DNA from: a virus
Lineage: Duplodnaviria; Caudoviricetes
DNA length: 64,000 nucleotides
IMG/VR virus record: IMGVR_UViG_3300033407_000010
Location: 217 to 64,216 of that record
Strand: one strand, 5' to 3'
Below the pieces are notes generated by a model. The model made no database searches and had not been told where the DNA came from. It saw only the letters and a program-made list of their open reading frames with translations. The translations under genes were made by a program, and so were the position numbers. Below, piece by piece: positions 1-64,000 of this stretch (positions within the stretch are counted from its first letter, which is position 1; each line of letters opens with the position of its first letter).

Positions 1-2
1 AC

Positions 3-125
3 CGCGATCCTGACACAGACAAAATCCTGCACGCATGGGCTGGCATTGCGGGCCAGAACGGCATCAAGCCAATGGCTTGGTACACCCTTGGCGCGGATGG
101 CGAGCCGGTTGAGGTTGTGGAATGA
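3..125 (+). CDS. C-terminal fragment of a phage protein cut by the window start
   Basis: Frame 3 reads RDPDTDKILHAWAGIAGQNGIKPMAWYTLGADGEPVEVVE*; the GIKxxxWYxLxxxG ending is typical of a common phage protein family; TGA overlaps next ATG (ATGA). Confidence 0.7.
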   Translation, partial: RDPDTDKILHAWAGIAGQNGIKPMAWYTLGADGEPVEVVE

Positions 126-886
126 ACGCTCCAGCCAAGACCCCAGCCATCGGCGACAACGTTCGCCAGCTCGTCACCGTCGCCGAGCTCGATAAGGAAT
201 TCGCGAACGTCGAGAAGTTCGTCGCCGAGCTCGAGGCAGAGGCGGCCAAGGTGCCGCCATACGTCGAGGACGACGAAGACCTCGGCATCGTAAACGAGAT
301 CGCGCCAAAGCTCGCCAAGGCGGCCAAGCGCGTCGACACACTGCGCGACGAAACCAAGCGACCGCATCTCGACGCAGGCCGCGTCATCGACGGCTGGTTC
401 AAGGCGATCGAGAAACGCTGCAAGGACCTCCAGGCGGCGTTGGAGAAGCGGGGCACGGCCTATCTCAAAAAGAAGCAGGCGGCCGCGGAAGCGCTGCGCC
501 AAGCCGAGGAGGCGAAGGCCCGCGAGGAAGCCGCCAGGCTCCAGGCCGATTCCGCCGCAGCCATGAAGGCCGGCGATGCCGACAAGTTCGTGGCAGCGCA
601 CGCCGCCGCGACGGCGGCCGAGGCGAAGGCGGAGGAAGCCGCCGCGCCGGTGAAGGCTGCGGATCTGGCGCGCACCCAAACGGCCGCCGGTACGGCAACG
701 CTGCAAGAGACGTGGTCGCACGAGATCGACGACCTCAGCAAGATCGACCTCAATATGCTGCGGCCTCATTTCACATACGACGAGATCAACAAGGCGGTGC
801 GCGGTTTCGTGCGCACCAACCAGGACAAGCGGCCGTTGGCCGGCGTGCGGATTTTCCGAGATACCAAGGCCAGGTTCACGGCCTGA
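122..886 (+). CDS. Coiled-coil phage protein of the recombination module (function unknown)
   Basis: 254 aa, Ala/Glu/Lys-rich helical; translationally coupled; directly upstream of RecT. Confidence 0.7.
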   Translation: MNAPAKTPAIGDNVRQLVTVAELDKEFANVEKFVAELEAEAAKVPPYVEDDEDLGIVNEIAPKLAKAAKRVDTLRDETKRPHLDAGRVIDGWFKAIEKRCKDLQAALEKRGTAYLKKKQAAAEALRQAEEAKAREEAARLQADSAAAMKAGDADKFVAAHAAATAAEAKAEEAAAPVKAADLARTQTAAGTATLQETWSHEIDDLSKIDLNMLRPHFTYDEINKAVRGFVRTNQDKRPLAGVRIFRDTKARFTA

Positions 887-905
887 ACCAAAAAGGATCA
901 CCACG

Positions 906-2177
906 ATGACGACAGCAGCGACGGCTACGGCCGAGAAGATGCCCAACCAGGTCACGGTGCTGCGCGAACAGCTTGACAACATGAGCGGGCAGTTCGCCGC
1001 GGCGTTGCCGGCTCACATCCCCGCCGAGCGATTCTGCCGCGTGTTGATGACCGCGATTCAACAGAATCCGGAACTGCTCGAATGCGAGCGACGGTCGCTC
1101 TGGAACGCCGCGATGAAGGCCGCGCAAGACGGCTTGCTTGCCGACGGTCGCGAAGGGGCAATGGTTGTTCGCAAGGACCGCAACCGCGGCAAGCTTGCGC
1201 ACTGGCAGCCGATGATCGCCGGCATCCGCAAGAAGGCGCGGAACTCAGGCGAGATCGCGACGTGGGACGCCCACGTCGTTTGCGAAGGCGATCACTTTCA
1301 GTTCCAACTCGGCGACGCCCCGCAGATCAACCACGCCTATGACTTGCGCACCGAACGCGGCGCGATCGTCGGCGCCTACAGCGTATGCGTGCTCAAGGAC
1401 GGCACGAAGTCCTATGAAGTCATGTCGATCGGCGAGATTCACTCAATCCGCGACCGATCGGACGCATGGCGCGCGTTTAAGGCCGGCTACATCAAGTCGA
1501 CGCCATGGTCGACCGACGAAGGTGAGATGTGCCGCAAGACGGTCGCCCGGCGACACTCCAAGGTCATCCCCACCTCGACGGACCTCGACGACCTGATCCG
1601 GCGCGATGATGCCCTGTACGACCTCGAAGGCGCTCGCGAGGAAGCGGCGAGGGACCGTCCCAAGTCGCTCGCCGGCAAGCTCGACGTTCTGGCGCAACTC
1701 CCGGCAAGGGCTGCTCCCGAAACCGCCGGCAATGGCGATGCCGCGGCAGACACCGGCGATGCCGCCGACGAACGCCACGACCCCGAAACTGGAGAACTCA
1801 CCGAGACCGATGACAAAGCTTTGCCGCAGGCCACCGACCCCCCCGAAGGCACGGCGGGCGCGGCAGGCCAGCCCGCCTCCGGTAACACCGAGGGGTGTCT
1901 CCCCATCGGGCCGGGGGCGGGCGAGGCCGGGAAGAAGACGAAGGCGAGCGAGAAGAAGCCCGCCGAGGCGAAGCCGGAAGACCTCGAGCCGGAAACCGCG
2001 GCGCAATACCAGGCGTTCGCGGAAGACTGGATCGAGAAGGCCACCGACCCCGACGCTGCGCTGGCGCGATGGAAAACCGAAAAAAAATATCGCAACTCGC
2101 TCAACGTCGAGCCGGAGGTACGTGACGCGCTCGAAGCCAAGCTGAAAGCGAAGAACACGCAACTGCGGAGCGCGTAG
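906..2177 (+). CDS. recT: RecT-family single-strand annealing recombinase with long acidic C-terminal extension
   Basis: QFAAALPAHIPAERFCRV, SLWNAAMKAAQDGL, MIAGIRKKARNSGEI, STPWSTDEGEMCRKTVARR motifs. Confidence 0.9.
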   Translation: MTTAATATAEKMPNQVTVLREQLDNMSGQFAAALPAHIPAERFCRVLMTAIQQNPELLECERRSLWNAAMKAAQDGLLADGREGAMVVRKDRNRGKLAHWQPMIAGIRKKARNSGEIATWDAHVVCEGDHFQFQLGDAPQINHAYDLRTERGAIVGAYSVCVLKDGTKSYEVMSIGEIHSIRDRSDAWRAFKAGYIKSTPWSTDEGEMCRKTVARRHSKVIPTSTDLDDLIRRDDALYDLEGAREEAARDRPKSLAGKLDVLAQLPARAAPETAGNGDAAADTGDAADERHDPETGELTETDDKALPQATDPPEGTAGAAGQPASGNTEGCLPIGPGAGEAGKKTKASEKKPAEAKPEDLEPETAAQYQAFAEDWIEKATDPDAALARWKTEKKYRNSLNVEPEVRDALEAKLKAKNTQLRSA

Positions 2178-2179
2178 GC

Positions 2180-2830
2180 GTGATCGCCGTGAAAGAAGAA
2201 CGATGGCTGCCGGTTGTCGGCTTCGAAGGGACCTACGAGGTCAGTGACCACGGGCGCGTACGTAGCCTTGATCGCGTTATCTCTTTCACCGCAAGGTGGA
2301 AGTCCGGGATCGTCCGCACAATCCAGACGAAGAAGCCCGGTATGATGTTGAAACCTGGGATAGCCTCGCACGGATATCCAACAGTGGCGCTTAGCCGGTG
2401 CGAAGGTGGACAGCGGCTGTACGGGAGCCACTGCGTACATATCCTGGTTCTCACCGCGTTCACCGGGCCTTGTCCGCCAGGGCTTGAGGCATGCCACAAC
2501 GACGGCAATCGAAAGAATCCTTACCTCAATAATCTGCGGTGGGATACGCGCGAGGCGAATGCAGCCGATGCCGCCACCCACGGCACCAGGAGCATCGGCT
2601 CACGCAGGCCGAACGCCAAATTGGGGGAGGACGACGCTCGCAAAATTTTCCAGTTACGCGGGGTCGTTCCTCAATCTGAATTGGCCGATCAATTTGGTGT
2701 CAGCCCGTCCGCTATCCAGGCCATACACGACGGCCGATCGTGGAAGCAATGCACGATGAACGTGGACGCGGACGTGAAGGCGAACGCCAGGCATCAATTG
2801 AGGCAGCGGGAGAAGGAAGCTGTGGCATGA
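2180..2830 (+). CDS. NUMOD4-HNH homing endonuclease with C-terminal HTH
   Basis: ERWLPVVGFEGTYEVSDHGRVRS (NUMOD4); ACHNDGNRKNPYLNNLRWDT (HNH); SQSELADQFGVSPSAIQAI (HTH). Confidence 0.9.
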   Translation: MIAVKEERWLPVVGFEGTYEVSDHGRVRSLDRVISFTARWKSGIVRTIQTKKPGMMLKPGIASHGYPTVALSRCEGGQRLYGSHCVHILVLTAFTGPCPPGLEACHNDGNRKNPYLNNLRWDTREANAADAATHGTRSIGSRRPNAKLGEDDARKIFQLRGVVPQSELADQFGVSPSAIQAIHDGRSWKQCTMNVDADVKANARHQLRQREKEAVA

Positions 2831-3384
2831 CCATGCACATTGATCCAGGCCAAGCCACCGTTCGGCGCGGCAAGCCGGCGCGGAAGCCAGCCAGAGCCAC
2901 CTACACCGAACTGTCGCGCGATGCGATCCGGCTTTATTTCGACCTGCGGCCGCACATGCAGCCGATCGCTGCGGTCAAGAAAGGCGTCTCCGAGGCCTTC
3001 GGTATTCCCGTTGACGACCTCAATTCCAAGTCGAAGGAGCGCGGTATCGGGCGCGCCCGCGGTATCGCCATGGCAATCGTCTCGGTGGTGACGTCTCACT
3101 CCTGTGACGAGATCGCGCGGCGGTTCAACCGGCGTGACGGAAGGCCGGCCAGGGAAGCGATTGTGCTGCACCGGGGGATGGTGACTCGACTTGTCAACGA
3201 GGTGCGAAGCGAGATCGCGCGCACCTCCGATCTGCCGCCGGGGCCTTACGACTATGTGGCGACGCTCAAGCACGTCTTGCTGCGCGACGGGGACGGGCGG
3301 CGGATTGCGACGCTTGCCGGCGACCAAGCCCAGGGTGTCGCGCTCGCCGAATTCATCATCCGGGCACGAGGGAGCGATTGCTGA
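2827..3384 (+). CDS. DnaA C-terminal-like HTH protein
   Basis: VSEAFGIPVDDLNSKSKERGIGRARGIAM...SCDEIARRFNRRD resembles the DnaA domain IV; ATGA overlap gives start 2827. Confidence 0.65.
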   Translation: MTMHIDPGQATVRRGKPARKPARATYTELSRDAIRLYFDLRPHMQPIAAVKKGVSEAFGIPVDDLNSKSKERGIGRARGIAMAIVSVVTSHSCDEIARRFNRRDGRPAREAIVLHRGMVTRLVNEVRSEIARTSDLPPGPYDYVATLKHVLLRDGDGRRIATLAGDQAQGVALAEFIIRARGSDC

Positions 3385-3650
3385 TGAACGTCCAGACCAG
3401 CCGCAGCGCGGCGAGACGGCGTGAGAAGACGCGCGCGCCAGAAGCGAAGCTGTTGCGGGTATCGCCGAACGCGGACGCGGCGCTTTCTCGGCTCGACGCC
3501 GCGGGCATCACGTACGTGCAAGAGGGCGACCACTACCGCGTGGCCGAGACGTTTTTGCTTTGGGCGTACACATCGTACTGGCGGAAAGAGGACAAGAGCC
3601 AGCACGGGTACACGGTGGCGCTGTTGATCGCGGCGGTCGGCAATGGTTGA
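3378..3650 (+). CDS. Hypothetical phage protein
   Basis: 90 aa; overlaps neighbours in a tightly coupled operon. Confidence 0.55.
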   Translation: MLMNVQTSRSAARRREKTRAPEAKLLRVSPNADAALSRLDAAGITYVQEGDHYRVAETFLLWAYTSYWRKEDKSQHGYTVALLIAAVGNG

Positions 3651-3849
3651 TCGCTCCAAACTCCCACCGTTGCCGTGGAGCTACCAGACCAACGCCCTTG
3701 TCGGCGGTCATGAGGGCAAAGGCTTCGTCTATCTGCTCGACGCGGGCGGCCGCAAGATCGGCACGGTGTGGGGATCTCCTGACGAGAAGATGGCAACCGT
3801 CGAGCTCATCATGGACGCGGCCGAGCGCGCCGACGGGGGCGCGTCATGA
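3643..3849 (+). CDS. Hypothetical phage protein
   Basis: 68 aa; coupled operon. Confidence 0.6.
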   Translation: MVDRSKLPPLPWSYQTNALVGGHEGKGFVYLLDAGGRKIGTVWGSPDEKMATVELIMDAAERADGGAS

Positions 3850-4040
3850 ACCGCCGCCGCAACGACGACCGAGGAACGCGAGCGCGCTTTGCTGCGGCAC
3901 TCGCGCGGCCGGAACTGCGGCAGCCGACGAGTCCGCGTGTCGCGCCGCAGTCGCCGACGTCCATGCCGGTGAAGGCCGATGATCCAGAACTTCGCCGGAT
4001 GATCGACGAGGCGATCGTCAGGAAGGCAGGGGTGCGATGA
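3846..4040 (+). CDS. Hypothetical phage protein
   Basis: 64 aa; ATGA overlaps at both ends. Confidence 0.55.
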   Translation: MNRRRNDDRGTRARFAAALARPELRQPTSPRVAPQSPTSMPVKADDPELRRMIDEAIVRKAGVR

Positions 4041-4321
4041 ACGGCCATCCGGCAATTGATTGGATGTTCGCGCCTCGCGCCCGCGTGCATGTCTACCGTC
4101 TGCCGGCGAAACTCACGAACGGCTATTGCTTTGATGGCGGCCATCCGATCGTGTTCCTGAACGTCGACTGGTTTGACGCGGTCATCTCCGAAGGCCGCGA
4201 CCCGCTGGTGAAATTCATCAAAGGCAAACGGTACTTCGACCAGCGCGGCCGTTTCCTTGTGCTCGCCAGTCACCCTGACCTGACGTTTACAATCGATCCT
4301 GCGGAGGCCGGCGGTGGCTGA
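4037..4321 (+). CDS. Hypothetical phage protein
   Basis: 94 aa; ATGA overlap. Confidence 0.6.
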   Translation: MNGHPAIDWMFAPRARVHVYRLPAKLTNGYCFDGGHPIVFLNVDWFDAVISEGRDPLVKFIKGKRYFDQRGRFLVLASHPDLTFTIDPAEAGGG

Positions 4322-4523
4322 CACCAATCAAAACACCGGCCCGCGCAAACTGGTGTGGCTTCGCGTCCACGGCCGCGACGTGCCGCAGGTCTGGTTCGAG
4401 CCGTACGTCGGCACGGACGGGCAGGCCCCAGTCGCATCTCACGTGATCCCGCCGCACCACTACGGGATGACGTTCGACGAGTTGGTGGCGATTTATCCGG
4501 CGCCGGTCCAGGAGGAAGCATGA
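4314..4523 (+). CDS. Hypothetical phage protein
   Basis: 69 aa; GGAGG upstream of GTG. Confidence 0.55.
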   Translation: MADTNQNTGPRKLVWLRVHGRDVPQVWFEPYVGTDGQAPVASHVIPPHHYGMTFDELVAIYPAPVQEEA

Positions 4524-4720
4524 CGCCCGAACAACAAGCCGCCTACGTCACCGCGATGGTCGCATGCGCGATGGCCGAGATCGCGGCGATGCAGGCGGCC
4601 AACCAACACTGCGTGGCTGTCGGTCTTACGCTGAAATACGACGAGGAGCATTTCCGCGCGGTGATCGACCGATACGGCATTCACCACAACGCAGTTATCG
4701 AGATGTTCGGGAGATACTGA
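4520..4720 (+). CDS. Hypothetical phage protein
   Basis: MTPEQQAAYV...; GGAGGA RBS, ATGA overlap. Confidence 0.6.
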   Translation: MTPEQQAAYVTAMVACAMAEIAAMQAANQHCVAVGLTLKYDEEHFRAVIDRYGIHHNAVIEMFGRY

Positions 4721-4723
4721 ACG

Positions 4724-4924
4724 ATGAGCCGCCGCGAGGATCTGATCGAGTTGACGCTGACGCTGCACCACGAAACGGAGCGCGCAATCCTGGTGTCGGA
4801 TGACGACGATCGCGACAAGGCCGTGTGGCTGGCGCGATCACAGATCGCGATCGAGCCGAAGGGCAACGGCATCGTCGAGGTCACGTGTCCGGAATGGCTC
4901 GCCAAGGAACGGGGGTTGATCTGA
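4724..4924 (+). CDS. Small conserved alphaproteobacterial phage protein
   Basis: HETERAILVSDD...VWLARSQI...VEVTCPEWLAKERGLI. Confidence 0.7.
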   Translation: MSRREDLIELTLTLHHETERAILVSDDDDRDKAVWLARSQIAIEPKGNGIVEVTCPEWLAKERGLI

Positions 4925-5349
4925 TGACGGAAACCTTGGCATCACAGTTGAGCGACCATCTGCAGCACGATCATCCCGCCGGTCGTGTCGGCCAAGAACC
5001 GGCGGTTTGGGAATGGGCAATCATTGAAATTTTCGGGCACCGCCGCCACGTCGGCCGCGCGCGCGAGGAGGAACGCTTCGGCGCCAAGATGCTGCGGATC
5101 GACGTGCCGATCATCCGCTCCGATATGGGTGACCGACCGAACATGGCGCCGCTGGACGGTGCGCTGTCCGAGATCGTCGACCGCTGGGAAACCCACTGGT
5201 ACGGCGGGAGCTCGATCTTCTCTTACACGCTGACCGACGAAGCAACCGTCATCAAGGCCAACACGCCACGACCGCACGAAGCGCCGCGACCGTATCTGCC
5301 GCGGCCTGCCACGTACGAGGGCCACGATGGTTACGGGGATGGTGAATGA
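4924..5349 (+). CDS. Conserved hypothetical phage protein
   Basis: WAIIEIFGHRRHVGR...MLRIDVP...YGGSSIFSYT; TGATG overlap. Confidence 0.7.
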   Translation: MTETLASQLSDHLQHDHPAGRVGQEPAVWEWAIIEIFGHRRHVGRAREEERFGAKMLRIDVPIIRSDMGDRPNMAPLDGALSEIVDRWETHWYGGSSIFSYTLTDEATVIKANTPRPHEAPRPYLPRPATYEGHDGYGDGE

Positions 5350-7106
5350 CGCATCCCATCCCCGACGCCGTGCTCGAACAGCACACCGCGATTCTCGGCA
5401 AGACCGGGAGCGGCAAGACGTCGACTGCGAAGCTGGCTATTGAGCAGGTCGTGCCGAAGGGCGCGCGGGTATGCGTTCTCGATGCCGTTAAATCCGACTG
5501 GTGGGGGCTCACGTCTTCGGCCGACGGGAATCGGCCTGGCCTGCCGTTCCACATTCTCGGCGGCCCTCATGGTCACGTGCCGTTGCACTCGTCCGCGGGC
5601 AAGGCCATCGGCGAGCTCGTCGCCACGGGTGCGCTGCCGCTCTCGATTATCGACATGGCCGATTTTGAGGCCGGAGGCCTGCAACGGTTCTTCGTCGACT
5701 TTGCGCCAGCGCTCCTGCGCAAGATGCGCGGCGTCATCTATCTCGTGATGGAGGAGGCCCACGAATTCGCGCCGAAAGAACGCGCAGGGTTCGGCGCCGA
5801 GAACATGGCAATCCATTGGGCGAAGAAGCTGGCGACCGCCGGCCGTTCGAAGGGCATCCGCCTGATCCTCGCGACGCAGCGCGTGCAGTCGCTGCACAAC
5901 GCCCTGCTGGGCAGCTGCGATACCATGATCGCCCACCGGCTGACCGCTCCTGCCGATCAGGAGCCGGTTCTTAAATGGCTCAAGGCCAACGCGGCGAAGG
6001 AGGTCACGGAGAAGGTCTCCAAGTCGCTGTCGTCGCTGCGCACCGGCACCGGCTGGATCTGCTCAGGCGAGGCGCGCGTATTCGAGCTCGTGCAGTTCCC
6101 GCGGATCAGTACCTATGACAACAGCGCCACGCCCACTGCCGACGCCGGTGAGCACAAGGTCACGACCGCTCCCGTTGACCACGACCGGCTGCGCGCGATC
6201 ATCGGAGACGCCGTAAAGGAAGCGGAGGCCGACGATCCGAAGGCGCTGCGCGCGGAAATCGCCCGGCTCAAGCGCGACTTGGCCGATGCTGGAAAGATAG
6301 TTTCAAACTATCAAACCGATCCGCGGGCGATCAACGAAGCGGAGCGCCGCGGCGAGGCGAACGGAAGGGCAATCGAGGCCCAGCTGCACAGCATATGGGT
6401 GCATCAGTTCGTCGAAGGCTTCGGCGGCTGGGTTACCGAATTCAAGCTGCAAAGCCAGCGTCTCGCTGACCGGGCAGAAGCGCTGGGCGAGCAGCTTCAC
6501 CAGCGCGAACAGGAGATCACGAACTCGCCCCCTGCGCTCCCGCCCACAAATGCCAGGCGCGCAGGTCATGCCCCAACGCGCACGGTCGACCCGGTTGTCC
6601 CGCGCGCAAAGCCGTCACCGGAGGCGAGCGGTGACGGCAGCCTTTCCGGCCCTCAGCTGCGAATGCTGCGTTCGCTGGCATGGTGGCGAGCAATGGGACA
6701 TGAACGGCCCTCGCGCGTCCAGGTCGCGAGCATCGCCGGCTGGCGCGTTACGTCCGGGCACTTGAAGAACGTCGCCGGGTCGCTGCGGACGCTCGGCCTG
6801 ATTGACTATCCGGCTGACGGCGCGATCGCCATGACCGCGGCCGGCGTCGCAGCGGCGCCCGTTCCCGACACATCGACGACGCTCGAAGACAGCGTGCGTG
6901 CAATCCTGACGGGGCCGCAACTGCTGGCTTTCGACTGCCTGCCAAAAGATAACCGGGCACTGTCACGAGAGCAGCTGGCAAAGGCCTGCGGCTGGGAACC
7001 GACCAGCGGCCACGTCAAGAACGTGCTCGGCTCGATGCGCTCGCTCGAAGTCATCGATTATCCATCGCAGGGGATGGTCGCGCGGGGGGAGTGGCTGTTG
7101 TCATGA
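5346..7106 (+). CDS. HerA/FtsK-superfamily (DUF87-like) P-loop ATPase with two C-terminal winged-helix repeats
   Basis: HTAILGKTGSGKT (Walker A), LVMEEAHEFAP (Walker B), GRSKGIRLILATQR; duplicated xGPQL...GW..TSGH.KNV.GS.R.L..IDYP. Confidence 0.85.
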   Translation: MTHPIPDAVLEQHTAILGKTGSGKTSTAKLAIEQVVPKGARVCVLDAVKSDWWGLTSSADGNRPGLPFHILGGPHGHVPLHSSAGKAIGELVATGALPLSIIDMADFEAGGLQRFFVDFAPALLRKMRGVIYLVMEEAHEFAPKERAGFGAENMAIHWAKKLATAGRSKGIRLILATQRVQSLHNALLGSCDTMIAHRLTAPADQEPVLKWLKANAAKEVTEKVSKSLSSLRTGTGWICSGEARVFELVQFPRISTYDNSATPTADAGEHKVTTAPVDHDRLRAIIGDAVKEAEADDPKALRAEIARLKRDLADAGKIVSNYQTDPRAINEAERRGEANGRAIEAQLHSIWVHQFVEGFGGWVTEFKLQSQRLADRAEALGEQLHQREQEITNSPPALPPTNARRAGHAPTRTVDPVVPRAKPSPEASGDGSLSGPQLRMLRSLAWWRAMGHERPSRVQVASIAGWRVTSGHLKNVAGSLRTLGLIDYPADGAIAMTAAGVAAAPVPDTSTTLEDSVRAILTGPQLLAFDCLPKDNRALSREQLAKACGWEPTSGHVKNVLGSMRSLEVIDYPSQGMVARGEWLLS

Positions 7107-7531
7107 CCTCTCGCAAACCGCACCGCGAGAAGCGACGGCGCGAAGACGTCAAGCGCGGGCCGCTGTCCGATCTCGAGCGCGAGGAGATCGATCGGTTGGC
7201 GGCGGCCATGGAACATCCGACTCCTGGTAAGATCGCGCTGCGTCTCAACCGGCTGAAATCCTGCGTCAACTGGTACATGCTGACCCGCGGACTGCTCGAT
7301 CGGCCGCGACTCTATCCGCGGCTCGATCCGTACGTAATCAACGGCCGCACCATCTACCCGTATCGACCCGAGCACGACCAGCGCATCGAGCACTTGCGCC
7401 GCACCAACTTGAGGCCGCGCGAGATCGCCGCGATCGTCTCGGCCGAGTTCGGCATCCCGCGCAATCAACACAGCGTCCGTGTGCGGCTCGCCGTGCTCGC
7501 CTCCTACAGCGACGATGCGGAGGCCGCGTGA
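7103..7531 (+). CDS. Putative DNA-binding protein (HTH-like repeats)
   Basis: LSDLEREEIDRL...TPGKIALRLNR and LRPREIAAIV...RNQHSVRVRL. Confidence 0.55.
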   Translation: MTSRKPHREKRRREDVKRGPLSDLEREEIDRLAAAMEHPTPGKIALRLNRLKSCVNWYMLTRGLLDRPRLYPRLDPYVINGRTIYPYRPEHDQRIEHLRRTNLRPREIAAIVSAEFGIPRNQHSVRVRLAVLASYSDDAEAA

Positions 7532-8361
7532 TGGCAGTTGCGCAGATCTCGATCAGAGACGTCCTCGATCAAAATGCCATGGTCGGCGAGCCGCGCGTGG
7601 GAGTGCTCCGGTTTTGGACTGGTGCCGAGGAAGCGGTATTGCGGTCCAGATACCCCACAGAGGGCGTTGTGGGCTGCCTTCCGCATCTACCGGGACGCTC
7701 GGCAACCTCAATCTACCAGCGCGCCGATCGGCTGGGCCTCCGTGCGCCGGCGGAGGTAAAGCGTGGCGTTCCGCGTCAGCGTTGGTCGACGAGCCCGCAA
7801 ATCGATGAAGCGATCAGACGCATTTACCAGGGCGACCCGCGCATCAATGCCGTGAAGGATCTGGCGCGAACGCTCGGCAGACCGAGGTGGTGGGTATCGA
7901 AGCGCGCTGAACGGCTTGGCTACAAAGTGCCGCGCTTCAAAGAACCGGTGTGGACGGAGGAAGAGACCGGCCTGGTCGCCGAAAACGCGCACCGTGACCC
8001 CGCCACCATCGCCCGCTTACTGAAACGCCGCGGCTACGCCCGCTCTCCGACCGCAATCGTGGTGAAGCTCAAGCGCATCGGGATTGCGCGCGGCCGGTCC
8101 GCCGACCCGCACCATTACACGGCAACCGCTCTCGCCACGGCGTTCGGCATGGATATCAAGAGCATCACCCGCTGGATCGAGAAGGGTTGGCTCAAGGCTG
8201 GCCGGCGCGGCACCGCGCGCACACCCCAGCAGGGCGGCGACGAGCATTGGATACATGAACGCGCAGTGCGGCGCTTCGTCATCGATAACGTTGCCGCCGT
8301 CGACTTCCGCAAGGTCGACAAAAGCTGGCTTGTTGAACTTCTAACCGGAGCACCATCATGA
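7528..8361 (+). CDS. Protein with Myb/SANT-like repeats and C-terminal HTH
   Basis: WTGAEEAVLRSRY, WSTSPQIDEAIRR, WTEEETGLVAEN; TATALATAFGMDIKSITRWIEKGWL. Confidence 0.6.
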   Translation: MMAVAQISIRDVLDQNAMVGEPRVGVLRFWTGAEEAVLRSRYPTEGVVGCLPHLPGRSATSIYQRADRLGLRAPAEVKRGVPRQRWSTSPQIDEAIRRIYQGDPRINAVKDLARTLGRPRWWVSKRAERLGYKVPRFKEPVWTEEETGLVAENAHRDPATIARLLKRRGYARSPTAIVVKLKRIGIARGRSADPHHYTATALATAFGMDIKSITRWIEKGWLKAGRRGTARTPQQGGDEHWIHERAVRRFVIDNVAAVDFRKVDKSWLVELLTGAPS

Positions 8362-10079
8362 CCACCGCGTACCAGCACGTCCCCCTGTCCGCCCTCTCGA
8401 TCGACAACGCCAACGTCCGCCGGACCGGCCGCGGCGCCGAGCCGCAATTCGCCGCGAGCATCCGCGCCAAGGGCGTCATCGAGCCGCTGACCGTTCGCAC
8501 GAACGGGAAGGGCTACACCATCACGAACGGCGGCAAGCGTTTCGAGGCGCTGCTGTTCTTGCGCGACAAGGGCGAGGCCGCCGCAGGCATCCCGGTCACC
8601 GGCGACTATCCGGTGCCGATCATCGTGCGCCAGGAGTCGGACGCGGACGCCCGCGAGACCAGCCTGATCACCAACGTCGTCCGGGCCGCCATGCACCCGG
8701 TCGACGAGCACCGCGCGTTCGCGGCGCTCTACCAGGAGGCACGGTCGGCGAAGGTGCCGCACGATGACGCGGTGGCGCTGATCGCGCGGCGGTACGCCAT
8801 CACGGCCAAGCGCGTCGAACAACGCCTCGCGCTTGGCGCGCTCGACCCGAAGATCCTCGACGCGTGGGCCGCCGGTGGAATCGCGACCGAAACCGCGCAG
8901 GCCTTCACGCTGTGCGGCGACAAGAAGAACCAGGTCCGCATCTTTGACAAGCTCACGAAGGACGGCAATGGCGCCGCAGCATGGCGCGTCAAGGATGCGC
9001 TCAAGATCGGCGGCCGGGACAACGCCGGCAAGCTTGTCGAGTTCATCGGAGCCGATGCCTACGAGGCCAGGGGCGGCAAGGTCACCCGCGACCTGTTCGG
9101 CACCGACCATGTCGTTTCAAATGAGAAGCTCGCCCGCGCAATGGCCGACGAGAAGCTCGAAGCGATCGCCAAGCAGCTGGTCGCCGACGGCTGGGCATGG
9201 GCCGAGACCGGCGCCGTCGCCAACGAGTACAGCTACGGGAGCATCCAGCCCGTCGGCAAGCCAACCGCCGACGAGAAGAAGCGGCTTGCCGAGTTGCAGG
9301 CCGTGATCAACGCGGCCGAGGACGCCGACAAGACGACACCGGAACAGGAGAAGGCCGCGGACGCCGCCTGCGAGGAGATCGAGCGCATCGAGGTCGCAAT
9401 CGAGGCGCGGGCGTTCACGCCGGCGCAGAAGGCCAAGGCCGGATGCTTCGTCCGCCTCGATTATCAGGGCGCGCTCGAGATCGTCTATGGCCGCGTGAAG
9501 CCGGCCGAGAAGCGCAAGGTCGAAGCGCAGGAACGTGCCGCGAAGAAGCCGAAGGGCAAGGACGGTACGCCGAAGGCCACGGTCTCCAACGCGCTCAAGC
9601 AGCGGCTGCGGACGCAGATGCTCAAGAGCACGAAGGCGGCGCTGGTCGCCGTCAAGTACGGCGACGGACTGGGGCTGATGCTGGCGCGGATCGTCGCGTC
9701 GCAGATCAATACCGATCGCACCTGGAACAGCGTCCCGCACGAGATCGAGCGGAGCCTGGCCGATATTCGCAACGGCATCACCGCCAAAGTGATGAACGAA
9801 GCGGCGCGCGCGGCGTTCGATGCCAAGGACTATTTCGCCAGCGTGCCGAAGTCGCTGTGCCTTGCCGCCGCGGCCGAGGCCGTGAACGCCGACGAGGCGC
9901 GCAAGATCGCCGGCAAGCCGAAGGCCGAGATCGCGAAGTGGTGCGTGGCGAACGTGCCGCGCACTGGTTGGCTGCCGCCTGTGCTCCGCACCGCGAATTA
10001 TGACGGACCGGCCGGGAAGGCGAAGGTGGTGGCGAAGAAAGCTGCGGTGAAGAAGAGCAAGACGAAGCGCGGGAAGTGA
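8358..10079 (+). CDS. Large ParB/Spo0J-family protein
   Basis: ANVRR...FAASIRAKGVIEPLTVR...ITNGGKRFEAL, ITNVVRAAMHPVDEHRAF, GGKVTRDLF. Confidence 0.85.
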   Translation: MTTAYQHVPLSALSIDNANVRRTGRGAEPQFAASIRAKGVIEPLTVRTNGKGYTITNGGKRFEALLFLRDKGEAAAGIPVTGDYPVPIIVRQESDADARETSLITNVVRAAMHPVDEHRAFAALYQEARSAKVPHDDAVALIARRYAITAKRVEQRLALGALDPKILDAWAAGGIATETAQAFTLCGDKKNQVRIFDKLTKDGNGAAAWRVKDALKIGGRDNAGKLVEFIGADAYEARGGKVTRDLFGTDHVVSNEKLARAMADEKLEAIAKQLVADGWAWAETGAVANEYSYGSIQPVGKPTADEKKRLAELQAVINAAEDADKTTPEQEKAADAACEEIERIEVAIEARAFTPAQKAKAGCFVRLDYQGALEIVYGRVKPAEKRKVEAQERAAKKPKGKDGTPKATVSNALKQRLRTQMLKSTKAALVAVKYGDGLGLMLARIVASQINTDRTWNSVPHEIERSLADIRNGITAKVMNEAARAAFDAKDYFASVPKSLCLAAAAEAVNADEARKIAGKPKAEIAKWCVANVPRTGWLPPVLRTANYDGPAGKAKVVAKKAAVKKSKTKRGK

Positions 10080-10468
10080 GTGCCAACACCATGACACGTC
10101 AGCCCCGCCGCCCATGGCCGGAAATCAAGCAGGCGACTTTCGCGGCCGTCGAGGCGGCCGCGCTCGCGGGCGAACGCTGCCCGATGCTGGACCAAGGCCT
10201 GAACCAGCGGGCGCTCACGGAGCTCGCGCGCGAAGGCAAGCTCGCGATCGAGATCAGCGCGCGCAACTGGCGCCGGGTGACGATCCAGGTGGGGCCGAAT
10301 GCTGGCAAGTCGACGGCTGGCAACCCGCTGCCGAAGGCGAGCGTGTACCTGACAATCGACAAGAGCGGCACCCGCCGCAGCTACGGTCGCTTGGTTGACA
10401 GCAGCGCAGCGGCCAGGCCGAAGCCATCGCTGGCGCGGTTGCCGGCGTCGTGGAGGGATGATCCGTGA
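10076..10468 (+). CDS. Hypothetical protein, paralog of 43253..43555
   Basis: AALAGERCP...RNWRRVTI..G...GKSTA shared with 43253 ORF. Confidence 0.65.
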   Translation: MSANTMTRQPRRPWPEIKQATFAAVEAAALAGERCPMLDQGLNQRALTELAREGKLAIEISARNWRRVTIQVGPNAGKSTAGNPLPKASVYLTIDKSGTRRSYGRLVDSSAAARPKPSLARLPASWRDDP

Positions 10469-10665
10469 CACTTAAGCAAGCACAAGCCCGCATCCGTCGC
10501 TTAGAAGCAGCGTTGCGTCCATTCGCGGATGAGGCGGACACATGGCTCGACCTCATATCCGACAAGTATCACCCAGGCGTAACGGAACCTCGTCAGAAGT
10601 TCAGCTACGCCAAAGCAGAGTTTTCGCTTGGTGACTTGCGAAGAGCGCGGCGGTTGCTCGCATGA
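10465..10665 (+). CDS. Hypothetical phage protein
   Basis: 66 aa; GTGA/ATGA overlaps. Confidence 0.55.
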   Translation: MTLKQAQARIRRLEAALRPFADEADTWLDLISDKYHPGVTEPRQKFSYAKAEFSLGDLRRARRLLA

Positions 10666-11021
10666 GCAAGCCCTTCGATATCGACGAGGAAGGTACCAAG
10701 GTCGTTGAAGGGCACATTGAACGTGTCCGCGCCACCGGCCTGACCGAAGCCGCCGATATGTTCGCCACACTCTACTGGGCATGGCTTCGCTTCACTGAAT
10801 CCTACGTGCTCGGCATCCCCTATGTCGAGAAGCCCGAAGACAAGATGACACCCTATCAAGGGCTGCACGTCGCGAACGGCACGCTCAACCATTGGGGCCC
10901 GCAAATCCCAGGCACGCCGAAGATCGACAACGAGGCCGTGCGATGGGACGCCGCCGTCGACGAAGAATGGCACAGGCAGGAAGACCGGCGCATGCGGCGG
11001 GAAGCTGGAGAGGATATCTGA
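10662..11021 (+). CDS. Hypothetical phage protein
   Basis: 119 aa; ATGA overlap. Confidence 0.55.
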   Translation: MSKPFDIDEEGTKVVEGHIERVRATGLTEAADMFATLYWAWLRFTESYVLGIPYVEKPEDKMTPYQGLHVANGTLNHWGPQIPGTPKIDNEAVRWDAAVDEEWHRQEDRRMRREAGEDI

Positions 11022-11022
11022 C

Positions 11023-11259
11023 ATGAGCCAACGCAGCATCATCGAAATCAACCACGACTATTATTCGCACGCCATCGATGTGAGGTCGGCAGATAAATTC
11101 GTTCCGCTTCTGATGAGGGCGCTGGCCAGCGGCTCAGACAATAGTTGGGAGCCACTTCGCCATTTCGGAATTACCAGAATCACACAGTGCCACCACTCCG
11201 AAGATCGCAAGGTCGTGGTCGGCAATGGTGCCATTACCCGCGAGTACCCGTTCAGATGA
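11023..11259 (+). CDS. Hypothetical phage protein
   Basis: 78 aa; GGAGG upstream. Confidence 0.55.
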   Translation: MSQRSIIEINHDYYSHAIDVRSADKFVPLLMRALASGSDNSWEPLRHFGITRITQCHHSEDRKVVVGNGAITREYPFR

Positions 11260-11624
11260 CCGACCTCGCCGTCATCATAACGGCGATATCGCGGACCGGC
11301 CTTGCCGACGCCCGGGTGCCGGCGCTCGGCCGCGGCATGTGCCTGCGGTCCAGCCGGACCCCGTTCCTGGACGCGGCCCGGGCGCTGGTGGCAGCCGGCT
11401 TTCCTGGGAATTCCGTCCTGGTCATGCGCCGCCAGGGGCAGGACGCCGTCACCCTGCGCGGCCGGATCGGTCCGGCCTCCCGGCTGACCATTAAAGAGAC
11501 CCCCTTCGGCCCTAAACTGGCACCCTACAATGCCTTCCCAACTCGCCCGGAGGCACCCCACAGCGAGTTCCAGGAGGAGGCGGCTACCGAACACCGGGCT
11601 GAGCCCGGCGAGCCACACGGGTAG
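11256..11624 (+). CDS. Hypothetical protein
   Basis: MTDLAVII...SSRTPFLDAARALVAAGFP; ATGA overlap. Confidence 0.55.
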   Translation: MTDLAVIITAISRTGLADARVPALGRGMCLRSSRTPFLDAARALVAAGFPGNSVLVMRRQGQDAVTLRGRIGPASRLTIKETPFGPKLAPYNAFPTRPEAPHSEFQEEAATEHRAEPGEPHG

Positions 11625-11627
11625 CTT

Positions 11628-11786
11628 ATGCGGCACCCCCGGCAACCCCTCAAAAGCGGCCCTCCGGAGCCCAAGCCGGCGCCGCCCGCGCCTGTGGTTA
11701 ACGTCGCCAGGGCCATTGCCCGGATGATGGCCCGCGAGGATCATGACCGCGAGGCCGATAGTTTTACCCAAACCGACCCAAAATGA
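11628..11786 (+). CDS. 52-aa ORF coupled to the integrase (possible directionality or regulatory factor)
   Basis: MRHPRQPLKSGPPEPKPAPPAPVVNVARAIARMMAREDHDREADSFTQTDPK*; TGA overlaps integrase ATG; translated by hand. Confidence 0.5.
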   Translation: MRHPRQPLKSGPPEPKPAPPAPVVNVARAIARMMAREDHDREADSFTQTDPK

Positions 11787-13447
11787 CCCGCGCCGCGATC
11801 TACGCCCGCTTCTCCTCCGAGCTCCAAAGCGATCGCTCGATCGACGACCAGGTCGTGCTCTGCCGGGAGTACGCAGCCCGTCACGGCTGGACCGTGACCG
11901 AAGCCTACGCCGATTACGCCGTGTCCGGATCGTCGGTGCACGGTCGCTTCGCCTTCGAGCGCCTGGTGGCCGACGCTCGCGCGGGGCGCTTCGACATCAT
12001 CCTCGCCGAAGATCTCGATCGGCTCTCGCGCAACCAGGCCGACATTGCCGGACTCTATGAGCGCATGCAGTTCGCCGGCGTGAAGCTGTGGACCGTGGGC
12101 GACGGCGAAATCTCCGAGATGCACATCGGCCTCAAAGGCACGATGAGCGCGCTGTTTCTCAAAGCCCTCGTGTTGAAGATCCACCGCGGCATGGCCGGCC
12201 GCGTGCGCGCCGGCAAGAACCCCGGCGGCATCGCCTACGGTTACCGTGCCGTCAGGATGATCGACGACCGCGGTGAGCCGGTGCGCGGCGAGCGCTCGAT
12301 CGACGAGCAGGAGGCCGCCGTCGTCCGGCGCATCTTCGCCGACACGCTGTCGGGGAAGACACCGCGCGAGATCGCGGCCGCGCTCAACAGCGATGGCGTG
12401 CCGAGCCCGCGCGGCGGCCACTGGAACGCCTCGACGATCCACGGCTCGCGCAAGCGCGGTACCGGCATCCTGCGCCAGGAGCTCTACGCCGGCCGGATGG
12501 TCTGGAACCGCCAGCGGTTCGTGAAGAACCCCGACACCGGCCGCCGGGTCACGCGCACGAACACGGCCGCCCAGCATCAAGCCGCCGACGTGCCGCAGCT
12601 GCGGATCGTGGACGACGGCGATTGGCTCAAGGTGCAGGCGCTGTTGGTGGCGCGCGGCGGGCCGCATGCGTCTCATGCCCGCAAGTCGCCGCATATCTTT
12701 TCGGGCCTGATGCGGTGCGGCGTCTGCTGCGGCAAGTACGTTTCCGCCGGCGGCAGCAAGTACCCGCGGTTCATCTGCTCGCGGCGCAAGGAGAGCGGCA
12801 CCTGCACGAACACCAGGATCGTCTCGGCCAGGATCATCGAGGACCGCACGCTCGCCGCTCTCGAGCGCGACCTGCTCGACGAGCGGCTGGTTGCCGAGGT
12901 CGTGCGCGAATACACGATCGAGCGCCAGCGTCTCAAGTCGAGTCGGCGGCAGCACGAACGGCGGGCGGCGAATCGTCTAGGCGAGATCGACCGGGCGGTG
13001 CGCGGGCTTGTCGCTCTGGTGGAAGCCGGTGCGGATCCCGCCTCCGTCATGCCGCGTCTGCGCGAGCTCGAAGGCGAGCGCGCCGCCATCAAGGCGGAGC
13101 GGCCGCATCCCGGCCGCGAGGTCATCGAGCTTCATCCCGGCATCGGCGATCGCTACCGCGCAATCGTGCGCGACTTGCGCGCGTCGCTTGGCACCAGGAC
13201 CGCGGACCGCAAGATTGACGTCATCGCGTCGGTGCGCAGCCTGGTCGACCGGATCGTGGTCTACCCGCACGATGACCCGGCCGGACGCGACCTTGAGCTC
13301 GTGGGCCAGCTCGCGGGGCTTCTCGGTACGGCCGAGCAGGTGGTTTCTGGTATGATGGCCGTGGTAGCGGGGGAGGGATTTGGGCGCCCTCATACCAGCG
13401 GCCGGTTCCAGCCGGTGATCATCCCGTTCCGCTCGGTGGCCGCGTAG
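11783..13447 (+). CDS. Large serine recombinase (phage integrase)
   Basis: AAIYARFSSELQ catalytic motif, ILAEDLDRLSRN, YAGRMVWNR recombinase domain, Zn ribbon FSGLMRCGVC...FIC...C, coiled coil. Confidence 0.95.
   Translation: MTRAAIYARFSSELQSDRSIDDQVVLCREYAARHGWTVTEAYADYAVSGSSVHGRFAFERLVADARAGRFDIILAEDLDRLSRNQADIAGLYERMQFAGVKLWTVGDGEISEMHIGLKGTMSALFLKALVLKIHRGMAGRVRAGKNPGGIAYGYRAVRMIDDRGEPVRGERSIDEQEAAVVRRIFADTLSGKTPREIAAALNSDGVPSPRGGHWNASTIHGSRKRGTGILRQELYAGRMVWNRQRFVKNPDTGRRVTRTNTAAQHQAADVPQLRIVDDGDWLKVQALLVARGGPHASHARKSPHIFSGLMRCGVCCGKYVSAGGSKYPRFICSRRKESGTCTNTRIVSARIIEDRTLAALERDLLDERLVAEVVREYTIERQRLKSSRRQHERRAANRLGEIDRAVRGLVALVEAGADPASVMPRLRELEGERAAIKAERPHPGREVIELHPGIGDRYRAIVRDLRASLGTRTADRKIDVIASVRSLVDRIVVYPHDDPAGRDLELVGQLAGLLGTAEQVVSGMMAVVAGEGFGRPHTSGRFQPVIIPFRSVAA
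13362..13381 (-). other. Putative attP core identical in layout to a tRNA 3' end
   Basis: Reverse complement AAAT-CCCTC-CCCCGCT-A-CCA parses exactly as T-loop end, 5-nt T stem, 7-nt acceptor strand, discriminator, CCA; lies inside integrase codons VVAGEGF. Confidence 0.75.
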
Positions 13448-13452
13448 AACAC

Positions 13453-13492
13453 AAAAAAAAGCCCCGCCACCCGGCGAACCGGACAGCGGGGC
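13453..13492 (-). terminator. Intrinsic terminator (minus strand)
   Basis: Minus strand GCCCCGC-TGT-CCGG-TTCG-CCGG-GTG-GCGGGGC followed by T8. Confidence 0.8.
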
Positions 13493-13505
13493 ATGTAGCC
13501 ACGCG

Positions 13506-13700
13506 GTGGGGGGATGTGAAGTGATGACTTGGGCCAGGCGCATGACCAACGAAGAACTTCGATCGGAGGAGTACGACTTAAAACAGCATATTGATTCTGG
13601 CGAGCGCGACGGCATCGCAGCAAGCCGATGGGCGGTCGATAGGTTGGATAAGATCTCAACCGAGCAGCGTCGGAGGGTTAACCCACCTAAAGCGATGTAA
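13506..13700 (+). CDS. Hypothetical protein
   Basis: 64 aa ORF; true start probably internal (MT...). Confidence 0.4.
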   Translation: MGGCEVMTWARRMTNEELRSEEYDLKQHIDSGERDGIAASRWAVDRLDKISTEQRRRVNPPKAM

Positions 13701-13710
13701 CAATTCGTGA

Positions 13711-13761
13711 TTAGGCTACTGCCTAACAGGACTCGACTTAGGCAAAAGCCTAATATAGATT
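13711..13761 (+). promoter_or_regulatory. Sigma70-type promoter with two palindromic operators
   Basis: TTAGGC-tact-GCCTAA 13711-13726 and TTAGGC-aaaa-GCCTAA 13738-13753; -35 TCGACT 13733-13738, 17-bp spacer, -10 TAGATT 13756-13761. Confidence 0.75.
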
Positions 13762-13824
13762 ATTGACTGTCAGCAGGAGCTGACGCCCGGCGCCTCGTGG
13801 GTTTCAGGGGTGGAGACAGACCCG

Positions 13825-14178
13825 ATGACACGCTATATCGCATCGATCGACAACGACATGAACATCAACTCCAAAAACCCAACCGCATGGCGGGTCAGCG
13901 TTTTCCCAGAGACCCTGGACGCCCCGTGGACGCGTCCTGCTGGCCAGTGGTTTCAAATCGTCCCGGTGCATAACAACAGCCGGACAGACCGCGCCTGTTT
14001 CGAATCGCGCCGCGAGGCGCTGATCGCTATCCTCGATTTCATCGGCACTCCGTGCGTGATCCGCGACACGCAATTCGGCATGGAGGAATCTTTGATCGTG
14101 ACAGGGCACGGCGCTAAATCACCGGCGCGCGTCGTGGCCTCACGGTCGGCAAGCGGCACGTTTGTGCAGGATCGATAA
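13825..14178 (+). CDS. Orphan protein, first gene of the accessory operon (anti-defence candidate)
   Basis: 117 aa from ATG 13825 with GGAG RBS. Confidence 0.65.
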   Translation: MTRYIASIDNDMNINSKNPTAWRVSVFPETLDAPWTRPAGQWFQIVPVHNNSRTDRACFESRREALIAILDFIGTPCVIRDTQFGMEESLIVTGHGAKSPARVVASRSASGTFVQDR

Positions 14179-14189
14179 ATGATCCCAAC

Positions 14190-14276
14190 CCGTTCCCCGC
14201 ACACGCGGGGATGAACCGAGCACCGGACGCAGAGGCCGCAGAGGCCGCCGTTCCCCGCACACGCGGGGATGCTCGC
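14190..14276 (+). CRISPR. Cas-less type I-E CRISPR mini-array (full repeat, 29-nt spacer, 3'-degenerate repeat)
   Basis: CCGTTCCCCGCACACGCGGGGATGAACCG 14190-14218; spacer AGCACCGGACGCAGAGGCCGCAGAGGCCG 14219-14247; second copy identical for 24 nt from 14248; stem CCCCGC/GCGGGG and ATGAACCG handle typical of I-E. Confidence 0.9.
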
Positions 14277-14391
14277 TTGACGGCCCCGCCGTCCGCAAGT
14301 TCCGGGAGGCCACTGGCCTCCCCCTGAAGCGCCGCACTACAGAGCGAATGACGCTCGCAACGGGCAACCCCGCCCTTTGATGGAGAGACAG

Positions 14392-14685
14392 ATGACCGAT
14401 CTTGAAGCCCTGGTTTCGATATCTCAAACCGCGATGCGCGCCCGTGGTCAGTGGTGCGTGGATGGTATTGACGAAACCCTTCGGCGCGACATTCGCGCCA
14501 TGGTCGGGGATTGCGCCAAACTGCTGGGGCTTTCGATGGATTATTCGGAAACGCTTGAAGGCATGGCCGTGCGAGAACTTGAGCGACGCGCCACACCCGG
14601 CAGCATTGAGTGCCCCCATTGTCATTGGGGCTTTGCACCGGCTGTGGTCGATCAGCATATCCGCGAAAAGCACGGGGAGGGCTGA
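14392..14685 (+). CDS. Small orphan protein with C-terminal C2H2-like zinc finger
   Basis: CPHC...VDQHIREKH; GGAGAG RBS. Confidence 0.65.
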   Translation: MTDLEALVSISQTAMRARGQWCVDGIDETLRRDIRAMVGDCAKLLGLSMDYSETLEGMAVRELERRATPGSIECPHCHWGFAPAVVDQHIREKHGEG

Positions 14686-14688
14686 GCC

Positions 14689-14889
14689 ATGGAGCCCAAG
14701 ATTTTGAAGGATGGCAGGGAAACCTACGCCGTGATTGGCGCATCCGGCGCCCGCGCAGGATCCATCCAGCGGGTTGGCCCGAAGAATGGTGGAATGTGGG
14801 AGGTCCAGATGCTCGCCTCCCCGCGTGAAATGGTTCGATTTTTTAAGGATGCCAAGGCAGAAGCCATCGAACTGGCGCGGAGGTATTGA
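14689..14889 (+). CDS. Small orphan protein
   Basis: 66 aa; GGAGGG RBS. Confidence 0.65.
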   Translation: MEPKILKDGRETYAVIGASGARAGSIQRVGPKNGGMWEVQMLASPREMVRFFKDAKAEAIELARRY

Positions 14890-14933
14890 GCCATGCCGCC
14901 GGGTGCCGACGTTCTCCAATGGGAACACCTGCC

Positions 14934-15149
14934 ATGACCCCTCGCCAATTCGCCGCTATCAGAAAGCGCCTCGGCCTGTCGGCTTACGCGATGGGCAAGG
15001 CGCTTGGGTACGAGGGCAACCGCAACACGTTGCAGGTCGGAATCAGGAAATACGAATCAGGCGAACGGGAATTGCCGCCGTGGATCGCCCGGCTCGCTGA
15101 GATGTACGACGCGCACGGCGTACCGGGAAAATATCTGCCGGACGCGTGA
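14934..15149 (+). CDS. XRE-like HTH regulator (Aca-like position)
   Basis: MTPRQFAAIRKRLGLSAYAMGKALGY...IRKYESGERELP. Confidence 0.8.
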   Translation: MTPRQFAAIRKRLGLSAYAMGKALGYEGNRNTLQVGIRKYESGERELPPWIARLAEMYDAHGVPGKYLPDA

Positions 15150-15249
15150 TGCATTGCCCCCTAGATTGTGTTAGGGTGATTGAGATGAAACTTGCAGAGC
15201 AGTTGGAAGCCGCCAAGGCCGAAGTCGCTACTCACAGGCGGTGCGTGTG

Positions 15250-15480
15250 ATGCCCGGGCACTTTCCTTCGGGATCATCCCGCATTGACCGGCGGGACGCG
15301 CGAGTGAAGCGCGTTCACATTGTGAACGGCGGGAACACGACACTCTGCAATCGCCCGAAAACTGAGGGCGACATAGTGGTCACACTCTATAGCTCCGTCG
15401 GTGAGCGCGCGCAGCCATCCAACACTTGCAAGGTGTGCAGGAGGGTCTGGAAGGGCCACCACCGATCATCGTTCCAGTAG
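15250..15480 (+). CDS. Hypothetical Cys-containing protein
   Basis: TLCNRP...TCKVCRRVW; last + gene before convergent late operon. Confidence 0.4.
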   Translation: MPGHFPSGSSRIDRRDARVKRVHIVNGGNTTLCNRPKTEGDIVVTLYSSVGERAQPSNTCKVCRRVWKGHHRSSFQ

Positions 15481-15536
15481 CGCCCGGCACGCACTGACGC
15501 CCCGCCCGTAGTTCTAGCTGGCACGCTTCACCTTGA

Positions 15537-15758
15537 TCACGCAGGCTCGCCGTCCTTCGTACACTGAAACTTTGAATGAACTTCCATTTCCCATGCCCCC
15601 TTGACGGCACCGCGAATCCAATCCTGAGCGCGTGGCGTCATCTTCTCAGCGAACGCTTGGCACGCCGCCATAGTCTTGAACTTTGTCGCGTCTTGAATCT
15701 GTGCCGGCGCTGGGCCTTGCGGAGTCATCACGAGAAATAGCCAAACGAGGGTGAACAT
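15537..15758 (-). CDS. Small exported protein
   Basis: Hydrophobic N-terminus MFTLVWLFLVM; two Cys. Confidence 0.6.
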   Translation of the reverse strand: MFTLVWLFLVMTPQGPAPAQIQDATKFKTMAACQAFAEKMTPRAQDWIRGAVKGAWEMEVHSKFQCTKDGEPA

Positions 15759-15774
15759 ATGGGTTAGCCCCCTC

Positions 15775-15888
15775 TTATTTCACAGCGAGTAAGTAAATCC
15801 AAAACCCGCCGCCAATCACCGCGCTGACGAAAACAACGACGATGCCGACGATCAAGATATCGACGGCGTGCTCTATGGTGACGCGCAT
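15775..15888 (-). CDS. 37-aa membrane peptide
   Basis: MRVTIEHAVDILIVGIVVVFVSAVIGGGFWIYLLAVK; TAATG overlap. Confidence 0.5.
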   Translation of the reverse strand: MRVTIEHAVDILIVGIVVVFVSAVIGGGFWIYLLAVK

Positions 15889-16061
15889 TAGTGCAACGGG
15901 GGGCCGAACGTCTTCCACCCAAGCAAGAGCAGAAGGACGAACAGCAGAACGGTGTTGCCAATCGGGCCGTAGTGGCCAACGGCATTGCCGGGCCAGTTCC
16001 ACGCCAGCCCGAACACAAACCACAGCAGCATCAGAATCCAGAACAGAAGTCCCATCGACAT
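15888..16061 (-). CDS. 57-aa two-TM membrane protein
   Basis: MSMGLLFWILMLLWFVFGLAWNW...LLFVLLLLLGWKTFGPPLH; translated by hand. Confidence 0.65.
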   Translation of the reverse strand: MSMGLLFWILMLLWFVFGLAWNWPGNAVGHYGPIGNTVLLFVLLLLLGWKTFGPPLH

Positions 16062-16073
16062 TGCCAGTCTCCT

Positions 16074-16238
16074 TTAGAGTTTCCCGAGCAGAACGAGAAT
16101 CAGCACGACAACCAGCACGGTGCCGAGACTGATCCCGCCGTAGTGGCCCGTCCCGTAAAAGTGCCCGCCGCCGATTCCGCTGAACCCGCCGAGCAGCAGC
16201 ACGACAAGAAGAATGAGCAAGATCGTTCCGAGTGACAT
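16074..16238 (-). CDS. DUF3309-like small membrane protein
   Basis: MSLGTILLILLVVLLLGG...YGGISLGTVLVVVLILVLLGKL; GGAGG RBS. Confidence 0.75.
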   Translation of the reverse strand: MSLGTILLILLVVLLLGGFSGIGGGHFYGTGHYGGISLGTVLVVVLILVLLGKL

Positions 16239-16247
16239 GATAGCCTC

Positions 16248-16340
16248 CTAGTATCGCCCAACTGCAAAATTCGCGATCACCCACAAGGCGATTCCAATAA
16301 CGATCAGAATCCCGAGATAGGTGAACGCGTCCTTCAACAT
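16248..16340 (-). CDS. 30-aa membrane peptide
   Basis: MLKDAFTYLGILIVIGIALWVIANFAVGRY; AGGAAG RBS. Confidence 0.5.
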   Translation of the reverse strand: MLKDAFTYLGILIVIGIALWVIANFAVGRY

Positions 16341-16347
16341 TGGCTTC

Positions 16348-16839
16348 CTACTTTGCGTAGGTCAGTATCGCGATGATGGTGCTGACGATGGCAACAACGA
16401 CCGCTCCGATTGTGATCGCCATCGATCCGACCGTCTTTGCCCCCACACTCTGTCCGGCTTGCGTGGCCAACCCGAGTTCCAGACTCTTGACGCCGCCCGG
16501 CAGGTTGACAATTCCAAGCTCCACGCTTTTCAGCCGCGCCTCGAATGTCACCGCCTGAAGATCGGCTTTGCGCTGCCACTCTATCAACTCGGCACGCCCC
16601 CGTTCGTGCAGTTCGCGGGGCAAATAAGTGCCGAGGATTTGCCGCGCATCTTCGTGCGCGTGATTGAGAATTTCCAGCCGGCGCTCGGTCTCCCTCGCCT
16701 GGAGTTCAAGCGCCTTTGACAGGTTCGCCAATTCTCGGTCCAGCCGGGATTGATCCTCCGTGCGCATGGCATCGCGCAGGCGGTTGTTTTCCGCGATGAC
16801 GCGCTCGATGAAGTCGCGCAGGGATACGTGGTCGTTCAT
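16348..16839 (-). CDS. Coiled-coil protein with C-terminal TM (lysis module)
   Basis: C-terminal MAITIGAVVVAIVSTIIAILTYAK. Confidence 0.6.
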   Translation of the reverse strand: MNDHVSLRDFIERVIAENNRLRDAMRTEDQSRLDRELANLSKALELQARETERRLEILNHAHEDARQILGTYLPRELHERGRAELIEWQRKADLQAVTFEARLKSVELGIVNLPGGVKSLELGLATQAGQSVGAKTVGSMAITIGAVVVAIVSTIIAILTYAK

Positions 16840-17126
16840 TTCGACAACTCGATCTTGCGATCTTCCGAGCGGCGGAGTTGGTCACGGGCGCGGCCCAGTT
16901 CCTCATTCCATGCCCGCGACGACGGCGTGCCGTCGTCAACCTTTGGGGCGAGTAGGATCAGACTGCGGACCTTGTTGCCGTAGGTCTCGATTGCGACATC
17001 AGCCTGCTGTAGGTCAAGCCGCTTGATATCGCCGGACCAGGCGAGGAAGCTGGAGAGATAGGCGAGTACGCCGCCGATGGCGATCAGTGCCGTACAGCCA
17101 CCGCCGATCTTGACAAGCCAGGTCAC
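16836..17126 (-). CDS. N-terminal TM protein (holin/antiholin candidate)
   Basis: IGGGCTALIAIGGVLAYLSSFLAW; GTGA overlap with o-spanin stop. Confidence 0.55.
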   Translation of the reverse strand: MTWLVKIGGGCTALIAIGGVLAYLSSFLAWSGDIKRLDLQQADVAIETYGNKVRSLILLAPKVDDGTPSSRAWNEELGRARDQLRRSEDRKIELSK

Positions 17127-17344
17127 TTGAGAAACTCCGGGCACTTGAGGTTGACGCCCGTCTGATTATGGATGCGAGCCTGCCGCGCAGTCTCGGCGGT
17201 ATCCAGCTTCGACGAATAGGTGATCGGGCGCCATGGCGCGCACACCGCTTCACTGGTTGTCGCGGTCAAACTTGTCGCCGCGCACCCCGCCAGCAGGACG
17301 GTTGCGCTCAGCGCGCTCAGCGTCAAGCCGAGCTTTCTTGCCAC
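17123..17344 (-). CDS. o-spanin (Rz1-like lipoprotein)
   Basis: Lipobox LLAG-C, further Cys (VCAPWRPITYS, LKCP); start nested in 3' end of the i-spanin in another frame. Confidence 0.75.
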   Translation of the reverse strand: MARKLGLTLSALSATVLLAGCAATSLTATTSEAVCAPWRPITYSSKLDTAETARQARIHNQTGVNLKCPEFLK

Positions 17345-17570
17345 GCTCAATGGATTTTCGTTCTGCATCGTCCCATTCCTTCTGCTTGCGTTTTGTCGCC
17401 GCCGCCGCGACCTTGATGGCAAATCCGCCAATCGCCAGCGCGCCGGCAGCCACCATTAGCGAGTAGGGGCGCAAGGGTCGGATGAACCACGCGACGGCAA
17501 GCGCGGCGGCAACAAAGATCGTCGTCCCGCCTACCCACGCCCACACGCTGCCAAGCAGGAAATCCCACAT
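17250..17570 (-). CDS. i-spanin (Rz-like)
   Basis: N-terminal TM segments then charged helical tail; overlaps lipoprotein gene. Confidence 0.65.
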   Translation of the reverse strand: MWDFLLGSVWAWVGGTTIFVAAALAVAWFIRPLRPYSLMVAAGALAIGGFAIKVAAAATKRKQKEWDDAERKSIERGKKARLDAERAERNRPAGGVRGDKFDRDNQ

Positions 17571-17767
17571 CACTCCACCTCTGGAACCGGAATGTAGATC
17601 GGCTTGGGCCAGTGCGGAGCAACAGGCGACCATTGCCAGCGGCGGCACTCGCATGGCTCCACGACGGCATGATCGGCCCAGATAACGGCATCGCCGCCGG
17701 TTCCGTAGCCGAGCCCATAACGAACAGCCGGCATGTAGCCCGTATCACCGCAGACCGTGCACATCAC
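17570..17767 (-). CDS. Small Zn-finger-like protein
   Basis: CTVCGDTG...EPCEC. Confidence 0.5.
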   Translation of the reverse strand: MMCTVCGDTGYMPAVRYGLGYGTGGDAVIWADHAVVEPCECRRWQWSPVAPHWPKPIYIPVPEVE

Positions 17768-17883
17768 ACGCCCTCCTTACCGCAGTCGCCCCACGGCACT
17801 TCACATGAGCAACAGCTTGAGGCAGTCGGATGCGATGCGCATCCGGCGAGCACAAAGGCCAGCATGGCGAGCGCGAGGATCAT
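17764..17883 (-). CDS. 39-aa Cys-rich lipoprotein
   Basis: MILALAMLAFVLAG-CASHPTASSCCSCEVPWGDCGKEGV; AGG RBS; translated by hand. Confidence 0.55.
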   Translation of the reverse strand: MILALAMLAFVLAGCASHPTASSCCSCEVPWGDCGKEGV

Positions 17884-17884
17884 C

Positions 17885-18217
17885 CTAGACTGCTTCATAA
17901 ATCGCCGCGAAGATGTCAGGCTTACAGGGATAAATTTCGCCCTTCACGCCCGTGATGATCCAGTCGCCAGGACAGACGATGTGACCGCCTTCCAGCGTGT
18001 CGATCCAGCCGTGATCGTGCATCGTCTTGTCGCAATGCCGACATCCGTTGGAACCGGGGACTGTCGGGTGACGGAAGTAGCGAACGATCTTGCCTTCATA
18101 TCGTTCGCCGTCGTATGGGCCGCCCTCAAATCGCTCATCGCCATCCTCGGGGTGGTCCCCATTCTTGAACCATTGCGACGCTTCGATCACTACGGGCTTC
18201 TTGCGGTACTGTGCCAT
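17885..18217 (-). CDS. Conserved phage protein (YRKKPVVIEA family)
   Basis: MAQYRKKPVVIEASQW...IDTLEGGHIVCPGDWIITGVKGEIYPCKPDIF. Confidence 0.85.
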   Translation of the reverse strand: MAQYRKKPVVIEASQWFKNGDHPEDGDERFEGGPYDGERYEGKIVRYFRHPTVPGSNGCRHCDKTMHDHGWIDTLEGGHIVCPGDWIITGVKGEIYPCKPDIFAAIYEAV

Positions 18218-18238
18218 CAACATCTACCTCTCTGTGTT

Positions 18239-18346
18239 TCAATCCCGTCTCGTTACGTCACCGGGGAGCGCGGCAATAAGCCACGCCAATAGTGCGAGCA
18301 CCACGATCCCCAAGAAGACGACGCCGCCCATCTCTCCGATGCTCAT
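18239..18346 (-). CDS. 35-aa membrane peptide
   Basis: MSIGEMGGVVFLGIVVLALLAWLIAALPG. Confidence 0.45.
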   Translation of the reverse strand: MSIGEMGGVVFLGIVVLALLAWLIAALPGDVTRRD

Positions 18347-18504
18347 CAGTCCTTGTCCACCTTGCGAACGCGCACCCGTTCGACGTGCACTCCGTAGATG
18401 ATGTTCTCTGCGTCCATGCACGCCAGAACATGCTCGCGAATCTGTTTCTTCGTGCACGGACCGTAAACCGTGATGGCAACCTCGACGATGAACTTTTCCT
18501 TCAT
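18346..18504 (-). CDS. Hypothetical protein
   Basis: MKEKFIVEV...; ATGA overlap. Confidence 0.45.
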   Translation of the reverse strand: MKEKFIVEVAITVYGPCTKKQIREHVLACMDAENIIYGVHVERVRVRKVDKD

Positions 18505-18620
18505 GGCTGTTCCTTCGCCAGTCCTACGCGCACGAAGAACCGCCGCACGAATGCGGGCTCGGGCAGGAAAATCCAGCCGAGCACGAGTCCGACACAGATC
18601 CCAACGATGAACCACCACAT
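18501..18620 (-). CDS. 39-aa TM peptide directly after endolysin (holin candidate)
   Basis: MWWFIVGICVGLVLGWIFLPEPAFVRRFFVRVGLAKEQP; TAAGGAG RBS. Confidence 0.55.
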   Translation of the reverse strand: MWWFIVGICVGLVLGWIFLPEPAFVRRFFVRVGLAKEQP

Positions 18621-18631
18621 TGCGTTTCTCC

Positions 18632-19696
18632 TTATGCTTGCGCGCCGGTGCGGAAGTCAGCGACCGATGCATCAACGGAATCATTCGCCGCTCCGCTCGA
18701 CTTGCGAGCGAGCACAACGGCAATCGCTATCACAGCGACCACTGCTGCCAGACCAGCCGCGAATGGCGCGGCATCGGCAACCCATGACCTGAGCGGATCA
18801 ACGGTTTCCTTTGCCGTCATGACGTTTGTCACGAGTCCGCCCGCTGTGACGCCGCCGAACGCGGCAGACCACCAGCCCTGCACCTTCGACCAGAACGACG
18901 CAGCCTGAGCGGACTTAACGGCTGGCTTCTTCTCTGCCAACTCTGCCGGTGTTATCTCTGCACGCTCAACCGAAATCGGGCGAACGAACCGCTCGGCCTC
19001 CGCCTTGGTGATCTCGGCAAGCAGATTGATCTTTACCGCCAGGAACATGTCGGGGCTGGTCGGTGCGGCAATTTTCGTGTCGCGGTCATTGAGGAAACCG
19101 CCAATCGCACCGGCAGTGTTCCCGCCCCAGATGCCGTCGAGCCCGCCGGGATTGTAGTTCATGGCCTTGAGGCGGCGCTGCGTGTGCCAGATGTCGGGAT
19201 CGCCGCGCACGGCGGGGTCGACGGGCGGGGCGGGAGTCGGCAGCGGCACCTTCATATCGGCCTTCGGCTTCACCTCAAGTTTCCAGGGGCGTGTGTCGTC
19301 GTAGCTTTTCTTTGCTGACTTAACCGACAGATGCATGTGCTTTGTGTGCGGATTTGCACCGCTGTAAGACCGCCACGCCCAAGCGGCTGCACCGCCAGTC
19401 TTTGACGAATTTGCAATCCGCCGATTTGAAATGATGTATTTGATGCGATGGTCGCGCGACGCCAGCAGAAGTTCAGCAAGATCGCCCGCGTCAATCCCGT
19501 GTTCGGGATCGTTGGTGAAGTCGATAGCGGTAACAACACCAATCTTGCCATCCTTCACCCAAGGATTATGATCGGAACTGCGAGACGCATGGGCCTCATC
19601 GCCGATCGTGCCGTCGCTCGACTTGCGCCGGTCTGGATACAGATTGTTTATCTGTGACCGAAGCACATCAATGCTCTTTGCCAATCTCCACGCCAT
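18632..19696 (-). CDS. Endolysin: M15-like Zn peptidase domain, PG-binding domain, C-terminal TM helices
   Basis: DGTIGDEAH...SDHNP...AIDF...HTKHMHLSV; TQRRLKAMNYNPGGLDGIWGGNTAGAI; hydrophobic C-terminus. Confidence 0.8.
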   Translation of the reverse strand: MAWRLAKSIDVLRSQINNLYPDRRKSSDGTIGDEAHASRSSDHNPWVKDGKIGVVTAIDFTNDPEHGIDAGDLAELLLASRDHRIKYIISNRRIANSSKTGGAAAWAWRSYSGANPHTKHMHLSVKSAKKSYDDTRPWKLEVKPKADMKVPLPTPAPPVDPAVRGDPDIWHTQRRLKAMNYNPGGLDGIWGGNTAGAIGGFLNDRDTKIAAPTSPDMFLAVKINLLAEITKAEAERFVRPISVERAEITPAELAEKKPAVKSAQAASFWSKVQGWWSAAFGGVTAGGLVTNVMTAKETVDPLRSWVADAAPFAAGLAAVVAVIAIAVVLARKSSGAANDSVDASVADFRTGAQA

Positions 19697-19703
19697 GACA
19701 GTC

Positions 19704-19853
19704 TCAATCCTTTGTTAAGTTGCTGGGCTGTGCTACATTCAGCGAATGAAAAATCGAACAGGATATCGCTTCTGCAAGGTCCTCTGAATCATGCGCGAAC
19801 GCCGGATAGATCAGGATCAGCGCGGCGATGGCCACGACCGTCAGCAGGCGCAT
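19704..19853 (-). CDS. Small exported protein
   Basis: MRLLTVVAIAALILIYPAFA- signal peptide. Confidence 0.45.
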   Translation of the reverse strand: MRLLTVVAIAALILIYPAFAHDSEDLAEAISCSIFHSLNVAQPSNLTKD

Positions 19854-21850
19854 TAGGTAATCCCCGCATGGGCCATGAAGTCGGCGATGATCGCGTTGCG
19901 GGTCGACTCGTCCGGGACCGTTGACCACAGCGCCGCCTCGGCGAGCTTACCGTCAAAGAACCCATTGCCGCGGTAGCCGAACCGAAGCGTGCCCATGGCA
20001 CCGCTGGTGGCACCGGATGCGACCGACGTTTCCGCGCCGCCGTTGATCGAGACATGAACGTTCGTCCCGTCGTGGCGACAGGTCACGACGTAGGCGGTGC
20101 CTTCAGTGACCGCGACGCCAGCCCCGTCGACCGTCCCGTCGAAATTTGCCGCGAACGCTTTGTCCGCTCCGTCGTTGTAGCCGAAGATGCCGGTGCGGCC
20201 TGTCGAGTCAACCACCGCCGCGTGCCCGGCAGTCACGCCACCCGTAGTTATCGAGATGCTGTCGAAGATCAGGGTTGCGACGATGAACTTCGACGATGCC
20301 CCGATGTAGTTCGATATTGCCGAACCGTCGAGATAATCGGATGATCCATCGAAGTCTGCACACGTAATCGAGTTCGGGAACGCGGTCGCAAGCGCAGGTC
20401 TGCGCGTCGACGTGGCGCCATCGGTCACATCACCGGACAGCACCTGATTATAGATGCGCGTGATAGCGCCGGCCGTGTCGAGATACTTTGCCGCCTGGAA
20501 TGTCTGCAACAGTGAACGCGAGAGCGAGAACGCCGCCGTCACACCCGTGCCGTCCAGCGGGCCGGCAGGGAGTCCCGCCAGCGGCCCCTTAGCTACAACG
20601 ACGTAGGCAGTACCGCCCGGCGTTTCCCCGTCGCGGTCAACGCCGACTTCCGTGCTCGCACCCGTCGTTTCCCCGTCGGCCGCCGTCTGCTTTGTGTTGC
20701 TCTCGATGGTCTCCTCGACGCGCTCCGTCATGTTGCGCCAGGTGAAACCACCCGCCACAACGCTGGTATCCGCGCCATAGCCGAAGATGAAGCCGCCGTC
20801 GACGGTGTCGAGGGTCACGTTGCTGGCGTTGGCAGCCTGCGCGATGGCCGCGCCGTCCGCGTCGTAGTGCGCCGTCAATCCGCTAGTGGAGCCGACGGCA
20901 ATGGCGCAGCGAGCCGCCGGCGATGCTGCTGTAACTACGATATCGGCAGTCGTCTCAGTCGGGACCAGCGCCTTCCAGATTTCAGAAGTAATTGCCCCGC
21001 TTTGCGAGACTATGCGCGAGGCCGAGACGCCACCGACAGTCACGGTGCTGATTGTAGACGAGCAGTGGACGCCGACGTAGACCTCGCGGTCCGCGTGCGC
21101 CGTGCCGATCTCCATTGCCGAGAATGTGTATTCGGTCAGGTTGCTGGCATCGACAGCCGAGTCGGTAAAGGTGAAGACGACCTCAGCTGTCGCTTCCTCG
21201 CTGCTCCACGAAATCACGCAGCTATATTCGCCGGTATCGGACGAATGAAAATATCCCGCAATGCCGGTCTCGGCTGCCTCCGTCAGATCGGCGAACGGCG
21301 AGAACGACTGATCGTCGAATTCAATATCCCACGTCCCCTGATCGTCGCCCGACGTTTTGAAATCAAACGACGTGCCGTCAACTGCCGTGACAAGCTGGAT
21401 GTCGGCCGCGTGCTGCGTTCCGCTGGTGGGCGCGCCAGCGCTGTTCGTGGTATGCCCTGTCTGCTTGTTCCAGCCGTTCGGCGGCTCGCCCGATACGACA
21501 ACCGCGTTGGTCGCGCCCGCGCCGTCGCCTTGCAGCAGCGCCAGCTTGAACTTGTTGCCCTGCCTGAAGCCGAAGCCAATCCCGGCCCTGGCCCCGCCGA
21601 GCGTCAGCCCCGACAGGTTGTTCACCATGTCGACGTTGTACGCAAAGTTGCCCTGCAACGCCTCGATCGGATAGATGAACTTGCCGAAATAGCCATCCTT
21701 GATCTTGCCGCGGATCGTCACCGCGCCCGTCACCTCGTCGGTGGTGACGACCGGTGGTTCTTCGTGCCCGTCGAAGATCACGCCGTCGTCGGTGATGCCG
21801 GCAGACGCCGAGCCCTTTCCCAGGATGTGCCGGCGGCGAAGCGGATGCAT
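19853..21850 (-). CDS. Tail fibre / receptor-binding protein with C-terminal LamG/ConA-like domain
   Basis: Thr/Ala/Gly-rich beta protein; DFDGSSDYL...GFFDGKLAEAALWS; start MHPLRR at 21850 overlapping upstream TGA. Confidence 0.7.
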   Translation of the reverse strand: MHPLRRRHILGKGSASAGITDDGVIFDGHEEPPVVTTDEVTGAVTIRGKIKDGYFGKFIYPIEALQGNFAYNVDMVNNLSGLTLGGARAGIGFGFRQGNKFKLALLQGDGAGATNAVVVSGEPPNGWNKQTGHTTNSAGAPTSGTQHAADIQLVTAVDGTSFDFKTSGDDQGTWDIEFDDQSFSPFADLTEAAETGIAGYFHSSDTGEYSCVISWSSEEATAEVVFTFTDSAVDASNLTEYTFSAMEIGTAHADREVYVGVHCSSTISTVTVGGVSASRIVSQSGAITSEIWKALVPTETTADIVVTAASPAARCAIAVGSTSGLTAHYDADGAAIAQAANASNVTLDTVDGGFIFGYGADTSVVAGGFTWRNMTERVEETIESNTKQTAADGETTGASTEVGVDRDGETPGGTAYVVVAKGPLAGLPAGPLDGTGVTAAFSLSRSLLQTFQAAKYLDTAGAITRIYNQVLSGDVTDGATSTRRPALATAFPNSITCADFDGSSDYLDGSAISNYIGASSKFIVATLIFDSISITTGGVTAGHAAVVDSTGRTGIFGYNDGADKAFAANFDGTVDGAGVAVTEGTAYVVTCRHDGTNVHVSINGGAETSVASGATSGAMGTLRFGYRGNGFFDGKLAEAALWSTVPDESTRNAIIADFMAHAGIT

Positions 21851-22344
21851 CAGTTCTGGTCCAGTCCGATTTCGACGACGACATCGTCCACAGCGCCGAT
21901 CGCCACCGTGCCGCGGGCAATGAGCACGCCCCAAAGACTGGTCCCCGACGCCAGCTTGAACGGAACGCCGCACTCCTTGTAGCCGACGCTCGGCGTCCCG
22001 AGAGCGTGCCAGCTGTTGACCGGCACGACCCCGACCAGGAAGGCCAAGTCGGCGGCGTTGACCGCGACCGCGGCATTGTCGGTCCAGGTCGTATTGGTGG
22101 GGTCCGCGCTGAACAGCAGCAGATCGACCGGCTGGGCGTTGGCGGTCTTGCTTGTGATGCGGACCGAGGTGACATAGCCGGATCCGCCGTCCATGCGGAC
22201 GGCATTGGCAAATTCCATGACCGAGCCGAGCACGTCGCCATCGGAATAATCCGGATCCGCGTCCACAACCGGGGTGACGCTGATGGTCTCGAGCGCGCCA
22301 ACGACCGCAAGCGCTTGCCCGTCAGGAGTCCAGACAGCAGGCAT
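21850..22344 (-). CDS. Tail-associated beta protein, paralog of 22371..22964
   Basis: DYSDGDV...LLFSADP...DNAA. Confidence 0.6.
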   Translation of the reverse strand: MPAVWTPDGQALAVVGALETISVTPVVDADPDYSDGDVLGSVMEFANAVRMDGGSGYVTSVRITSKTANAQPVDLLLFSADPTNTTWTDNAAVAVNAADLAFLVGVVPVNSWHALGTPSVGYKECGVPFKLASGTSLWGVLIARGTVAIGAVDDVVVEIGLDQN

Positions 22345-22370
22345 GATTCATTCTCCAGAAGATTGCCGGA

Positions 22371-22964
22371 TTAAGCTGAGCCCTGCAGCCCCTCGACGGT
22401 GAGCGTGAAGGCCGTGGAGTTCGCCGAAGGCGTGAACGCCTCGAGGGTTTCCAGGAGGGCGAAGATGGTCTTGGCGCCCGACGTCGGCGGCGTGATGATC
22501 CGGCTGCCGTCGTCCGGGGTGCAGACCGCGACAGCGCCGTCGGAGAACGTGCTGAACGTCCCCGTCATGGTGCCGATGAACGTGCCCTGCTTGGTCGAGA
22601 AGGCGGCGTTGTCGCCGCCAACGATCCCGGTGCTCGCGGACGGATCGGACCGGTAGAACCAGACGCGGAACTGCTTGCCCTGCACGCCGGTGTCGTCGGT
22701 CGCGATGCGGCAGCGCTCGATCGCGATCGTGTCGTCGTTGACATCGGACGGGCTGAACGAGATCGGCGTGACCGACCCAGCCGTGGCATTGTCCGACACC
22801 GCATCGTTGGCGGAATACGGGGTCGTGTTTGCCGGCCGGGTCATTGCCGACGCGGCGACGGCGAACAGGCGGTCACGATGCTGCGGCGAAAACCCTCCAG
22901 CCGTTAAGGACGCCTTTATCTCGACGGCCGTTCCGAGCGTGAAGTCCTTGATGTCAAAGCCCAT
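22371..22964 (-). CDS. Tail-associated beta protein
   Basis: PYSANDAV...WFYRSDP...DNAAF. Confidence 0.6.
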   Translation of the reverse strand: MGFDIKDFTLGTAVEIKASLTAGGFSPQHRDRLFAVAASAMTRPANTTPYSANDAVSDNATAGSVTPISFSPSDVNDDTIAIERCRIATDDTGVQGKQFRVWFYRSDPSASTGIVGGDNAAFSTKQGTFIGTMTGTFSTFSDGAVAVCTPDDGSRIITPPTSGAKTIFALLETLEAFTPSANSTAFTLTVEGLQGSA

Positions 22965-22973
22965 TGCGTCGCC

Positions 22974-23360
22974 TCACATCGTCGCCGCCCATGCGGCGTA
23001 ATCGTCGTCTTCAAGCGTGACGGTGATCGTGAACGTGGCCATGTCGGCCGTGGTGCCATGAACGTCCGTGACGCGGACGCTCAGTCCCGGGTAAATGCCG
23101 GCGGCAGTCGGCGTGCCGGATACCGCGCCGGTGCCGGCATCGATCGTCAGCCCCGGCGGCCAGGTGCCCTGCAGGGAAAAGCTGTAGGGCGCGATGCCGC
23201 CCGAGACGGTCGGGGTGAACCCGCCATAGGGCGCGTCCTGGATGCCGCCGAGGTTCGGCTCGCCGGTGATCCTCAGCAGATAGTCGCGAACGACGGTCGA
23301 GACCGGGGCATCGGAAAAGTTCAGGCTCGAATAGACATTGCTGATGCAAAGGTCGGGCAT
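22974..23360 (-). CDS. Putative Ig (He_PIG-like) domain virion protein
   Basis: SGGIAPYSFS...PPGLTIDAGTGAVSGTPTAAGIY...VRVTD. Confidence 0.8.
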   Translation of the reverse strand: MPDLCISNVYSSLNFSDAPVSTVVRDYLLRITGEPNLGGIQDAPYGGFTPTVSGGIAPYSFSLQGTWPPGLTIDAGTGAVSGTPTAAGIYPGLSVRVTDVHGTTADMATFTITVTLEDDDYAAWAATM

Positions 23361-23363
23361 GCG

Positions 23364-25772
23364 CTAGTCCAACGTAAACTTGCCCAGGTAGCTGCCCCAA
23401 TTGATCGGATAGATATTGTCATCGTCCGATGCCATCGAAGGAATGCCGGCGTCCCAGGAATGGGAGCTGTAGATCGAAGGATTGGAAACATTCATGTGGT
23501 TGATCGCGCGATAGATCTGCGTCGAGAAGTTTGTCGAGAGCGGATTGAACGCGAACACGGCGCCATCATTCTGATCGGGGAATGCGAGCCAGTTCTTGTG
23601 CCGCACGGCAGGCCCCGGGGTTGGCGACCAGATTGTCGAGTGGTCGATCTCGCTCCATGCGCCGCCCTTCCTGATATCCAAGTACTCCGCAGATGAGAGT
23701 GATGTACTGGCACGAAGGAGCACGCCACCTCCGACACCATCGGGAGGATTAAAGTTGCTCTTGAAACCGAGGAACACGTAGCCGCAGAAGGCGCAGCCGA
23801 ATGCGTAGGATGCGTTCCATGTGTGCCCAGAGTCCGCATTCACATCCAAGTAGAGCAGTGCCCCCACATTAAAGCTGCTTGGGTCAACACGGATAACACC
23901 AAAGCCGGCGCCGGCACCGCCCGTGCCCTGCACCGCATAGTACACGTAGGTTTCGTCTGCCCAGCAGTCGCTTGTGTAGAGACTCTGACCGTATGTCGCC
24001 CTGATGCTGAGCGCCTCGACCGTCGAGAAGTCGGTCAGGTCGACGCGCAGGATCGCCGGACCGTCCGGGTCCGACGTGATCCAGATGTTCGGCAAGTAGA
24101 GGTAGCCATCGTGGACAACGGGTCTGTTGCCGTAGTCCGCCTCGATGCGCGCTTCCGGCACCGTCAATCCAAGAGCCGCCGCCAGGTCGAGCGTCCCCGC
24201 CGCGGTGAACGTGGACAGGTCTATCCGGCGGACCTCCTGGTAGGTGTAGACGTAGAGATACGTGTCATCGCTCGCCATCGCCGGAATAGGACCGGTTGCG
24301 CGCGTGCCGGTGAGGTCCAGTGACGCGATGGTCGAGAAATCCGCCAACGTCAGCCGTTGAATACGCGCCGTGCCGGTGCCGGCCGTGCCGCCTGCATAAG
24401 CGTAGGCGCCGTCCACATGCACCACAGACGCCGACCCGGACGACAGATCGATGTCGTCGTTGAACGTGATCGAGCGGCTCTCCTCAACCGGGATACACAG
24501 ACCCTCAATCGCGCAGGTCAAGAAGCCCTCCGTCTTGATTTCCGTCGTCCAGTCCGGCGACCGCACAACATCGACAACGGAGTGATGATACGTCCGCGCA
24601 TCGGTATCGATCTGGTGGACGTCCCCTGGCTCGATGCCGAGATAGGCAAGCTTGGCAATGTACTCCGCAGTTTCCTGAGCCTGCTTGCGCCAGTAGAATG
24701 CGAAATTGACTTCTTCGAGCATCTCGACGGCGGTCGACACCACCGGCGTGGCGATGCTGTCGGTCTCGAACGCCGCCGTGCCTGGAACCGGGTCGATATC
24801 CTCGCTCGCCACGACCGTGCTGGGCTCATTGTCCCTGTTGGCGTCGATGAAGCTGAGCCGCAGTTCCCGCAGTTCTTCCAGTTCGCTGGCCTGTGTCGCG
24901 ACAAACGGCTTGTCCCCGTTCTGGATGAACTTGGCGCGGTCGACGACCAGGTCCCGCGCGTAGACGCCCTTCTCGATGACGTAGAGCTTGCTTCCCGTCC
25001 TGATCGTCCAATGCGGCTTCGATTGCAGCCGGTCCTGCAGGAACTCGATGAAGTCCTGTTCGCGTCCAAGGATCAGTGCATCCATCCGGCCGGTAACGTC
25101 GATCGCCTCGAACACGTCGGCGCCGCGGCCGTCGTAGGCCGCCAGCGTCTCCAATGCTTCCTGCCAGGTGATGCCGTCGTCCGGATCCCCGAAATGACTA
25201 TCCTCCAGCATCACCGAGAAAAACGGAACCTCGCCGCCGAACTGATCGACCTGGATGTTGTGGAACGCCAGCGTCACCATCGGCGTATAGGCGAAAGCCT
25301 CATCGCCGTACGCCTCGATCGAAAGCGCGTCCGGCTGCTGCGACAACGTTCCGGTGTTCCAGCGGATTGCCTGGCCGTCATCTACCGTCGGCCCGTCGAA
25401 CGTAATCCCTGACAGGATCGCGCCGGTCGCGTCGTTCCATGCCTCCTTGCCGTTGATCCGGATCGCCGTGATCGAGCGCGTATCGTTTGCATAGTTGGCC
25501 GGGACAACGGCGCCGGCAATGCCCGAGACAGTCCATTCTTCGCCGATCTTCAGATGGATCGGACCCTCGATGATCCGCATCCCGATCAGCGACTTGCCGC
25601 CGATCCACAGCGGAATCTCCTTGTCGTAGAGCGTCGCTTCGTATTGTTCGGCCGACAGGCCTACGGCCTGCGGCTCCGACGTGGCGATCGTCGGCTCTTG
25701 GAAGGTAAAAGTTGTCTTCGTGCGCCTGCCACCAACTACGGCGCCGCCTGGGCCGACTACACCAGTTGCCAT
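23364..25772 (-). CDS. Tail tip / central fibre protein with C-terminal beta-propeller-like region
   Basis: IPLWIG, AYTPMVTLAF, LSFIDANRDNEP, YLGIEPGDV (tail-tip core); repeated RIDLSTF/RVDLTDF/RVDPSSF blades. Confidence 0.8.
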   Translation of the reverse strand: MATGVVGPGGAVVGGRRTKTTFTFQEPTIATSEPQAVGLSAEQYEATLYDKEIPLWIGGKSLIGMRIIEGPIHLKIGEEWTVSGIAGAVVPANYANDTRSITAIRINGKEAWNDATGAILSGITFDGPTVDDGQAIRWNTGTLSQQPDALSIEAYGDEAFAYTPMVTLAFHNIQVDQFGGEVPFFSVMLEDSHFGDPDDGITWQEALETLAAYDGRGADVFEAIDVTGRMDALILGREQDFIEFLQDRLQSKPHWTIRTGSKLYVIEKGVYARDLVVDRAKFIQNGDKPFVATQASELEELRELRLSFIDANRDNEPSTVVASEDIDPVPGTAAFETDSIATPVVSTAVEMLEEVNFAFYWRKQAQETAEYIAKLAYLGIEPGDVHQIDTDARTYHHSVVDVVRSPDWTTEIKTEGFLTCAIEGLCIPVEESRSITFNDDIDLSSGSASVVHVDGAYAYAGGTAGTGTARIQRLTLADFSTIASLDLTGTRATGPIPAMASDDTYLYVYTYQEVRRIDLSTFTAAGTLDLAAALGLTVPEARIEADYGNRPVVHDGYLYLPNIWITSDPDGPAILRVDLTDFSTVEALSIRATYGQSLYTSDCWADETYVYYAVQGTGGAGAGFGVIRVDPSSFNVGALLYLDVNADSGHTWNASYAFGCAFCGYVFLGFKSNFNPPDGVGGGVLLRASTSLSSAEYLDIRKGGAWSEIDHSTIWSPTPGPAVRHKNWLAFPDQNDGAVFAFNPLSTNFSTQIYRAINHMNVSNPSIYSSHSWDAGIPSMASDDDNIYPINWGSYLGKFTLD

Positions 25773-25787
25773 GCGTGGTCCGTGCTC

Positions 25788-26840
25788 CTATACGGTCAAT
25801 GTCGTCGGATCCGACGAGCTTGCTGCCTTGGCCCCGGCAAAGCGGGAGAACCCGCCATGCCGAAGGCTGTTGTCGTATTTGTCGTGGCACATGATCGGGG
25901 TCTTGTTGCAGTCCGGCCAGATCAGCGCGGTGTCGCCGGCCTGCACGCAGATGCCGACCGGCTGGAATGTGATCAGCCGCAGATCGGACTGCGTCCAGTA
26001 GCCGATCTTGAAGGTCCGGTTTTTATACCGGCCGCTCGCGAAGGTGATCTTGCCTGGATTGTACCAGCCATCGATGGCCCGCGGATCGGGCAGCTCTGTC
26101 AGTGTGAGGTTGTGATGGTTCTGCACGGTGTCGATCGTGCAGGCGCGCTCCCAGGCGTTGCGGGCGATGAACACGACGCTGCCATCCGTGGTCAGCGCCC
26201 CTATGGTGTAGTTATAGGTTGGCATGCTGGCGGCTGTCGTGCCGGCGGTCACCACCTCGAAATAGACGTTGCCGTAGCCCGCTGGCGAGGCGCCGGTGAG
26301 CGCTCGCACGCAACCGCCGATCGCATAGGCCGTCGACCGCGCAACGTCCGGGCGCATCACCGGAATGCCGCAGAACGTGTTGCCGAAGGCGTACCGGCAA
26401 TGCAGCTGGAACGTATCGACCAGCTTGTTGCGCGGGAATGCATGATGGTTGTCGGCCTCGAACACGACCGCGTCGTAACTCGACTGGTCGACCGCCGTGA
26501 CCTTGCCGATGAAGTGAAAATCCTTCGCGGTCGGGTTGGCGGCGTTGGCGATGTGAACTTCGAGCACGGCGCGACGAAACAGCCCGAGCGCGACATCGAC
26601 CGGATCGATCAGTCCGCCGGCAAGCGTCGCCAGCCCGATCGCCGTCGAGGCCGGCGTTCCGTCCTTGCTCTCGGTGACATCGTATTCCAGTAGCCCGGTC
26701 ACCGACTGCCAGGTCGCATCGCCCGGGATGGTGATCGCACGGTCCCAGGACGTGAAGCGGTAGACCGTCCCGTCCTCCCGCGTGAGCGTGTAGAGCCGGA
26801 CCGGCTTGCCGGTCGTCAGGTCGAATGAATAGGTTCTCAT
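25788..26840 (-). CDS. Baseplate hub protein (DUF2163/BR0599-like)
   Basis: LTREDGTVYRFTSWD, CRYAFGNTFCG, FASGRYKN, GDTALIWPDCNKT..CHDKYDN..RHGGF. Confidence 0.9.
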   Translation of the reverse strand: MRTYSFDLTTGKPVRLYTLTREDGTVYRFTSWDRAITIPGDATWQSVTGLLEYDVTESKDGTPASTAIGLATLAGGLIDPVDVALGLFRRAVLEVHIANAANPTAKDFHFIGKVTAVDQSSYDAVVFEADNHHAFPRNKLVDTFQLHCRYAFGNTFCGIPVMRPDVARSTAYAIGGCVRALTGASPAGYGNVYFEVVTAGTTAASMPTYNYTIGALTTDGSVVFIARNAWERACTIDTVQNHHNLTLTELPDPRAIDGWYNPGKITFASGRYKNRTFKIGYWTQSDLRLITFQPVGICVQAGDTALIWPDCNKTPIMCHDKYDNSLRHGGFSRFAGAKAASSSDPTTLTV

Positions 26841-27451
26841 TTGTTGAGCAGCTCGACCACGGTTGCCGATCGGATCTGCTGCCGCACTTCCGGGGTCGCG
26901 ACGTTCTCGACCACCGTATTGAGCTCGTCGGTCTCCCAGCGCACCGCCGTATAGAATTGAAAGTCCGCCACGACCGGCGCGTCAAGCGCTGGCGCCGAGA
27001 CGAACGTGATGACGCCGGTCGCGTAGTTGACGCTGTAGTGCGTGCCCTCGCTTTGCCCCGCGCCGTCGAGCGTGATCGTGACGGTCGAATGGACCGGATG
27101 CAGGATGTTCTTGGTCACGCTCAAGGCGCCGGCCGTCCGCGTCAGCGTCAGCTGGAACACCGTCTCCGATGCATCGCCGGTGCCGATCAGCTGAGCGACA
27201 GCGATGCGATCACGCCCGCGCGGCGGGTAGATCAGGAACCCGGTGTGGCGGCCATGCACCTCGAAGAACGACTCGACGTTCTCCACGTCGTCAAAGTGCC
27301 ACGACAGCTGCCAGCGCCGGCGCGGGAAACTCTCGCGCGCGACCGTCTCGTCCTCGCCGTTGTCGCCCTCCTGGATCACCGAGTTGTCGACGATCTGCCC
27401 GACCGCGCTGATGATGACGGTGCCCGGCAGAACCACAGGATTGACGATCAT
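26837..27451 (-). CDS. Distal tail protein (DUF2460-like)
   Basis: FFEVHGRHTGFL, IGTGDASETVFQL, NYATGVITFVSAP, ADFQFYTAVRW. Confidence 0.9.
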   Translation of the reverse strand: MIVNPVVLPGTVIISAVGQIVDNSVIQEGDNGEDETVARESFPRRRWQLSWHFDDVENVESFFEVHGRHTGFLIYPPRGRDRIAVAQLIGTGDASETVFQLTLTRTAGALSVTKNILHPVHSTVTITLDGAGQSEGTHYSVNYATGVITFVSAPALDAPVVADFQFYTAVRWETDELNTVVENVATPEVRQQIRSATVVELLNK

Positions 27452-30400
27452 CACACTGCCGACCGGAAACTGTTGCCGTAGCCGGCCGCCGCCTGGCGGC
27501 GCGTGCGCCGGTCGCCGAGGTCGTTGGCGCGGGTGTTGAACACGAACGTCTGGTTGAAGCTCGTCGTCCTTGGTCCCGGCGCGGCGCCGCGGTCGTTGTC
27601 TGGCACGACCTCGACCGGCATGGAGCCGGTACGGATCAGCCGCGGATTCGGCCCGTGCTCGCCGACATAGGCCAGCGTGTTGGGTTCGATCAGCCCGCCG
27701 CCGGCAAAGCCGGTGACGCCCTCGATCAGCGTCTTGCCGCCGACGATGCCGATCCCGCCGCCGGTCAGCTCCTTGACGATGTCGGTCTCGCCGGTTGTGG
27801 TCTTTTTCGTCTGGTCGAAAAAGCCGGTCTGATCGTAGGTGAAATCCTCCTCGCCCTCCTGGAAGAATCCAATCCGCAAGGCGCCATGGCCTTCGGTATA
27901 GATCTTGTTGAGGCCGATCGTGAGATCGTCGGTCGATTCCTTCAGGTCGTCCAGGCTGTCGGTGAGATCCTTGATCAGCTGCTCGCGCGCCAGCGTCATC
28001 GGCGTCGCGCGAATCAGCTTCAGCTCCCGCTCGATGACATCGATCTGGTCCTCCTCGGGGAGGAAGTCCAGGAGCTCGTCGATCGCGTCGACCGTGACGT
28101 CTGTCAGCCCGGGGCCCCATTTGCGGTGCCCTGCGGTCTTGATCAGACGGTCAATCGCATCCTCGTAGGATCCGCCTCTCCTGAAGACTTCGTCGATGAT
28201 GTTTTCCGCGCCTGTACTGTTTAGGAATGCCTTTCCGCTGTCAGTGTAGTCGACACCTTCCGCTCTTGCATCACGAAATTCCGACGGAATTATCTCCGCC
28301 AGAGTGCTCGTGAATGTTCCGGTGAACTGGGATTCCCCGCCGACCGCGAAGTCCGAAAACTCCTTGCCGCCCATGTTGAGGTAGGTCTTGAACGAATCGT
28401 TGAGCTGCTCCTGCAGGTCGATCGCGCGCTGCATCGCCGAGTTGGTCGACAGCTGCTGCGACGTGATCCGCGCCTGGGTGTTTTCCAGGGTCGCGGCTGA
28501 CAGCGACGCGGCCTGCTGCGAGGTCGCGCCCTGCCGGATGGCGTTGTCGTACGCCTGCGCCGCGGCGACGGTCGCCTCCTCGCCGCGCTGGCGCGCATAG
28601 ATCAACTCGGTCTGCTGCCGCAGCGAGAAGATCTGCTGCTCGAACTGCGCGCTGAGCTGTGCCTCCGCGACCGCGCGCTGCGCGGCGGCAAGCATCATCG
28701 CGTCCCTCAGCGGCCTTTCTTGCTGCAGCAGATCGAGGATCGTGGCGTTTTCCTGGGCGCTCAATCGCTCCTGCGCCGTCACCGCGCCGGCCACCTGCTC
28801 CTGGGCGCTCAGGTTCGCCAGCGCTTTTGCCGTCTCGGTCGTTACATCGCCATAGGTGCGCCGCAGGTCGCTCACGATGCTGAGGCGGCGCTCCTCGGCC
28901 GCGACCGCCTTCCGCCCTAAATCGTCTTGCTCGGCGGCAATGCGGCGCGCCAGCCTGGCATACCGCGACAGCCCCATGAGGGGCCCTGCGATCTGGGCCT
29001 TGTCGAGGTCCGCGGTCAGCTTCGCGGCCTGCTCGAGTTGCCGCACCGCCGGGATCAGCGACTTGACCGCGTCGTCGGCATCGGTCGACAATCTGTTGAG
29101 CCGGATTTCTTCCGCGGCGCGCTCTGCCGCCCCCTGCTGCAAGATCAAGTCGGCCATCTTGTTGTGGAGCACATCAAGGTCGTCCAGCGTCTTCTCAAAA
29201 AGAGGACTGTCTGGCAGGATTTTGTTCCCGCTCATGAGCTCTTGCAGCCGGTCGGCGCGGGCCTGCAGCCTGTCCATCTCCCGCTGTACGTCGGAAGTGG
29301 TTTCTTCCGGCGTTCTGGCACCGGTCGCCCGATCGATCACCCGTCCCAATGCCGTCCAGGCATCCGAGATCTTGCTGGTCAAGGTGTCCCAGCTCTTCGA
29401 CCAGTTCGAGGTCAGCCGGTCGGCGTTCTCCAGCGCCGGCGACAACCGGTCGACCAGCACCCGCTGCGCTTCCTGCAACCGGTTCTGGTCGACCAGCGTG
29501 CGGATGTACTCCCGCGTCCGGCCGTCGAGAAATCCGATCGTCTTGTTGAGGTCGTCGGCGCCCTTCACCGGGTCGGCAAACGCCGCCGCAAGCTGCTTGG
29601 CCGCTGCGGTCGCGTCCTGCCCGGTGACGATCGAGAATTCCTTGGTGACGTCGGTCAGCCGCGCGATATTGTCTTCGTAGATTTTGCCGGTCGCCGCGAA
29701 CGCGGTCGCGGCCTCGCGGCCCTGCGAAAACGACAGGCCCTTGGCGGTATCGGCAATCCGCTCGATGTCGTCGACGGTCACGTCGGACGCCCGGCCGATT
29801 CCCGCCAGCTCGCGCTCGATGTCGCGGCGCGCCGAGGCGAACGAGGAAGCGGCAGCCAGCGCGACCGTGCCGATCGCCCCGATGCCGAGCCCGACCAGCC
29901 GCGCCGGCGTGAGCAAGCCGGTAAAGACGCCGCCGAGCTCCTTGAACAGGTCGATCGGCTTGCGCCCGGACAGCGCGAAGATCTGAGCGAGCTGGCCGCC
30001 CTGCTGGGCGAAGATCATGAACGCCGACTGCCCGGCGATGGCCTGCTGGGTGACGTCAATCAGCTGGAAGCCGAGATTGCGCGACTCGAAGCTCAGCGCC
30101 CGGAATCCGCCGGCGGTATCGCGCGTCGTCGCGTTCAGCGCCATGTACCTTTCGTTGGCGCCGGTGATCTGGTTGACCTGCCCGGTAAAGGCGAGCTTGG
30201 TGTTCGTGATGGCGGCCGCACGCTGCTGTTCGCTGAGCGCGCCGACCCGCGCGGCCTGGTTGATCTCGGCAAGCGATGCCTTGTACTGCTGCCCGGCGGC
30301 GAACAGCGGATCGTACTTGGCCCGCAGCGCATCGAGCTGCTGGCCATAGGCCTGGATATCCTTTCCCCTCGCCGCGCTGTCAAACTCGCCGATGCCGAAA

Positions 30401-30825
30401 CGCTGGTCGATCGCCGCGGCGCCGCGCGGCATCAGCAATTGCCGCATCCGCTCGGCTTCTTTTGCCGCGACACGATCAAGGACGATCGCATACTCGTTGG
30501 CGGCCCGCGCCGATTGGATGAACGTCTGCACCGACAGCTGGTCGACCCCGCTCCCGACCGAAGCGAGCTGCTGAAATTCACGCGCCACGCTTTCAAGGGC
30601 CGCCATGGTGCTTGCGGCCATCGTGTCGGTGGCCGTCGTGGCGGCCACGATCAGGCGCGAGAATTCCGATGCCCCCGCACCGGTGGCGCGAAACGCGGTC
30701 TCGGCGGACTGCCCCATGCGGGACGTCGCCTGCTCGACGCGCGCGGCCGCGGGGACCAGCGCGTCAAGATCGGCGACGGCCTGCTTGGCCTGGCCGGAAT
30801 TGATGGTGAGGCCGAGTTCAGCCAT
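27451..30825 (-). CDS. Tape measure protein
   Basis: 1124 aa helical; LGFQLIDVTQQAIAGQS.FMIFAQQGGQLAQI lambdoid TMP motif. Confidence 0.92.
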   Translation of the reverse strand: MAELGLTINSGQAKQAVADLDALVPAAARVEQATSRMGQSAETAFRATGAGASEFSRLIVAATTATDTMAASTMAALESVAREFQQLASVGSGVDQLSVQTFIQSARAANEYAIVLDRVAAKEAERMRQLLMPRGAAAIDQRFGIGEFDSAARGKDIQAYGQQLDALRAKYDPLFAAGQQYKASLAEINQAARVGALSEQQRAAAITNTKLAFTGQVNQITGANERYMALNATTRDTAGGFRALSFESRNLGFQLIDVTQQAIAGQSAFMIFAQQGGQLAQIFALSGRKPIDLFKELGGVFTGLLTPARLVGLGIGAIGTVALAAASSFASARRDIERELAGIGRASDVTVDDIERIADTAKGLSFSQGREAATAFAATGKIYEDNIARLTDVTKEFSIVTGQDATAAAKQLAAAFADPVKGADDLNKTIGFLDGRTREYIRTLVDQNRLQEAQRVLVDRLSPALENADRLTSNWSKSWDTLTSKISDAWTALGRVIDRATGARTPEETTSDVQREMDRLQARADRLQELMSGNKILPDSPLFEKTLDDLDVLHNKMADLILQQGAAERAAEEIRLNRLSTDADDAVKSLIPAVRQLEQAAKLTADLDKAQIAGPLMGLSRYARLARRIAAEQDDLGRKAVAAEERRLSIVSDLRRTYGDVTTETAKALANLSAQEQVAGAVTAQERLSAQENATILDLLQQERPLRDAMMLAAAQRAVAEAQLSAQFEQQIFSLRQQTELIYARQRGEEATVAAAQAYDNAIRQGATSQQAASLSAATLENTQARITSQQLSTNSAMQRAIDLQEQLNDSFKTYLNMGGKEFSDFAVGGESQFTGTFTSTLAEIIPSEFRDARAEGVDYTDSGKAFLNSTGAENIIDEVFRRGGSYEDAIDRLIKTAGHRKWGPGLTDVTVDAIDELLDFLPEEDQIDVIERELKLIRATPMTLAREQLIKDLTDSLDDLKESTDDLTIGLNKIYTEGHGALRIGFFQEGEEDFTYDQTGFFDQTKKTTTGETDIVKELTGGGIGIVGGKTLIEGVTGFAGGGLIEPNTLAYVGEHGPNPRLIRTGSMPVEVVPDNDRGAAPGPRTTSFNQTFVFNTRANDLGDRRTRRQAAAGYGNSFRSAV

Positions 30826-31240
30826 GGCGGCGGGGCTTCTTCTTTGCCTTCGATGGCGTGGACAGCAGCTGCTTCATCAGCTGCGGCGTCATCGGCTCCT
30901 TGTGGATCACGTCTTTTTCCTCGGCGCCATCGTTCTTCTTGTTCATGAGTTTGATGGCCCGCTGATCCATCGCCGTCAGTGCGGCGAGTTCCCACGGCGC
31001 GAACCGGTATCCGGCCAGCGCGGAGTAGTGTGCGATCTCGCTATACGGGATCGGCAATGCGCCAAAGCCCGTGCCGGACCGCTTGCCGTCAAGTGCGACG
31101 AACGCGGCAAATACCGACTGGGCGGCCGCCGGCACGCCGGCCCACACGCGCCCGCCTACCCGGCCTGGGATGCTTTGGAGCTTTCCTTCGTACCATCGCT
31201 CGACGGCGCGGCCGAGGGCGGCGTCGAGCGCTTGGTAAAA
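30818..31240 (-). CDS. Tail assembly chaperone C-terminal part (gpT-like), probably reached by -1 frameshift
   Basis: GFGALPIPYSEIAHY...PWELAALTAMD; no early Met; overlaps TAC end in -1 frame. Confidence 0.65.
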   Translation of the reverse strand, partial: FYQALDAALGRAVERWYEGKLQSIPGRVGGRVWAGVPAAAQSVFAAFVALDGKRSGTGFGALPIPYSEIAHYSALAGYRFAPWELAALTAMDQRAIKLMNKKNDGAEEKDVIHKEPMTPQLMKQLLSTPSKAKKKPRRHG

Positions 31241-31629
31241 GACGTCCTGCGCCCGGCGCGCTGCCGCACCTGATCGAAGATGAACGGATAGCGCATGTAG
31301 AGGTCGAATGCGGCCGCCTCGCTGCACTCGTATTCCTTGCCGCCGAATTTCAGCTTCGGCGGCAACCACGACAGCGTCGCCTTGGCCATGATGCGCCGCT
31401 CGTTGGCATCTATCTCCGCGGCTAAGAGCGGCGCCGTGTCCTCGGCGTCAAGCCGCTGCTGTTGCATATCGTGCAAAGCGGCCCGGACCCTTTTGGAGTC
31501 CGGGCCGGTCACCGTGATGGTTACGCCGAGCTTGGTTCGCAGGTCGGGTCCCTTGATCTCGACCTGCAGCCCCTCCTCCTGCCTTGCCTGGAGATCGTCA
31601 AAGCGGGAAAGATCAAATGCATCTGTCAT
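31156..31629 (-). CDS. Tail assembly chaperone (gpG-like)
   Basis: LGVTITVTGPDSKRVR...YPFIFDQV; position between tube and TMP. Confidence 0.8.
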   Translation of the reverse strand: MTDAFDLSRFDDLQARQEEGLQVEIKGPDLRTKLGVTITVTGPDSKRVRAALHDMQQQRLDAEDTAPLLAAEIDANERRIMAKATLSWLPPKLKFGGKEYECSEAAAFDLYMRYPFIFDQVRQRAGRRTSFTKRSTPPSAAPSSDGTKESSKASQAG

Positions 31630-31672
31630 GGATTCACCCAAACTCCTGTTACGCGACGAGAGCATCACGCCG

Positions 31673-32086
31673 CTACAGCGTCACGCCCGACACCTGGATA
31701 TCGACTTCGATGATCGCCGCGGTCGTGGCAAGCCCGAGCAGCACGACATCGTCGCCGACGGCTATGTCAGCGAGCGGGGCAATGCCGCCGGCCGTCGCCG
31801 ACAGGTAATAGGCCGTGCCGGCCGTGACGGCGGCGCCGATCGTGATCGGCCCCTTTTCCAGAACCGCAAGCGGCTGACCGTCCGATGCACCGTTGAGCGC
31901 GATGCCGACCGGCTGGCGGACCTCCGCCGTCGCGTGATCGGCATCGGCGAGCTTGTACTTGCCCGTGGCGGCCTCCTTGTAGACGACCTGCCCCGCGGTA
32001 ATGGTGGCGCCGGCCTTGCCGCCGGTTGCGACGCGCGCGCTGCCGCCGGCAATGACGCTGGCGGCCGTGATGGTGATGTCAACCAT
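31673..32086 (-). CDS. Virion decoration/cement-like protein
   Basis: AGATITAGQVVY...YKLADAD...VGIALNGA..GQPL. Confidence 0.6.
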   Translation of the reverse strand: MVDITITAASVIAGGSARVATGGKAGATITAGQVVYKEAATGKYKLADADHATAEVRQPVGIALNGASDGQPLAVLEKGPITIGAAVTAGTAYYLSATAGGIAPLADIAVGDDVVLLGLATTAAIIEVDIQVSGVTL

Positions 32087-32149
32087 GGTCTATCTCCTGG
32101 GGATGCTTGGAAAGTTGCGACGTGGTGGGCGTTAGCCGCCGCCGACCGC

Positions 32150-32611
32150 CTACGCGGCGTCTTCGACGATGTTGGAGTTGATCTCGATCGTCGAGTTGAT
32201 GTTGTCGATCGTGTTGGCCTGACCGCCGGCCTTGGAGAAGTTCATCGCAATCCCGACGAAGTACCAGTCATCTCCGGACGACCATTCGATCTTGAAGGCG
32301 TAATTGCTCTTGTTGGAGCCTGCGCTGGCCACCAGCAATGCTGCCTGTCCGGCATCGCTCGGCAGCTTGGCAAAGACGTTCTGCATGCTGCCGGCATTGG
32401 CCGTTCCCTTCTGCTTCAGGTCGCGACCGCGATTGATCAGCTGCGTCGTGATCAGCGTGGCGACGTCGCCGATGCCGCCGGCTTGCGACCAGCCGTCGAT
32501 CTCGACCCAGCTCTCGCCGGAAAAATCGGAAAGGATGAAGTCCGCAGCCTGCGTGACTTTGGTGCCGCCGATGTGGATTTTGCTGCCAGCGACGGGGAAA
32601 AGATCAGCCAT
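32150..32611 (-). CDS. Major tail tube protein
   Basis: PVAGSKIHIG...GRDLKQKGTANAGSMQ...DAGQAAL...TIEINS. Confidence 0.8.
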   Translation of the reverse strand: MADLFPVAGSKIHIGGTKVTQAADFILSDFSGESWVEIDGWSQAGGIGDVATLITTQLINRGRDLKQKGTANAGSMQNVFAKLPSDAGQAALLVASAGSNKSNYAFKIEWSSGDDWYFVGIAMNFSKAGGQANTIDNINSTIEINSNIVEDAA

Positions 32612-32696
32612 GGGAGGCTCCTTTTATCGGCGCATCGGTCACACACGCCTGCCGGACCCCAAGCGCCGGAGTGCGGCCAGACAAGCGTTTGGTGGT

Positions 32697-33131
32697 TTAC
32701 GGATAGACCTGCCAGGGGATGACGACCGGGATCTCGGTGTAGACCGGACCCTGCATGTCGTCGTTTACGACCGGCTCCTCGACGATCCAGAACGTGATAC
32801 CGTCGTAATCAAACCTGGTGGCGAAAGCGAAGTGATCGCGGATCGTGCCCGCCAGTTCGGACGCCGCGATTATCCCCTTGCCGACCGGCCAGCACACGAC
32901 CGCCAGAATCAATCCCATGCGCACCGGCTCGCGGCCGCCGCCGATGTGAATGGTGGACGGCCGGTTCTTGCGGACGGACAGCCGCACATAGGGCAGCGGA
33001 TTGTTGCTGCCGTCGCTCGCAGGGGTGAAGTCGATGTTCGGATATGCGACGGTGACCCCTTGCGGCAGCGCTATTTCTCCAAAGCGAGCGAGCAGGCCGG
33101 CGACGATTTTAGCCTCTATCGAGATCGCCAT
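32697..33131 (-). CDS. Tail terminator-like protein (DUF4128-like)
   Basis: VAYPNIDFTP...WPVGKG...IRDHF. Confidence 0.75.
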   Translation of the reverse strand: MAISIEAKIVAGLLARFGEIALPQGVTVAYPNIDFTPASDGSNNPLPYVRLSVRKNRPSTIHIGGGREPVRMGLILAVVCWPVGKGIIAASELAGTIRDHFAFATRFDYDGITFWIVEEPVVNDDMQGPVYTEIPVVIPWQVYP

Positions 33132-33335
33132 GACATGCTACTCTCCCGGCCCAGATGGCCAATCTGTCCGACGACGAAGCGTTTGGGCGGCTGCACGCCG
33201 CACTGCTGGCCATCGGCCGCGAGCGAGGACAAACCGCACATGCCGAGACCGCGCTGGCCACCGCCAGGCTGGCGCTGACGGCGCTGCAGATGGCGCTGCT
33301 GGAGGCGGGCGAACGGGCAGGCGAGGCCGACGGCA

Positions 33336-33803
33336 CTAGCGAGCCTGGATCTTCCGCAGCTCCGCCTCGACCTCCGCAACGATAGCCGGCCAGCGCTGCG
33401 CCGCCTTCTCGACGAACAGATGCCCGGACTGGCTGAAGCTTCTGCCAGCCGCGTCCTGTCCGGTAAAGCCGTAGTTCATCCGGCGCGCGTAGACCGCGGT
33501 GTATCCGGCATAGATGGCATCGCCGAGCGTGGCGCCGGCGATCGTCAGGACGACCGGGCCGGAATCGAACGAATAGCTTGCACTCTTGGCGCCGGTCGCG
33601 GTCATCTGCGGCATGGCGGTCGTCGACGCCTGCAGCGAGTGCCACAGAAATCCGGTATCGACCGGCACGTTGCCGCCCTGCGGGATCGGCGTGTTCATCT
33701 CCTCGAGCACGCGCTGCGCCGACTCGCGGAACACGGCCTCGAGCTCCGCCTTCACCTGGCCGACTTCCTGCGACACCTGGGCGGCAAAGTTCAAGGTGGC
33801 CAT
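33336..33803 (-). CDS. HK97 gp10-like neck/tail completion protein
   Basis: VPVDTGFLWHS, YTAVYARRMNYG, FVEKAAQRWPAIV. Confidence 0.85.
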   Translation of the reverse strand: MATLNFAAQVSQEVGQVKAELEAVFRESAQRVLEEMNTPIPQGGNVPVDTGFLWHSLQASTTAMPQMTATGAKSASYSFDSGPVVLTIAGATLGDAIYAGYTAVYARRMNYGFTGQDAAGRSFSQSGHLFVEKAAQRWPAIVAEVEAELRKIQAR

Positions 33804-34852
33804 CACGCGGCCCTCCGGCTGACCGACGCCAGGAAGTTGATCCTGATCCGCTCGTAGCAGCGGCACATGATATCGGTGTCATGGGGCGCATGCAGCGAAA
33901 GGCCGGTTGGCGAGTGCCGGCTTTTTGGCGTCGCGAACGGCTCGCGCCAGCGCCGGCCCTGTTTGTTCATCCCCGGAATCAGCCTGTGGTCCGGGCGGAC
34001 CCGCAAGTCCCCGACGGTGACCCAGTAGCGAGTGATGCTGTCCTGATCGACCAGGCCGTTGGCGATCGCCTGCTCGTAGGCTTGCGTCTGCGCGGACCCG
34101 AGCGCGCGGATCGTCTCGGTGCGGGCGATATTCTCGCCGCGCCAGCGCAGCGCCCGGCTGGCGTAGGCCAGCCGCATCCTGGCCTGCAGATCGGCCGGGA
34201 TCCCTGTGCCGTCCCTGATCGCCTTGAGCACCGAGGAATCGAACCGCTTGTCCCGCAACCCCCGATCCAACAGCCGCCGCAGCGCAACGGGATCCGTCGA
34301 CGCCAGGTCGTCGGTATAACTCGCCAGCCACTTTTCCTGCGTCGAGTGCAGTCCGATGACGCCGCCGACACGCTGCCCGCTCTTTCGATCCAGCCGCCCG
34401 ACCAGGTCGAGCGCGGCCGTGCGAGGATTGGCGCCCTGCGCCAGGTTGCGTTGCAGATACGAGCGCACCGTCGTGCGCTGATCGTCCGTGATGTCCTGCA
34501 CCAGCGTCGACGACTGCTCGCGGATAATCCGCTCCGCCTCCGGATTGCGGACATCGAAACGGATCTGGACCTCGTAGCCGCCGACCATCCTGGCCGGCGG
34601 GATCGTTCGGGCCGCGGCAATGCCGCCCTCGTTGTAGATGCGCGTCAGCTCCAGCTGCACCGGCGTGAACGCCGCCGGGTCCAGCCCGACCGCGCGCAAC
34701 GCGCCCTCGATGTCGCTGTTCTCGATAAGCCCGGTCAGCGATCCGACATTGACGCTGCGGAGGTCCTGGATCGCCTCAAGAAACGCATCGCGCAGCCTCG
34801 GTTCCCACTTGGCTGCAAGCTCCTCGATGTAGCGTGACGATGGGCGAGGCAT
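33803..34852 (-). CDS. Mu gpF-like minor head protein
   Basis: ENIARTETIRA, YWVTVGDLRVRPDH, IMCRC. Confidence 0.9.
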   Translation of the reverse strand: MPRPSSRYIEELAAKWEPRLRDAFLEAIQDLRSVNVGSLTGLIENSDIEGALRAVGLDPAAFTPVQLELTRIYNEGGIAAARTIPPARMVGGYEVQIRFDVRNPEAERIIREQSSTLVQDITDDQRTTVRSYLQRNLAQGANPRTAALDLVGRLDRKSGQRVGGVIGLHSTQEKWLASYTDDLASTDPVALRRLLDRGLRDKRFDSSVLKAIRDGTGIPADLQARMRLAYASRALRWRGENIARTETIRALGSAQTQAYEQAIANGLVDQDSITRYWVTVGDLRVRPDHRLIPGMNKQGRRWREPFATPKSRHSPTGLSLHAPHDTDIMCRCYERIRINFLASVSRRAA

Positions 34853-35230
34853 CTATGCCCTCGCCTGCAGCTCGTAATAGACCACCGTGCCGGCCGGGTT
34901 GAGCTGGCCGACGGCAACGATCTCATGCGACTTGCCGCCGATCACCAGCCGATCGGACGTCAGCGGCTCGATCGCCAGCCCCGCGGTCGAGACGTACACC
35001 CGCCGATCGCCGGCGAGGATCAGCGTTCCGTCAATCTCGCGATTGTCGTAGTCCATCACGGCGACGACGCAGGCATGGTCGGTCGTCACACGAACATCGT
35101 CTTCCGGGTCCCATGGCGTGCCGCTCGGGTCGCTTGTGCTTGCCACGCGCCGGACGACGGCGGCCTGTCCGAACCTGGCGAACTGTCGTTCCGCCGTGGC
35201 TCGCGCCCGGGCATAGTTGAACGTCGTCAT
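34853..35230 (-). CDS. Head closure protein
   Basis: IDGTLILAGDRRVYV...NPAGTVVYYELQAR. Confidence 0.8.
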   Translation of the reverse strand: MTTFNYARARATAERQFARFGQAAVVRRVASTSDPSGTPWDPEDDVRVTTDHACVVAVMDYDNREIDGTLILAGDRRVYVSTAGLAIEPLTSDRLVIGGKSHEIVAVGQLNPAGTVVYYELQARA

Positions 35231-35742
35231 ACCCTCAACAGCGTTCCGGTGTAGCTGTTGTCCAGGAACGGCACGATCAGATCGCGCACAATCAGCAGGA
35301 TCGGGCGCGACGCATCCGCGCCGCTCTTGGCGTTTGCATATTCGACCTCCAGATCGCCGACGCGCTCCCTGACCACGCGATCGGCAAACGTCACGTCCGG
35401 ATTGAGCGCGCCTGGCGTCGCCAGTTCGCGCTGCGTCACCTCGCACACCGCATGCACGATCTCGACCGGCACTGCGTCGGAGGCGACCGCCCAGCCGTCC
35501 GCGTCCACGACGCCATGACGCGGCCAGGCCATGGCTTGATCGCGGGCGTTGACCTTGTGGCCCTGGTACCGATAGGCGCGCGTCAGGAAGGTGCTCGCGC
35601 GCCGCAGCGCCTGCTCGATCCCGGTATCGTCATAGGCGGAATAGTCGAAGCCGCGATCGTCGCTGTACGCCTTGAAGGCGGCAACGGACACGAGCGAATC
35701 GGCATTGGCAAGTCCGGTGCCATCTTCGACGGTGATGGCCAT
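35227..35742 (-). CDS. Head-tail adaptor (DnaT-like annotated family)
   Basis: MAITVEDGTGLANADSLVSV...QAMAWPR...RERVGDLEVEY. Confidence 0.85.
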   Translation of the reverse strand: MAITVEDGTGLANADSLVSVAAFKAYSDDRGFDYSAYDDTGIEQALRRASTFLTRAYRYQGHKVNARDQAMAWPRHGVVDADGWAVASDAVPVEIVHAVCEVTQRELATPGALNPDVTFADRVVRERVGDLEVEYANAKSGADASRPILLIVRDLIVPFLDNSYTGTLLRV

Positions 35743-36011
35743 CAGATCAAATCCATATCTCGGATGACTCTCATTTTCATGGCCTCACACAGCGCCACGA
35801 TTTCGGATGAACGCAGATTGCAAGCCCAAAACGACAGCCGGTAGCCGTCTTCCTTGGTGTCAAGTCCGAGCACGAGCAGCTTATCCGGCGTCTTGATGCC
35901 GGCCCGCAGGTCTTCGGCCGCGTCCTCAAGGCACTCGATCGGCGACAGCAAGCTGTTGTTGTTTTCCCGATCGGCGCGAAGAGCATTGATGGATCGCACC
36001 TCAGTCATCAT
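35742..36011 (-). CDS. Hypothetical protein
   Basis: 89 aa in late operon. Confidence 0.55.
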   Translation of the reverse strand: MMTEVRSINALRADRENNNSLLSPIECLEDAAEDLRAGIKTPDKLLVLGLDTKEDGYRLSFWACNLRSSEIVALCEAMKMRVIRDMDLI

Positions 36012-36050
36012 CGCTTGATCTCCGGATGCGATCCATTTCAGGCAGCCCCG

Positions 36051-36659
36051 CTACACCAGCGGCGCCGCTTGCGCGCTCACCGTATAGGCGCCGGTCATGG
36101 TCGTGCCGGTGCCGGCCGTCTGCGTCAGCAGCAGCGCCTTGCCCGCCGCCAGCGTCCCGATCAGGACGATCTTGGCTTCGTCCACAGCATCGGTGAACAC
36201 CGCAGCCGCGGCGAACTTGTCGGTGTCTCCGGTCTCGCCGACCAGCAGCGTCGGCTGCGCGCCGTCGCCATTGGCGAACACCGTCGTCACGTGCACCACG
36301 ATATGGACGATGCGGTCTTCTCGGGCCGCAGCCATCAGCGTCTTGGTGCCGGTGTCGGACACGATGTAGCTGGCGATCGCGCCCTTGGCGGTCTCGTCGG
36401 AAGCCTCGAAGTCGGCCAGCCCGATGGTGTACGTCAGGGTGCCTTCATCGCACTCGACGCGATGGTAGGTCGGGATTCCGAAAGGCCCGATCCGCTTGGT
36501 CTCGCCGGCCGCGATTTCGGTGGTGCCCTGCGGCTGCCCGCCCGGCGGGTCGCTGAGGCGGACGATCGATCCCGATCCGTCCGCGCTCGCCACCACGGTC
36601 AGCACGGCATGCGCCGGCAGGAAGTCGGTGTTCTTGTGATTGGCGGTGATCGCAGTCAT
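36051..36659 (-). CDS. Putative virion structural protein
   Basis: 202 aa beta-rich, downstream of capsid. Confidence 0.6.
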   Translation of the reverse strand: MTAITANHKNTDFLPAHAVLTVVASADGSGSIVRLSDPPGGQPQGTTEIAAGETKRIGPFGIPTYHRVECDEGTLTYTIGLADFEASDETAKGAIASYIVSDTGTKTLMAAAREDRIVHIVVHVTTVFANGDGAQPTLLVGETGDTDKFAAAAVFTDAVDEAKIVLIGTLAAGKALLLTQTAGTGTTMTGAYTVSAQAAPLV

Positions 36660-36877
36660 TCTCCGACACTCCGTCTGGAGGTTGCGGGCGAACCGCGACC
36701 TCGTTCATGCGACGGCAGAGCGGCCGGCTCTGCTGGCGCCTTCGGCGCCTCGGCTGGTTCCTTCGGTGCGCTGGCGTCCCACCGTTGGTGCTTGTCCGGG
36801 TCGAAGCTCGCAGCTGGGATGCTGTGCCAGCCGCGGGGCCCGTCCCGCTTCACGCGAATCGTGTCTGCCCGTGCCAT
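36656..36877 (-). CDS. Small post-capsid protein
   Basis: TIRVK...IPAASFDPDKHQ; GGAGAG RBS. Confidence 0.6.
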   Translation of the reverse strand: MARADTIRVKRDGPRGWHSIPAASFDPDKHQRWDASAPKEPAEAPKAPAEPAALPSHERGRGSPATSRRSVGE

Positions 36878-36961
36878 GTGGGGGCTCTCCTGTGTGTTTT
36901 GCGAGGATGATTGCGGCGCGCTCGCACGCGCCGCGACTATTCTGATCAGCCCGGGCAGCAG

Positions 36962-38134
36962 TTAGCCGAGCAGCAACGCGATGTGCTCGTCCTTCCACGC
37001 CTTGACGCCCCACACCGCGCCGACGTTGACCATCATCTTCTGGAAGCCGCGATAGACGGCGATCTCGAACACCATGCCGGACCACGGATCCTGCACCGTC
37101 ATCCGGTCAACCGCGGCATCGCCGCCGACCGGCATGGCCGGCGCCCGCATCGCGAGCTCGGCCGCGGACTGGTGGAACGCGACGTTGGCCGTGTACGAGG
37201 CGCCGATCGTCATCTCGTCGGCGTCGGCCGCCGCGATCTTCAGGCCCGGGCTGTTGAGCACGATATCCTCTTCGATCTCGGTCGTCCCGGTCTTGACCAC
37301 GTACTTGTGGACCGCATCGCCGGCGAACGTCACCACGTCGCCGGCCTTGATGCCGGTGACGTTGACCGTGCCGCCGTCGAGGTGGATGGTGGTCGACCCG
37401 ACCGCATACCCGGCGGTAAGATCGATGTCGTACCCGGTGCCGGCGCCCTTGGTGTGTGCCTGCGCCTGGGCCGACTCCTTGAGCATAAACCCTTGCAGAT
37501 CGAGCAGCGTGCCCTGCCGCAGCATCTGGCTGCCGCCGGCTTCGTTGACCTTCTGCAGCTGCGCCAGCTGACGCAGGTTGGTCCCTGCGGTCGTGCTCAG
37601 CACCAGCGATGCGCGGCCATCGTTGATCGGCGCCCCGTTGTCGACCAGGATTTGACGGAGTTCCGCGATCTCGTTGAAATTCGATGCGAACGGCGTGGTC
37701 CCTGCCGTGCCGTGCGCACGCGAGGCCGTCTTGTAGATTTCGATCGCGAGGTCGGCCTCGATCTCGTTGGCCAGCGACCGCATGGCCTGCGCGATCTGGT
37801 CGCCGTAGATCGTCTCGTAGCCCGAGCCGTTGTTGACGTGACGGATGTCCTCGCCGGTCCAGGGGATTTGCACGCCCCGGGTCTTGGACAGCGTCATCGT
37901 CTTGTTGTCGATCGTCTGGTCGGTGCCCTCCGGGATGGTCATCGACGGCGTATTCGTCACGACCGTCGCCTGGCGGGTGAAGTGCGAACGAACCGTGTCG
38001 CCGACGGCGGCGCGCGCCGAGTCGGACCCGTCGGTGTTGATGGTGACGGACGGAATGAAGCCGACCAGTTCGCGGCCGACGACATCGGCGGCCTTGTAGA
38101 TGTCGGCCGCCAGATCGGTGAGAACGTTTGCCAT
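36962..38134 (-). CDS. Major capsid protein (P22 coat-like family)
   Basis: 390 aa after scaffold; VGRELVGFIP, QAMRSLANEIEADL, VGAVWGVKAW. Confidence 0.9.
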   Translation of the reverse strand: MANVLTDLAADIYKAADVVGRELVGFIPSVTINTDGSDSARAAVGDTVRSHFTRQATVVTNTPSMTIPEGTDQTIDNKTMTLSKTRGVQIPWTGEDIRHVNNGSGYETIYGDQIAQAMRSLANEIEADLAIEIYKTASRAHGTAGTTPFASNFNEIAELRQILVDNGAPINDGRASLVLSTTAGTNLRQLAQLQKVNEAGGSQMLRQGTLLDLQGFMLKESAQAQAHTKGAGTGYDIDLTAGYAVGSTTIHLDGGTVNVTGIKAGDVVTFAGDAVHKYVVKTGTTEIEEDIVLNSPGLKIAAADADEMTIGASYTANVAFHQSAAELAMRAPAMPVGGDAAVDRMTVQDPWSGMVFEIAVYRGFQKMMVNVGAVWGVKAWKDEHIALLLG

Positions 38135-38243
38135 GATTGTCTACCCCATGGGTTTGTGATGGCATTGCGGGAATTCCAAAGGGCCATCGACCCCAGGGAC
38201 GGATTGGGTGTGTGCCGCCATCGGCGGCTCAACGGGAAACGGT

Positions 38244-39026
38244 TCAGTCGACGACCCGGAAGCCTTCCTTCGCCTTGGTCGACCGGTCGAGGTGGGACAT
38301 GCCGTCCCATTCCTTGCGCGCAATCGTCTTGGCGCCGAACGATCCGCGTCCGTTGTTGCCGCGCGGATCGGGGCCGGTGGTCTTTCGCAGATACGGCTTG
38401 CCCTTCGAGCCGGCCCAGTCCTTGACGAACGCGGCCACCTCGACATCGCCGAGGTCGGTCTCGACGACCGCTTTCCGGTCGCCGTTGTCACTGCGCTGCA
38501 CCTTGACGGACTGGCGCAGGCTGGCCAGCGCGCCGTCCAGCAGATCCGGCTCGACGCCGGCCTCGGTCAGCGAATCGCGCAGCCCGCTGACCACGAGCGT
38601 TTGATCGATGTAGCCGTCGCGCTCGGCGAGCTCGGCGTCCTTGGCGGCGAGTTGCGTTGCGAACTGGTCCTGGATCGTCTTGATGCGCCCTTCATAGAGC
38701 TGGCGCTGCGATTGCATGTGCTCGTCGCGCTTTTTCTTGACCTCCGGATCGTTCGGATCGCCGGCCTGCGCCTTCAGCGCGAGATATTCCTCGGCGTCGA
38801 AATCCTCCGGGAACTCCTTGATCTTCGCCGTGAGGTCATCGACCTGCTTCTTGTAGCTATCGCGCTTCTTGACGTTCTCGCGGTTTGCGGTGACGAGCCC
38901 GCGCACCTTGGGATGGTCGTCGATCCCCTCCAGGGCCAGCACAAACTTCCCGTTGTCTTCCTGGTACAGCTCCTTCTGCGCCTCCGGCACGTCGTCCAGA
39001 GATTCCAGCACGACCTTGATGCCCAT
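38244..39026 (-). CDS. Capsid scaffolding protein
   Basis: LESLDDVPEAQKELYQEDNGKFVLALEG; coiled coil; position. Confidence 0.8.
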   Translation of the reverse strand: MGIKVVLESLDDVPEAQKELYQEDNGKFVLALEGIDDHPKVRGLVTANRENVKKRDSYKKQVDDLTAKIKEFPEDFDAEEYLALKAQAGDPNDPEVKKKRDEHMQSQRQLYEGRIKTIQDQFATQLAAKDAELAERDGYIDQTLVVSGLRDSLTEAGVEPDLLDGALASLRQSVKVQRSDNGDRKAVVETDLGDVEVAAFVKDWAGSKGKPYLRKTTGPDPRGNNGRGSFGAKTIARKEWDGMSHLDRSTKAKEGFRVVD

Positions 39027-39078
39027 CGGGCTCTCTCCTTTGGTGAAACCGCCCGCATCGCGGGCTTGGGGGACAAAC

Positions 39079-40479
39079 CTACGCCGGCAGTTCCTCTTCC
39101 GGACCCGGCTCGACGCGATCGACGTCGTCGGCGGCGATCAGGCTCTGCTCTTCCTCGATCGTGCGCTGCTGCGGGACGATCTGCCCGCGCTTGAGCCGCT
39201 CGAACATCGACGGATACGAGTAGGCTCCGGCCTGCCAGCCGGCGACCAGCGCGGCCAGCTCCTGGGCGTTCAGCGGCTCGTCGAAGAACTCCAGATTGGG
39301 CTGCACGGTCACCGCGTTCGGATCCTGGCCGATCCAGATCGCGATGTTGCGCAGCGCCGCCTCAAGGCCGGCCGCGCTTGTCAGCGCGATCGATGTCAGC
39401 GTCGATGCCTGATGGCCGAGCCGCAGCTTGATCGCGTCGCCGCTTTCCGCCGTGCGCCTTGCATCGGTCAGAACCTGCGCGCCCAATGCAACGGCGCGGT
39501 TGAGCGCATCGGCGATTGCTTCCTTCTGCGCCGCCAGACCAGGCCCGGAGAACTCCAGGAACTTGGCGTCACCCCCGGGCGGCAAAATCCACAAGGTCGA
39601 CGAGCCGAGCGTCTTCGGCGCATTGCCGTTCGCGACTGCATTCTTGGGATCGTCAAACCCGATCGCAACCGGCGTGGGCTCCGATGTCATGTGCAGCGCG
39701 AACGTATAGTCGGCATCGAGCCGATAGATGCGCACCGCGAGCCTCCCAAGCCCGTACAGCGGCACATCGTCCGGCTCCGCCGTCAGGTCGTTGGTGTCGA
39801 TGAACACGAACGGCAGGATGCCGAGCGAAACTCCCTGCCGCGTCGTCGACACGATCGTTTCACCGACGACGAACTCCCCGGCGCTGCTGCCCTTCACCCA
39901 CTCCCGCGAGACGTAACCGCCATCGTGCAGCATGCACTCGCGGTAGCGCTTCTCCTTCTCCCACTTCCCGGTCTCAAGGTTGCGGATGTTGCCGGTCTCA
40001 TCCAACACCAGGTAGCCGGCGTCCCAGTTGATGATCGACTCCGCGATATAGCCGGCGATGTGCGGGTCGCCCTGTTCGGTCATGCCCGGCAGCAGGCCGT
40101 AGCGGCCGGTCACCATCAACTCCGTCGCGACCCTGCGGTGCAGGCCTTCAAGCGACAATCCGTCGAGCGTGGCGCGCTTGATCAGGTCGTTCATCGCCTT
40201 GGGCAGCTCGACGACCGCAGGCTTCTTGAGCATGAGCCCGACCGCGCCGCGCACCGTCGGCGAAACCAGCTCGGGGAATTCCGCCCGCAGCCTGTAGGCA
40301 TCATAGGCACGGCTTCGCGCCGCAGAATCGTTCAGCGCGGCGGTGCCGGACTTCATCGGCAGGTATGTCTCACCGGCCTCCTTGATGCGCTCCTCGCCGT
40401 CGAACGCATCGCGCATCAGCGTCCATGCCGGCTTGTAGGCGCAGTAGGACGGGTGCTCGACCGTGATGTCGTAGGCCAT
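39079..40479 (-). CDS. Portal protein (DUF4055-type)
   Basis: IKEAGETYLP, YDAYRLRA, IPFVFID-like LPFVF, RLDADY. Confidence 0.9.
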   Translation of the reverse strand: MAYDITVEHPSYCAYKPAWTLMRDAFDGEERIKEAGETYLPMKSGTAALNDSAARSRAYDAYRLRAEFPELVSPTVRGAVGLMLKKPAVVELPKAMNDLIKRATLDGLSLEGLHRRVATELMVTGRYGLLPGMTEQGDPHIAGYIAESIINWDAGYLVLDETGNIRNLETGKWEKEKRYRECMLHDGGYVSREWVKGSSAGEFVVGETIVSTTRQGVSLGILPFVFIDTNDLTAEPDDVPLYGLGRLAVRIYRLDADYTFALHMTSEPTPVAIGFDDPKNAVANGNAPKTLGSSTLWILPPGGDAKFLEFSGPGLAAQKEAIADALNRAVALGAQVLTDARRTAESGDAIKLRLGHQASTLTSIALTSAAGLEAALRNIAIWIGQDPNAVTVQPNLEFFDEPLNAQELAALVAGWQAGAYSYPSMFERLKRGQIVPQQRTIEEEQSLIAADDVDRVEPGPEEELPA

Positions 40480-41876
40480 CAGTAGAAACCGGTTTGGATG
40501 ACCGCGACAGTTTGCTCGACGGTCAGCATCAGCTCGGCCATGGCCCAGACCAGTGCATCGGCGCGGTCCGGCGAGCCGCCGCCGACGTAGCCGTCGGTCT
40601 TGAATGCGACCATCTGGTCCTCGAGATCTGCGAATGCCCCGACATGCTTGATGCGATTCTGCTCGTAGAGCGCGGCGATCGGCTCGGCGCGCGCGACCTT
40701 GCCGCGCGATGCCGTCACCAGCTTGACCGGTGCCCGCTTGTCGACGGTGCGGATGACGTGCTCGACCATCGCGCCGCCGAAGTTCTTTTCGGCGACGATC
40801 AGGTTGGCGGAAAACTCGTGATAGGCGTCGACCGCACGGCGGCCCCAGCCCGCGGGCGACAGCATGCAGGTCCGGTCGGCCAGCACGTACCCGTGGCCGT
40901 CGACGCCGAGCCCGGCGACCACGATGCCGATCGAGCTGCCTGCGTCATCTTCATCGCCGGAAGCACCCGAGGGGTCGATCGCCACCACGACGCGGCGCAT
41001 TTCCGGCGGCGCCTTGACCCGCAGCGCGTCGAGCTGGGCGCGGGTCCACAGCGCGCCCGGGACGTCGTCGAGGATCTCGGCGTCGAGCTCCTGACGACCG
41101 AGCCGCGTCCCGGCGTACTTCTCCCTGATCGTACGCAGGAACGTGGGCGCCAGGTTCGACGCATTGTCGAACGTCGACCCGCGGGTGATGACCGTGGCAT
41201 CGTCGGCGACCAGCTGCTTGACCAGGCTGATCGGCTTCGGCGTCGTGGTGATGACCACGCGCGGCCGCGAGCCGGTGCGCAGGCCGAACTGCAGCATGTC
41301 CCAGGTTTCCTGGGCATACTGCCATTTCGCAAGTTCATCGCACCATGCGGCATCGAACTGCGGCCCGCGCAGCTGCTCCGGCTCGGTCGCGTTGAAGATC
41401 GAGGCAACCGCCCCGTTCGGCCAGGTCAGGCGTCGTTTCGACGGCTCGTAATGCGGGCGGAACGCCGGCGGGTGAACCTGCAGCAAGCCGCTTGCCTCCA
41501 CTCCGTTCTTGCCGTCCCCGACCATGACGTCGCGGGCATCCGCCGCGGTCTCGGCGACCAGCGCGACATGGCTGTAGCGGCCGGCGGCGAGCGGCGTGGG
41601 CCCGCACATGCTGGCGCGCACCCACTCGGCGCCGGTGCGGGTCTTGCCGAAACCGCGCCCGGAGAGCACGAGCCACACGTTCCATTCGCCGGCCGGCTCG
41701 ATCTGGTTGCGCCGGGCCCAGAAGCCCTGCCAGTTATATTCGAGCTCTGCGGATTCCTCATCGGACAGGCTGGCGAGGAACCGCTGTCGCTCCGGCGGCG
41801 GCAGTAAGCTCAAGTACTCTGCCTTCGATGCGTTCAGAGAGAGCGTCGAGCTTGCGGCCGAGGCGATCGCGGGCAC
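40479..41876 (-). CDS. terL: Terminase large subunit
   Basis: SGRGFGKT, LRGPQFDAAWCDE, ITTTP, VVAIDPS, DRADALVWA; true start may be somewhat downstream. Confidence 0.95.
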   Translation of the reverse strand: MPAIASAASSTLSLNASKAEYLSLLPPPERQRFLASLSDEESAELEYNWQGFWARRNQIEPAGEWNVWLVLSGRGFGKTRTGAEWVRASMCGPTPLAAGRYSHVALVAETAADARDVMVGDGKNGVEASGLLQVHPPAFRPHYEPSKRRLTWPNGAVASIFNATEPEQLRGPQFDAAWCDELAKWQYAQETWDMLQFGLRTGSRPRVVITTTPKPISLVKQLVADDATVITRGSTFDNASNLAPTFLRTIREKYAGTRLGRQELDAEILDDVPGALWTRAQLDALRVKAPPEMRRVVVAIDPSGASGDEDDAGSSIGIVVAGLGVDGHGYVLADRTCMLSPAGWGRRAVDAYHEFSANLIVAEKNFGGAMVEHVIRTVDKRAPVKLVTASRGKVARAEPIAALYEQNRIKHVGAFADLEDQMVAFKTDGYVGGGSPDRADALVWAMAELMLTVEQTVAVIQTGFY

Positions 41877-42243
41877 TCGTCTGCTCCACGGTTACGCTGG
41901 TGCTGACGTTGATTTCGGGGACACGGTCGGACATGCCGAGATAGTTCGTGGCGAGGAACTTCGCCATGTTGACGCCGGGGCTGGTGTTCATCTGCGACTG
42001 GCGCCACATGTTGGACCGCAGCGTCGCCTTGCCGCAGAGTCGCGCATCGTCCCACACCTGACGGTAGGCCGGCTCGGCCATTCGGCGCTTGATCGTCTTG
42101 GTGTCGACCTGCAGGCCAGACCTGCGAAGCATCGCGGCGATTTCATCCATCGAGCACATGCGCTCGGCCAGCATCGCCAGCAGCTTTAGATCGATGTCGA
42201 TCCGCGCTGATCTTCCGCCGACCTTTCGTTTCGTCGCAGCCAT
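41758..42243 (-). CDS. terS: Terminase small subunit
   Basis: HTH (CSMDEIAAML), LRSNMWRQ...MAKFLATNYLGMSD; upstream of terL. Confidence 0.75.
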   Translation of the reverse strand: MAATKRKVGGRSARIDIDLKLLAMLAERMCSMDEIAAMLRRSGLQVDTKTIKRRMAEPAYRQVWDDARLCGKATLRSNMWRQSQMNTSPGVNMAKFLATNYLGMSDRVPEINVSTSVTVEQTSARDRLGRKLDALSERIEGRVLELTAAAGATAVPRQPVR

Positions 42244-42318
42244 CGTCGACCCTCAGCAGACCCTCAGCAGAGCCGAAGGTTATCGTTTTTGTGGCGTCCG
42301 GCTGGGATTTCCGGCACA

Positions 42319-42334
42319 ATCTGACGTATCAAAT
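42319..42334. promoter_or_regulatory. Operator copy ATCTGA-cgta-TCAAAT between terS and the radical SAM gene
   Basis: One mismatch to ATTTGA-N4-TCAAAT seen at the immunity region. Confidence 0.6.
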
Positions 42335-42355
42335 CGAACGATAAGGTGCCGCCAA

Positions 42356-43249
42356 ATGCCAGAACTGAACCCCGACGGCGTCTCTGTTCGCGGGTGTAGC
42401 ATAATCTACGCCCCGCGCGGCCAGGCCGGAGAATACGCGGCGCTGTCAACGAATCCGTATCGCGGTTGCTCTCATGGCTGTGCGTATTGCTATGTACCGA
42501 AGGTCCTGCATATGGACCGGAAGGAATTCGACGCCGGCGCTACACCGAGAACGAACTGGCTGGATGTTCTCCGCAAGGATGCGGTGAAATACCGATCTCT
42601 CGGCGTCACCGAGCAGGTCATGCTCAGTTTCACGACGGACATCTACAACCCGTCGAACACGGAACTGACGCGACCAACGCTCGAGCTCTTACAGGAACAC
42701 GGTCTTGCCATCTGCCCGCTGACCAAAGGCGGGGCACGCGCGCTGGTCGATATTGATCTGTTCAGACCGGAGCGCGATGCGTTCGCGTGCACGCTCACGA
42801 CTCTTGACGACCGCTTCTCGTTGAAGTGGGAGCGGGCCGCCGCCTTGCCCGGCGGTCGCATCGCTGCCCTCAAGACGTTCCGCGAACGTGGCATCTTCAC
42901 GTGGGTTTCGCTCGAGCCCACGCTCGACACCGAAAGCTCGCTCGCCATCGTCGACGCGACGCACGACTTTGTGGACCTCTACAAAGTCGGTCGAGCCAAC
43001 TATGTCCCGACCATCACGAACGTGGTCGACTGGCAGGACTACACGCTGCGGATGATCGAGAAGCTGCAGCGGCTCGGCAAGAAGCATTACATCAAGAAGG
43101 ACCTACAGAAGTACCTGCCGCCAGGCTACCACAATCCGCTGCGGGTGCCTCAGAACCACGGCAACGGCCTGTCGTTTGCGCCACCGCGGCAGACGCATCT
43201 ATTCGATCAGGAGGCCCGCTTCGAGCGAGTGGCGCCAAAAAGCGGCTGA
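42356..43249 (+). CDS. Radical SAM protein (spore photoproduct lyase-like)
   Basis: NPYRGCSHGCAYCY (CxxxCxxC), SFTTDIY, LTK, WVSLEP. Confidence 0.9.
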   Translation: MPELNPDGVSVRGCSIIYAPRGQAGEYAALSTNPYRGCSHGCAYCYVPKVLHMDRKEFDAGATPRTNWLDVLRKDAVKYRSLGVTEQVMLSFTTDIYNPSNTELTRPTLELLQEHGLAICPLTKGGARALVDIDLFRPERDAFACTLTTLDDRFSLKWERAAALPGGRIAALKTFRERGIFTWVSLEPTLDTESSLAIVDATHDFVDLYKVGRANYVPTITNVVDWQDYTLRMIEKLQRLGKKHYIKKDLQKYLPPGYHNPLRVPQNHGNGLSFAPPRQTHLFDQEARFERVAPKSG

Positions 43250-43252
43250 CCG

Positions 43253-43555
43253 ATGAAACGCGAACCGATGACGCCCGAGCGGGTCGAGCGGAACTTTCAG
43301 CTTCTCGTCCAAGCCGCGCTCGCTAGAGACCGCTGCCCGCAGAGCCATCCGCACGGCCCGCTCGACAGCGGCGCCATGTCCGCGCTGGTCGAGGCCGGCC
43401 GCATCCGCTCCGAGGTCTACGCCCACAACTATCGGCGGGTCACCATCCTGACAGGCGAGCACAAGGGCAAGTCGACCGCGGCGCACCCGAAGGGGTTTGC
43501 GCCGTACATGGTCAACGGGCGGCACGTCGACTTGAACCGCGGCGGATGGCGATGA
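43253..43555 (+). CDS. Hypothetical protein, paralog of 10076..10468
   Basis: AALARDRCP...HNYRRVTI..G...GKSTA. Confidence 0.65.
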   Translation: MKREPMTPERVERNFQLLVQAALARDRCPQSHPHGPLDSGAMSALVEAGRIRSEVYAHNYRRVTILTGEHKGKSTAAHPKGFAPYMVNGRHVDLNRGGWR

Positions 43556-43809
43556 TGCCAGACTGGTGCACGCGCGGAGAATACGAGACGCTGTTCAGAG
43601 CAGTCAGTGCACGAGATGGCTTGTTCTGCCGATATTGCCATTGCCGCGTTTACCGCCCTCCGAAGGACCAGCGGCGTCACATCCGGAAACTTGGCCGATA
43701 CCATGCGACGCTGGACCATATCATCCAGCGTGCGGACGGTGGATCGAACGATGCCGATAACCTCGTTATGTCCTGCTACAGATGCAACAACGAGCGGTCC
43801 AGAGTGTAG
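43552..43809 (+). CDS. Small HNH endonuclease
   Basis: CRYC...TLDHII....GG....NLVMSCYRCN. Confidence 0.9.
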   Translation: MMPDWCTRGEYETLFRAVSARDGLFCRYCHCRVYRPPKDQRRHIRKLGRYHATLDHIIQRADGGSNDADNLVMSCYRCNNERSRV

Positions 43810-43810
43810 C

Positions 43811-44353
43811 ATGAGCAAAACATCCGACCTAACCAACCAACGCTTTGGCCGGCTGATCGTCTTGTCCGAAGCTGCCCGGACGGGGGCCCGCGATAGAACT
43901 TGGCGCGTGCGCTGCGATTGTGGACAAGAACGCGTGGCGCGGCAGACACATCTCCGGTCAGGACGAACCAAAAGCTGCGGGTGCCTTCGACGCGAAGCTA
44001 GCGCCACGAACAAGCGTGTGCATGGCGAGGCCCGGCGTAAAAACATCACACCCGAGTGGCGATGCTGGTGGGCGACCATCGAGCGGTGCGAACACGAGAA
44101 CCATCATAAATTCGCTTACTACGGCGCTCGCGGCATCCGCGTGTGTGAACGTTGGCGACACGGTGAAGACGGCAAGTCCGGATACGAGTGCTTTCTTGAA
44201 GACATGGGGCGGAAGCCATCCGCCAGGCATTCAATCGACCGCATCGACAATGACGGAAATTACGAACCGAAAAATTGCCGCTGGGCGACAGCTATTCAAC
44301 AGGTCAACAATCGTCGCGTCTCTCAGCGCCCGCGCAAAATGCAGCCGCAGTAG
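43811..44353 (+). CDS. HNH-type homing endonuclease
   Basis: DLTNQRFGRL..CDCG..TKSCGC; YGARGIRVCERW; SIDRIDNDGNYEPKNCRWAT. Confidence 0.85.
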   Translation: MSKTSDLTNQRFGRLIVLSEAARTGARDRTWRVRCDCGQERVARQTHLRSGRTKSCGCLRREASATNKRVHGEARRKNITPEWRCWWATIERCEHENHHKFAYYGARGIRVCERWRHGEDGKSGYECFLEDMGRKPSARHSIDRIDNDGNYEPKNCRWATAIQQVNNRRVSQRPRKMQPQ

Positions 44354-44937
44354 ATCATCTGTTGGCCGGTCTTTCCCATTGCGCGCCACTGGTTGACGAG
44401 GTCGCAGTTCATTCGTTTCGCCAGTCCGCGCAGCGCCAGCGAAAACACATGATCGCGCGCACGACCTAAGCCGGGGAGCGAACCGTTGCCGGCTTTTAGG
44501 CCGGTGAGCATTGAAATTACGTGAGCGACGTTACCCATCTTCTGGCCGATGCCAGCGCCTTCGGTCAGAGTCAAACCGATCAACTCGCCTCGCGCCACTT
44601 TTCGACGAGCGGCGACAATCAGAGCTTGCTCGAACGGGCTCCCCCACGCGTCGAGGTCAAACAGATTGAAAGGCCGTAGGTCGACGGCCCGAAGGACACG
44701 CCGATTATCCGCGCAGAACATCAATCGCCCATCAAAATGGCGCTTGAGGTCGCAACCGGTATAGCTGGCGGCCTCTTTCCAGACCGCGGAATACATCTCG
44801 CCGGCGCCGGCGAACGCGTCGAAGACCCGGGCCTCGCCGACAGCCGCGAGCACCCGGCGGCGGATGTCGACCTTCGCCTTGAATGCCTGTGGGGCGTTGT
44901 CGGTCTTCGCTGACAGTCGCGCCGACGAGATGGCCAC
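44323..44937 (-). CDS. Class I SAM-dependent methyltransferase-like protein (TcmP/Trm1-like motifs)
   Basis: VFDAFAGAG (motif I), FDLDAWGSP (motif IV-like). Confidence 0.7.
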   Translation of the reverse strand: MAISSARLSAKTDNAPQAFKAKVDIRRRVLAAVGEARVFDAFAGAGEMYSAVWKEAASYTGCDLKRHFDGRLMFCADNRRVLRAVDLRPFNLFDLDAWGSPFEQALIVAARRKVARGELIGLTLTEGAGIGQKMGNVAHVISMLTGLKAGNGSLPGLGRARDHVFSLALRGLAKRMNCDLVNQWRAMGKTGQQMIYCGCILRGR

Positions 44938-44943
44938 CGGGGC

Positions 44944-45162
44944 TTACGCCAGCTGCAGATCGACCGCCTTCGGGCCTTTACCTTCCCTGCCCGGTACGGT
45001 CGCAAAGGTCACCCGCTGATCCTCGACCAGCTCGTCGACCCCGGCCGGCAAGCTGTTGATGTGCACGAACACATCGTTGCCGCCGGCGTCCGGGACGATG
45101 AAGCCGAAGCCCTTGTCCGGGTTGAACCACTTGACCTTACCGCTGAGACGCTCAGACATCAC
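44944..45162 (-). CDS. Cold-shock domain protein
   Basis: GKVKWFNPDKGFGFI, DVFVHI, GPKAVDL. Confidence 0.95.
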   Translation of the reverse strand: MMSERLSGKVKWFNPDKGFGFIVPDAGGNDVFVHINSLPAGVDELVEDQRVTFATVPGREGKGPKAVDLQLA

Positions 45163-45177
45163 GAACTCCCACTGAAC

Positions 45178-45789
45178 CTACCCGATCGCGATCGTGCCGA
45201 GGTCGACCGCCACGCCGGGGAATTTCTTCATCACATCCTGCAGCGCTTTCAAAACCTGCGCTTGCTGGGCAAGTGGACCTCTGACTGAGATCCAGCACTC
45301 ATCCTCGACATCGCTGGTCTCGATCTCGCGGACCTCGATCGGATCGTCGCCCGCCAGAAGCTTCTCGATCTCGCGGTCGGAAAAACCGATGCCGTCGAGC
45401 GGGTCGCCTTCCTCGCGGAGCTCGCCGAGCAGCTGCGCGAGGACGTCGTCATCCCAACGCGAGTTGTCGCCGATCTTATTCAACGCCAGCGCCAGGCGCC
45501 GGTACTGGGACTCGGCCAGGCCAGCGATGATGCGGCAGTCAACCTCGTCGTGGCCGAGGCGCTTGAGCGCAAGCCAACGGCCCTCGCCACCGATGATCTG
45601 ACCGTTCGGCCGGACCACGGTCTTGTCGACGACGCCGAATTCCTCGATCGCCTTGGCGATCTGCGCGATCTGCACTTCGGGATGCTTGCGCGCGTTCTTC
45701 GGGTCGGGCGTGAGCGCGTCGACACGCAACTGCTTGTCCGTGATCGCGACGCCGCCGGCGACAGCTTGCGGAGCAGGCTTACGGGCCAT
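45178..45789 (-). CDS. ParB/Srx N-terminal domain protein
   Basis: LTPDPKNARKH..QIAQIAKAIEEFG, IIGGEGRWLA, LALNKI...WD. Confidence 0.85.
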   Translation of the reverse strand: MARKPAPQAVAGGVAITDKQLRVDALTPDPKNARKHPEVQIAQIAKAIEEFGVVDKTVVRPNGQIIGGEGRWLALKRLGHDEVDCRIIAGLAESQYRRLALALNKIGDNSRWDDDVLAQLLGELREEGDPLDGIGFSDREIEKLLAGDDPIEVREIETSDVEDECWISVRGPLAQQAQVLKALQDVMKKFPGVAVDLGTIAIG

Positions 45790-46047
45790 CGGGGACTCGT
45801 GCGTGTGAACGGGGACAGAAAAACCGCCTATGGCCTCCGCGTGGGGTCAAGCGAGCCGCCGTTCAGGCGGCCTCGCGCGCGGAGACACGGGAGGTAACTG
45901 AGAGAGGAGACTCTATCGATAGATCTATCCAAGCGCGCGGATCGCTTGTCGCTCCCGCGCTTGATCGACAGTCTCTGTGAGGGGGTATCTGCGCGGCGGC
46001 CATATCTTTGGCCGCGCAACACGCGTGAGAAGGCCACGGGACAAAGA

Positions 46048-46266
46048 GGACAGTCAAGCCCCCAAAAGCTGTCCGTCCTGTCCGATCGTCCTTAGGTCCT
46101 TGATGTGTCTGGTAATATTTCTTTCAAAAGTCCGATTGTGCAGCGCACTGGGACAGGAATAATTCCTAGAACGGACAGCTTTTTTTCGTTAACGTTTGTG
46201 ACGTGCAGAAAAGGACAGACCGGACAGCTTGACTGTCCACTGTCCTGTTTCCTGTCCGCGCTGTCC
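46048..46266. repeat. Cluster of 11 GGACAG/CTGTCC hexamers with AT-rich inserts (candidate origin or packaging site)
   Basis: GGACAG at 46048, 46151, 46173, 46213, 46222; CTGTCC at 46069, 46078, 46233, 46240, 46252, 46261. Confidence 0.7.
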
Positions 46267-46276
46267 GGTTTTTAGG

Positions 46277-46924
46277 CTATGTCGTTGTTTTTGTTGGGGC
46301 GATTTTTGCGACCGCGTCGACCTTCCTTTGTCCGATCCACTGCACGTACGGAAGTGCCCGATTGCCGGCCGCCGTCTCGGCGAGACGATAATTTTTGTAG
46401 CCTCGATTGAGGTCGCGCATGCCGGCGCCTTCGCCCATGCGTCTCTCGACAAGAGCAGCTGCGGCCTCCGCCTGCTGGCGGGCGCGGGCCAGGACCTCGC
46501 GCGGTTCACAGCACTCGTCCGCAGTGTGCTCGATCGCGTGGAGGGCGTCCGCGGCCGCCAGGGCGTAGCAGCCGTCTCCAAGATCGGCACCGCCGGCGGA
46601 CCACTGCTCGTGGCAGAGCCACAGGATCATGCCGGCGCGGCCAGGGTCGCGGCACCACCTGGCGCCGGCGAGGCGCATGGCGACGCGGCGGCGCGCGGCA
46701 ATCTCCTGAACCAGCTGCGCCGGGTTGCGCGTCACCTGGACGATGACGAATTCCCGGACGCGAAGCGGTGCGACCACCGCCACCGCGCAGAGCGGCAGGG
46801 CGTCAAGATACGCCCTCACCAGACAGTCTGCTGTGTCAGATTTTCGTGCGGAGGCACTGCGGCGGTCGGGACCCCTGCCGCGTCCTGAGATCACCGAAGT
46901 CGCAGCAACATCATGGCTATGCAC
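46277..46924 (-). CDS. Hypothetical protein
   Basis: 215 aa ORF; start uncertain. Confidence 0.5.
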   Translation of the reverse strand: MHSHDVAATSVISGRGRGPDRRSASARKSDTADCLVRAYLDALPLCAVAVVAPLRVREFVIVQVTRNPAQLVQEIAARRRVAMRLAGARWCRDPGRAGMILWLCHEQWSAGGADLGDGCYALAAADALHAIEHTADECCEPREVLARARQQAEAAAALVERRMGEGAGMRDLNRGYKNYRLAETAAGNRALPYVQWIGQRKVDAVAKIAPTKTTT

Positions 46925-46948
46925 GGCGCTCTATCACCCGTTGAAATG

Positions 46949-46964
46949 ATTTGACATATCAAAT
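46949..46964. promoter_or_regulatory. Perfect operator ATTTGA-cata-TCAAAT between divergent genes
   Basis: Extended palindrome TGATTTGA-cata-TCAAATCA 46947-46966; contains TTGACA. Confidence 0.7.
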
Positions 46965-47018
46965 CACCGGCCCGAAAGTAGCACGGGAATCTGACAGGTC
47001 CAAACGGGGATTCGGGGA

Positions 47019-48146
47019 ATGAGTGGGCGCGACCGCCGACTTCGCTTTCATCCGGTTGCCGACATCTTTCCGCTGCTTGACGGTGACGAGTTCGACGCCC
47101 TGGTCACTGACGTTCGCGAGAACGGTGTGCTTGAGCCGATACGGCTGTACGAGGGCCAGGTACTCGACGGCCGGAACCGGTATCGCGCCGCGCAAGCTGC
47201 CGGCGTCGACTGCCCGACGAAGGCTTACGACGGCGCCGACCCGGTGTCGTTCGTCGTGTCGCTGAACCTCAAGCGCCGGCACCTGAACAAATCGCAACTC
47301 GCCTACGTGGCGCTCGATATCGAGCGGATTGAAGCGGAACAAGCAAAAGCCCGACAGATCCGGAAACCAAATTCTGTTCCGCAATTAGTTGCGGAACAAA
47401 AGGGCGAAGCCCGCGAGAAGGCCGCGGCCGCCGTCGGTACAAACCGTCAGTACGTCTCCGACGCCAAGGCGATAGCCGAGAAGGCGCCGGAGCTCGCCGC
47501 GCAGATCAAGGCCGGCACCAAGACAGTCACTCAAGCAAAACGGGAGATCAAAGAGCAGGCGCGGGAACAGCGCCGCGCAGAAAACCGGATCAAGGTTGCC
47601 GCGATCCCTGAACCGCGGCAGGTCGTCGGCAGCGCGCGCTTTGCCACCATCGCAATCGACCCGCCATGGGATTGGGGCGACGAGGGCGACCAGGATCAGC
47701 TCGGGCGAGCGCGGCCAACCTACGAAACCTGGTCTGTCGGTCGCTTGATGGAACTGCCAGTTGGCGATTTTGCCGACGACGACTGCCACCTGTACCTGTG
47801 GATCACCAACCGGTCGCTGCCCAAGGGCTTCGACCTGATCGAACGCTGGGGCTTCCGCTACATCACGGCGCTGACGTGGGTGAAGCCGCATTTCGGCATG
47901 GGCAACTATTTCCGCGGCCAGACCGAGCATGTTCTGTTTGGCGTCAAGGGCAGCCAGCCGCTCAAACGCAAGGACGTAGGCACCGCATTCCATTGGCCAC
48001 GCGGACCGCAGGGGCACAGCAGCAAGCCGATGGAATTCTACCAGATGGTCGAATCCTGTTCGCCCGGACCGTATCTCGAAATGTTTTCGCGATGCGACCG
48101 CGCCGATTGGTTTGCTTGGGGCGAAAATGCGTCGGCCGCCGCTTGA
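47019..48146 (+). CDS. ParB-like domain fused to MT-A70 family N6-adenine methyltransferase
   Basis: FHPVADIFP...VLDGRNRYRA; IAIDPPW, HLYLWITN, WGFRY..LTWVK, GMGNYFRGQTEH, HSSKP, LEMFSR. Confidence 0.92.
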   Translation: MSGRDRRLRFHPVADIFPLLDGDEFDALVTDVRENGVLEPIRLYEGQVLDGRNRYRAAQAAGVDCPTKAYDGADPVSFVVSLNLKRRHLNKSQLAYVALDIERIEAEQAKARQIRKPNSVPQLVAEQKGEAREKAAAAVGTNRQYVSDAKAIAEKAPELAAQIKAGTKTVTQAKREIKEQAREQRRAENRIKVAAIPEPRQVVGSARFATIAIDPPWDWGDEGDQDQLGRARPTYETWSVGRLMELPVGDFADDDCHLYLWITNRSLPKGFDLIERWGFRYITALTWVKPHFGMGNYFRGQTEHVLFGVKGSQPLKRKDVGTAFHWPRGPQGHSSKPMEFYQMVESCSPGPYLEMFSRCDRADWFAWGENASAAA

Positions 48147-48762
48147 GTACGGATTCCGTGAACGGTTAGCGTTCAGCGCCGGCGCTGCACAAGGCGCCAC
48201 CGTCGAGTCTGTGCTGCTTGGCAACGTGCCGGGCGCCGTCAAGGTCGTCAAATCGACCATGGAGGAAGACAGGAACGGAACAGACTGGTGGATCCAAACG
48301 CAGTCAGGCAGCCGGCTGAGCGTGGACGCCAAAGTCCGCGAGCGAGACTGGGCTGCGACGCATCCCGACGAGGACGACCTCGCCCTTGAAACATGGTCCG
48401 TCGTCGAAAGTGGGGTCGTCGGTTGGACCAGGGATGAACGCAAGAGAACCGACTACATACTTTGGCTTTGGGTTGACACCGGACGCTGGTGCCTGATCCC
48501 GTTTCCATTTCTATGCCGCGTTTTTGCGGACTGCTGGCCTGCCTGGTCTACGACCTTCAGGACAGCCCGGCAACGCACCCCGCATCTGAACGGCGGCGGC
48601 TACCACAGCGAATGCGTCTTCGTCCCGCGGCGAACAGTCTGGGCTGAAATCTACAAGACGTTCAGCGGCGTGCTGGAGGCCCCTGATCAATGCGCGGGCG
48701 ACGATGACGACGACATCGACATCGAAAAGCTGCTCGATGAGATGGCGGCGAGCACCGAATGA
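48127..48762 (+). CDS. PD-(D/E)XK nuclease-like protein
   Basis: EEDRNGTDWW...SVDAKVR...LALETWSV...GWT; overlaps the MTase stop. Confidence 0.65.
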   Translation: MRRPPLEYGFRERLAFSAGAAQGATVESVLLGNVPGAVKVVKSTMEEDRNGTDWWIQTQSGSRLSVDAKVRERDWAATHPDEDDLALETWSVVESGVVGWTRDERKRTDYILWLWVDTGRWCLIPFPFLCRVFADCWPAWSTTFRTARQRTPHLNGGGYHSECVFVPRRTVWAEIYKTFSGVLEAPDQCAGDDDDDIDIEKLLDEMAASTE

Positions 48763-48949
48763 CGACCACCAGACGATCGCCGGAGCAGACCGCGGACGAG
48801 CGCCGCGAACCGCCGCCACCTGCCGGCGAGTACGATCCGGCCGCCGATCTTGCGGGCTCGCTCGAGGATTGCTACCGCGCCATCAAGGCCCGGAAAGCCG
48901 CCGGCGGCCCCGGCTGGCCGCGGGAGTGACACATCGAGACAATATCCAA

Positions 48950-49240
48950 TCAGCGTGTTTGAACGATCTGTCGCTTCATAATATTCATCTGCCCATCGGG
49001 GCCAACCCTGCAACCAAATCGATAGCCCAATCGCATGCCATCAAGCTCGATAACAATATCGGCGATATGAAAGGTGAAAGACGCAAACGCATGATCGTAT
49101 CTAGCGGACTTCTGAATTACCTTAATCCCGGCAATCTTAGGCAGATGAGCAAGAGCATCGACAAGGCACGCATTGCTTTTGAAATCGGATCGAGCAGGAG
49201 ACGCAGCAAGTAAGAAAGCCGCCAAAATGATCCAGCGCAT
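48950..49240 (-). CDS. Exported hypothetical protein
   Basis: MRWIILAAFLLAASPARS signal peptide. Confidence 0.55.
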   Translation of the reverse strand: MRWIILAAFLLAASPARSDFKSNACLVDALAHLPKIAGIKVIQKSARYDHAFASFTFHIADIVIELDGMRLGYRFGCRVGPDGQMNIMKRQIVQTR

Positions 49241-49272
49241 TGGTGTTGCTCCCCGTTCAAGCAGCCATTGGG

Positions 49273-49458
49273 CTAGGTCAGGGCCCGCTCTATCAGGCGC
49301 CGAATGGCCTCCGGCCGGGACGGATTATCTTCCTGGGTTTCGATCCAGCGGTCGAGCTTCCCGGCAAGATCCGGCTGGAGGCGGACCATTACCGGCTCAC
49401 CCTTGCCGGTTGGCGCAGGACCCCGCTTTTTCTTTGGTATCACGGTTTGACGTTTCAT
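49273..49458 (-). CDS. Ribbon-helix-helix (Arc/CopG-like) regulator
   Basis: KKRGPAPTGKGEPVMVRLQP...SRPEAIRRLIERAL. Confidence 0.8.
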   Translation of the reverse strand: MKRQTVIPKKKRGPAPTGKGEPVMVRLQPDLAGKLDRWIETQEDNPSRPEAIRRLIERALT

Positions 49459-49549
49459 CCCAACCGTGCTACCACAGTTCGGTCGGGACGCCAAGGTGCT
49501 GTGAACACCAAGGCGCCCCTAAGCACCGCAACCTGGATTGGAGGTCACC

Positions 49550-49861
49550 GTGCCTGTTCCCAGCTCTATCACGCGCCGTCGTCTTCTCACAGCCGCCGCA
49601 CTGGCGCCGCTGGCCACGGTTCCGGCCGCCGACCCCGTCCTGGCGGCGATCGCGCGGCACCGCGAGCTGTGGCTCGCCATGGACGACCGGCAGCATGCCG
49701 CCTTCCTGGACATGTTCGCCGTGGAGCCGACGACGCGCACCGGCATCGCCGCGCTCGCGGCGCACGTGCGCGAGATGCTCGAGATGTGGGGCTCCGACGA
49801 CGACTGCGTCGACGTCCGCGGGCTCAAGGCGATCGAGGCCGCCGTGATGCGGGTCGGGTGA
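49550..49861 (+). CDS. Hypothetical protein with twin-arginine-like N-terminus
   Basis: ITRRRLLTAAALA; GGAGG RBS before GTG. Confidence 0.6.
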   Translation: MPVPSSITRRRLLTAAALAPLATVPAADPVLAAIARHRELWLAMDDRQHAAFLDMFAVEPTTRTGIAALAAHVREMLEMWGSDDDCVDVRGLKAIEAAVMRVG

Positions 49862-49862
49862 C

Positions 49863-50084
49863 ATGGCCAGCCCACGCCTTACCGTCCTCACAGACCTAGC
49901 CACCGGCGCGACCATCAGCGCCGCCGGCGGCTTCTCGCCGTGGGACGGCAGTCGCTGGCGCTGGATCGCCGCGGCCGTCGCCGACCGTTACGGGTGCGAT
50001 CCGGAAGACGTTGACTTCCTTGAGACCGACGACGGCGACCAGGTTTCGGCGCGGGGCGTCCCCGTCGCCGGCCTGGCGTGGTGA
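49863..50084 (+). CDS. Hypothetical protein
   Basis: 73 aa. Confidence 0.55.
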   Translation: MASPRLTVLTDLATGATISAAGGFSPWDGSRWRWIAAAVADRYGCDPEDVDFLETDDGDQVSARGVPVAGLAW

Positions 50085-50201
50085 GCGGAGGAACAACGAT
50101 GACCAAGCTCCCCTACGGCTGGGCCACTGCCGCCGTCCTCCAATTTGCCGTCACCTACGGCTTCGCCCTGTTCATCCTGCTGTTCATGTGAGGAGAAGGC
50201 C

Positions 50202-50501
50202 ATGCACGCCTATTGCTACGCATCTGGACTGGTCGAATTCGGCGACAGCGTGCCGCGTGGTGCGCTGCCGATCGCCCGCGGACCCGCTCGCCGCTTGCGC
50301 AACTTCATCGAGCCGCTCGCTCGGCACGGCTATGACGCCGAGAAGAACAAGAACGGCCGGCTTACCAAGATCCGAGGCACGGACACGCTGCTGGTACCCG
50401 GCGTGCCGGAAGCACCGGACCAGTCCGCCGCGCTCGCCGCGCTCGAGCGGTGGCTCGATTGGATCAAGGCAAAAGCGCCGAACGGCATCAAGGTGAGTTG
50501 A
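50202..50501 (+). CDS. Protein resembling Mu-like phage proteins annotated as host nuclease inhibitor
   Basis: AYCYASGLVEFG..P.GALPIARG...LARH...LLVPGVPEA; GAGGAG RBS. Confidence 0.6.
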   Translation: MHAYCYASGLVEFGDSVPRGALPIARGPARRLRNFIEPLARHGYDAEKNKNGRLTKIRGTDTLLVPGVPEAPDQSAALAALERWLDWIKAKAPNGIKVS

Positions 50502-50609
50502 CCATGCTCCGCTCGGTTCTCGAAGAACTCGCCGCCCTCGTTTCGGTCTCGCTGTTCGTCAGCATGATCGCCGTGTGGGCAATCATCATCCCGAGCCTGT
50601 GAGGCTGCC

Positions 50610-50876
50610 ATGACCGAATATCCTGGTGGGGAGTTCTCAGTCTTTCAATTCTTCGCTGACGAAAGCTACGAGTGTGTGCGCTCGCGCGTCGACGCCGAGA
50701 CGGCCGTCATGGCGGCCAAGCACTACACGACCAGCGTCGGCGCGCAGCTCGGCACCACGCGGCGCGTCATCATCACCGATGGCGGCGACTGCACGAACTT
50801 CGAATGGAAGTTCGGCGAGGGAGTCATCTACCCACCGCATGACGGGCGCCAGTTCGTCGCCGGAGGATCCTCATGA
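50610..50876 (+). CDS. Conserved hypothetical phage protein
   Basis: FSVFQFF...RRVIITDGGDCTNFEWK. Confidence 0.65.
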   Translation: MTEYPGGEFSVFQFFADESYECVRSRVDAETAVMAAKHYTTSVGAQLGTTRRVIITDGGDCTNFEWKFGEGVIYPPHDGRQFVAGGSS

Positions 50877-50997
50877 AGTTCGACCGGGACGCGGTGGTCA
50901 GCTTCTTCCCGAACGGCAAGAGCCGCGACCCGGGGCCGAGCGTCGCGCAGATCAGGGCGGCGAAGAAAGCCGTGCCGAAGAATGCGGAGGACGAGCT

Positions 50998-51270
50998 GTG
51001 AGCATCATCATCTTTGATGAAGCGGACATCCCGCCGAATCAAGAGCGCGTAGTGACCTATCCGCCAGTTGCGAACCGCCGAGCTGCTCCGCAGCATTGTA
51101 GTTGCTGGAGTTGTTGGTTCTCTGTGCCCGCGGTCGGTTCGCTGGGCGGCGTTTGGCTTTTTTGCGATCACCCCGAAAGCTTCAAGAGGTACGTGAGCCC
51201 CGATGAAGTGTGCGAATGCTGGATGCTGTCTGCGTTCGAGCGGCGCGACAAAGATTGCGAGCACACATGA
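50998..51270 (+). CDS. Cys-rich hypothetical protein
   Basis: HCSCWSC...FCDHP...VCECW; GTGA overlap. Confidence 0.45.
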   Translation: MSIIIFDEADIPPNQERVVTYPPVANRRAAPQHCSCWSCWFSVPAVGSLGGVWLFCDHPESFKRYVSPDEVCECWMLSAFERRDKDCEHT

Positions 51271-51557
51271 CTTACGAAGATTTTCTGGAAGGGCATCGAA
51301 TTAAGGCGCTGTGCTTGCTCATCGAAGAGCGCTCGCGATACACCTGCGCGCAAAAGCTTTTCATGGACTACGAGATGCGCATGAAGGCTCTGAATTTGAA
51401 GGCAATGACTTGGCTTCAAATTGGCGACCGGCTGACCGAACTTAGAATTGCGGAGGAAAATCTCGAAGAGAATTACGGCGACACGGAACTTATGAGGTCT
51501 CGCTACAAAGACCTTCACGTCTCGCCCGAATTGCCGATCGAGGACCGACAACCATGA
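51267..51557 (+). CDS. Hypothetical protein
   Basis: 96 aa; ATGA overlap. Confidence 0.5.
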   Translation: MTYEDFLEGHRIKALCLLIEERSRYTCAQKLFMDYEMRMKALNLKAMTWLQIGDRLTELRIAEENLEENYGDTELMRSRYKDLHVSPELPIEDRQP

Positions 51558-51796
51558 CCGACCGTCGGCCGTATTATCGCGACTACTACCAGCGCAACCG
51601 CGAGCGGATCCTGGCCACGAAAAAGCGCAGGCGCGAGGCCTGGGACGATCGACGCCGCGAGATCGAAGCGCAGCGTGGCCGGACACACTGGGCCGAGAAC
51701 CGACACGTCATCAAAGTCGCTCGTGTGTTTGGCGTATCGCGCCCCACCGCGCGCGGCATCATCGCCGGCAGGGAGGACCACCATGACCGCGCTTGA
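51554..51796 (+). CDS. Small basic protein
   Basis: YYRDYYQRNRERILA; C-terminal HTH-like. Confidence 0.55.
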   Translation: MTDRRPYYRDYYQRNRERILATKKRRREAWDDRRREIEAQRGRTHWAENRHVIKVARVFGVSRPTARGIIAGREDHHDRA

Positions 51797-52358
51797 ACGG
51801 ATCGAGGATCTGACGCCGGCGCAGCGGGCAGAAGGCTGTGCCAGCAAAACCGGTGACCGCTCCCAGGCGGCAACCACTGAGGTTCACTTGTGCCCGCCCG
51901 AATATCCCGACGCCTGCCGTCCCTGGCGGTGCCGGCACGAGCCGCAGTTTGTGATGCAGGCGGATGTCAAGATCGTCCCGCTCAGGAGGGGAGGCAGCAC
52001 CATCGAGATAGACCACGCCGTCTGCCTCGCCTGCGGCAAGAGCATGGGGTCGGCCTACGGCGGCAACGTGCTGGTCGACCTGCACATGCTGTGGCGGCAT
52101 CTCGGCTGGCATGCGAAGATCGGCAGCAGGATCATCACTTTGCGCGAGAAGTGGACACGAATCGCCATGCATCTGTTCGGTCGAGATGGCTGGAACGGTC
52201 GGCACGAGGCCATCGCCCGCATGATCGACCCGCATCTCACGATGAAGATACGGCCGGCGCCAGGCCAGGGCCGCCGCAAGGGCGCGCGGCGGCTGATGTT
52301 TATGTCGTTCGACGAGTCGTACCTGCGCCCGCTAGCGATAGAGGAGGGTATCGGATGA
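51783..52358 (+). CDS. Hypothetical protein with CxxC
   Basis: HAVCLACGKSM; GGGAGG RBS. Confidence 0.5.
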   Translation: MTALERIEDLTPAQRAEGCASKTGDRSQAATTEVHLCPPEYPDACRPWRCRHEPQFVMQADVKIVPLRRGGSTIEIDHAVCLACGKSMGSAYGGNVLVDLHMLWRHLGWHAKIGSRIITLREKWTRIAMHLFGRDGWNGRHEAIARMIDPHLTMKIRPAPGQGRRKGARRLMFMSFDESYLRPLAIEEGIG

Positions 52359-52684
52359 CAACCGGCGCCGAGGCACGCGAGCACCGCAAGGCCATCGGCC
52401 GGCTGCTGGGCCGTACGATCACGACGGCCGAGATGGCGCAGCTACTCGGCCTCGCCAGCAAGGAGCGCGTGAAGGACTACGAGTCCCGCGCTCCGACCGG
52501 GCCGGTGGCCGCGGCGCTGAGGCTGATGCTGGCGCTTGCGACGGTACGGGTCTACATCGCCGACGAGATGGTCGCGCACGCTATGGTGTTGCCGCCCGGC
52601 GGTTACCCCCACAGAAAGCATCCGACGTTGATGCAGGTCGTCGACGAGGCGTTGGCGACGGAAAGGAACGGTTTGCGCGAATGA
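52355..52684 (+). CDS. HTH-like protein
   Basis: ITTAEMAQLLGLASKERVKDYES...PVAAALRLML. Confidence 0.6.
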   Translation: MTTGAEAREHRKAIGRLLGRTITTAEMAQLLGLASKERVKDYESRAPTGPVAAALRLMLALATVRVYIADEMVAHAMVLPPGGYPHRKHPTLMQVVDEALATERNGLRE

Positions 52685-52932
52685 GCGAAACACCAGTGTA
52701 TCGAGGGCGCAAAGGTTGGGTATGCCCCGTCTGCAAGCAACCGCGGCGAGCGGACGGCCATGATCCATGCTTGGGGGAATTGCCTGGAGTGCAGCACGCA
52801 TGCTGCGGACATGGTGGGCACGGCCTAACTGAAGGCTATATCTACTTTGAGAATGGCGTGCGGATAGGCATCGTGATCACATCAGTTTCATACGATGACG
52901 GCAGGAGCAGCATCAACGTCTCCCGTCGATGA
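52681..52932 (+). CDS. Cys-rich hypothetical protein
   Basis: CPVC...HDPCLGELPGVQHACCGHG. Confidence 0.6.
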   Translation: MSETPVYRGRKGWVCPVCKQPRRADGHDPCLGELPGVQHACCGHGGHGLTEGYIYFENGVRIGIVITSVSYDDGRSSINVSRR

Positions 52933-52947
52933 CGCTCGCCCAACGCG

Positions 52948-53235
52948 ATGGCAAGGGGACCCGCAGGCATGACACCGAGAGAAGTCGCGGAGGCGTGGTA
53001 CAGCGTGACGGACCGATGGATAGTTCGTCGCAACAAGATGCACGATGAACGTCAATGGGAAGTCGTTCACGATTGGGGCGGCGACATCATGTCGGATGAG
53101 ACGATACGGCTTATACGCCGGTTTGGTGAACAACGGCAGGCCGAGGCGCTTGCTAGGCGTCTGGAAGACGAGGCGAGAGGTAATGCGGTGCTGCGCGCTC
53201 TTGGATTAACGGCAGATTCAGGCCACGGCGGCTGA
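52948..53235 (+). CDS. Hypothetical protein
   Basis: 95 aa; convergent with replication operon. Confidence 0.45.
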   Translation: MARGPAGMTPREVAEAWYSVTDRWIVRRNKMHDERQWEVVHDWGGDIMSDETIRLIRRFGEQRQAEALARRLEDEARGNAVLRALGLTADSGHGG

Positions 53236-53249
53236 CATGAGTGCCTTAG

Positions 53250-53903
53250 TCAGCTGACCGGCACCCGATCACGGATCAGCCCATGTGCGATCAATAGGAG
53301 ACCGTGCCACCTTTGTCGCACGAACCAGCGGACACGGTACTCTGGAATACCGACTGATGCGCAGCGGTCGACGACATCCGCGTTTGCGGCGGCCCACATC
53401 GCGCCGCGGCAGACGGCGCGCGATACCTCCGGGTAGCGATTTAGATAGCTGACAATCCACTGGAACGACTGTTCCATCCTGGCAATCTCGGTCGGCGACG
53501 CCGGCAGCACCACGCGGTTGCGCTGGCGCATCAGCCGCTCAAGCTCGCCGCCTTCCTGCTGCGAGTTCAGGTCACCGCGGTCGTAGATGTATTCTGGAAG
53601 AGTGTTCCCAAACTCCTTGGGTCGTGTAGCCACCGACAGCCGCGCCAACACCCGATATGCTTCTTCGATGCGGTCAGCGACATGAACGACCGTCCACGTA
53701 ACCAGCGGGCGCCGCACAGGTGCTTGGGGGCTTGTCCTGGCACCGTCGATCTGGCCGAGCAGCCCAACAACGTGGCCGTCGTTCGGCGAATGCTCCCGCT
53801 GTAGCGATCGTTGCGCGCGTTCGGGGATCGAAAGTTCCGGCGGACTGTTCATGAGTGCGGGCTTCGGTACGGCTGGCTTACGGGGCTTGCGGATACGCGG
53901 CAT
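53250..53903 (-). CDS. DUF6362-like protein (possible late transcription regulator)
   Basis: WTVVHVADRIEEAYRVL...PTEIARMEQSFQWI; last gene of replication operon. Confidence 0.6.
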   Translation of the reverse strand: MPRIRKPRKPAVPKPALMNSPPELSIPERAQRSLQREHSPNDGHVVGLLGQIDGARTSPQAPVRRPLVTWTVVHVADRIEEAYRVLARLSVATRPKEFGNTLPEYIYDRGDLNSQQEGGELERLMRQRNRVVLPASPTEIARMEQSFQWIVSYLNRYPEVSRAVCRGAMWAAANADVVDRCASVGIPEYRVRWFVRQRWHGLLLIAHGLIRDRVPVS

Positions 53904-53905
53904 TC

Positions 53906-56257
53906 TCAGAACAGGTCCTCGATGTCTTCCGGCACCGCGGGTTCCGGCCTGCCAGGGTAAGGGTTTTCATTGCGTGCTGCCGGGCCGATCACGTTCTTGA
54001 CCGGCCTGCCAGTCGGCCAGACCCACGGATTGTTGCGCCCGATGATGCGTTCCTCCTGGAATTTTTCGCTGGCGCGGCGCAGGCGCTTGTTGATCGTTTC
54101 ACCCGACGCCGTATCGGCGTCAGGCGCGATCTTGAGGTATTCCGCTCTCCAGTGTCTCGCGTCGACCACCTTCGAAATCGACTTCGGCAGTTCCAGGCCT
54201 GCCGGCGTCGGCTGGCCGTGATTCTCGATCGCGGTCTTGAGCGCGCGCAGGATCGTGGCCCGCTCGCTGTTCAACAATATCCCCGGGTTCGGATTCGCCG
54301 CCATGGCCTGTTGGCTGGTGTCGGTCGCATCGGCTTGCGATACCGTCATGACCGGGATGGCCACACACGATGTCCTGGGCCGCCCATATTTGTTGGTGCC
54401 AACCGTTTCGCTGGCCAGAACGAAATCCCAGGCAGCCCCATCCTCGCCCTCGCGCTGCTTGACGACGCGCGCGGTCCGCAGCTGACGGCCGAGCGCGTCA
54501 CGCTCAGGGTACGGCTGCCTGTCGACAATCTTGATCCTCTTCGAGATGTCGATCGCGGTGTCGATGTTGTTGTACAGCTGCTCATTGCCACGGTGCTTGC
54601 CCGACGCGTTCTTGTGCGAAACGATCCACAAGCCGCACCCAAGGGCCGCCATGATGGCGCGGTATCGCTCGCGGATCAGCGACACTTCCTTGGAATCGAT
54701 CTCGCTCGCCCCAGGCGTCGCCGCGTTGTGGGTGTCGATCACCACGGTGCCCAAGCGCACGCCGCGGAACCGTTCGTCCACGAGCCACCGGATCTCGTCG
54801 ATCAAGGCCTGTGTGTTGATCGCGTCCGACCAAAGATCGATCGGTTTCGTCAGCACCGCAAACGGCAGCTCCAGGCCGAGGCCGAGAGCCTTCCTGTGGG
54901 CTTTCATCCGGGCCCTGTACCCCTTGCCGGACTCGTAGGCGCAGTAGACGACGCCGAACGGCTCCATGATCCTGCGGCCGTTGAACGTCGTTCCGGCCGC
55001 GCCGGCGAGGCCCATCCCCATCGTCCAGAAGGATTTACCGGACTGCGTTTCGCCGAATATCAGGACCGCCTCGCGCTCCGGGATCAGGTCTTCGACCAGG
55101 TATTCGTATTCCTCTCCGGGCTGGTCCTGTTCGGACCACATGACGAGGCCGAATTTCGAGTGGCGCGGCGGTGGGCTCCAATCCGGCAGACGCTCGACGA
55201 TCTCGCGGAGTTCTTCGGGCGAGCCCTCGCGCTGGCGTTTCCAGTCGGTGACGTCGGCGCCCTTCGGCGCGTCCGGCCAGGCGGCGGTGATGTCGAGGAC
55301 GCGGACCCTGGCCGCTATGCCGCGCAGCGACCGGCCGACGATGCCGGCGCGCTCGCGGCCAGGATCGTCGTTGTCGATCGCGATGACCACGTCGCGGCCC
55401 CGGAAGAACTCTGCATGCTCGGGGCGCCAGTGCTTTGCGCCGCCGGAGTTGGTGGTCGCGGTGAAGCCCCAGGCGACAAGCGTTTCTACGTCCTTTTCCC
55501 CTTCGCAAATATGGATCGGCTCGTCGGGGTCGGCTTCGCGCAATTCCACGAGGCGGTAGAGCGTGTGCTCGACTCCCTCGAAGGTCGCCCGCGGCCCCGA
55601 CCACTTCTCGCGATCCTTCGTCAGCTGATACCAGTCGCCGCTTCGCGTCTGGACGTACTCGCCGGCGCCGAGGCCCCATATCCAATGGCCATCGGCCGGC
55701 GCTGGCCGACGCTGCAGGAAGGTCTTGTAGGGCTTGCCGTTGTCGTTTGTGCCTTGAATCCGACACACCTGATAAATCAGCGAGCCCTGCGGATCGGTGT
55801 AATCGTAGGCAGCCGTAATGTCGCGGCGGCCCTGCCGAGGCTGACCACGGCCGCCATCATCCGCAGCTCCATGAGCCACAACGTCGGCGCCATTCGCTGC
55901 CAGCTCGCCCTCAACATTGCCACCCGGAACATGGCTTGAAGCGCCGTTGGTGCGGCGGCGTTCGGTGTCGGGGACCGCCACTCCCGCGATCTTCGCGACC
56001 CGCTCGACCGCTTCGGGGAACGTGACGCCTTCGGTTTCGACGAGGAAGGCGAACACGTCGCCGTGCTTCCCGCTCGAGAAGTCATGGAAGAACTGTTTCT
56101 CGTCGTTAACAGTGAAGCTTGGCGTCTTTTCCTGGTGGAACGGCGAGAGCCCGACATACTCACTGCCCTTTTTCTTGAGCTGGACGCGATCGCGCACGAC
56201 CTCGGATACAGGCACCCGCGCGCGCAAATCATCCAAAAAGGATTCGGGGAACGGCAT
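53906..56257 (-). CDS. Fused primase-helicase (DnaG-type Zn-binding domain, TOPRIM, RepA-like AAA helicase)
   Basis: GLSPFHQEKTPSF..FHDFSSG; CEGEKD...IAIDND; FGETQSGKS, VVIDT, HRGNEQL. Confidence 0.92.
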   Translation of the reverse strand: MPFPESFLDDLRARVPVSEVVRDRVQLKKKGSEYVGLSPFHQEKTPSFTVNDEKQFFHDFSSGKHGDVFAFLVETEGVTFPEAVERVAKIAGVAVPDTERRRTNGASSHVPGGNVEGELAANGADVVAHGAADDGGRGQPRQGRRDITAAYDYTDPQGSLIYQVCRIQGTNDNGKPYKTFLQRRPAPADGHWIWGLGAGEYVQTRSGDWYQLTKDREKWSGPRATFEGVEHTLYRLVELREADPDEPIHICEGEKDVETLVAWGFTATTNSGGAKHWRPEHAEFFRGRDVVIAIDNDDPGRERAGIVGRSLRGIAARVRVLDITAAWPDAPKGADVTDWKRQREGSPEELREIVERLPDWSPPPRHSKFGLVMWSEQDQPGEEYEYLVEDLIPEREAVLIFGETQSGKSFWTMGMGLAGAAGTTFNGRRIMEPFGVVYCAYESGKGYRARMKAHRKALGLGLELPFAVLTKPIDLWSDAINTQALIDEIRWLVDERFRGVRLGTVVIDTHNAATPGASEIDSKEVSLIRERYRAIMAALGCGLWIVSHKNASGKHRGNEQLYNNIDTAIDISKRIKIVDRQPYPERDALGRQLRTARVVKQREGEDGAAWDFVLASETVGTNKYGRPRTSCVAIPVMTVSQADATDTSQQAMAANPNPGILLNSERATILRALKTAIENHGQPTPAGLELPKSISKVVDARHWRAEYLKIAPDADTASGETINKRLRRASEKFQEERIIGRNNPWVWPTGRPVKNVIGPAARNENPYPGRPEPAVPEDIEDLF

Positions 56258-56262
56258 GTGCG

Positions 56263-56475
56263 TCACCGACCAAGTTCGACAACGAGACGATCGGCCACCA
56301 CCACGGCGGCCTCTCGCACCAGGTCGTAGCCGTGGCGGTCGCAGATCGATTGGACCATGGCGGGCGTGCAGCCGCCGGCTATGATGGCAGCGATCTGCGT
56401 CGCGGTCTTGCCGCCGCGCGCCAGCGTTCGGATTTGACAAAGGGTGTCGGGCGTGAGGCGGAACGTGGTGGTCAC
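56263..56475 (-). CDS. Small HTH protein
   Basis: LARGGKTATQIAAII. Confidence 0.5.
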   Translation of the reverse strand: MTTTFRLTPDTLCQIRTLARGGKTATQIAAIIAGGCTPAMVQSICDRHGYDLVREAAVVVADRLVVELGR

Positions 56476-56696
56476 GATTCCCGGCCTCCTACGATTATTC
56501 TGGCGGCCATATCGGGTTCGGCAGCCACCGCCTCGATCAGCTTCTTGTTGAGCGCAGCCTTCGACAGCCCATGCCGGCGGGCGATGGCCTCGAAGGCGTC
56601 GTGCGTCTCCCGCGAGACAAGGCTCGTGACCCCGCGCTCGCGGCCGCAGTTCCAGACGACGCGCGCGGGGATGTGCGTACCGTTCCGCTCGGTCAT
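56472..56696 (-). CDS. Small DNA-binding-like protein
   Basis: SRETHDAFEAIARRHGLSKAALNKKLI. Confidence 0.55.
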   Translation of the reverse strand: MTERNGTHIPARVVWNCGRERGVTSLVSRETHDAFEAIARRHGLSKAALNKKLIEAVAAEPDMAARIIVGGRES

Positions 56697-56989
56697 CCGC
56701 GCCCTCGCTTGCTATCTTTGGCCCACGCACGGAACCCCGGCACGTCGGCCCGGATTCCATCAATCAGGCGGATCGCGGTTTCCATCACTTCGACGTAACG
56801 GACTTGGCTCGGCAGGACGGGTAAAGACGGATCGGCCATGATCCTGCGGGCATTGATACTGCCCTCTATCCGGTGCGCCTCGGCCGCGAACACGTCGCGC
56901 ATCTCATCGAAGCTGACGGGCTTCGGGGGCGGCTCGGCGACCGGTGCCGACTCCACCTGTGCGGGTTCTTGTTGCGCGGTGTCGGTCAT
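56693..56989 (-). CDS. Hypothetical protein
   Basis: 98 aa; ATGA overlap. Confidence 0.5.
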   Translation of the reverse strand: MTDTAQQEPAQVESAPVAEPPPKPVSFDEMRDVFAAEAHRIEGSINARRIMADPSLPVLPSQVRYVEVMETAIRLIDGIRADVPGFRAWAKDSKRGRG

Positions 56990-57834
56990 GCGGCCTCGGT
57001 CGCGAGATGGCGTTCGAGGTGATCGCCGATGATCTCGACAAGCGCTCCGACGATGCCGCCGCCACTGCCTGGCGTCGCCGCCGCAACGGCTCGGCGGAAT
57101 GCTTCGGCCAAGTCTAGCTTGGCAATGACCGGCAGCAGGTCGGGGCTCCCGCTCCATCCCGGCTCAGCTTCAAGAACCACGCACAGAGCGATGACCAGCT
57201 GCGACCGCACCATGCCGACATTGCCGTCGCGGGTGCGCGTGATGCAGGACAGCGCGACTTCGAGGATGGCGTCGCCGAATTTCCCGATCATGCGGTAGAG
57301 CATCCCGGCCGCCATCGTTTCGCCGACCTTCATCTTGTTGGCGTGGATCGGGTATCGGCAGATGGTCACGCCCGCGCGAACGCATGTTTCGTGCAGCCGC
57401 AGCGCCTCGGCGTCGCCGGCGGCCAGCTTTGCGACATGCACCTGCATCGAGTTCATTTCGGTGACGGTGGCGTTGATCGCCGCGAAGGCCGCCGCCTGCT
57501 TGCTCCGATCGGCCTGGATGACCTGGCACGGCACCGACCGGATGCCGCGGAGCCGCGCGGCGATCGTCCGGTGCTGCCCGTCCACGACCGCGTAACGGCC
57601 GCCCTCGATCGTGGCGACGATGACCGGCGCAAACTTCGACCATTCGAACTCGCGCGCGATCTTGGCGATGTTCTTGCGGCCTTTGTCGAACACGTCGCGC
57701 TGGTAGGCCGGGTCGACTCGCAGGTCAGCGATGTCGACCCACTGCAGGATTGGCGCCGGGCCCGGGTCAAGCTGCGGCAGTGTACCGACGAGCTTGGTGA
57801 AGGGAGCGGGGTCGATCCGTCGTAACTCAGGCAT
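56986..57834 (-). CDS. ParB-like (DUF6551-type) protein
   Basis: LRVDPAYQRDV, FEWSKFAPVIV, VVDGQHRTIAA. Confidence 0.85.
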   Translation of the reverse strand: MPELRRIDPAPFTKLVGTLPQLDPGPAPILQWVDIADLRVDPAYQRDVFDKGRKNIAKIAREFEWSKFAPVIVATIEGGRYAVVDGQHRTIAARLRGIRSVPCQVIQADRSKQAAAFAAINATVTEMNSMQVHVAKLAAGDAEALRLHETCVRAGVTICRYPIHANKMKVGETMAAGMLYRMIGKFGDAILEVALSCITRTRDGNVGMVRSQLVIALCVVLEAEPGWSGSPDLLPVIAKLDLAEAFRRAVAAATPGSGGGIVGALVEIIGDHLERHLATEAA

Positions 57835-58165
57835 GACGGACTCCGTTGGCACGCCGGCGGACGATGCCCGCCGCCATCCGCAGGATCACGCCCCAGCGCG
57901 GCGGGTCCCGCGTCATCTCGCGCATCAAACCCTGGTACGGCGTCGCGCGTTCGAAGAAGACGCGCGCTTCCTCGATCGCGGCATTACGCCGGTGCATCCG
58001 GTTGATCGTCTCGGCGGCAACGGCCTGGCTCATCCCCGCGCGCCGCAGCTGGTCCGCCAGCAGTTCGGTTTCCGCGATCTGGCTTTCGGAGAATCCCAGT
58101 TCGTGCAGCGCCACCGCCATCTCGGAAAAAGTCGCGCGCTCCGCGTCATGCTTCGATCTCGTCAT
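57827..58165 (-). CDS. Hypothetical protein
   Basis: 112 aa helical. Confidence 0.45.
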   Translation of the reverse strand: MTRSKHDAERATFSEMAVALHELGFSESQIAETELLADQLRRAGMSQAVAAETINRMHRRNAAIEEARVFFERATPYQGLMREMTRDPPRWGVILRMAAGIVRRRANGVRHA

Positions 58166-58742
58166 GGCTAGCCTCTCCAGTTCTTGGTTGTTGCTGGCCG
58201 AAAAACGCAAACGCGGTAGCGGGGCGGCGCGCGAGGTGCGCGCAGGCCCAGTCCCAAGTTGCAATAGCGTCGCCCCTGTTATCGTCGTGGCTGTCGCGCG
58301 GCATCAGGCCGAGCAACTGGCAGCGGGTGACGACCGCGGCCTTGGTCTCATCGCGGGTGCCGACACGGCCGGTCCCGATAAAATGTTTGCGGACGACCGA
58401 GTCGGTTGGGTCATTGCCGGTCGCGGGGTTCAGGCCGATCGGCACCTTGAACCGCACCGCCATGCCCTCGACGATGGAGTGGAGGCCGTACTGCAGGCGC
58501 ACGTTCGCCTCCGACATGCCCAAGGTCTTGAACGCCTCAAGGGCCAGCGCCGCTTCCTTCACCACCAGCGCCGGCCGGGCGATCGTCCATTCGGCGGCAA
58601 GGAACGCGATCAGGTTGGCGAACGCGACCGCGCGGCCCTCGTTCGGTTTCTTGAGGATTACGGATCCGGAGCGCGGAACAGCACCGGGCAGACCGTAGGC
58701 AAAACCAGACTTCGTGGCCAAATCCAGAGCGAAGATCATCAT
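58146..58742 (-). CDS. RuvC-like Holliday junction resolvase
   Basis: IFALDLATKSGFA, VVKEA, DDNRGDAIA. Confidence 0.8.
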   Translation of the reverse strand: MMIFALDLATKSGFAYGLPGAVPRSGSVILKKPNEGRAVAFANLIAFLAAEWTIARPALVVKEAALALEAFKTLGMSEANVRLQYGLHSIVEGMAVRFKVPIGLNPATGNDPTDSVVRKHFIGTGRVGTRDETKAAVVTRCQLLGLMPRDSHDDNRGDAIATWDWACAHLARRPATAFAFFGQQQPRTGEASHDEIEA

Positions 58743-59434
58743 CTGGCGCTCCGCGGCTCATGTACCGCGCGGTCAACCGCCCATCCGCGCTTCAGCCTCC
58801 CAATCACCATCTTGTAGCTGACGCCGAGCCGCTCGCATGCGTCGGGGACAGAAAGCCGCTCCCCTCTGACCTCCACGTACCGGTTGCTTCTCCGGTTTCG
58901 CGCCTGCTCCTTCTTCGTTCCCCACCGGCAATTCGAAGGCTCGTAATTGCCGTCGCTATCAATCCGGTCCAGCGAATGAGTGGCCGATGGCTTGCGGCCC
59001 ATGTCCGCGAGGAAGCATTCGAGGCCGCTTCGGCCATCTTCACCGTTGAGCCAACGATCACATATCGTGATCCCGCGGCCGCCGTAATCAGGGAACGCCG
59101 CATCTTTCGGGTTCAGGCACCGCCGGCGCATGTGGTGATACGATCGGTACTCTGACGTCCGTGATCGCGACGTTGCCTCTCCGTGACGGGTGGCCGCTTT
59201 CCGCCGAGCATCCAAGGCATGACAGCCGCAGCTTTTCGTTTTCCCGCCGCGAAGCTTAATGGTGGTGGGCTTGGTTATCTTCCCGCAATCGCATCGGCAC
59301 CACCAATGGCTATGCTTACCGGTCGTGCCTGCGAACCCAGCCACAACCAGCCGACCGAACCGCTTCCCCTCCAGGTCCATGAAGGTGCGCTCGGTCGGCT
59401 TAGTCGCTAGGAATAGGAAGTCGCGGGCAATCAC
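58739..59434 (-). CDS. HNH-type homing endonuclease, paralog of 43811..44353
   Basis: DLEGKRFGRL..CDCG..TKSCGC; SLDRIDSDGNYEPSNCRWGT. Confidence 0.85.
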   Translation of the reverse strand: MIARDFLFLATKPTERTFMDLEGKRFGRLVVAGFAGTTGKHSHWWCRCDCGKITKPTTIKLRGGKTKSCGCHALDARRKAATRHGEATSRSRTSEYRSYHHMRRRCLNPKDAAFPDYGGRGITICDRWLNGEDGRSGLECFLADMGRKPSATHSLDRIDSDGNYEPSNCRWGTKKEQARNRRSNRYVEVRGERLSVPDACERLGVSYKMVIGRLKRGWAVDRAVHEPRSAR

Positions 59435-59438
59435 TGGC

Positions 59439-60086
59439 CTAGCTCACAACTTGATGCGTCGGCTCCGCCGTGCCGAGGTTCAGCCCTTCCTCGTGCTGGC
59501 GACGCAACTGCTCGTGCCAGTCCTTTTTCGACATTCCCTTCGGCGGCTCGCCTTCGGCTTCGGGTGCGGTCGCCGGCGCCTTGAACCCCTTGGTGGCCAG
59601 CGCCTCGTTGCCGACGCCGTAGCCTTCCATCCACGTCGCGTACTGAGGAGTCGAAGGGTCATGCGGCGGCTTGCGGGGCTCGCCCTTCATTCCGGCACGC
59701 TTGCCCTCATCGAAGGCCCGATCGACCGCCGGGGTGCGGTCCTCGTCGAACATCTCGAACTGGCTGCCGATACTCGCGCCCATCCAGCGGGCGACCCGCA
59801 GCGTATTCTCCAGCTCGGACTTGACGTCGGCCTCGCCTTCGTCCGTGTCCAGGCGGATCGCGGTCTTGATGTCGGCGACCTGGGTTTTGCCGCCCTCCGA
59901 CTTGATCAGCTTGCAGGCGTTCTTGAAGTCGGCATCCGCCTTCTTTTTCGCCGCGAGCCTCGTCTCGAACAGGGATTTGTGCTGGAAGAAAAGCGCCTGC
60001 AATTCTTCATCGGTGAACTCGTTGTGGCCGGCTGGTGCCGGGCCGGCATCAGTCTTGTCCGCCTTGCGTCTTCCTCGCTTCGCCAT
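59439..60086 (-). CDS. GapR/DUF2312-like nucleoid protein with C-terminal extension
   Basis: AGHN motif; LAAKKKADADFKNACKLIKSEG...IKTAIRL. Confidence 0.5.
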   Translation of the reverse strand: MAKRGRRKADKTDAGPAPAGHNEFTDEELQALFFQHKSLFETRLAAKKKADADFKNACKLIKSEGGKTQVADIKTAIRLDTDEGEADVKSELENTLRVARWMGASIGSQFEMFDEDRTPAVDRAFDEGKRAGMKGEPRKPPHDPSTPQYATWMEGYGVGNEALATKGFKAPATAPEAEGEPPKGMSKKDWHEQLRRQHEEGLNLGTAEPTHQVVS

Positions 60087-60102
60087 CCTTGGCTCCTCTG
60101 GT

Positions 60103-60771
60103 TTAGAAGTTGATCTTTGACGTCGACCGCTCCGCAGGATCGATCCCGTAGTCCCGGCCTTTCACGCCGCGCGCAACGAGAGTGCACGCCGCGCAGTACG
60201 GGAAGCCCATGTTGAAATCGGCGCCGTCGCGGCCACAGAACCGGAACGACGGCTCCTGCGGATCGCCGTGCGGCCACCGGCACGTCCAGTTCGTCAGTTC
60301 GAGGAGCGTGATGCCGGCTGGCACGCTGGCGACGCCGTCGCAAACCAGCCCGGGCTCGCCTTCCGGCCGCGTGATCCTTGTCTGGATACGCTGGACCACG
60401 CCGCGCGCGCCCGGCGCCGGCGCGTCCTCGCGGGCGGCCTGCGCCGTGACCGCATTGACTACGCCGTTGGCGCGCTGTGGCTTTGATTCGCCAGGCAGAA
60501 TGTTGGGTGCGAGGGCTGGCGGTGGCCGCCGCTGAAAGCGGCCTGTGCGCGACGGCTTGCGCGGAGCCATAACCGAGGGGCGTCCTCGCTTCACTCTGCC
60601 CGACAGGCCAAGCCGGTGAACTTTTCCGATTACGGCGTTGCGGCCGATGCCGCAGTTGAGTTCGGCGGAGATCTGCGAAGCCGACAAGTCGTCGGCCCAA
60701 AGCTTCCTGAGCATCGCGACGCGGTCGGTGGTCCACGGAGTATCCTGCCCCGGTGGCTTCCCTGCTGGCAT
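60103..60771 (-). CDS. gcrA: GcrA-family transcription regulator
   Basis: WTTDRVAMLRKLW..LSASQIS..L...RNAVIGKVHRLGLSGR; ITLLEL...CRWPHGDP...FRFCG...PYC. Confidence 0.92.
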   Translation of the reverse strand: MPAGKPPGQDTPWTTDRVAMLRKLWADDLSASQISAELNCGIGRNAVIGKVHRLGLSGRVKRGRPSVMAPRKPSRTGRFQRRPPPALAPNILPGESKPQRANGVVNAVTAQAAREDAPAPGARGVVQRIQTRITRPEGEPGLVCDGVASVPAGITLLELTNWTCRWPHGDPQEPSFRFCGRDGADFNMGFPYCAACTLVARGVKGRDYGIDPAERSTSKINF

Positions 60772-60798
60772 AGGCCATTCCTCCACCGCGACCGGCTG

Positions 60799-61167
60799 TT
60801 ACGCGCCCGGCCGCGGCCCCTTGCCGATCAACTGTTTCGCCGCCGCCACCTGAGCTTGAGCCTTCGCCAGATCGTCGTCGCGATGGTCAGTGCCAGTTTG
60901 AAGATGGATGGCGATCTCATGTTCGAGCCTGCCGATCTCGTTTTGCAGGACGGCAACGAACGCTGAACGAATGCGCGCCATCAGCCAGTGGGGAATGTTT
61001 TTCAGCCGTTCACGGCGGATGTTTTCGAGCGTCCCCGGCGAGGCACCGAGCCGGCGCGCGACGTGCGCGCGGGCCTTGGACACCGGTAGGCCGAGGCGTC
61101 TCGCCTCGGCGTCCTCGACTGTGCTCGCCAGCCGGCGGGCGGTTGAAACATCGGCAAGCGCATTCAC
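60799..61167 (-). CDS. CII-like protein
   Basis: ARAHVARRLGASPGTLENIRRERLK; position after Cro; start uncertain. Confidence 0.55.
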   Translation of the reverse strand: MNALADVSTARRLASTVEDAEARRLGLPVSKARAHVARRLGASPGTLENIRRERLKNIPHWLMARIRSAFVAVLQNEIGRLEHEIAIHLQTGTDHRDDDLAKAQAQVAAAKQLIGKGPRPGA

Positions 61168-61306
61168 GGGCCTGCCCTCGACGAGATATCCATCGCTGTC
61201 GGACGCCACGACGCTACTCCTCTGCCAGGGTGACGGTGTTCGACACCGGTCACTACGGAGCACGCGGCGCGCCAACGCCGGCGGCTCCGGGGCAGGGAGG
61301 CGAGGA

Positions 61307-61546
61307 TCATGCGATGGCCCTCGCTGATTTGTGCTCAGGCCAGTGCTGGTCGAGCCACGCGCGCAGGCGCTCGTAGCTGTCGATGGTGAAGTTTGCATCG
61401 CGCTCGACGCGGCCCAGGAACGAGACGTCGTTGAGCGCGGACTTGCAGACGTTCGACCGGTTGTCGCCGGCCAGGGCGCAGTAGGCGTCGACGCGCGCCA
61501 GCAGCCCATCTCTCAGCTGCATTTTCGTGGGGAGGATGCCGCTCAT
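61307..61546 (-). CDS. Cro-like repressor
   Basis: LLARVDAYC...VCKSALNDVSFLGRVE...FTIDSYERLRAWLDQHWP; divergent from CI. Confidence 0.8.
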   Translation of the reverse strand: MSGILPTKMQLRDGLLARVDAYCALAGDNRSNVCKSALNDVSFLGRVERDANFTIDSYERLRAWLDQHWPEHKSARAIA

Positions 61547-61554
61547 GAAACGCG

Positions 61555-61600
61555 ACGCTAATTTGATATATCATATTTGTCAATTTGATCGAAATTGACC
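61555..61600 (-). promoter_or_regulatory. Lytic (pR-like) promoter with operator in its spacer; back-to-back -35 for cI
   Basis: Minus -35 TTGACA 61583-61578, -10 TAGCGT 61560-61555; operator ATTTGA-tata-TCATAT 61561-61576; plus TTGACC 61595-61600. Confidence 0.75.
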
Positions 61601-61638
61601 AATAGATCGGCGCGTCAAATCAGTGGCTTGGACCGTTG

Positions 61639-62358
61639 ATGCCCACCACCGAAAGCTTCGACCGCCGGCAGCTGGTTGCCCGAATCCGTCAACGCATGAC
61701 CGAACTTGGCACCAACGCCAAGGCGGTTTCGCGCGCGGCGAAGATCGGCGAGACCGGCGTTCACGACATCTTGAGCGGGCACAACAAGAACCCCTCCGTT
61801 CCGCAACTGGCTTCCATTGCCAGCGCTCTTGGGTGTACCGTGAGTTACCTGATCGGGGAGGACAACCAAGCGGAACCACCAACAAGCAAGGGGGTCGCGC
61901 CGATTCCGGTGGTCGGCATAGCGGAAGCTGGCGCGTTTCGGAAAATGGCACAAAGCGTTGACGCTGAACACGAACTGCCAACGATTGCTGCTCCGCGCAG
62001 CGACCTTTTCCCCAACGCCAAGCACTTCGCCTTCGAGGTCCGCGGCGATTCCATGAACGCCGCGAAGCCGACGCCGATCGTCGATGGGATGCACGTCCTG
62101 TGCGTCGACGTGGTTGACGCCGGACTAACGATCGAGAGCGGCAGAATCTACCTCGTCCGCCAGACGCGGGACGCCGGCCAGACCTACGAGACGACGGTCA
62201 AGCGCGCCCGGGTGTTCAAGGACCGCGTCGAGCTGCACCCCGAAAGCACGAACCAGCAGCACGCCCCGATGGTGATTCGCCCCGGGGAGAGCGACACAAA
62301 TGCCCACCGGATCGAGGCGATCGGCTGGGTCTACGGGGTGTATGCTTCTCTCGAATAG
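61639..62358 (+). CDS. CI-like repressor (HTH plus S24 peptidase)
   Basis: N-terminal HTH; FEVRGDSM (catalytic Ser), TTVKR (catalytic Lys). Confidence 0.92.
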   Translation: MPTTESFDRRQLVARIRQRMTELGTNAKAVSRAAKIGETGVHDILSGHNKNPSVPQLASIASALGCTVSYLIGEDNQAEPPTSKGVAPIPVVGIAEAGAFRKMAQSVDAEHELPTIAAPRSDLFPNAKHFAFEVRGDSMNAAKPTPIVDGMHVLCVDVVDAGLTIESGRIYLVRQTRDAGQTYETTVKRARVFKDRVELHPESTNQQHAPMVIRPGESDTNAHRIEAIGWVYGVYASLE

Positions 62359-62390
62359 GCCCCGGCGCCGGGGAATTATCCCCTGCGGTA

Positions 62391-62441
62391 TTTTGACGTA
62401 TCAAATTAAGACTTGACAGATTGGATATATCAAATCATCCT
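62391..62441 (+). promoter_or_regulatory. Early (pL-like) promoter with two operators
   Basis: TTTTGA-cgta-TCAAAT 62391-62406; -35 TTGACA 62413-62418; ATTGGA-tata-TCAAAT 62420-62435 fills the spacer; -10 CATCCT 62436-62441. Confidence 0.75.
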
Positions 62442-62470
62442 TCCCCGATGTTCCAATCGGGGTTGGACCA

Positions 62471-62725
62471 ATGGACATTCTGTACATTCCATTTCTGGCC
62501 GGCCTGTTGGCCGGGCTCGTCATGGGCTTTGTCCCGGGCTTTTTCATCGGGATGAACGTCGGGACCGCGGGTCACGCCGACGGCGTCCAGGAGATGCTCG
62601 CCACCGATCAGGAAGCCGTCGGCGAATGGGTCGATCCGCCGTTTCGCGGGCCCAGACCGGCCGGGGCCTCTACCTGGTCGGCGTACCCGACCTGGGCGGT
62701 CGACCCACGGGGTGACGCCCGATGA
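62471..62725 (+). CDS. N-terminal TM protein
   Basis: MDILYIPFLAGLLAGLVMGFVPGFFIG. Confidence 0.6.
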   Translation: MDILYIPFLAGLLAGLVMGFVPGFFIGMNVGTAGHADGVQEMLATDQEAVGEWVDPPFRGPRPAGASTWSAYPTWAVDPRGDAR

Positions 62726-63099
62726 TGACCTACCCCCGCTTCGACGGCGCCGACATCTGGCAGCGATTTTCGGCCGAGGACCAGGCCCGCATCGGCGCCG
62801 CCGCCGTAGAGCTCCTGGTCACCGCGCACGGCTGCCAGCTTGCGGAGGAGCGTGACGACAAGGTTTTCATGCGCGCCGGCGACGAGGCCGGCCCTGGCCT
62901 GATGGCCACTCTCGACAACCATGTCGGCCGCGCCCTCCTGGCAATCAGCCACGCGGCGGTTGATCAGCCGCACCTGCCAAGCCGGATCGGCGAGATATGC
63001 ACCAGTTGCGGCTGTTCGGAAGCGGACGCCTGCGCCAGCGGCTGCTCGTGGGTCGCTCCCGGGCTCTGTTCCTCCTGCCTGGAAGGAATGCGGCAATGA
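62722..63099 (+). CDS. Hypothetical protein with C-terminal Cys cluster
   Basis: CTSCGCSEADACASGCSWVAPGLCSSC. Confidence 0.7.
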   Translation: MMTYPRFDGADIWQRFSAEDQARIGAAAVELLVTAHGCQLAEERDDKVFMRAGDEAGPGLMATLDNHVGRALLAISHAAVDQPHLPSRIGEICTSCGCSEADACASGCSWVAPGLCSSCLEGMRQ

Positions 63100-63509
63100 C
63101 CGACGCCGTCCGCGTGCTCTCCGGCCACGTCGAGGCGTTGCGGCAACCCGACGTGTTCAAGCGCTCGGTCTACCTCACCTGCGAGATCGACGCGGCGTGC
63201 GAGCAGGCTCGCCAGCAGGCGATGGCCATGAAGATCGGCCGCATCACGCGCTCGATCGCCGGCATGAAAGCCGCGAGCGAAGCGCTCGAGCGCCACCTGA
63301 ACCAGGCCGCGCAGATGAACGCCACGCTGCGGGCTGTGCTCGATCGCGAGCAGACGGCCGCCACGTTGAGCAGCGCACTGCAGGACCAATGCGCCGCCCG
63401 ACAGGCGGGCGACGCGATGACGTGCGCGCCCTGCAATTTGCAATGGGACACGAACGACGTGGCGCCGCCCCGGTGCCGGCGCTTGGCAGCCAACAACGGT
63501 GGAGACTGA
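63096..63509 (+). CDS. Hypothetical protein
   Basis: MTDAVRV...MTCAPCNLQWDTND..PPRC; ATGA overlap. Confidence 0.6.
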   Translation: MTDAVRVLSGHVEALRQPDVFKRSVYLTCEIDAACEQARQQAMAMKIGRITRSIAGMKAASEALERHLNQAAQMNATLRAVLDREQTAATLSSALQDQCAARQAGDAMTCAPCNLQWDTNDVAPPRCRRLAANNGGD

Positions 63510-63514
63510 CACCA

Positions 63515-64000
63515 ATGCACCCTGACAAGGTTTTCATTCTCGTCAATGACGTTCGCGTTTCGCTATCGGAACTCGCCACCATGAATTCGGCGGGCATCAA
63601 GACCATCGACGCCCGCGGCTGCACGGCGCTCGACAAGCTCGACGCGCCGAATGCGAAGTCCATCGACGCCAGCGGCTGCACGGCGCTCGACAAGCTCGAC
63701 GCGCCGAATGCGAAGTCCATCTACGCCCGCGGCTGCACGGCGCTCGACAAGCTCGACGCGCCGAATGCGGAGACCATCGACGCCAGCGGCTGCACGGCGC
63801 TCGACAAGCTCGACGCGCCGAATGCGAAGTCCATCTACGCCAGCGGCTGCACGGCGCTCGACAAGCTCGACGCGCCGAATGCGGAGTACATCGACGCCAG
63901 CGGCTGCACGGCGCTCGACAAGCTCGACGCGCCGAATGCGAAGTCCATCTACGCCCGCGGCTGCACGGCGCTCGACAAGCTCGACGCGCCGAATGCGGAG
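63515..64000 (+). CDS. Leucine-rich-repeat-like protein with 19-aa tandem repeats, truncated by window end
   Basis: GGAG RBS; MHPDKVFILV... then (K/E)(S/T/Y)I(D/Y)A(S/R)GCTALDKLDAPNA x7; absent from the ORF track because it has no stop. Confidence 0.85.
   Translation, partial: MHPDKVFILVNDVRVSLSELATMNSAGIKTIDARGCTALDKLDAPNAKSIDASGCTALDKLDAPNAKSIYARGCTALDKLDAPNAETIDASGCTALDKLDAPNAKSIYASGCTALDKLDAPNAEYIDASGCTALDKLDAPNAKSIYARGCTALDKLDAPNAE
63599..64000 (+). repeat. 57-bp tandem repeat, at least 7 units
   Basis: Period 57 (CAT at 63604, 63661, 63718, 63775, 63832, 63889, 63946); invariant core GGCTGCACGGCGCTCGACAAGCTCGACGCGCCGAATGCG. Confidence 0.97.

Follow-up and report, generated by a model that had tools for sequence, protein, structure and literature searches.

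Twin TTAGGC palindromes on the promoter of a phage mini-array operon, candidate operators of a 71-aa HTH protein

What are two identical palindromes doing on the promoter of a small phage operon that carries a CRISPR mini-array, and which protein would bind them? The initial annotation of this locus proposed that the HTH protein encoded at the end of the operon binds them and represses the operon after an early burst, in the manner of the Aca repressors of anti-CRISPR (acr) operons. Our analysis of the window, i.e. the whole stretch of 64,000 bases from a near-complete (96%) viral record, and of contigs encoding homologues of this HTH protein suggests that the dyads are rather likely to be operators of a 71-aa HTH autorepressor, which would be a candidate for a new Aca-like family in comparison with the solved Aca proteins.

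The operon runs on the + strand in the order ORF117, type I-E mini-array, ORF97, ORF66 and 71-aa XRE-type HTH. Its features and those of its promoter region are as follows.

13697..13712, + strand: conserved upstream element GTAACAATTCGTGATT, near-identical in L009, L010, L011, L184 and L190
13711..13726, no strand assigned: putative distal operator dyad TTAGGC-TACT-GCCTAA, by direct reading and pattern search
13728..13733, + strand: probable -35 AGGACT, by homology, 17 bp upstream of TAATAT; a weak match (alternative: TCGACT, 13733-13738)
13738..13753, no strand assigned: putative proximal operator dyad TTAGGC-AAAA-GCCTAA, by direct reading and pattern search
13751..13756, + strand: probable -10 TAATAT, by homology (alternative: TAGATT, 13756-13761)
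13769..13784, + strand: promoter-proximal 5'-UTR hairpin GTCAGC-AGGA-GCTGAC (6-4-6), from sequence and centroid fold
13825..14178, + strand: ORF117, first cargo gene, an orphan without family match
14190..14276, + strand: type I-E mini-array (29-nt repeat 14190-14218, 29-nt spacer 14219-14247, repeat 14248-14276)
14342..14356, + strand: ancestral-type 5'-UTR hairpin GAGCG-AATGA-CGCTC, from covariation over 8 loci
14392..14685, + strand: ORF97, cargo, with a C-terminal CxxC...H..H zinc-finger-like motif; weak leads only
14689..14889, + strand: ORF66, cargo, an orphan without family match
14934..15149, + strand: 71-aa XRE-type HTH, proposed autorepressor, from HTH_31, phrog_14076 and a structural model

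The twin palindromes and the probable promoter

The palindromes are real and look functional. Direct reading and a pattern search bore out the two perfect 6-4-6 inverted repeats described at the outset: each is 16 bp long, their starts are 27 bp apart, all four half-sites read TTAGGC, and the 64,000 bases hold these two perfect copies only. On a rough estimate, the chance of two identical perfect 6-4-6 palindromes in one intergenic region of ~120 bp is ~1e-7. They take up the narrow stretch separating the end of a small ORF (13700) from the + strand gene block, the proximal dyad lying 86 bp and the distal dyad 113 bp from the ORF117 ATG. The next-best match, at 25287, has 2 mismatches and lies inside an 802-aa ORF; it was discarded as a further operator, being coding sequence. 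The motif is also distinct from the CI-type operator, as had been claimed, the phage's only other clear HTH gene being that of a CI-like repressor (61636-62358) with different, AT-rich dyads beside it. The CI-like protein consists of an HTH and a C-terminal domain, and the gap that separates its gene from a divergent 79-aa gene (61546-61636) holds dyads such as GTCAATTTGATCGAAATTGAC, which are probably the immunity operators.

A generic sigma-70 consensus scan called no promoter within 13300-15700. The hexamers named in the initial annotation, TCGACT (13733-38) and TAGATT (13756-61), do exist with a 17-bp spacer, but they are probably 5 bp off, since the promoters of the homologous loci L190, L011 and L010 align in a way that places the core promoter at AGGACT-17-TAATAT. 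The corresponding elements read TTGACG-17-TAATAT in L190 and TAGACA-17-TAATAT in L011, and CTAATAT is kept right at the dyad's right arm in L009, L010, L011 and L190. The described placement of the dyads stands in both registers, the proximal one filling the -35/-10 spacer and reaching the -10, and the distal one lying just upstream of the -35, which it abuts; in the AGGACT-17-TAATAT register, the -10 is overlapped by the right arm of the proximal dyad. We infer that transcription starts near 13762-13766.

The 16-nt element at 13697..13712 shares bases with the upstream ORF's stop codon and with the distal dyad's left arm. Across loci this element (GTAACAWTTCGTGATT) is better conserved than the dyads and always stands at the cassette's left edge (L009:1269-1284, L010:2482-2497, L011:2987-3002, L184:159-174, L190:~126-141); it could be an UP-like element, the site of another factor or the boundary of a mobile cassette. 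A search of the metagenome collection with a pattern that combines the element, as TTCGTGATT, with the proximal dyad gave zero matches, known positives (e.g. L011) evidently being absent from that collection. Further upstream, a large serine integrase gene occupies 11783-13447, and a strong hairpin with a T run, read on the - strand, lies just past its stop codon (13461-13492), where it would halt leftward (antisense) transcription before the integrase gene. The small ORF at 13506-13700 weakly resembles the C-terminal part of L184's 116-aa cargo protein (L184:247-597), with 33% over 48 aa and E = 0.003 when compared in a small database.

Dyads and leader hairpins in cassettes of HTH homologues

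To test the operator idea by comparison, we examined the promoter of the operon ending in the HTH on contigs encoding homologues. L009 (HTH 86% identical) has twin TTAGCC-N4-GGCTAA dyads, again 27 bp apart, before a 105-aa cargo gene. L184 (71%) has cTAGCC-ACCC-GGCTAa and a cargo of 116 aa, while L011 (68%) and L010 (66%) each have one TTAGCC-N4-GGCTAA followed by TAT, with cargo of 109 and 74 aa, respectively. In L016 (62%), TTGACA is followed by GTAGCC-ATGT-GGCTAC in the spacer. L190 has a canonical promoter, TTGACG and TAATAT, whose 17-bp spacer contains TTAGCC-TATG-GGCTAA (cargo 74 + 67 aa), and L188/L189 has TTGACT and then TTAGCC-AAGT-GGCTAA (cargo 157 aa). The claim that the palindromes lie on the promoter of the mini-array operon is upheld; at the corresponding promoter position, homologous HTH cassettes have dyads of this type.

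In 111 kb of HTH-homologue loci we counted eight copies of the core TAGSC-N4-GSCTA (window, L009, L010, L011, L016 and L184), compared to a mean of 0.19 and a maximum of 2 after shuffling; each precedes the first gene of an operon ending in the HTH, at a distance of 63-113 bp. L190 and L188/L189 are two further cassettes with the same pattern, bringing the total to eight independent cassettes. Two dyads are found in 2/8 of these TAGSC cassettes; L010, L011, L016, L184, L190 and L188 have the proximal dyad only, the distal one being absent in L010, L011 and L190. All four half-sites read TTAGGC in the window and all four read TTAGCC in L009, a concerted symmetric change that is not easily accounted for unless a symmetric binder exerts selection.

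More distant homologues have perfect dyads that differ in sequence and occupy the same promoter position: GTTGCGAT-T-ATCGCAAC after CTTGAC-N17 in L012/L015, CGGGCA-N4-TGCCCG in L191/L192, where it precedes each of two consecutive small genes, GTATGC-N4-GCATAC in L194/L195, where it stands between TTGACG and the -10 and a large serine recombinase is adjacent, and TGGCAT-AT-ATGCCA at the core promoter in L193. No such dyad was found at the promoters of L004 and L013. A simple code relating recognition helix to half-site was ruled out, as L016 and L012/L015 have the identical recognition helix DNTVSV and different dyads. In L191 the dyad, CGGGCA-ATNA-TGCCCG, occurs at 1736-1751 and 2085-2100, each copy preceding a small gene, and a single HTH may there govern both neighbouring units, a possibility lately put forward for several Aca proteins.

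The family cassettes have one to six cargo genes, with products of 74-237 aa, and the proteins are unrelated from one cassette to another, save for one membrane protein common to L012, L015 and L013. Integrases flanking the cassettes are of both the serine and the tyrosine type. With cargo and integrase both changing, the HTH and the dyad evidently travel together, and the combination of a terminal HTH, a core-promoter dyad that drifts with it and swapped cargo looks like an autoregulator and its operator.

Downstream of the family promoters lies a second conserved element, a GAGCG-AWTGA-CGCTC hairpin with a 5-bp stem, which at the other loci ends ~12-25 nt before the cargo start. Across eight sequences every cell of the alignment pairs, with compensatory changes in 2/5 base pairs (GAGCC/GGCTC in L011; GAGGC/GCTTC in L016); the covariation score was reached by 1/500 shuffles in this small sample. 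These changes point to an RNA structure. In the window, this hairpin (14342-14356) does not stand beside the promoter but after the mini-array, directly before ORF97 and with the homologous RBS region. Since the family hairpin and RBS follow the array, the simplest reading is that ORF117 and the array (~570 bp; 13762-14330) came in as an insertion separating an ancestral promoter from its leader, which would bring the array under the control of the dyads. The hairpin that now lies next to the window promoter (13769-13784) is not conserved in the other loci and its fold z-score is not significant.

Which protein binds the dyads

The 71-aa HTH was the only DNA-binding protein detected in the operon. 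It scores 24.2 bits against HTH_31, just below the Pfam cut-off of 27, and matches the transcriptional regulator family phrog_14076 at 8e-10. Its AlphaFold model, built with nine homologues, has four helices (pLDDT 95) in a generic XRE-type fold that places it in the XRE/Cro-C1-type superfamily. The best fold matches are MqsA and HigA2; these two, Aca10, C.Csp231I and Aca2 align with TM 0.63-0.72 (0.66-0.72 for MqsA, HigA2, Aca2 and C proteins) and Foldseek E > 0.03. Single-sequence and profile searches of all PDB chains gave no sequence match to the solved Aca proteins (Aca1, Aca2, Aca10); the sole match was BldD (E = 0.045 single-sequence, 6e-4 profile). An exhaustive profile search returned 937 cluster representatives at E <= 1e-3, of which 241 reach E <= 1e-10, mostly stand-alone proteins of 65-100 aa from, where organisms are named, Methyloceanibacter, Burkholderiaceae and Hyphomicrobium. 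Family members bear at most the names 'XRE-family regulator' or 'YiaG', and none named as Aca was found in public sources.

Taken with the homologous cassettes, in which the dyad changes as the HTH diverges, these observations make the protein at 14934..15149, as originally proposed, the best candidate binder of the dyads. The motif alone does not identify the binder. A strict scan of the collections for twin TTAGGC dyads found one viral locus, L003, and a relaxed TTAGSS scan gave >120 metagenome and 14 viral matches, mostly telomere-like TTAGGG/CCCTAA repeats. None of the 32 filtered twin-dyad loci from the collection scans had a family HTH within 1.5 kb; the half-site is therefore not diagnostic by itself, and the use of the twin-dyad pattern as a reciprocal test for the HTH family was dropped. 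In L003 (2227-2275), the exact twin TTAGGC-N4-GCCTAA dyads are 33 bp apart and frame a leftward GTTGAC -35, before an operon of four small genes (68, 78, 86 and 93 aa), with a divergent 75-aa HTH and a tyrosine integrase on the right. This HTH is only 26% identical to that of the window, a doubtful and at best remote relative, and the locus looks like a second, divergently arranged Aca-like module.

Three other explanations of the dyads and their HTH are each unlikely in our judgement. The first is a switch of the kind made by restriction-modification (R-M) controller proteins, with the HTH activating a weak promoter from the distal site at low level and repressing it from the proximal site at higher level. 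The weak window -35 (AGGACT), abutted by the distal dyad, would suit such a switch, as would the 27-bp spacing kept in L009 and the presence among the closest folds of C.Csp231I, a controller protein with twin operators. We give it little credence, however, as no R-M genes adjoin the operon and the six cassettes with a proximal dyad only indicate that the distal site is dispensable.

Secondly, the module could be a type II toxin-antitoxin or addiction system, in which the HTH is a HigA/MqsA-like antitoxin, the small ORF upstream of it the toxin, and there is no anti-CRISPR role. Besides the best fold matches, a weak match to TIGR03830 points this way, and in L009 a small ORF is followed by the HTH with overlapping stop and start, an arrangement resembling higBA. 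The TIGR03830 (MqsA) score of 17.8 bits is nevertheless far under the cut-off of 61.8, which leaves the HTH outside the MqsA/HigA-type antitoxins. Family searches with the window cargo proteins found no known anti-CRISPR, toxin or defence family; three ORFs and a mini-array precede the HTH in the window, and cargo size and number vary widely among cassettes, all of which makes an addiction module improbable for the window, though for the HTH family as a whole such a role is conceivable.

Thirdly, the dyads could belong to another binder, either a host regulator, for example of the ArsR/SmtB type, or a phage factor, while the HTH acts elsewhere, e.g. on the DNA or RNA form of the conserved GAGCG-N5-CGCTC element. 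That UTR element is indeed more conserved than the dyads across the HTH family, and genes of ArsR-type regulators in metagenomes carry twin TTAGCS-N4-SGCTAA dyads around the -35. We nonetheless think it a poor prospect: no ArsR-like protein was found encoded in the phage, the ArsR sites have a spacing of 33-34 bp, compared with 27 in the window, and a half-site other than TTAGGC, and the dyad tracks the HTH family across genomes and integrase types. As for the UTR element, its pairing in L011 is kept by compensatory changes while the HTH helix is unchanged, which fits an RNA structure better. The ArsR/SmtB-type regulators in question (~100 aa, with the conserved DAYEAVFTALAHPxRRRIL) come from soil metagenomes, and their twin dyads lie upstream around a TTGAC -35 (L133:1482-1531, L169:539-587, L157:5120-5168 and ~8 more metagenome loci), where they are probably the autoregulatory operator. 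They resemble the window in their near-identical half-site and in the placement of their dyads, the first upstream of the -35 and the second within the spacer, and differ from it in their unrelated winged HTH fold, their spacing and their bacterial rather than phage context.

Serine-integrase attP sites are roughly 50-bp imperfect dyads, and the two palindromes, lying ~260 bp beyond the end of the serine integrase gene, jointly make up a larger imperfect inverted repeat, the 45-bp dyad-symmetric region 13710-13754, but it is highly improbable that this region is the attP or recombination site of that integrase, as each half is itself a perfect 6-4-6 palindrome fitting two dimer sites, the dyads align with -35/-10 elements, and the same dyads, often single, occur beside a tyrosine integrase in L009 and kilobases away from any integrase in L010 and L011.

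With the HTH as autorepressor, a dimer of the 71-aa protein would bind each palindrome. On the proximal site, in the spacer and overlapping the -10, it would block RNA polymerase at what is a sigma-70-type promoter, and a second dimer on the distal site, 27 bp upstream and abutting the -35, would probably make repression tighter or cooperative. The operon would be transcribed on entry and subsequently turned off by its own product, the repressor being encoded on the transcript that it controls. What we observe are the sites, where they lie, how they are conserved and how they vary together with the HTH family; binding, repression and timing we infer. The cassette as a whole (promoter dyad, 5'-UTR hairpin, variable small cargo and terminal HTH) would be a mobile accessory module, which in the window phage would have taken up ORF117 and the type I-E CRISPR mini-array.

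The mini-array and likeness to Aca operons

In published Aca operons, the inverted repeats number one or two, of which one is always in the core promoter, with the first ATG within ~150 bp and mostly within 120 bp (PMC9410906). The window matches this published design, with a small HTH last in a co-oriented operon and inverted repeats in the core promoter <150 bp from the ATG. Like the Aca1-controlled acr operons (Pseudomonas phage JBD30 type), it combines an end-of-operon small HTH, a core-promoter repeat and variable cargo. A second upstream repeat is found in a minority of both groups, ~40% of Aca1 operons (PMC13551039) and 2/8 of the TAGSC cassettes, and both groups have a short covarying hairpin just after the transcription start, ending ~20 nt before the first ATG (PMC13551039, PMC9410906); Aca1 and Aca2 also bind this post-TSS hairpin as RNA (PMC13551039). 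In contrast to Aca1, the window HTH has no detectable sequence relationship, its operator sequence is another one, its cargo proteins are not known Acrs, and the hosts appear to be Alphaproteobacteria (Hyphomicrobium, Methyloceanibacter). With Aca2 (Pectobacterium phage ZF40) and Aca10 it shares the XRE-type fold (TM 0.63-0.71) and would share the principle of autorepression through a promoter repeat; the Foldseek E > 0.03 is, however, no better than that for antitoxins and C proteins, and the window HTH lacks the C-terminal dimerisation domain of Aca2 (71 aa vs ~120).

ORF117 is a singleton among 5.8 billion proteins, no usable lead on cargo function came from Pfam, PHROGs, NCBIfam, PADLOC or the ESM Atlas, an isolated-phage database gave no match for the HTH or ORF117, and Rfam had no family in the window. 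The original acr/Aca reading is best restated by analogy: the cassette may work like an Aca system built on a different protein family, one that falls outside the named families when compared with solved Aca1, Aca2 and Aca10, has a generic XRE fold and would control orphan cargo.

The mini-array, the operon's sole link to CRISPR, is what makes an anti-CRISPR (Aca-like) role plausible and probably the likeliest meaning of the cassette in this phage. This role is argued from the presence of the array in the cassette, which is seen in the window alone, and from analogy with acr-racr and acrIF24-cracr. The second repeat keeps an intact hairpin and has a degenerate 3' handle, and these two repeats are the only ones in the viral record. 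With <=1 mismatch, the repeat forms arrays of 61-bp period in 14/401 genomes sampled from the order of Hyphomicrobium, and is exact in several; the unit is thus a cas-less viral one matching bacterial CRISPR array repeats, as in Racr and Cracr elements. The spacer, at 29 nt, compares with the 32 nt implied by the hosts' 61-bp period, and contains a direct 9-nt tandem duplication (CGCAGAGGC twice). It had no exact match in viral contigs, no convincing partial match in the phage itself and, in ~63 kb around the arrays and cas genes of four exact-repeat genomes, no match of at least 21/29 bases (best 20). Twenty other viral contigs carry the repeat, many as a single unit, none with the HTH or the dyads, and no CRISPR repeat was found in the other HTH-family cassettes.

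In acr-racr and acrIF24-cracr (PMC10651486, bioRxiv 10.1101/2024.10.29.618823), as in the window, a cas-less phage repeat or mini-array is co-transcribed with small proteins. AcrIF24 itself supplies the HTH autoregulator of the acrIF24-cracr cassette, whereas the regulator in the window is a separate gene of an undescribed family. In type I-E Cracr arrays, as in the window array, the spacer is shortened and the terminal repeat degenerate, but the 29-nt spacer of the window is longer than the 21-24 nt of the tested I-E Cracrs, and no cas-promoter target was found for it in the four exact-repeat genomes.

If the HTH were confirmed as the autorepressor of anti-defence cargo, it would found a new Aca-like family, whose ~240 representative clusters come mostly from uncultured Alphaproteobacteria and from phages of these bacteria, and whose operator and UTR hairpin are easily recognised. 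It is chiefly through such families, by guilt by association, that new anti-CRISPR and other anti-defence genes are found, and the orphan cargo (ORF117, ORF97 and ORF66 in the window, and that of L009, L010, L011, L184 and L190) would supply candidates in a clade with none known. The window would also offer a natural case of an RNA-type anti-CRISPR element that came under Aca-type control when it was inserted into a pre-existing cassette. The self-shut-off design is already known from Aca-type systems; what would be new is the regulator family, undescribed in comparison with the solved Acas, and the mini-array as controlled cargo.

A more speculative extension, to which we attach a low probability, makes the HTH a dual DNA- and RNA-binding regulator, on the model of Aca1 and Aca2, in a CRISPR-sensing anti-CRISPR circuit. 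The host's Cas6e would cut at the two repeats and release ORF117, leaving a second mRNA with the ancestral GAGCG-AATGA-CGCTC hairpin in its leader, and expression of ORF97, ORF66 and the repressor would thereby depend on whether a type I-E system is active in the infected cell.

A lone exact type I-E repeat also occurs at L050:6582-6608 (G086 contig 25), on a 26-kb contig of a bacterial genome with full arrays elsewhere, and may be another prophage-borne solitary repeat unit.

Follow-up and report, generated by a model that had tools for sequence, protein, structure and literature searches.

A type I-E CRISPR-like unit within an acr-aca-like accessory operon of a temperate soil phage, a candidate RNA-plus-protein anti-CRISPR locus

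The locus described here belongs to a virus contig of IMG/VR from a soil metagenome, about 64 kb in length and 96% complete, and the whole 64-kb stretch of DNA that was analysed is called the window. The phage is temperate. A first-pass annotation had reported a block of three small ORFs, a mini-array, two hairpins and a helix-turn-helix (HTH) gene between the integrase and the end of the late operon; all of these elements were found at the coordinates given, and the gene map places the block next to a large serine integrase and converging on the end of the late genes, which are on the - strand. Early genes for RecT, an exonuclease, an HNH protein and a ParB-like protein lie upstream on the + strand, and endolysin-like and tail genes lie downstream on the - strand. 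The operon reads, on the + strand, ORF1, a two-repeat type I-E unit, two hairpins, ORF2, ORF3 and the XRE-type HTH gene, the genes having the same orientation as the array, as had been noted. The features are as follows.

11783-13447, + strand: large serine recombinase (integrase), context only (Pfam Resolvase, Recombinase and Zn_ribbon_recom)
13711-13726, no strand: palindrome 1, TTAGGC-N4-GCCTAA, candidate operator (perfect 6-4-6 palindrome)
13738-13753, no strand: palindrome 2, TTAGGC-N4-GCCTAA, candidate operator, overlapping a TAATAT -10-like hexamer
13825-14178, + strand: ORF1, 117 aa, orphan protein (GC3 pattern, GGAG site)
14190-14218, + strand: repeat 1, a complete 29-nt type I-E repeat (27-mer identity to I-E arrays)
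14219-14247, + strand: 29-nt spacer-like sequence in which GCAGAGGCC occurs twice (repeat period 58 nt)
14248-14276, + strand: repeat 2, hairpin intact, last 5 nt ATGCTCGC in place of ATGAACCG (comparison with repeat 1)
14304-14322, + strand: 8-bp G+C hairpin GGGAGGCC-ACT-GGCCTCCC, no U tract (sequence, folding)
14342-14356, + strand: 5-bp hairpin GAGCG-AATGA-CGCTC (sequence, folding)
14392-14685, + strand: ORF2, 97 aa, predicted three-helix bundle with a C2H2-like zinc-finger tail (family, AF2 model, pN/pS)
14689-14889, + strand: ORF3, 66 aa, predicted four strands followed by a helix (one homolog, pN/pS)
14934-15149, + strand: 71-aa XRE/BldD-like HTH, probable autoregulator (profile matches, homolog in another phage)

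The G+C content of the operon (0.58-0.62) is lower than that of the core genome (0.65-0.69), which suggests that the operon was acquired separately from the core. Neither cas genes nor further repeats were found in the 96%-complete phage record, no RNA family was matched in an Rfam search of positions 12000-17000, and the locus gave no match by blastn against the INPHARED cultured phages. Among sequencing runs the sequence is listed for the probable source soil metagenome only, and for no RNA data set.

The CRISPR-like unit begins 11 nt past the stop codon of ORF1. Its hairpin core occurs at two sites only in the 64 kb, compared with 0.06 expected per shuffle, and a 27-mer of repeat 1 recurs unchanged as the repeat of I-E arrays at 120 or more genome loci in many phyla; assignment of the host from the repeat failed, the 27-mer being a generic I-E consensus. 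Both Cas6e-type hairpins are intact and decay is confined to the 3' end of repeat 2, a portion which is dispensable for making one mature RNA, and the same pattern of decay is seen in an unrelated phage, G002. The length of the spacer is atypical. Host arrays sharing this repeat (78 arrays, 2,397 intervals) have a period of 61 nt in 93% of the intervals, of 58 nt in only two and of 59 nt or less in 11 (0.46%). The spacer thus falls 3 nt below the length of 93% of the host-array spacers with this repeat, and at 29 nt it is not a multiple-of-6 reduction from 32. Within it a 9-nt stretch is duplicated, an unusual feature in a protospacer taken up by an array.

No protospacer was found within the 64-kb window, nor in IMG/VR (2.9 million viral contigs) and the JGI metagenomes (241 million records), both of which were searched with every sixth base left free. 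Three matches to a 23-nt truncated pattern of the spacer agreed at 22-24 of 29 bases and had no AAG or ATG PAM, and they were set aside as chance. In a search for a cas-promoter match in about 120 fetched I-E loci, the spacer gave matches no better than those of a reversed-spacer control. The non-canonical length of the spacer and the lack of a target in these searches make an anti-CRISPR function of the RNA plausible, and this RNA is the best-supported part of the locus. Furthermore, since the hairpins are intact, the spacer length is rare and a protospacer was not found in these searches, the element resembles published Cracr- and Racr-type RNAs more than a normal guide.

Both hairpins which had been noted behind the array are present, and the 231-nt spacer region folds much better than shuffled sequences (z = -4.3). 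The hairpin at 14304-14322 was not called as a terminator, and no + strand terminator was found in the scan between 13300 and 15800. The absence of terminator calls, the 11-nt distance from ORF1 to repeat 1 and the 3-nt gap between ORF2 and ORF3 therefore fit a single transcription unit reaching from ORF1 through the HTH gene.

ORF1, ORF2 and ORF3 each have a GGAG-type ribosome site 8-9 nt on the 5' side. For ORF1 this site (9 nt ahead of the ATG) and the codon composition (GC3 0.72 > GC1 > GC2) are the sole indications of coding status. Among 5.8 billion proteins ORF1 found only itself, it matched nothing in Pfam, PHROG, NCBIfam, PADLOC or the PDB, and in the ESM Atlas it gave sub-threshold leads, none of them above chance.

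ORF2, ORF3 and the HTH gene are, judging from comparison with their homologs, real genes under purifying selection. The C2H2-like finger which had been reported in one of the small ORFs is found at the C-terminus of ORF2 as C-x2-C-x11-H-x4-H (CPHC...HIREKH) and is common to the family member P0033; the tail is a real module, because it recurs in a protein that is only 41% identical. A search of 1.84 billion representatives gave an ORF2 family of 35 clusters, a small family of phage early proteins, and the comparison of ORF2 with its relative in L013 gave pN 0.08 and pS 0.75. In the AF2 model residues 1-70 have pLDDT >90 and residues 1-68 are predicted to form the three-helix bundle, for which no clear fold neighbour was found by Foldseek in the PDB or BFVD. 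ORF2 also gave no match by tblastn against the INPHARED cultured phages, and no relative was confirmed when its alignment was searched in IMG/VR. In seven contexts the relatives of ORF2 are the first genes after early promoters, and no CRISPR repeats were found near them in these seven; in L013-L017 the relative and, immediately after it, a small HTH gene stand behind twin palindromes, and most relatives have no adjacent HTH. Because its relatives are first early genes without nearby CRISPR repeats, it is equally reasonable to see ORF2 as a general early protein, or one for host takeover, which arrived together with its own leader. ORF3 has a single homolog, 72% identical, in L018 in another gene context (pN 0.16, pS 0.75). 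Its model has a pLDDT of 74 and a best fold match of Z 3.9, Foldseek against the PDB and VIA wide found no clear neighbour, and the ESM Atlas gave sub-threshold leads alone.

The three small ORFs had been described as lacking a recognised family, and this agrees with Pfam, NCBIfam, PHROGs and the PDB, none of which was matched; in sequence searches of ORF0-ORF5 against Pfam, PHROGs, NCBIfam, PADLOC and the PDB the HTH alone gave a match. They had also been proposed as anti-CRISPR (Acr) proteins, and here the searches were less favourable: ORF1-3 have no sequence match to known Acr proteins among PDB chains, Pfam, NCBIfam and PHROGs, none of ORF1-3 and the HTH matched characterised Acr, Aca, defence or other families, ORF2 and ORF3 have no fold match and the relatives of ORF2 are without CRISPR repeats. 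An anti-CRISPR role for ORF1-3 is suggested by their position.

The block is closed by an XRE-like HTH, as the first-pass annotation had it. The 71-aa protein is identified as an XRE-type HTH regulator by its matches to Pfam HTH_31 (E 4e-5; 24.2 bits, below the 27-bit cut-off), to phrog_14076 "transcriptional regulator" (8e-10) and, in a two-sequence profile together with its homolog, to the BldD DNA-binding domain (PDB 2ewt, E 0.002). Its supposed likeness to the Aca family was not borne out among the families in the PDB or Pfam: Pfam Aca2_YdiL gave no match to the window HTH at E up to 1, and phmmer and the two-sequence profile retrieved BldD 2ewt only, that is, the BldD N-domain, from the PDB, which includes Aca2, Aca3 and Aca10 chains. 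The Aca matches of a mixed HTH profile are due to the HTHs of G002 and L013. The sole homolog of the protein is in G001 (62% identical, dN/dS about 0.24), where it ends a 5-kb early operon of SNF2 and PAPS-reductase-like genes in another phage, so that a check of homolog neighbourhoods for acr genes led to a DNA-metabolism operon instead.

Upstream of ORF1 lie the only two perfect copies of TTAGGC-N4-GCCTAA in the 64-kb window. The promoter of the G001 operon, TTGACA-16-TAATAT, holds TTAGCC-N4-GGCTAA followed by TAT, and TTAGNC-N4-GNCTAA occurs in the G001 contig once, in this promoter, with about 0.014 copies expected in 58 kb. Since the only homolog closes an operon whose promoter has the same kind of palindrome, the HTH probably autoregulates its operon through the candidate operators, the link between operators and HTH coming from comparison with this one homolog. 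A sigma-70 scan called no promoter at the palindromes, where the candidate scores 8/12, below the threshold. An earlier view of 13710-13754 as one long inverted repeat and possible attP of the serine integrase was dropped in favour of the two separate 16-bp palindromes.

The layout as a whole is acr-aca-like, and this likeness is supported: twin palindromes at a candidate promoter are followed by small genes of one orientation, with the cas-less I-E unit among them and an HTH at the end. As in the acr-aca operons with Aca1, Aca2, Aca3 or Aca10, small genes are followed by a small HTH and the candidate promoter has a pair of inverted repeats, and control of the operon by the HTH that ends it is suggested by comparison. 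Unlike in those operons, the HTH is BldD/XRE-like and matches no Aca family in the PDB or Pfam, no known Acr is matched and the homolog closes an operon of another kind than acr. The combined protein and RNA locus which had been proposed is supported in its acr-aca-like layout and in the plausible role of the RNA, and not in membership of an Aca family or in matches to Acr proteins.

Two kinds of phage RNA are to be compared with the unit. Cracr arrays are viral crRNA-like regulatory RNAs, for example CracrIE in the Salmonella enterica Se29 prophage, and I-E Cracr spacers are shortened to 21-24 nt (Liu et al., bioRxiv 10.1101/2024.10.29.618823). The present unit likewise has a spacer between I-E-type repeats, is carried by a temperate phage and lies, without cas genes, outside any CRISPR-Cas locus, and it shares with them a partly degenerate downstream repeat and small protein genes alongside. 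Its non-canonical spacer is of 29 nt, between the canonical 32 nt and the 21-24 nt of Cracr. It differs in this longer spacer, in being a single unit where Cracr has two or more, and in that no match to a cas or creT promoter or to a host CreR could be made out, the about 120 I-E loci giving nothing above control. Racr, on the other hand, are RNA anti-CRISPRs made of solitary repeat units, as in RacrIE1, RacrIE2 and the acrIC5-RacrIC1 locus, and by definition such a repeat stands alone, with no further repeat, whether full or partial, associated with it (Camara-Wilpert et al. 2023, PMC10651486); they are expected to act by sequestering Cas6 and Cas7 from the immune crRNAs. Like Racr, the unit is a phage-borne mimic of a CRISPR repeat without cas genes, among small genes with which it is presumably co-transcribed. 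In contrast to Racr it has two repeats 58 nt apart with a near-full-length spacer, so that it falls outside the solitary-repeat definition, and its predicted product is crRNA-like and not a repeat-only RNA.

The explanation that we prefer, tentatively, and which we would put at somewhat under an even chance, is an accessory operon combining a crRNA-like anti-CRISPR RNA, candidate protein partners and a self-regulating HTH. Transcription would start at the promoter under the two TTAGGC-N4-GCCTAA operators and read ORF1, the unit, ORF2, ORF3 and the HTH gene, and the HTH would bind the operators and so repress the operon in the manner of Aca proteins. If the host has a type I-E system, cleavage by Cas6e at the foot of each hairpin would yield one 58-nt crRNA-like RNA, composed of a 5' handle (8 nt), a guide (29 nt) and a hairpin (21 nt), and this RNA would be loaded into Cascade in place of immune crRNAs. 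There it might act as a decoy, like Racr, or guide Cascade to a host promoter such as a cas promoter, like Cracr, with ORF1, ORF2 and ORF3 as its candidate protein partners. The locus is a reasonable candidate for a new example of a phage counter-defence layout already described, and it involves no new principle, because combined RNA-plus-protein anti-CRISPR loci have been published, both for Cracr with acr (bioRxiv 10.1101/2024.10.29.618823) and for acr with racr (PMC10651486).

The locus might instead be a common early or moron operon that encodes its own regulator, in which ORF2 and ORF3 serve host takeover or regulation and the unit is the captured tail of a host array (its last spacer and degenerate terminal repeat), functionless or decaying; we regard this as rather unlikely. 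The terminal repeats of host arrays are typically 3'-degenerate, like repeat 2, the relatives of ORF2 are generic first early genes, the G001 homolog of the HTH regulates a DNA-metabolism operon, ORF1 is an orphan with no support past its codon composition, and viral I-E mini-arrays occur in very diverse contexts, even between structural genes. However, neutral decay is at odds with two perfect hairpins and a perfect whole repeat 1, a captured array end would not typically hold a spacer of this length, and the unrelated phage G002 has the same order of a small ORF, a two-repeat I-E unit and an HTH with the same selective decay. The best solved relative of the G002 HTH is Aca10 (7xi5, E 8e-4), and with Pfam Aca2_YdiL it scores 21.7 bits (cut-off 23.8).

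Mini-CRISPR arrays carried by viruses are used in inter-virus conflict. The unit resembles these arrays in being a short cas-less array in a virus genome, and it might accordingly be a working guide, with which the prophage uses the Cascade-Cas3 of its host against a competing phage or plasmid while the neighbouring ORFs are unrelated cargo. A complete repeat-spacer-repeat with 5' handle and 3' hairpin intact would suit such a guide, as would the canonical 61-nt periods of most other viral I-E two-repeat units and the position of the cassette at the integrase-proximal end of a temperate phage, the usual site of lysogen-expressed genes. This unit departs from the viral mini-arrays, however, in its atypical spacer length, 3 nt below that of 93% of host-array spacers, and in having no viral target in the searched databases, no protospacer having been found among the IMG/VR contigs and JGI metagenome records named above, and the internal duplication is also unusual for a captured protospacer; we consider the guide reading improbable.

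A module of the toxin-antitoxin or abortive type, made up of the HTH and ORF2 and/or ORF3, with the upstream small protein as toxin, the HTH as autoregulating antitoxin and the array incidental, is very improbable, since ORF2 and ORF3 match no toxin family, most ORF2 relatives have no adjacent HTH and ORF2 is modelled as a plain three-helix bundle, against which stand a weak match of the HTH to antitoxin HTHs of the MqsA family (NCBIfam TIGR03830 at E 0.002, well short of the cut-off), matches of the mixed HTH profile to HigA2 and Xre antitoxins (E about 1e-3) and the L013-L017 arrangement in which an ORF2 relative directly precedes a small HTH behind twin palindromes.

Within the anti-CRISPR operon that we prefer, the unit could in addition be a Cas6e-cleavable joint in the operon messenger, by which the operon would sense the CRISPR proteins of its host; this we offer as a long shot. 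Where the I-E proteins are active, a Cas6e cut between ORF1 and ORF2 would divide the polycistronic RNA into ORF1 with the decoy RNA on one side and ORF2-ORF3-HTH on the other, the new 5' end of the latter being buffered by the two hairpins. The balance of repressor and cargo would then be set by the presence of host CRISPR proteins, and the operon would sense the very defence it counteracts. The arrangement is compatible with such a joint, because the unit is embedded without a terminator, the region is strongly structured and in G002 the two-repeat unit lies directly in the leader of the HTH gene.

If the operon works as proposed, it would be an example from an alphaproteobacteria-like soil phage of an RNA anti-CRISPR against type I-E, its three Acr candidates would be an orphan, a three-helix zinc-finger protein and a beta-alpha protein, and the BldD-like HTH with a defined 16-bp operator would be a new Aca-type regulator. 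The ORF2 family of about 35 clusters, a widespread first early gene, may merit testing by itself.

A general rule that viral mini-arrays stand next to an HTH was not found: about 25 other I-E mini-arrays of viruses have 46 ORFs at their sides, only 2 of which are XRE HTHs, so that such a neighbour is the exception, and the contexts of these arrays are very diverse, including positions between structural genes. Many of the other viral I-E two-repeat units are probably true guides, because their periods are mostly the canonical 61 nt, and the rarity of 58-nt periods in host arrays provides a simple way to tell regulatory or decoy units from true guides.

The window is nearly all of an IMG/VR virus record of 64,216 bp, which was judged 96% complete and whose source assembly is a soil metagenome. 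The first-pass annotation had proposed a combined protein and RNA anti-CRISPR locus at 13825-15149, in the 2-kb interval that separates the integrase from where the late genes end, and both this placement and every element named (ORFs, repeats, spacer, hairpins and HTH) were confirmed. The features are as follows:

Up to ~10 kb, + strand: early genes (exonuclease, RecT-like, HNH, ParB-like)
11783-13447, + strand: large serine recombinase
13711-13726 and 13738-13753: candidate operators, two perfect TTAGGC-N4-GCCTAA palindromes
13825-14178, + strand: ORF1
14190-14218, + strand: repeat 1
14219-14247, + strand: spacer, 29 nt
14248-14276, + strand: repeat 2, hairpin intact, five 3' bases changed
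14304-14322 and 14342-14356, + strand: two hairpins downstream of repeat 2
14392-14685, + strand: ORF2
14689-14889, + strand: ORF3
14934-15149, + strand: HTH gene
From ~15.5 kb, - strand: endolysin-like and tail genes

The G+C content is 0.58-0.62 in the cassette and 0.65-0.69 in the core genes, a lower cassette value being expected of acquired cargo. Of the proposal itself, the RNA stands as a credible anti-CRISPR or Cascade-hijacking element in an operon that is probably HTH-regulated, whereas only their position makes ORF1-3 candidates for Acr proteins, and relatives of ORF2 and of the HTH protein point to generic early-operon roles. Tentatively preferred, at somewhat less than an even chance, is a combined counter-defence role whose active core would be the RNA. 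Because loci combining RNA and protein anti-CRISPRs have already been published, this one is a new candidate member.

The hairpin core has only two sites in the window, both in the CRISPR unit (0.06 matches expected per shuffle), and the intergenic RNA folds far better than its shuffles (z = -4.3). The 27-nt repeat core is identical to type I-E array repeats in at least 120 genome loci of Alpha-, Gamma- and Deltaproteobacteria, Acidobacteria and others; as judged from these matches, it is a mark of type I-E and no pointer to a particular host. By analogy with established I-E biology, Cas6e would cut both hairpins to give one 58-nt crRNA-like RNA. Decay is confined to the 3' end of repeat 2, outside this predicted product, and the same decay pattern is found in the two-repeat unit of an unrelated phage (G002). 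In the predicted fold, repeat 2 is enclosed by a pairing of the spacer bases GGACGC (14225-14230) with GCGTCC-like bases on its downstream side (14290-14295), which might tune the access of Cas6e or simply be incidental. Among known RNA anti-CRISPRs, Racr decoys are by definition solitary repeats, of which I-E examples have been validated and near which acr genes are enriched (PMC10651486), unlike the two-repeat window unit. Cracr RNAs are repeat-spacer-repeat units with shortened spacers, which load into Cascade and act as repressors of the cas or creT promoter; Acr proteins are often encoded with them (bioRxiv 10.1101/2024.10.29.618823). In its repeat-spacer-repeat layout the window unit fits this format, but its 29-nt spacer is longer than the 21-24 nt described.

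As for the protein genes, ORF1-3 have no sequence match in Pfam, PHROG, NCBIfam, PADLOC or PDB. The homolog search found no relative of ORF1, whose putative coding status is suggested by nothing beyond the GC pattern of its codon positions and a good ribosome site. ORF3 has one relative (72% identity), and its model has four strands and one helix (pLDDT 74) with no structural neighbour above Z 3.9. ORF2 has a small family, in which a word search gave 9 relatives and HMMER 35 clusters among 1.84 billion representatives. In pairwise counts, both the ORF2 N-domain (pN 0.08 vs pS 0.75) and ORF3 (pN 0.16 vs pS 0.75) are under strong purifying selection. ORF2 is modelled confidently as a three-helix bundle (pLDDT >90 over residues 1-70), for which the structural search returned no neighbour; its C-x2-C-x11-H-x4-H tail is poorly modelled, and because it is present again in a 41%-identical relative (P0033), it is regarded as a genuine optional module. 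In seven contexts, the gene related to ORF2 usually stands first after an early promoter, with replication, methylase or nuclease genes as neighbours; in one of them it diverges from a gene read by eye as Cro/CI-like (no Pfam match), and no context has a CRISPR repeat nearby. These neighbourhoods, whose analysis the first-pass annotation had suggested, do not point to CRISPR.

The same annotation had called the HTH protein Aca-like, but this XRE-type protein, as shown by profile matches, matched neither any Aca structure nor Pfam Aca2_YdiL, and among solved structures it comes closest to the BldD DNA-binding domain (E 0.002, two-sequence profile). A four-sequence profile did match Aca10 (7xi5; PMC9410881), Aca2 and Aca3, a signal that came from the other members, notably the G002 HTH. 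The one relative of the window protein (62% identity; dN/dS ~0.24, strong purifying selection), in a phage contig (G001), closes a 5-kb + strand operon that encodes a SNF2-related protein, a PAPS-reductase/DUF3440 protein, a Cys-rich 132-aa protein, others and what we take to be a ParB-like protein. This operon has a strong promoter, TTGACA-16-TAATAT, with TTAGCC-AGCA-GGCTAA inside the promoter spacer (G001:C1:139-170), the only TTAGNC-N4-GNCTAA in the 58-kb contig (~0.014 expected by chance, by our own calculation). The second window palindrome is followed by the same TAT, making a TAATAT hexamer; the candidate window promoter has a weak -35, and a consensus scan called no promoter at the operators. 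The symmetric one-base operator difference, alongside 62%-identical proteins, is good comparative evidence that this HTH family represses the operon it terminates, and the window operon is probably self-regulated likewise. Aca proteins, too, repress the operon whose end they form; the G001 operon would share this control logic, but its cargo is no acr set. The alternative of a generic operon with a passenger array is rather unlikely.

A third role for viral units is that of true guides against competitors. In 78 host arrays that carry this repeat, the repeat-to-repeat interval is 61 nt in 93% of 2,397 cases and 62 nt in 5%; a 58-nt period occurs twice and one of 59 nt or less 11 times, so the window spacer is atypical of acquired spacers. 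Searches of the window, IMG/VR, JGI metagenomes and the fetched I-E loci gave no protospacer. Because of this atypical spacer length and absent target, the unit fits a guide poorly, and such a role is improbable.

A toxin-antitoxin-like module is very improbable here. In one lineage (L013-L017), twin palindromes precede an ORF2 relative with a small HTH directly after, an arrangement that is acr-aca-like but equally toxin-antitoxin-like or Cro-like. The palindromes (L013:1290-1340, TAGGGC-N5-GCCCTA-like) lie at the promoter upstream of the ORF2 relative, and the pair is compact, its HTH being a weak XRE type of 69 aa. Similarity between the window and L013 reaches ~40 nt upstream of the ORF2 start, so ORF2 came with its own leader; the position held by promoter and operators in L013 is occupied by the CRISPR unit in the window.

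Other features lie beside the locus. A strong intrinsic terminator for the - strand (13455-13492; 14-bp G+C stem then U8 on the - strand, A8 before the stem on the + strand) directly follows the integrase stop, with no obvious - strand gene ending there; it could end transcripts running antisense or leftward from a start close to the twin palindromes, or serve to insulate the end of the prophage. ORF0 (58 aa, 13524-13700), between integrase and operators, has no family match and might be a recombination directionality factor or small regulator. After the HTH gene, a 79-aa ORF (15241-15480; GTG start, GC3 0.72, CxxxxC...CxxC spacing), with weak zinc-ribbon model matches only (Dof, E 0.04), may belong to the cassette as its fifth gene.

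In IMG/VR, a pattern scan gave 85 stretches carrying two or more I-E-type hairpins, including ~25 distinct interior units of two to four repeats each, most with the canonical 61-nt period. Their contexts vary: some lie between structural genes, others follow Rha or KilA-N regulators or precede terminase, primase or deaminase genes. By Pfam, an XRE HTH is encoded by only 2 of the 46 ORFs that flank them. The clear parallel to the window layout is the 49-kb G002 (G002:C1:257-837), where an 88-aa ORF without assigned family, a two-repeat I-E unit (33-nt spacer) and a 64-aa HTH follow one another; the HTH gene starts exactly where repeat 2 stops, and that repeat has a degenerate 3' end. The best solved relative of this HTH is Aca10, and its Pfam Aca2_YdiL score is 21.7 bits, just under the cut-off; as an acr-aca-like candidate, this locus surpasses the one in the window. 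In another viral contig (IMGVR_UViG_2894279714_000004, - strand near 4300-4520), four I-E-type repeats ~50 nt apart enclose mutually similar spacers of 21-23 nt (TATCGCAT...GCGGACT), the format described for multiplexed Cracr arrays against variant cas promoters. Moreover, the viral contigs L152, L175, L197 and L201 have in common a two-repeat I-E unit of canonical period, which lies between the gene of a 214-aa protein and a tail-fibre-like gene with collagen repeats and is therefore a conserved mini-array in a structural module.

Follow-up and report, generated by a model that had tools for sequence, protein, structure and literature searches.

CRISPR repeat units borne by phages are known in three modes: guides directed against rivals, decoys (Racr) and regulators that silence cas genes (Cracr). 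Sequence alone still discriminates these modes poorly. Virus-borne mini-arrays were described by Faure et al. 2019 and Medvedeva et al. 2019, as reviewed in PMC11656645, and their spacers target mostly related viruses (PMC11656645). In the SRUFinder rule, a mini-array has one full and one partial repeat within 100 bp (PMC10651486). Among the decoys, RacrIE1 and RacrIE2 have been validated against a P. aeruginosa type I-E system (Camara-Wilpert et al. 2023, PMC10651486). Among the regulators, a CracrIE array of a Salmonella prophage carries pseudo-spacers of 21-24 nt that match the host casA promoter and host CreR (Liu et al., bioRxiv 10.1101/2024.10.29.618823). Both Racr and Cracr RNAs are often found in contexts of the acr-aca kind (PMC10651486; bioRxiv 10.1101/2024.10.29.618823). 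The type I-E unit analysed here would be a mini-array under the SRUFinder rule (PMC10651486). It presents a clean, well-bounded case of conflicting cues, with canonical repeats and a near-canonical spacer length on the one hand, and on the other a non-pristine spacer, for which no target was found, in a slot like that of acr-aca operons.

The unit is encoded by a phage known from an IMG/VR record of 64,216 bp, estimated to be about 96% complete; the window, i.e. the whole stretch of 64,000 nt that was analysed, covers almost all of this record. The gene set comprises a large terminase, portal, major head protein, tape measure, primase-helicase, CI-type repressor and large serine integrase. The phage is a temperate siphovirus. 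Its capsid has its nearest match in a Rhizobium phage, at 49% identity, and no capsid match was found in five repeat-bearing genomes. At the nucleotide level, deposited phages yielded distant matches to the integrase only. Spacers of host arrays match the phage over 13-18 nt only, which is the level expected by chance.

The 3' end of the integrase gene (13340-13447, core at about 13352-13375, minus strand) holds the 3' end of a tRNA (...AATCCCTCCCCCGCTACCA) on the opposite strand. Three relatives of the integrase (L201, L202 and L204, 43-47% identity) end at provirus edges that lie in a tRNA-Met(CAU)-like 3' half, from which this family of large serine integrases appears to insert into a tRNA gene, with the att core within the integrase gene. 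The attP site, placed by the core matched inside the 3' end of the integrase gene, is about 0.8 kb from the repeat unit, so the operon would sit at one end of the prophage in a lysogen. Two further ideas about the repeats were rejected on these grounds: that they are part of attP, since the att core is inside the 3' end of the integrase gene some 0.8 kb away, and that the phage integrates into a CRISPR array, since the integrase relatives insert into a tRNA gene. Just past the integrase stop codon, at the would-be prophage end, is a strong, leftward-facing intrinsic terminator on the minus strand (13461-13492, a 14-bp stem and a T run). The hairpin of this terminator drives the one weak match, Atu_C7-like, that a search of Rfam returned.

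The unit consists of a complete 29-nt type I-E repeat (R1, 14190-14218, CCGTTCCCCGCACACGCGGGGATGAACCG), a 29-nt spacer with 76% GC (14219-14247) and a second repeat (R2, 14248-14276), all on the plus strand and with a repeat period of 58 nt. R1 has its hairpin at 14195-14210 and an 8-nt handle, AUGAACCG, at 14211-14218. The first 24 nt of R2 are those of R1, and its CCCCGC/GCGGGG hairpin (14253-14268) is intact; the final 5 nt are unrelated, so that the 3' end reads CTCGC as against AACCG in R1. The two repeats are the only copies in the entire virus record, and the expected number of occurrences of the 27-nt R1 core in the shuffled window is 0.00. This is the anatomy given in the preliminary description, which had also noted that cas genes are lacking. 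The latter point extends to the full record, where profiles of Cas6e (PF08798), Cas7e (PF09344) and Cse1 (PF09481) found no match, the positive control being matched each time. The locus is thus confirmed as a genuine Cas-less, leaderless, one-spacer type I-E unit. An origin by spacer acquisition into a solitary repeat was considered and rejected, as acquisition would copy the whole repeat, yet the 3' ends of R1 and R2 differ.

Cas6e cuts the type I-E repeat at the base of its stem, leaving an 8-nt 5' handle, and remains attached to the hairpin of its product. Cleavage at this site in both repeats is predicted to yield a single 58-nt crRNA-like RNA (14211-14268, plus strand) made of the 8-nt 5' handle, the 29-nt spacer and a 21-nt 3' hairpin. 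Both hairpins are present in the predicted RNA fold. The proposal that host Cas6e would release exactly one such RNA is supported. The differences of R2 are confined to its last 5 nt, which are dispensable because no spacer follows. In the same fold, the spacer shows partial complementarity to the trailer; this was rejected as the mark of a target, seed pairing being absent.

More than 120 arrays with a period of 61 nt, distributed over many phyla, have exactly the 27-nt core of R1 as their repeat; arrays of the cultured strains Rhizobium daejeonense L61 and Gemmobacter caeni DSM 21823 are among them. Eight of the ten tested genomes that have arrays with this core encode cse1/cas8e, and in L210 such an array adjoins cas8e. 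By exact identity to arrays in cse1-bearing genomes, R1 is a type I-E repeat, and the repeat class first assigned to it stands. The full 29-nt repeat is present in Holophagales, Vicinamibacterales, Acidobacteriota and Salinisphaera, among others. The alphaproteobacterial host first suggested is not established, given the occurrence of the repeat in Acidobacteriota and Salinisphaera and the distance of the capsid from that of the Rhizobium phage. No host array searched has the same trailer or the same terminal repeat as the phage unit. A leader is also absent upstream of R1, where the best local alignment scores 19 against 59 host leaders; host leaders end in ...CAGGAAGA or ...AAGAAGT, and this motif is missing before R1. 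In the absence of a leader, transcription of the unit relies on the promoter of the operon, and new spacers should not be acquired.

One public sequencing run contains this sequence, a soil metagenome that is probably its source, of which an independent assembly was examined. One contig of this assembly joins R1 to the upstream 117-aa open reading frame (ORF), and another carries R1, spacer and R2 together with the downstream 97-aa ORF. These contigs break at R1, so that, judged by them alone, extra spacers may have been collapsed in assembly. In the bin that holds R1, depth sums to about 5,271, as against about 11 for the phage, and the run contains many repeat-spacer-repeat contigs with other spacers. 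Arrays with the R1 repeat, and presumably also their type I-E hosts, are therefore abundant in the community from which the phage was sampled.

The unit lies within an accessory operon of the phage, as had been proposed, and the layout of this operon resembles that of acr-aca operons. It begins with a promoter/operator block (13692-13760, plus strand, as are all the features that follow) that carries a conserved AATTCGTGAT motif, twin TTAGGC-N4-GCCTAA palindromes (13711-13726 and 13738-13753) and TAATAT; the palindrome occurs at two sites in the window, against 0.04 expected. A diverged copy of the 5'-UTR element of the operon, recognised by alignment with relatives, is at 13771-13789. It is followed by the 117-aa ORF (13825-14178, GC3 0.72), the cargo gene directly upstream of the unit, whose stop codon is 11 nt before R1. 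This protein is an orphan: it has no homologue among 5.8 billion proteins and no match in Pfam, PHROGs, PADLOC or PDB. Comparison with a protein atlas gave scores below 0.9 and TM below 0.4, and an AlphaFold model made without an alignment has a pLDDT of 42 and is unusable. No promoter-like site was called within 13400-14800; the nearest promoter-like region is some 430 nt upstream of R1, with the 117-aa ORF between them.

Downstream of R2, a degenerate second copy of the promoter region (14287-14339) is homologous to the promoter that precedes the L132 homologue, with a local alignment score of 62 over the whole segment. At the position of the operator palindrome of the relatives, it contains a trailer palindrome (14304-14324, GGGAGGCC-ACT-GGCCTCCC) that forms a hairpin in the fold; this may be a decayed operator, or a hairpin that, once Cas6e has cut, stabilises the downstream mRNA at its 5' end. 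A well-conserved copy of the 5'-UTR element (CAGAGCGAATGACGCTCGCAAC, 14340-14361, by alignment with relatives) precedes a 97-aa ORF with a CxxC...H...H motif (14392-14685), a 66-aa ORF of no known family (14689-14889) and an XRE-type HTH regulator (14934-15149, 71 aa as called), which is the conserved 3' gene of the operon and has a weak HTH_31 match and a match to phrog_14076. The 97-aa ORF has homologues of up to 68% identity on other phage contigs, where no repeat unit lies upstream, and relatives of the HTH protein, likewise on other phage contigs, show 66-84% identity in pairwise blastp and up to 86% in a database search. An IMG/VR search for relatives of the two ORFs that flank the unit found none. 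Searched by sequence against Pfam, PHROGs, PADLOC and PDB, the operon proteins show no specific likeness to known Acr or Aca proteins, the weak HTH_31 match being a generic one, and none has a tblastn match in 72 viral loci with I-E repeats.

The promoter layout, consisting of the AATTCGTGAT motif, palindromes, TAATAT and a conserved 5'-UTR element, is common to five relatives (module at L233:1262-1911, L234:88-654, L235:2990-3692, L236:2482-3010 and L132:1245-1862). In these relatives the palindrome half-sites vary in step with the HTH variant, and across six phage contigs the genes between promoter and HTH are unrelated. In several soil phages, the module has a conserved 70-aa XRE HTH, a conserved 5'-UTR hairpin and small, often acidic cargo, and an integrase often adjoins it. 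On these sequence patterns, the HTH and its operators are a candidate new Aca-like regulator with a slot for anti-defence cargo. The module, conserved in its HTH and operators and exchangeable in its cargo, offers a place to look for new anti-defence genes.

None of the relatives of the operon genes carries a CRISPR-like repeat, and a search of IMG/VR found no sibling of the cassette junction. The segment 14287-14400 aligns end to end with the promoter-UTR region of the L132 relative, and two copies of the 5'-UTR element, the diverged one before the 117-aa ORF and the well-conserved one before the 97-aa ORF, bracket the intervening sequence. We infer from this that the 117-aa ORF and the unit together are a lineage-specific cassette, placed between the promoter and the former first gene. 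The identity of R2 with R1 ends at or beside the point where promoter homology with the relatives resumes, which identifies its last 5 nt as a recombination junction, the right-hand one of the cassette. The broken 3' handle is accordingly a junction and no designed feature; nor do the changes have the form of scattered decay.

This junction is central to a reading that we regard as possible while leaning against it, in which a piece of a host I-E array (an internal repeat, a spacer and 24 nt of the next repeat) entered the operon through recombination, illegitimate or UTR-mediated, and serves no function. The exact coincidence of the end of R1/R2 identity with the restart of the relatives' promoter homology is what such an event would leave behind, as is the bracketing of the cassette by two 5'-UTR copies. 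The unit is moreover leaderless and found in one phage only, no target was found for it, and its spacer shows a slippage-like change of the kind expected without constraint. However, the 53 nt needed by Cas6e and Cascade, i.e. R1 and the R2 hairpin, are unchanged from the consensus of working arrays, whereas the adjacent, redundant copy of the promoter has lost a motif kept in all relatives; the latter comparison is suggestive only. The orientation of the unit also agrees with that of the operon, and the piece amounts almost exactly to a single functional unit.

The spacer is atypical in two respects, length and internal duplication. In real arrays, 2,265 of 2,427 repeat-to-repeat spacings (93%) are 61 nt and only ten (0.4%) are 58 nt or less; spacers of 29 nt or less number 4 among 2,420 (0.17%). 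At 14229-14246, the phage spacer contains a perfect tandem duplication of 9 nt (GCAGAGGCC twice), and perfect tandem duplications of at least 9 nt are found in 8 of the 2,420 real spacers (0.33%). No real spacer among the 2,420 combines the two, and a tandem-duplication unit of more than 6 nt is found in none of 151 phage-borne I-E spacers. Were the duplication secondary, the spacer would have been 20 nt long. Being rare in both length and duplication, the spacer is no longer in the pristine state that adaptation produces, and its build fits with an absence of constraint to match a target over the full length. The earlier view that it is not an ordinary acquired spacer is thus upheld. The 58-nt period, which had been used as an argument for a decoy or repressor, fails by itself in that role. 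When a spacer of the E. coli type I-E system was made 3 nt shorter, its RNA was processed to the expected size, with one Cas7 fewer and no profound effect on interference (PMC5159557), so a crRNA-like RNA with a 29-nt spacer need not be aberrant.

A target for the spacer was sought widely. With each sixth position free, the full spacer has no match in IMG/VR or in 241 million metagenome contigs. Its first 23 nt have none in IMG/VR and three in metagenomes, which are chance-like, do not extend and have no AAG PAM. Within the phage itself nothing exceeds shuffled controls, and only chance-level matches are found in relatives of the phage and in about 120 host array loci. Close relatives of the phage are nearly absent from collections, which makes the missing protospacer weak evidence.

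These results bear on the usual reading of viral mini-arrays, according to which the crRNA would direct host Cascade and Cas3 to a competing phage or plasmid, in this case as superinfection exclusion from an operon at the prophage end. We consider this unlikely for the present unit. It would accord with the predominance of related viruses among the targets of viral mini-arrays (PMC11656645), with the temperate lifestyle of the phage and with the location of the unit, some 0.8 kb away from attP. The spacer has a high GC content and a coding-like periodicity, and the 3-nt shortening is tolerated for interference in E. coli (PMC5159557). In most phage-borne I-E units of two or three repeats, furthermore, the period is near-canonical, and the last repeat of several is degenerate. 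Against it stand the failure to find a protospacer even with the relaxed pattern, to be weighed in light of the scarcity of relatives, and the combination of length and duplication that is unmatched among real spacers.

A census of IMG/VR identified about 56 phage-borne clusters of I-E repeats, falling into two groups. The first contains many units of two or three repeats with periods of 61-63 nt, with a degenerate last repeat in L010, L190 and L197. The second consists of six of the about 56 clusters (L003, L146, L007, L004, L166 and L179), whose periods are short, at 36-56 nt; in host arrays, short spacings make up 0.4%. The short-period units have promoter-like pseudo-spacers of 19-27 nt, which in some of the units, notably L003 and L146, are AT-richer and mutually similar, and they look like Cracr-type arrays. 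With its period of 58 nt and a spacer that is GC-rich and coding-like, the unit analysed here is intermediate between the two groups. Several loci encountered in the census and in host genomes are worth recording in their own right. Short-period units of 48-56 nt are found at L003:142-340, L146:2028-2230, L007:6894-7060 and L166:878-960 (all minus strand) and at L004:8316-8460, and in L003 and L007 a terminator-like hairpin follows the unit. On an unrelated phage contig, a two-repeat I-E mini-array with a period of 62 and a degenerate last repeat is directly upstream of an XRE-type HTH gene (L010:552-640), which makes it a second instance of a mini-array beside such a regulator. A Porticoccaceae metagenome-assembled genome has a genomic unit of the CreR/Cracr kind with a period of 55 and a palindromic spacer, GTACCACCGGTGGTAC (L085:1818-1900).

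Host units like CreR were found upstream of cas8e at L209:1138-1260, in L212 (minus strand, about 390-520 of the reversed upstream region) and at L215:1116-1240. These loci come from an uncultured alphaproteobacterium, from Rhizobium daejeonense and from a genome sampled from the same class. In all three, a pseudo-repeat is followed by a 32-nt pseudo-spacer and a 3'-degenerate repeat, with a period of 61. The pseudo-spacers of L209 and L215 match the DNA that immediately follows the unit, next to a TTGACA box, and there the degenerate end of the repeat gives an AAG-like PAM. The phage spacer was compared with 28 cas8e loci from Alphaproteobacteria, Acidobacteriota and others, where the best seed-anchored run is 9 including wobble, as against 8-16 for shuffled sequences. 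With no seed match above chance upstream of cas8e in these 28 loci and no likeness to the CreR-like units, the repression variant of the earlier proposal, in the manner of Cracr, found no support.

The explanation we tentatively prefer, giving it somewhat less than an even chance, is that the unit is a mimic of crRNA which, excised by the Cas6e of the host, occupies Cascade or redirects it, i.e. an RNA counter-defence in the broad sense. It is favoured because the spacer is non-pristine and no target was found for it, the parts relevant to Cas6e are intact, and the cargo slot is acr-aca-like. The unit would be transcribed within the operon mRNA from the operator-controlled promoter at about 13700-13760. 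In a host whose type I-E system uses this repeat, Cas6e would then bind both hairpins and cut after each, releasing one 58-nt RNA (14211-14268). With its 8-nt 5' handle and its Cas6e-bound 3' hairpin, this RNA could load Cas5, Cas7 (probably five copies rather than six), Cse2 and Cse1. So loaded, it would compete with host crRNAs as a decoy or, less probably, act as a guide that parks Cascade at a regulatory site. Transcription, processing, Cascade loading and any effect on immunity are here inferred.

Consistent with a mimic, R1 is an exact copy of the repeats of working I-E arrays, R2 keeps a complete Cas6e hairpin, the unit sits where an acr-aca-like locus has its cargo, short non-canonical periods are commoner among phage-borne I-E clusters than in host arrays, and compatible arrays are abundant in the same soil sample. 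Counting against a mimic, the unit is seen in a single contig and is absent from relatives of the flanking genes, so that selection cannot be demonstrated. It is neither solitary nor directly behind a promoter, unlike Racrs, and its spacer is longer, more GC-rich and more coding-like than the pseudo-spacers of the short-period phage units. The lack of a match to a cas promoter or host CreR among the loci searched, and of Acr or Aca likeness in the operon proteins, likewise weighs against it.

Cleavage by Cas6e within the operon suggests two further readings. In one, which we judge very improbable, the unit is in essence a processing site, at which Cas6e would part the message of the 117-aa ORF from that of the 97-aa ORF, 66-aa ORF and HTH gene and so tie expression to an active I-E system. 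The unit does lie between two cistrons of one transcription unit, 11 nt past a stop codon, with an autoregulator encoded downstream, and Cas6e staying on its product hairpin would suit such a role. No precedent was found for such a role, and cleavage of the message is a side effect to be expected of any array within an operon. In the other, very unlikely in our estimation, the operon would represent a new family of counter-defence operons that combine protein and RNA, in which an Aca-like HTH and its operators control swappable cargo, including a near-full-length crRNA decoy, and the Cas6e cut between cargo and repressor makes output responsive to whether an active type I-E system is present in the host.

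Compared with the described systems, the unit shares with viral mini-arrays its one spacer between two repeats, its residence in a cas-less viral genome and the identity of its repeats to those of real arrays. It differs from them in that no related-virus target was found, the spacer is 3 nt short and carries a duplication, there is no leader, and R2 is cut by a junction. The absence of a leader also sets it apart from canonical CRISPR arrays, as does its period of 58 rather than 61-62. Like Racr, it is a phage-borne mimic of CRISPR repeats in an anti-defence-looking locus and would be expected to bind Cas6 and Cas7. Unlike Racr, it has two repeats 58 nt apart instead of a solitary one with no other within 100 bp, is not directly behind the promoter, and has as its predicted product a nearly complete crRNA and not a bare repeat. 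With Cracr and viral crlRNAs it has in common a type I-E unit of repeat, pseudo-spacer and degenerate repeat, carriage by a phage and a position outside a cas locus, but unlike Cracr its spacer is 29 nt long (as against 21-24 nt), is not promoter-like and finds no match in the 28 cas8e regions. The anatomy of host CreR/CreA mini-arrays is the same; these differ in being part of a cas locus, and the phage spacer has no partial match downstream of R2 or in the promoters of L209, L212 and L215. The operon as a whole is like acr-aca operons in its conserved 3' HTH gene, in the twin inverted-repeat promoter that co-varies with the HTH and in the small upstream genes that vary between phages; the operon proteins have no sequence similarity to known Acr or Aca families. 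The unit thus belongs with the known viral mini-arrays, Racr and Cracr, although it is oddly built, and it introduces no new principle. What is new here is the lineage-specific cassette in an acr-aca-like slot, the junction in R2, the absence of a leader and a spacer that is doubly atypical.
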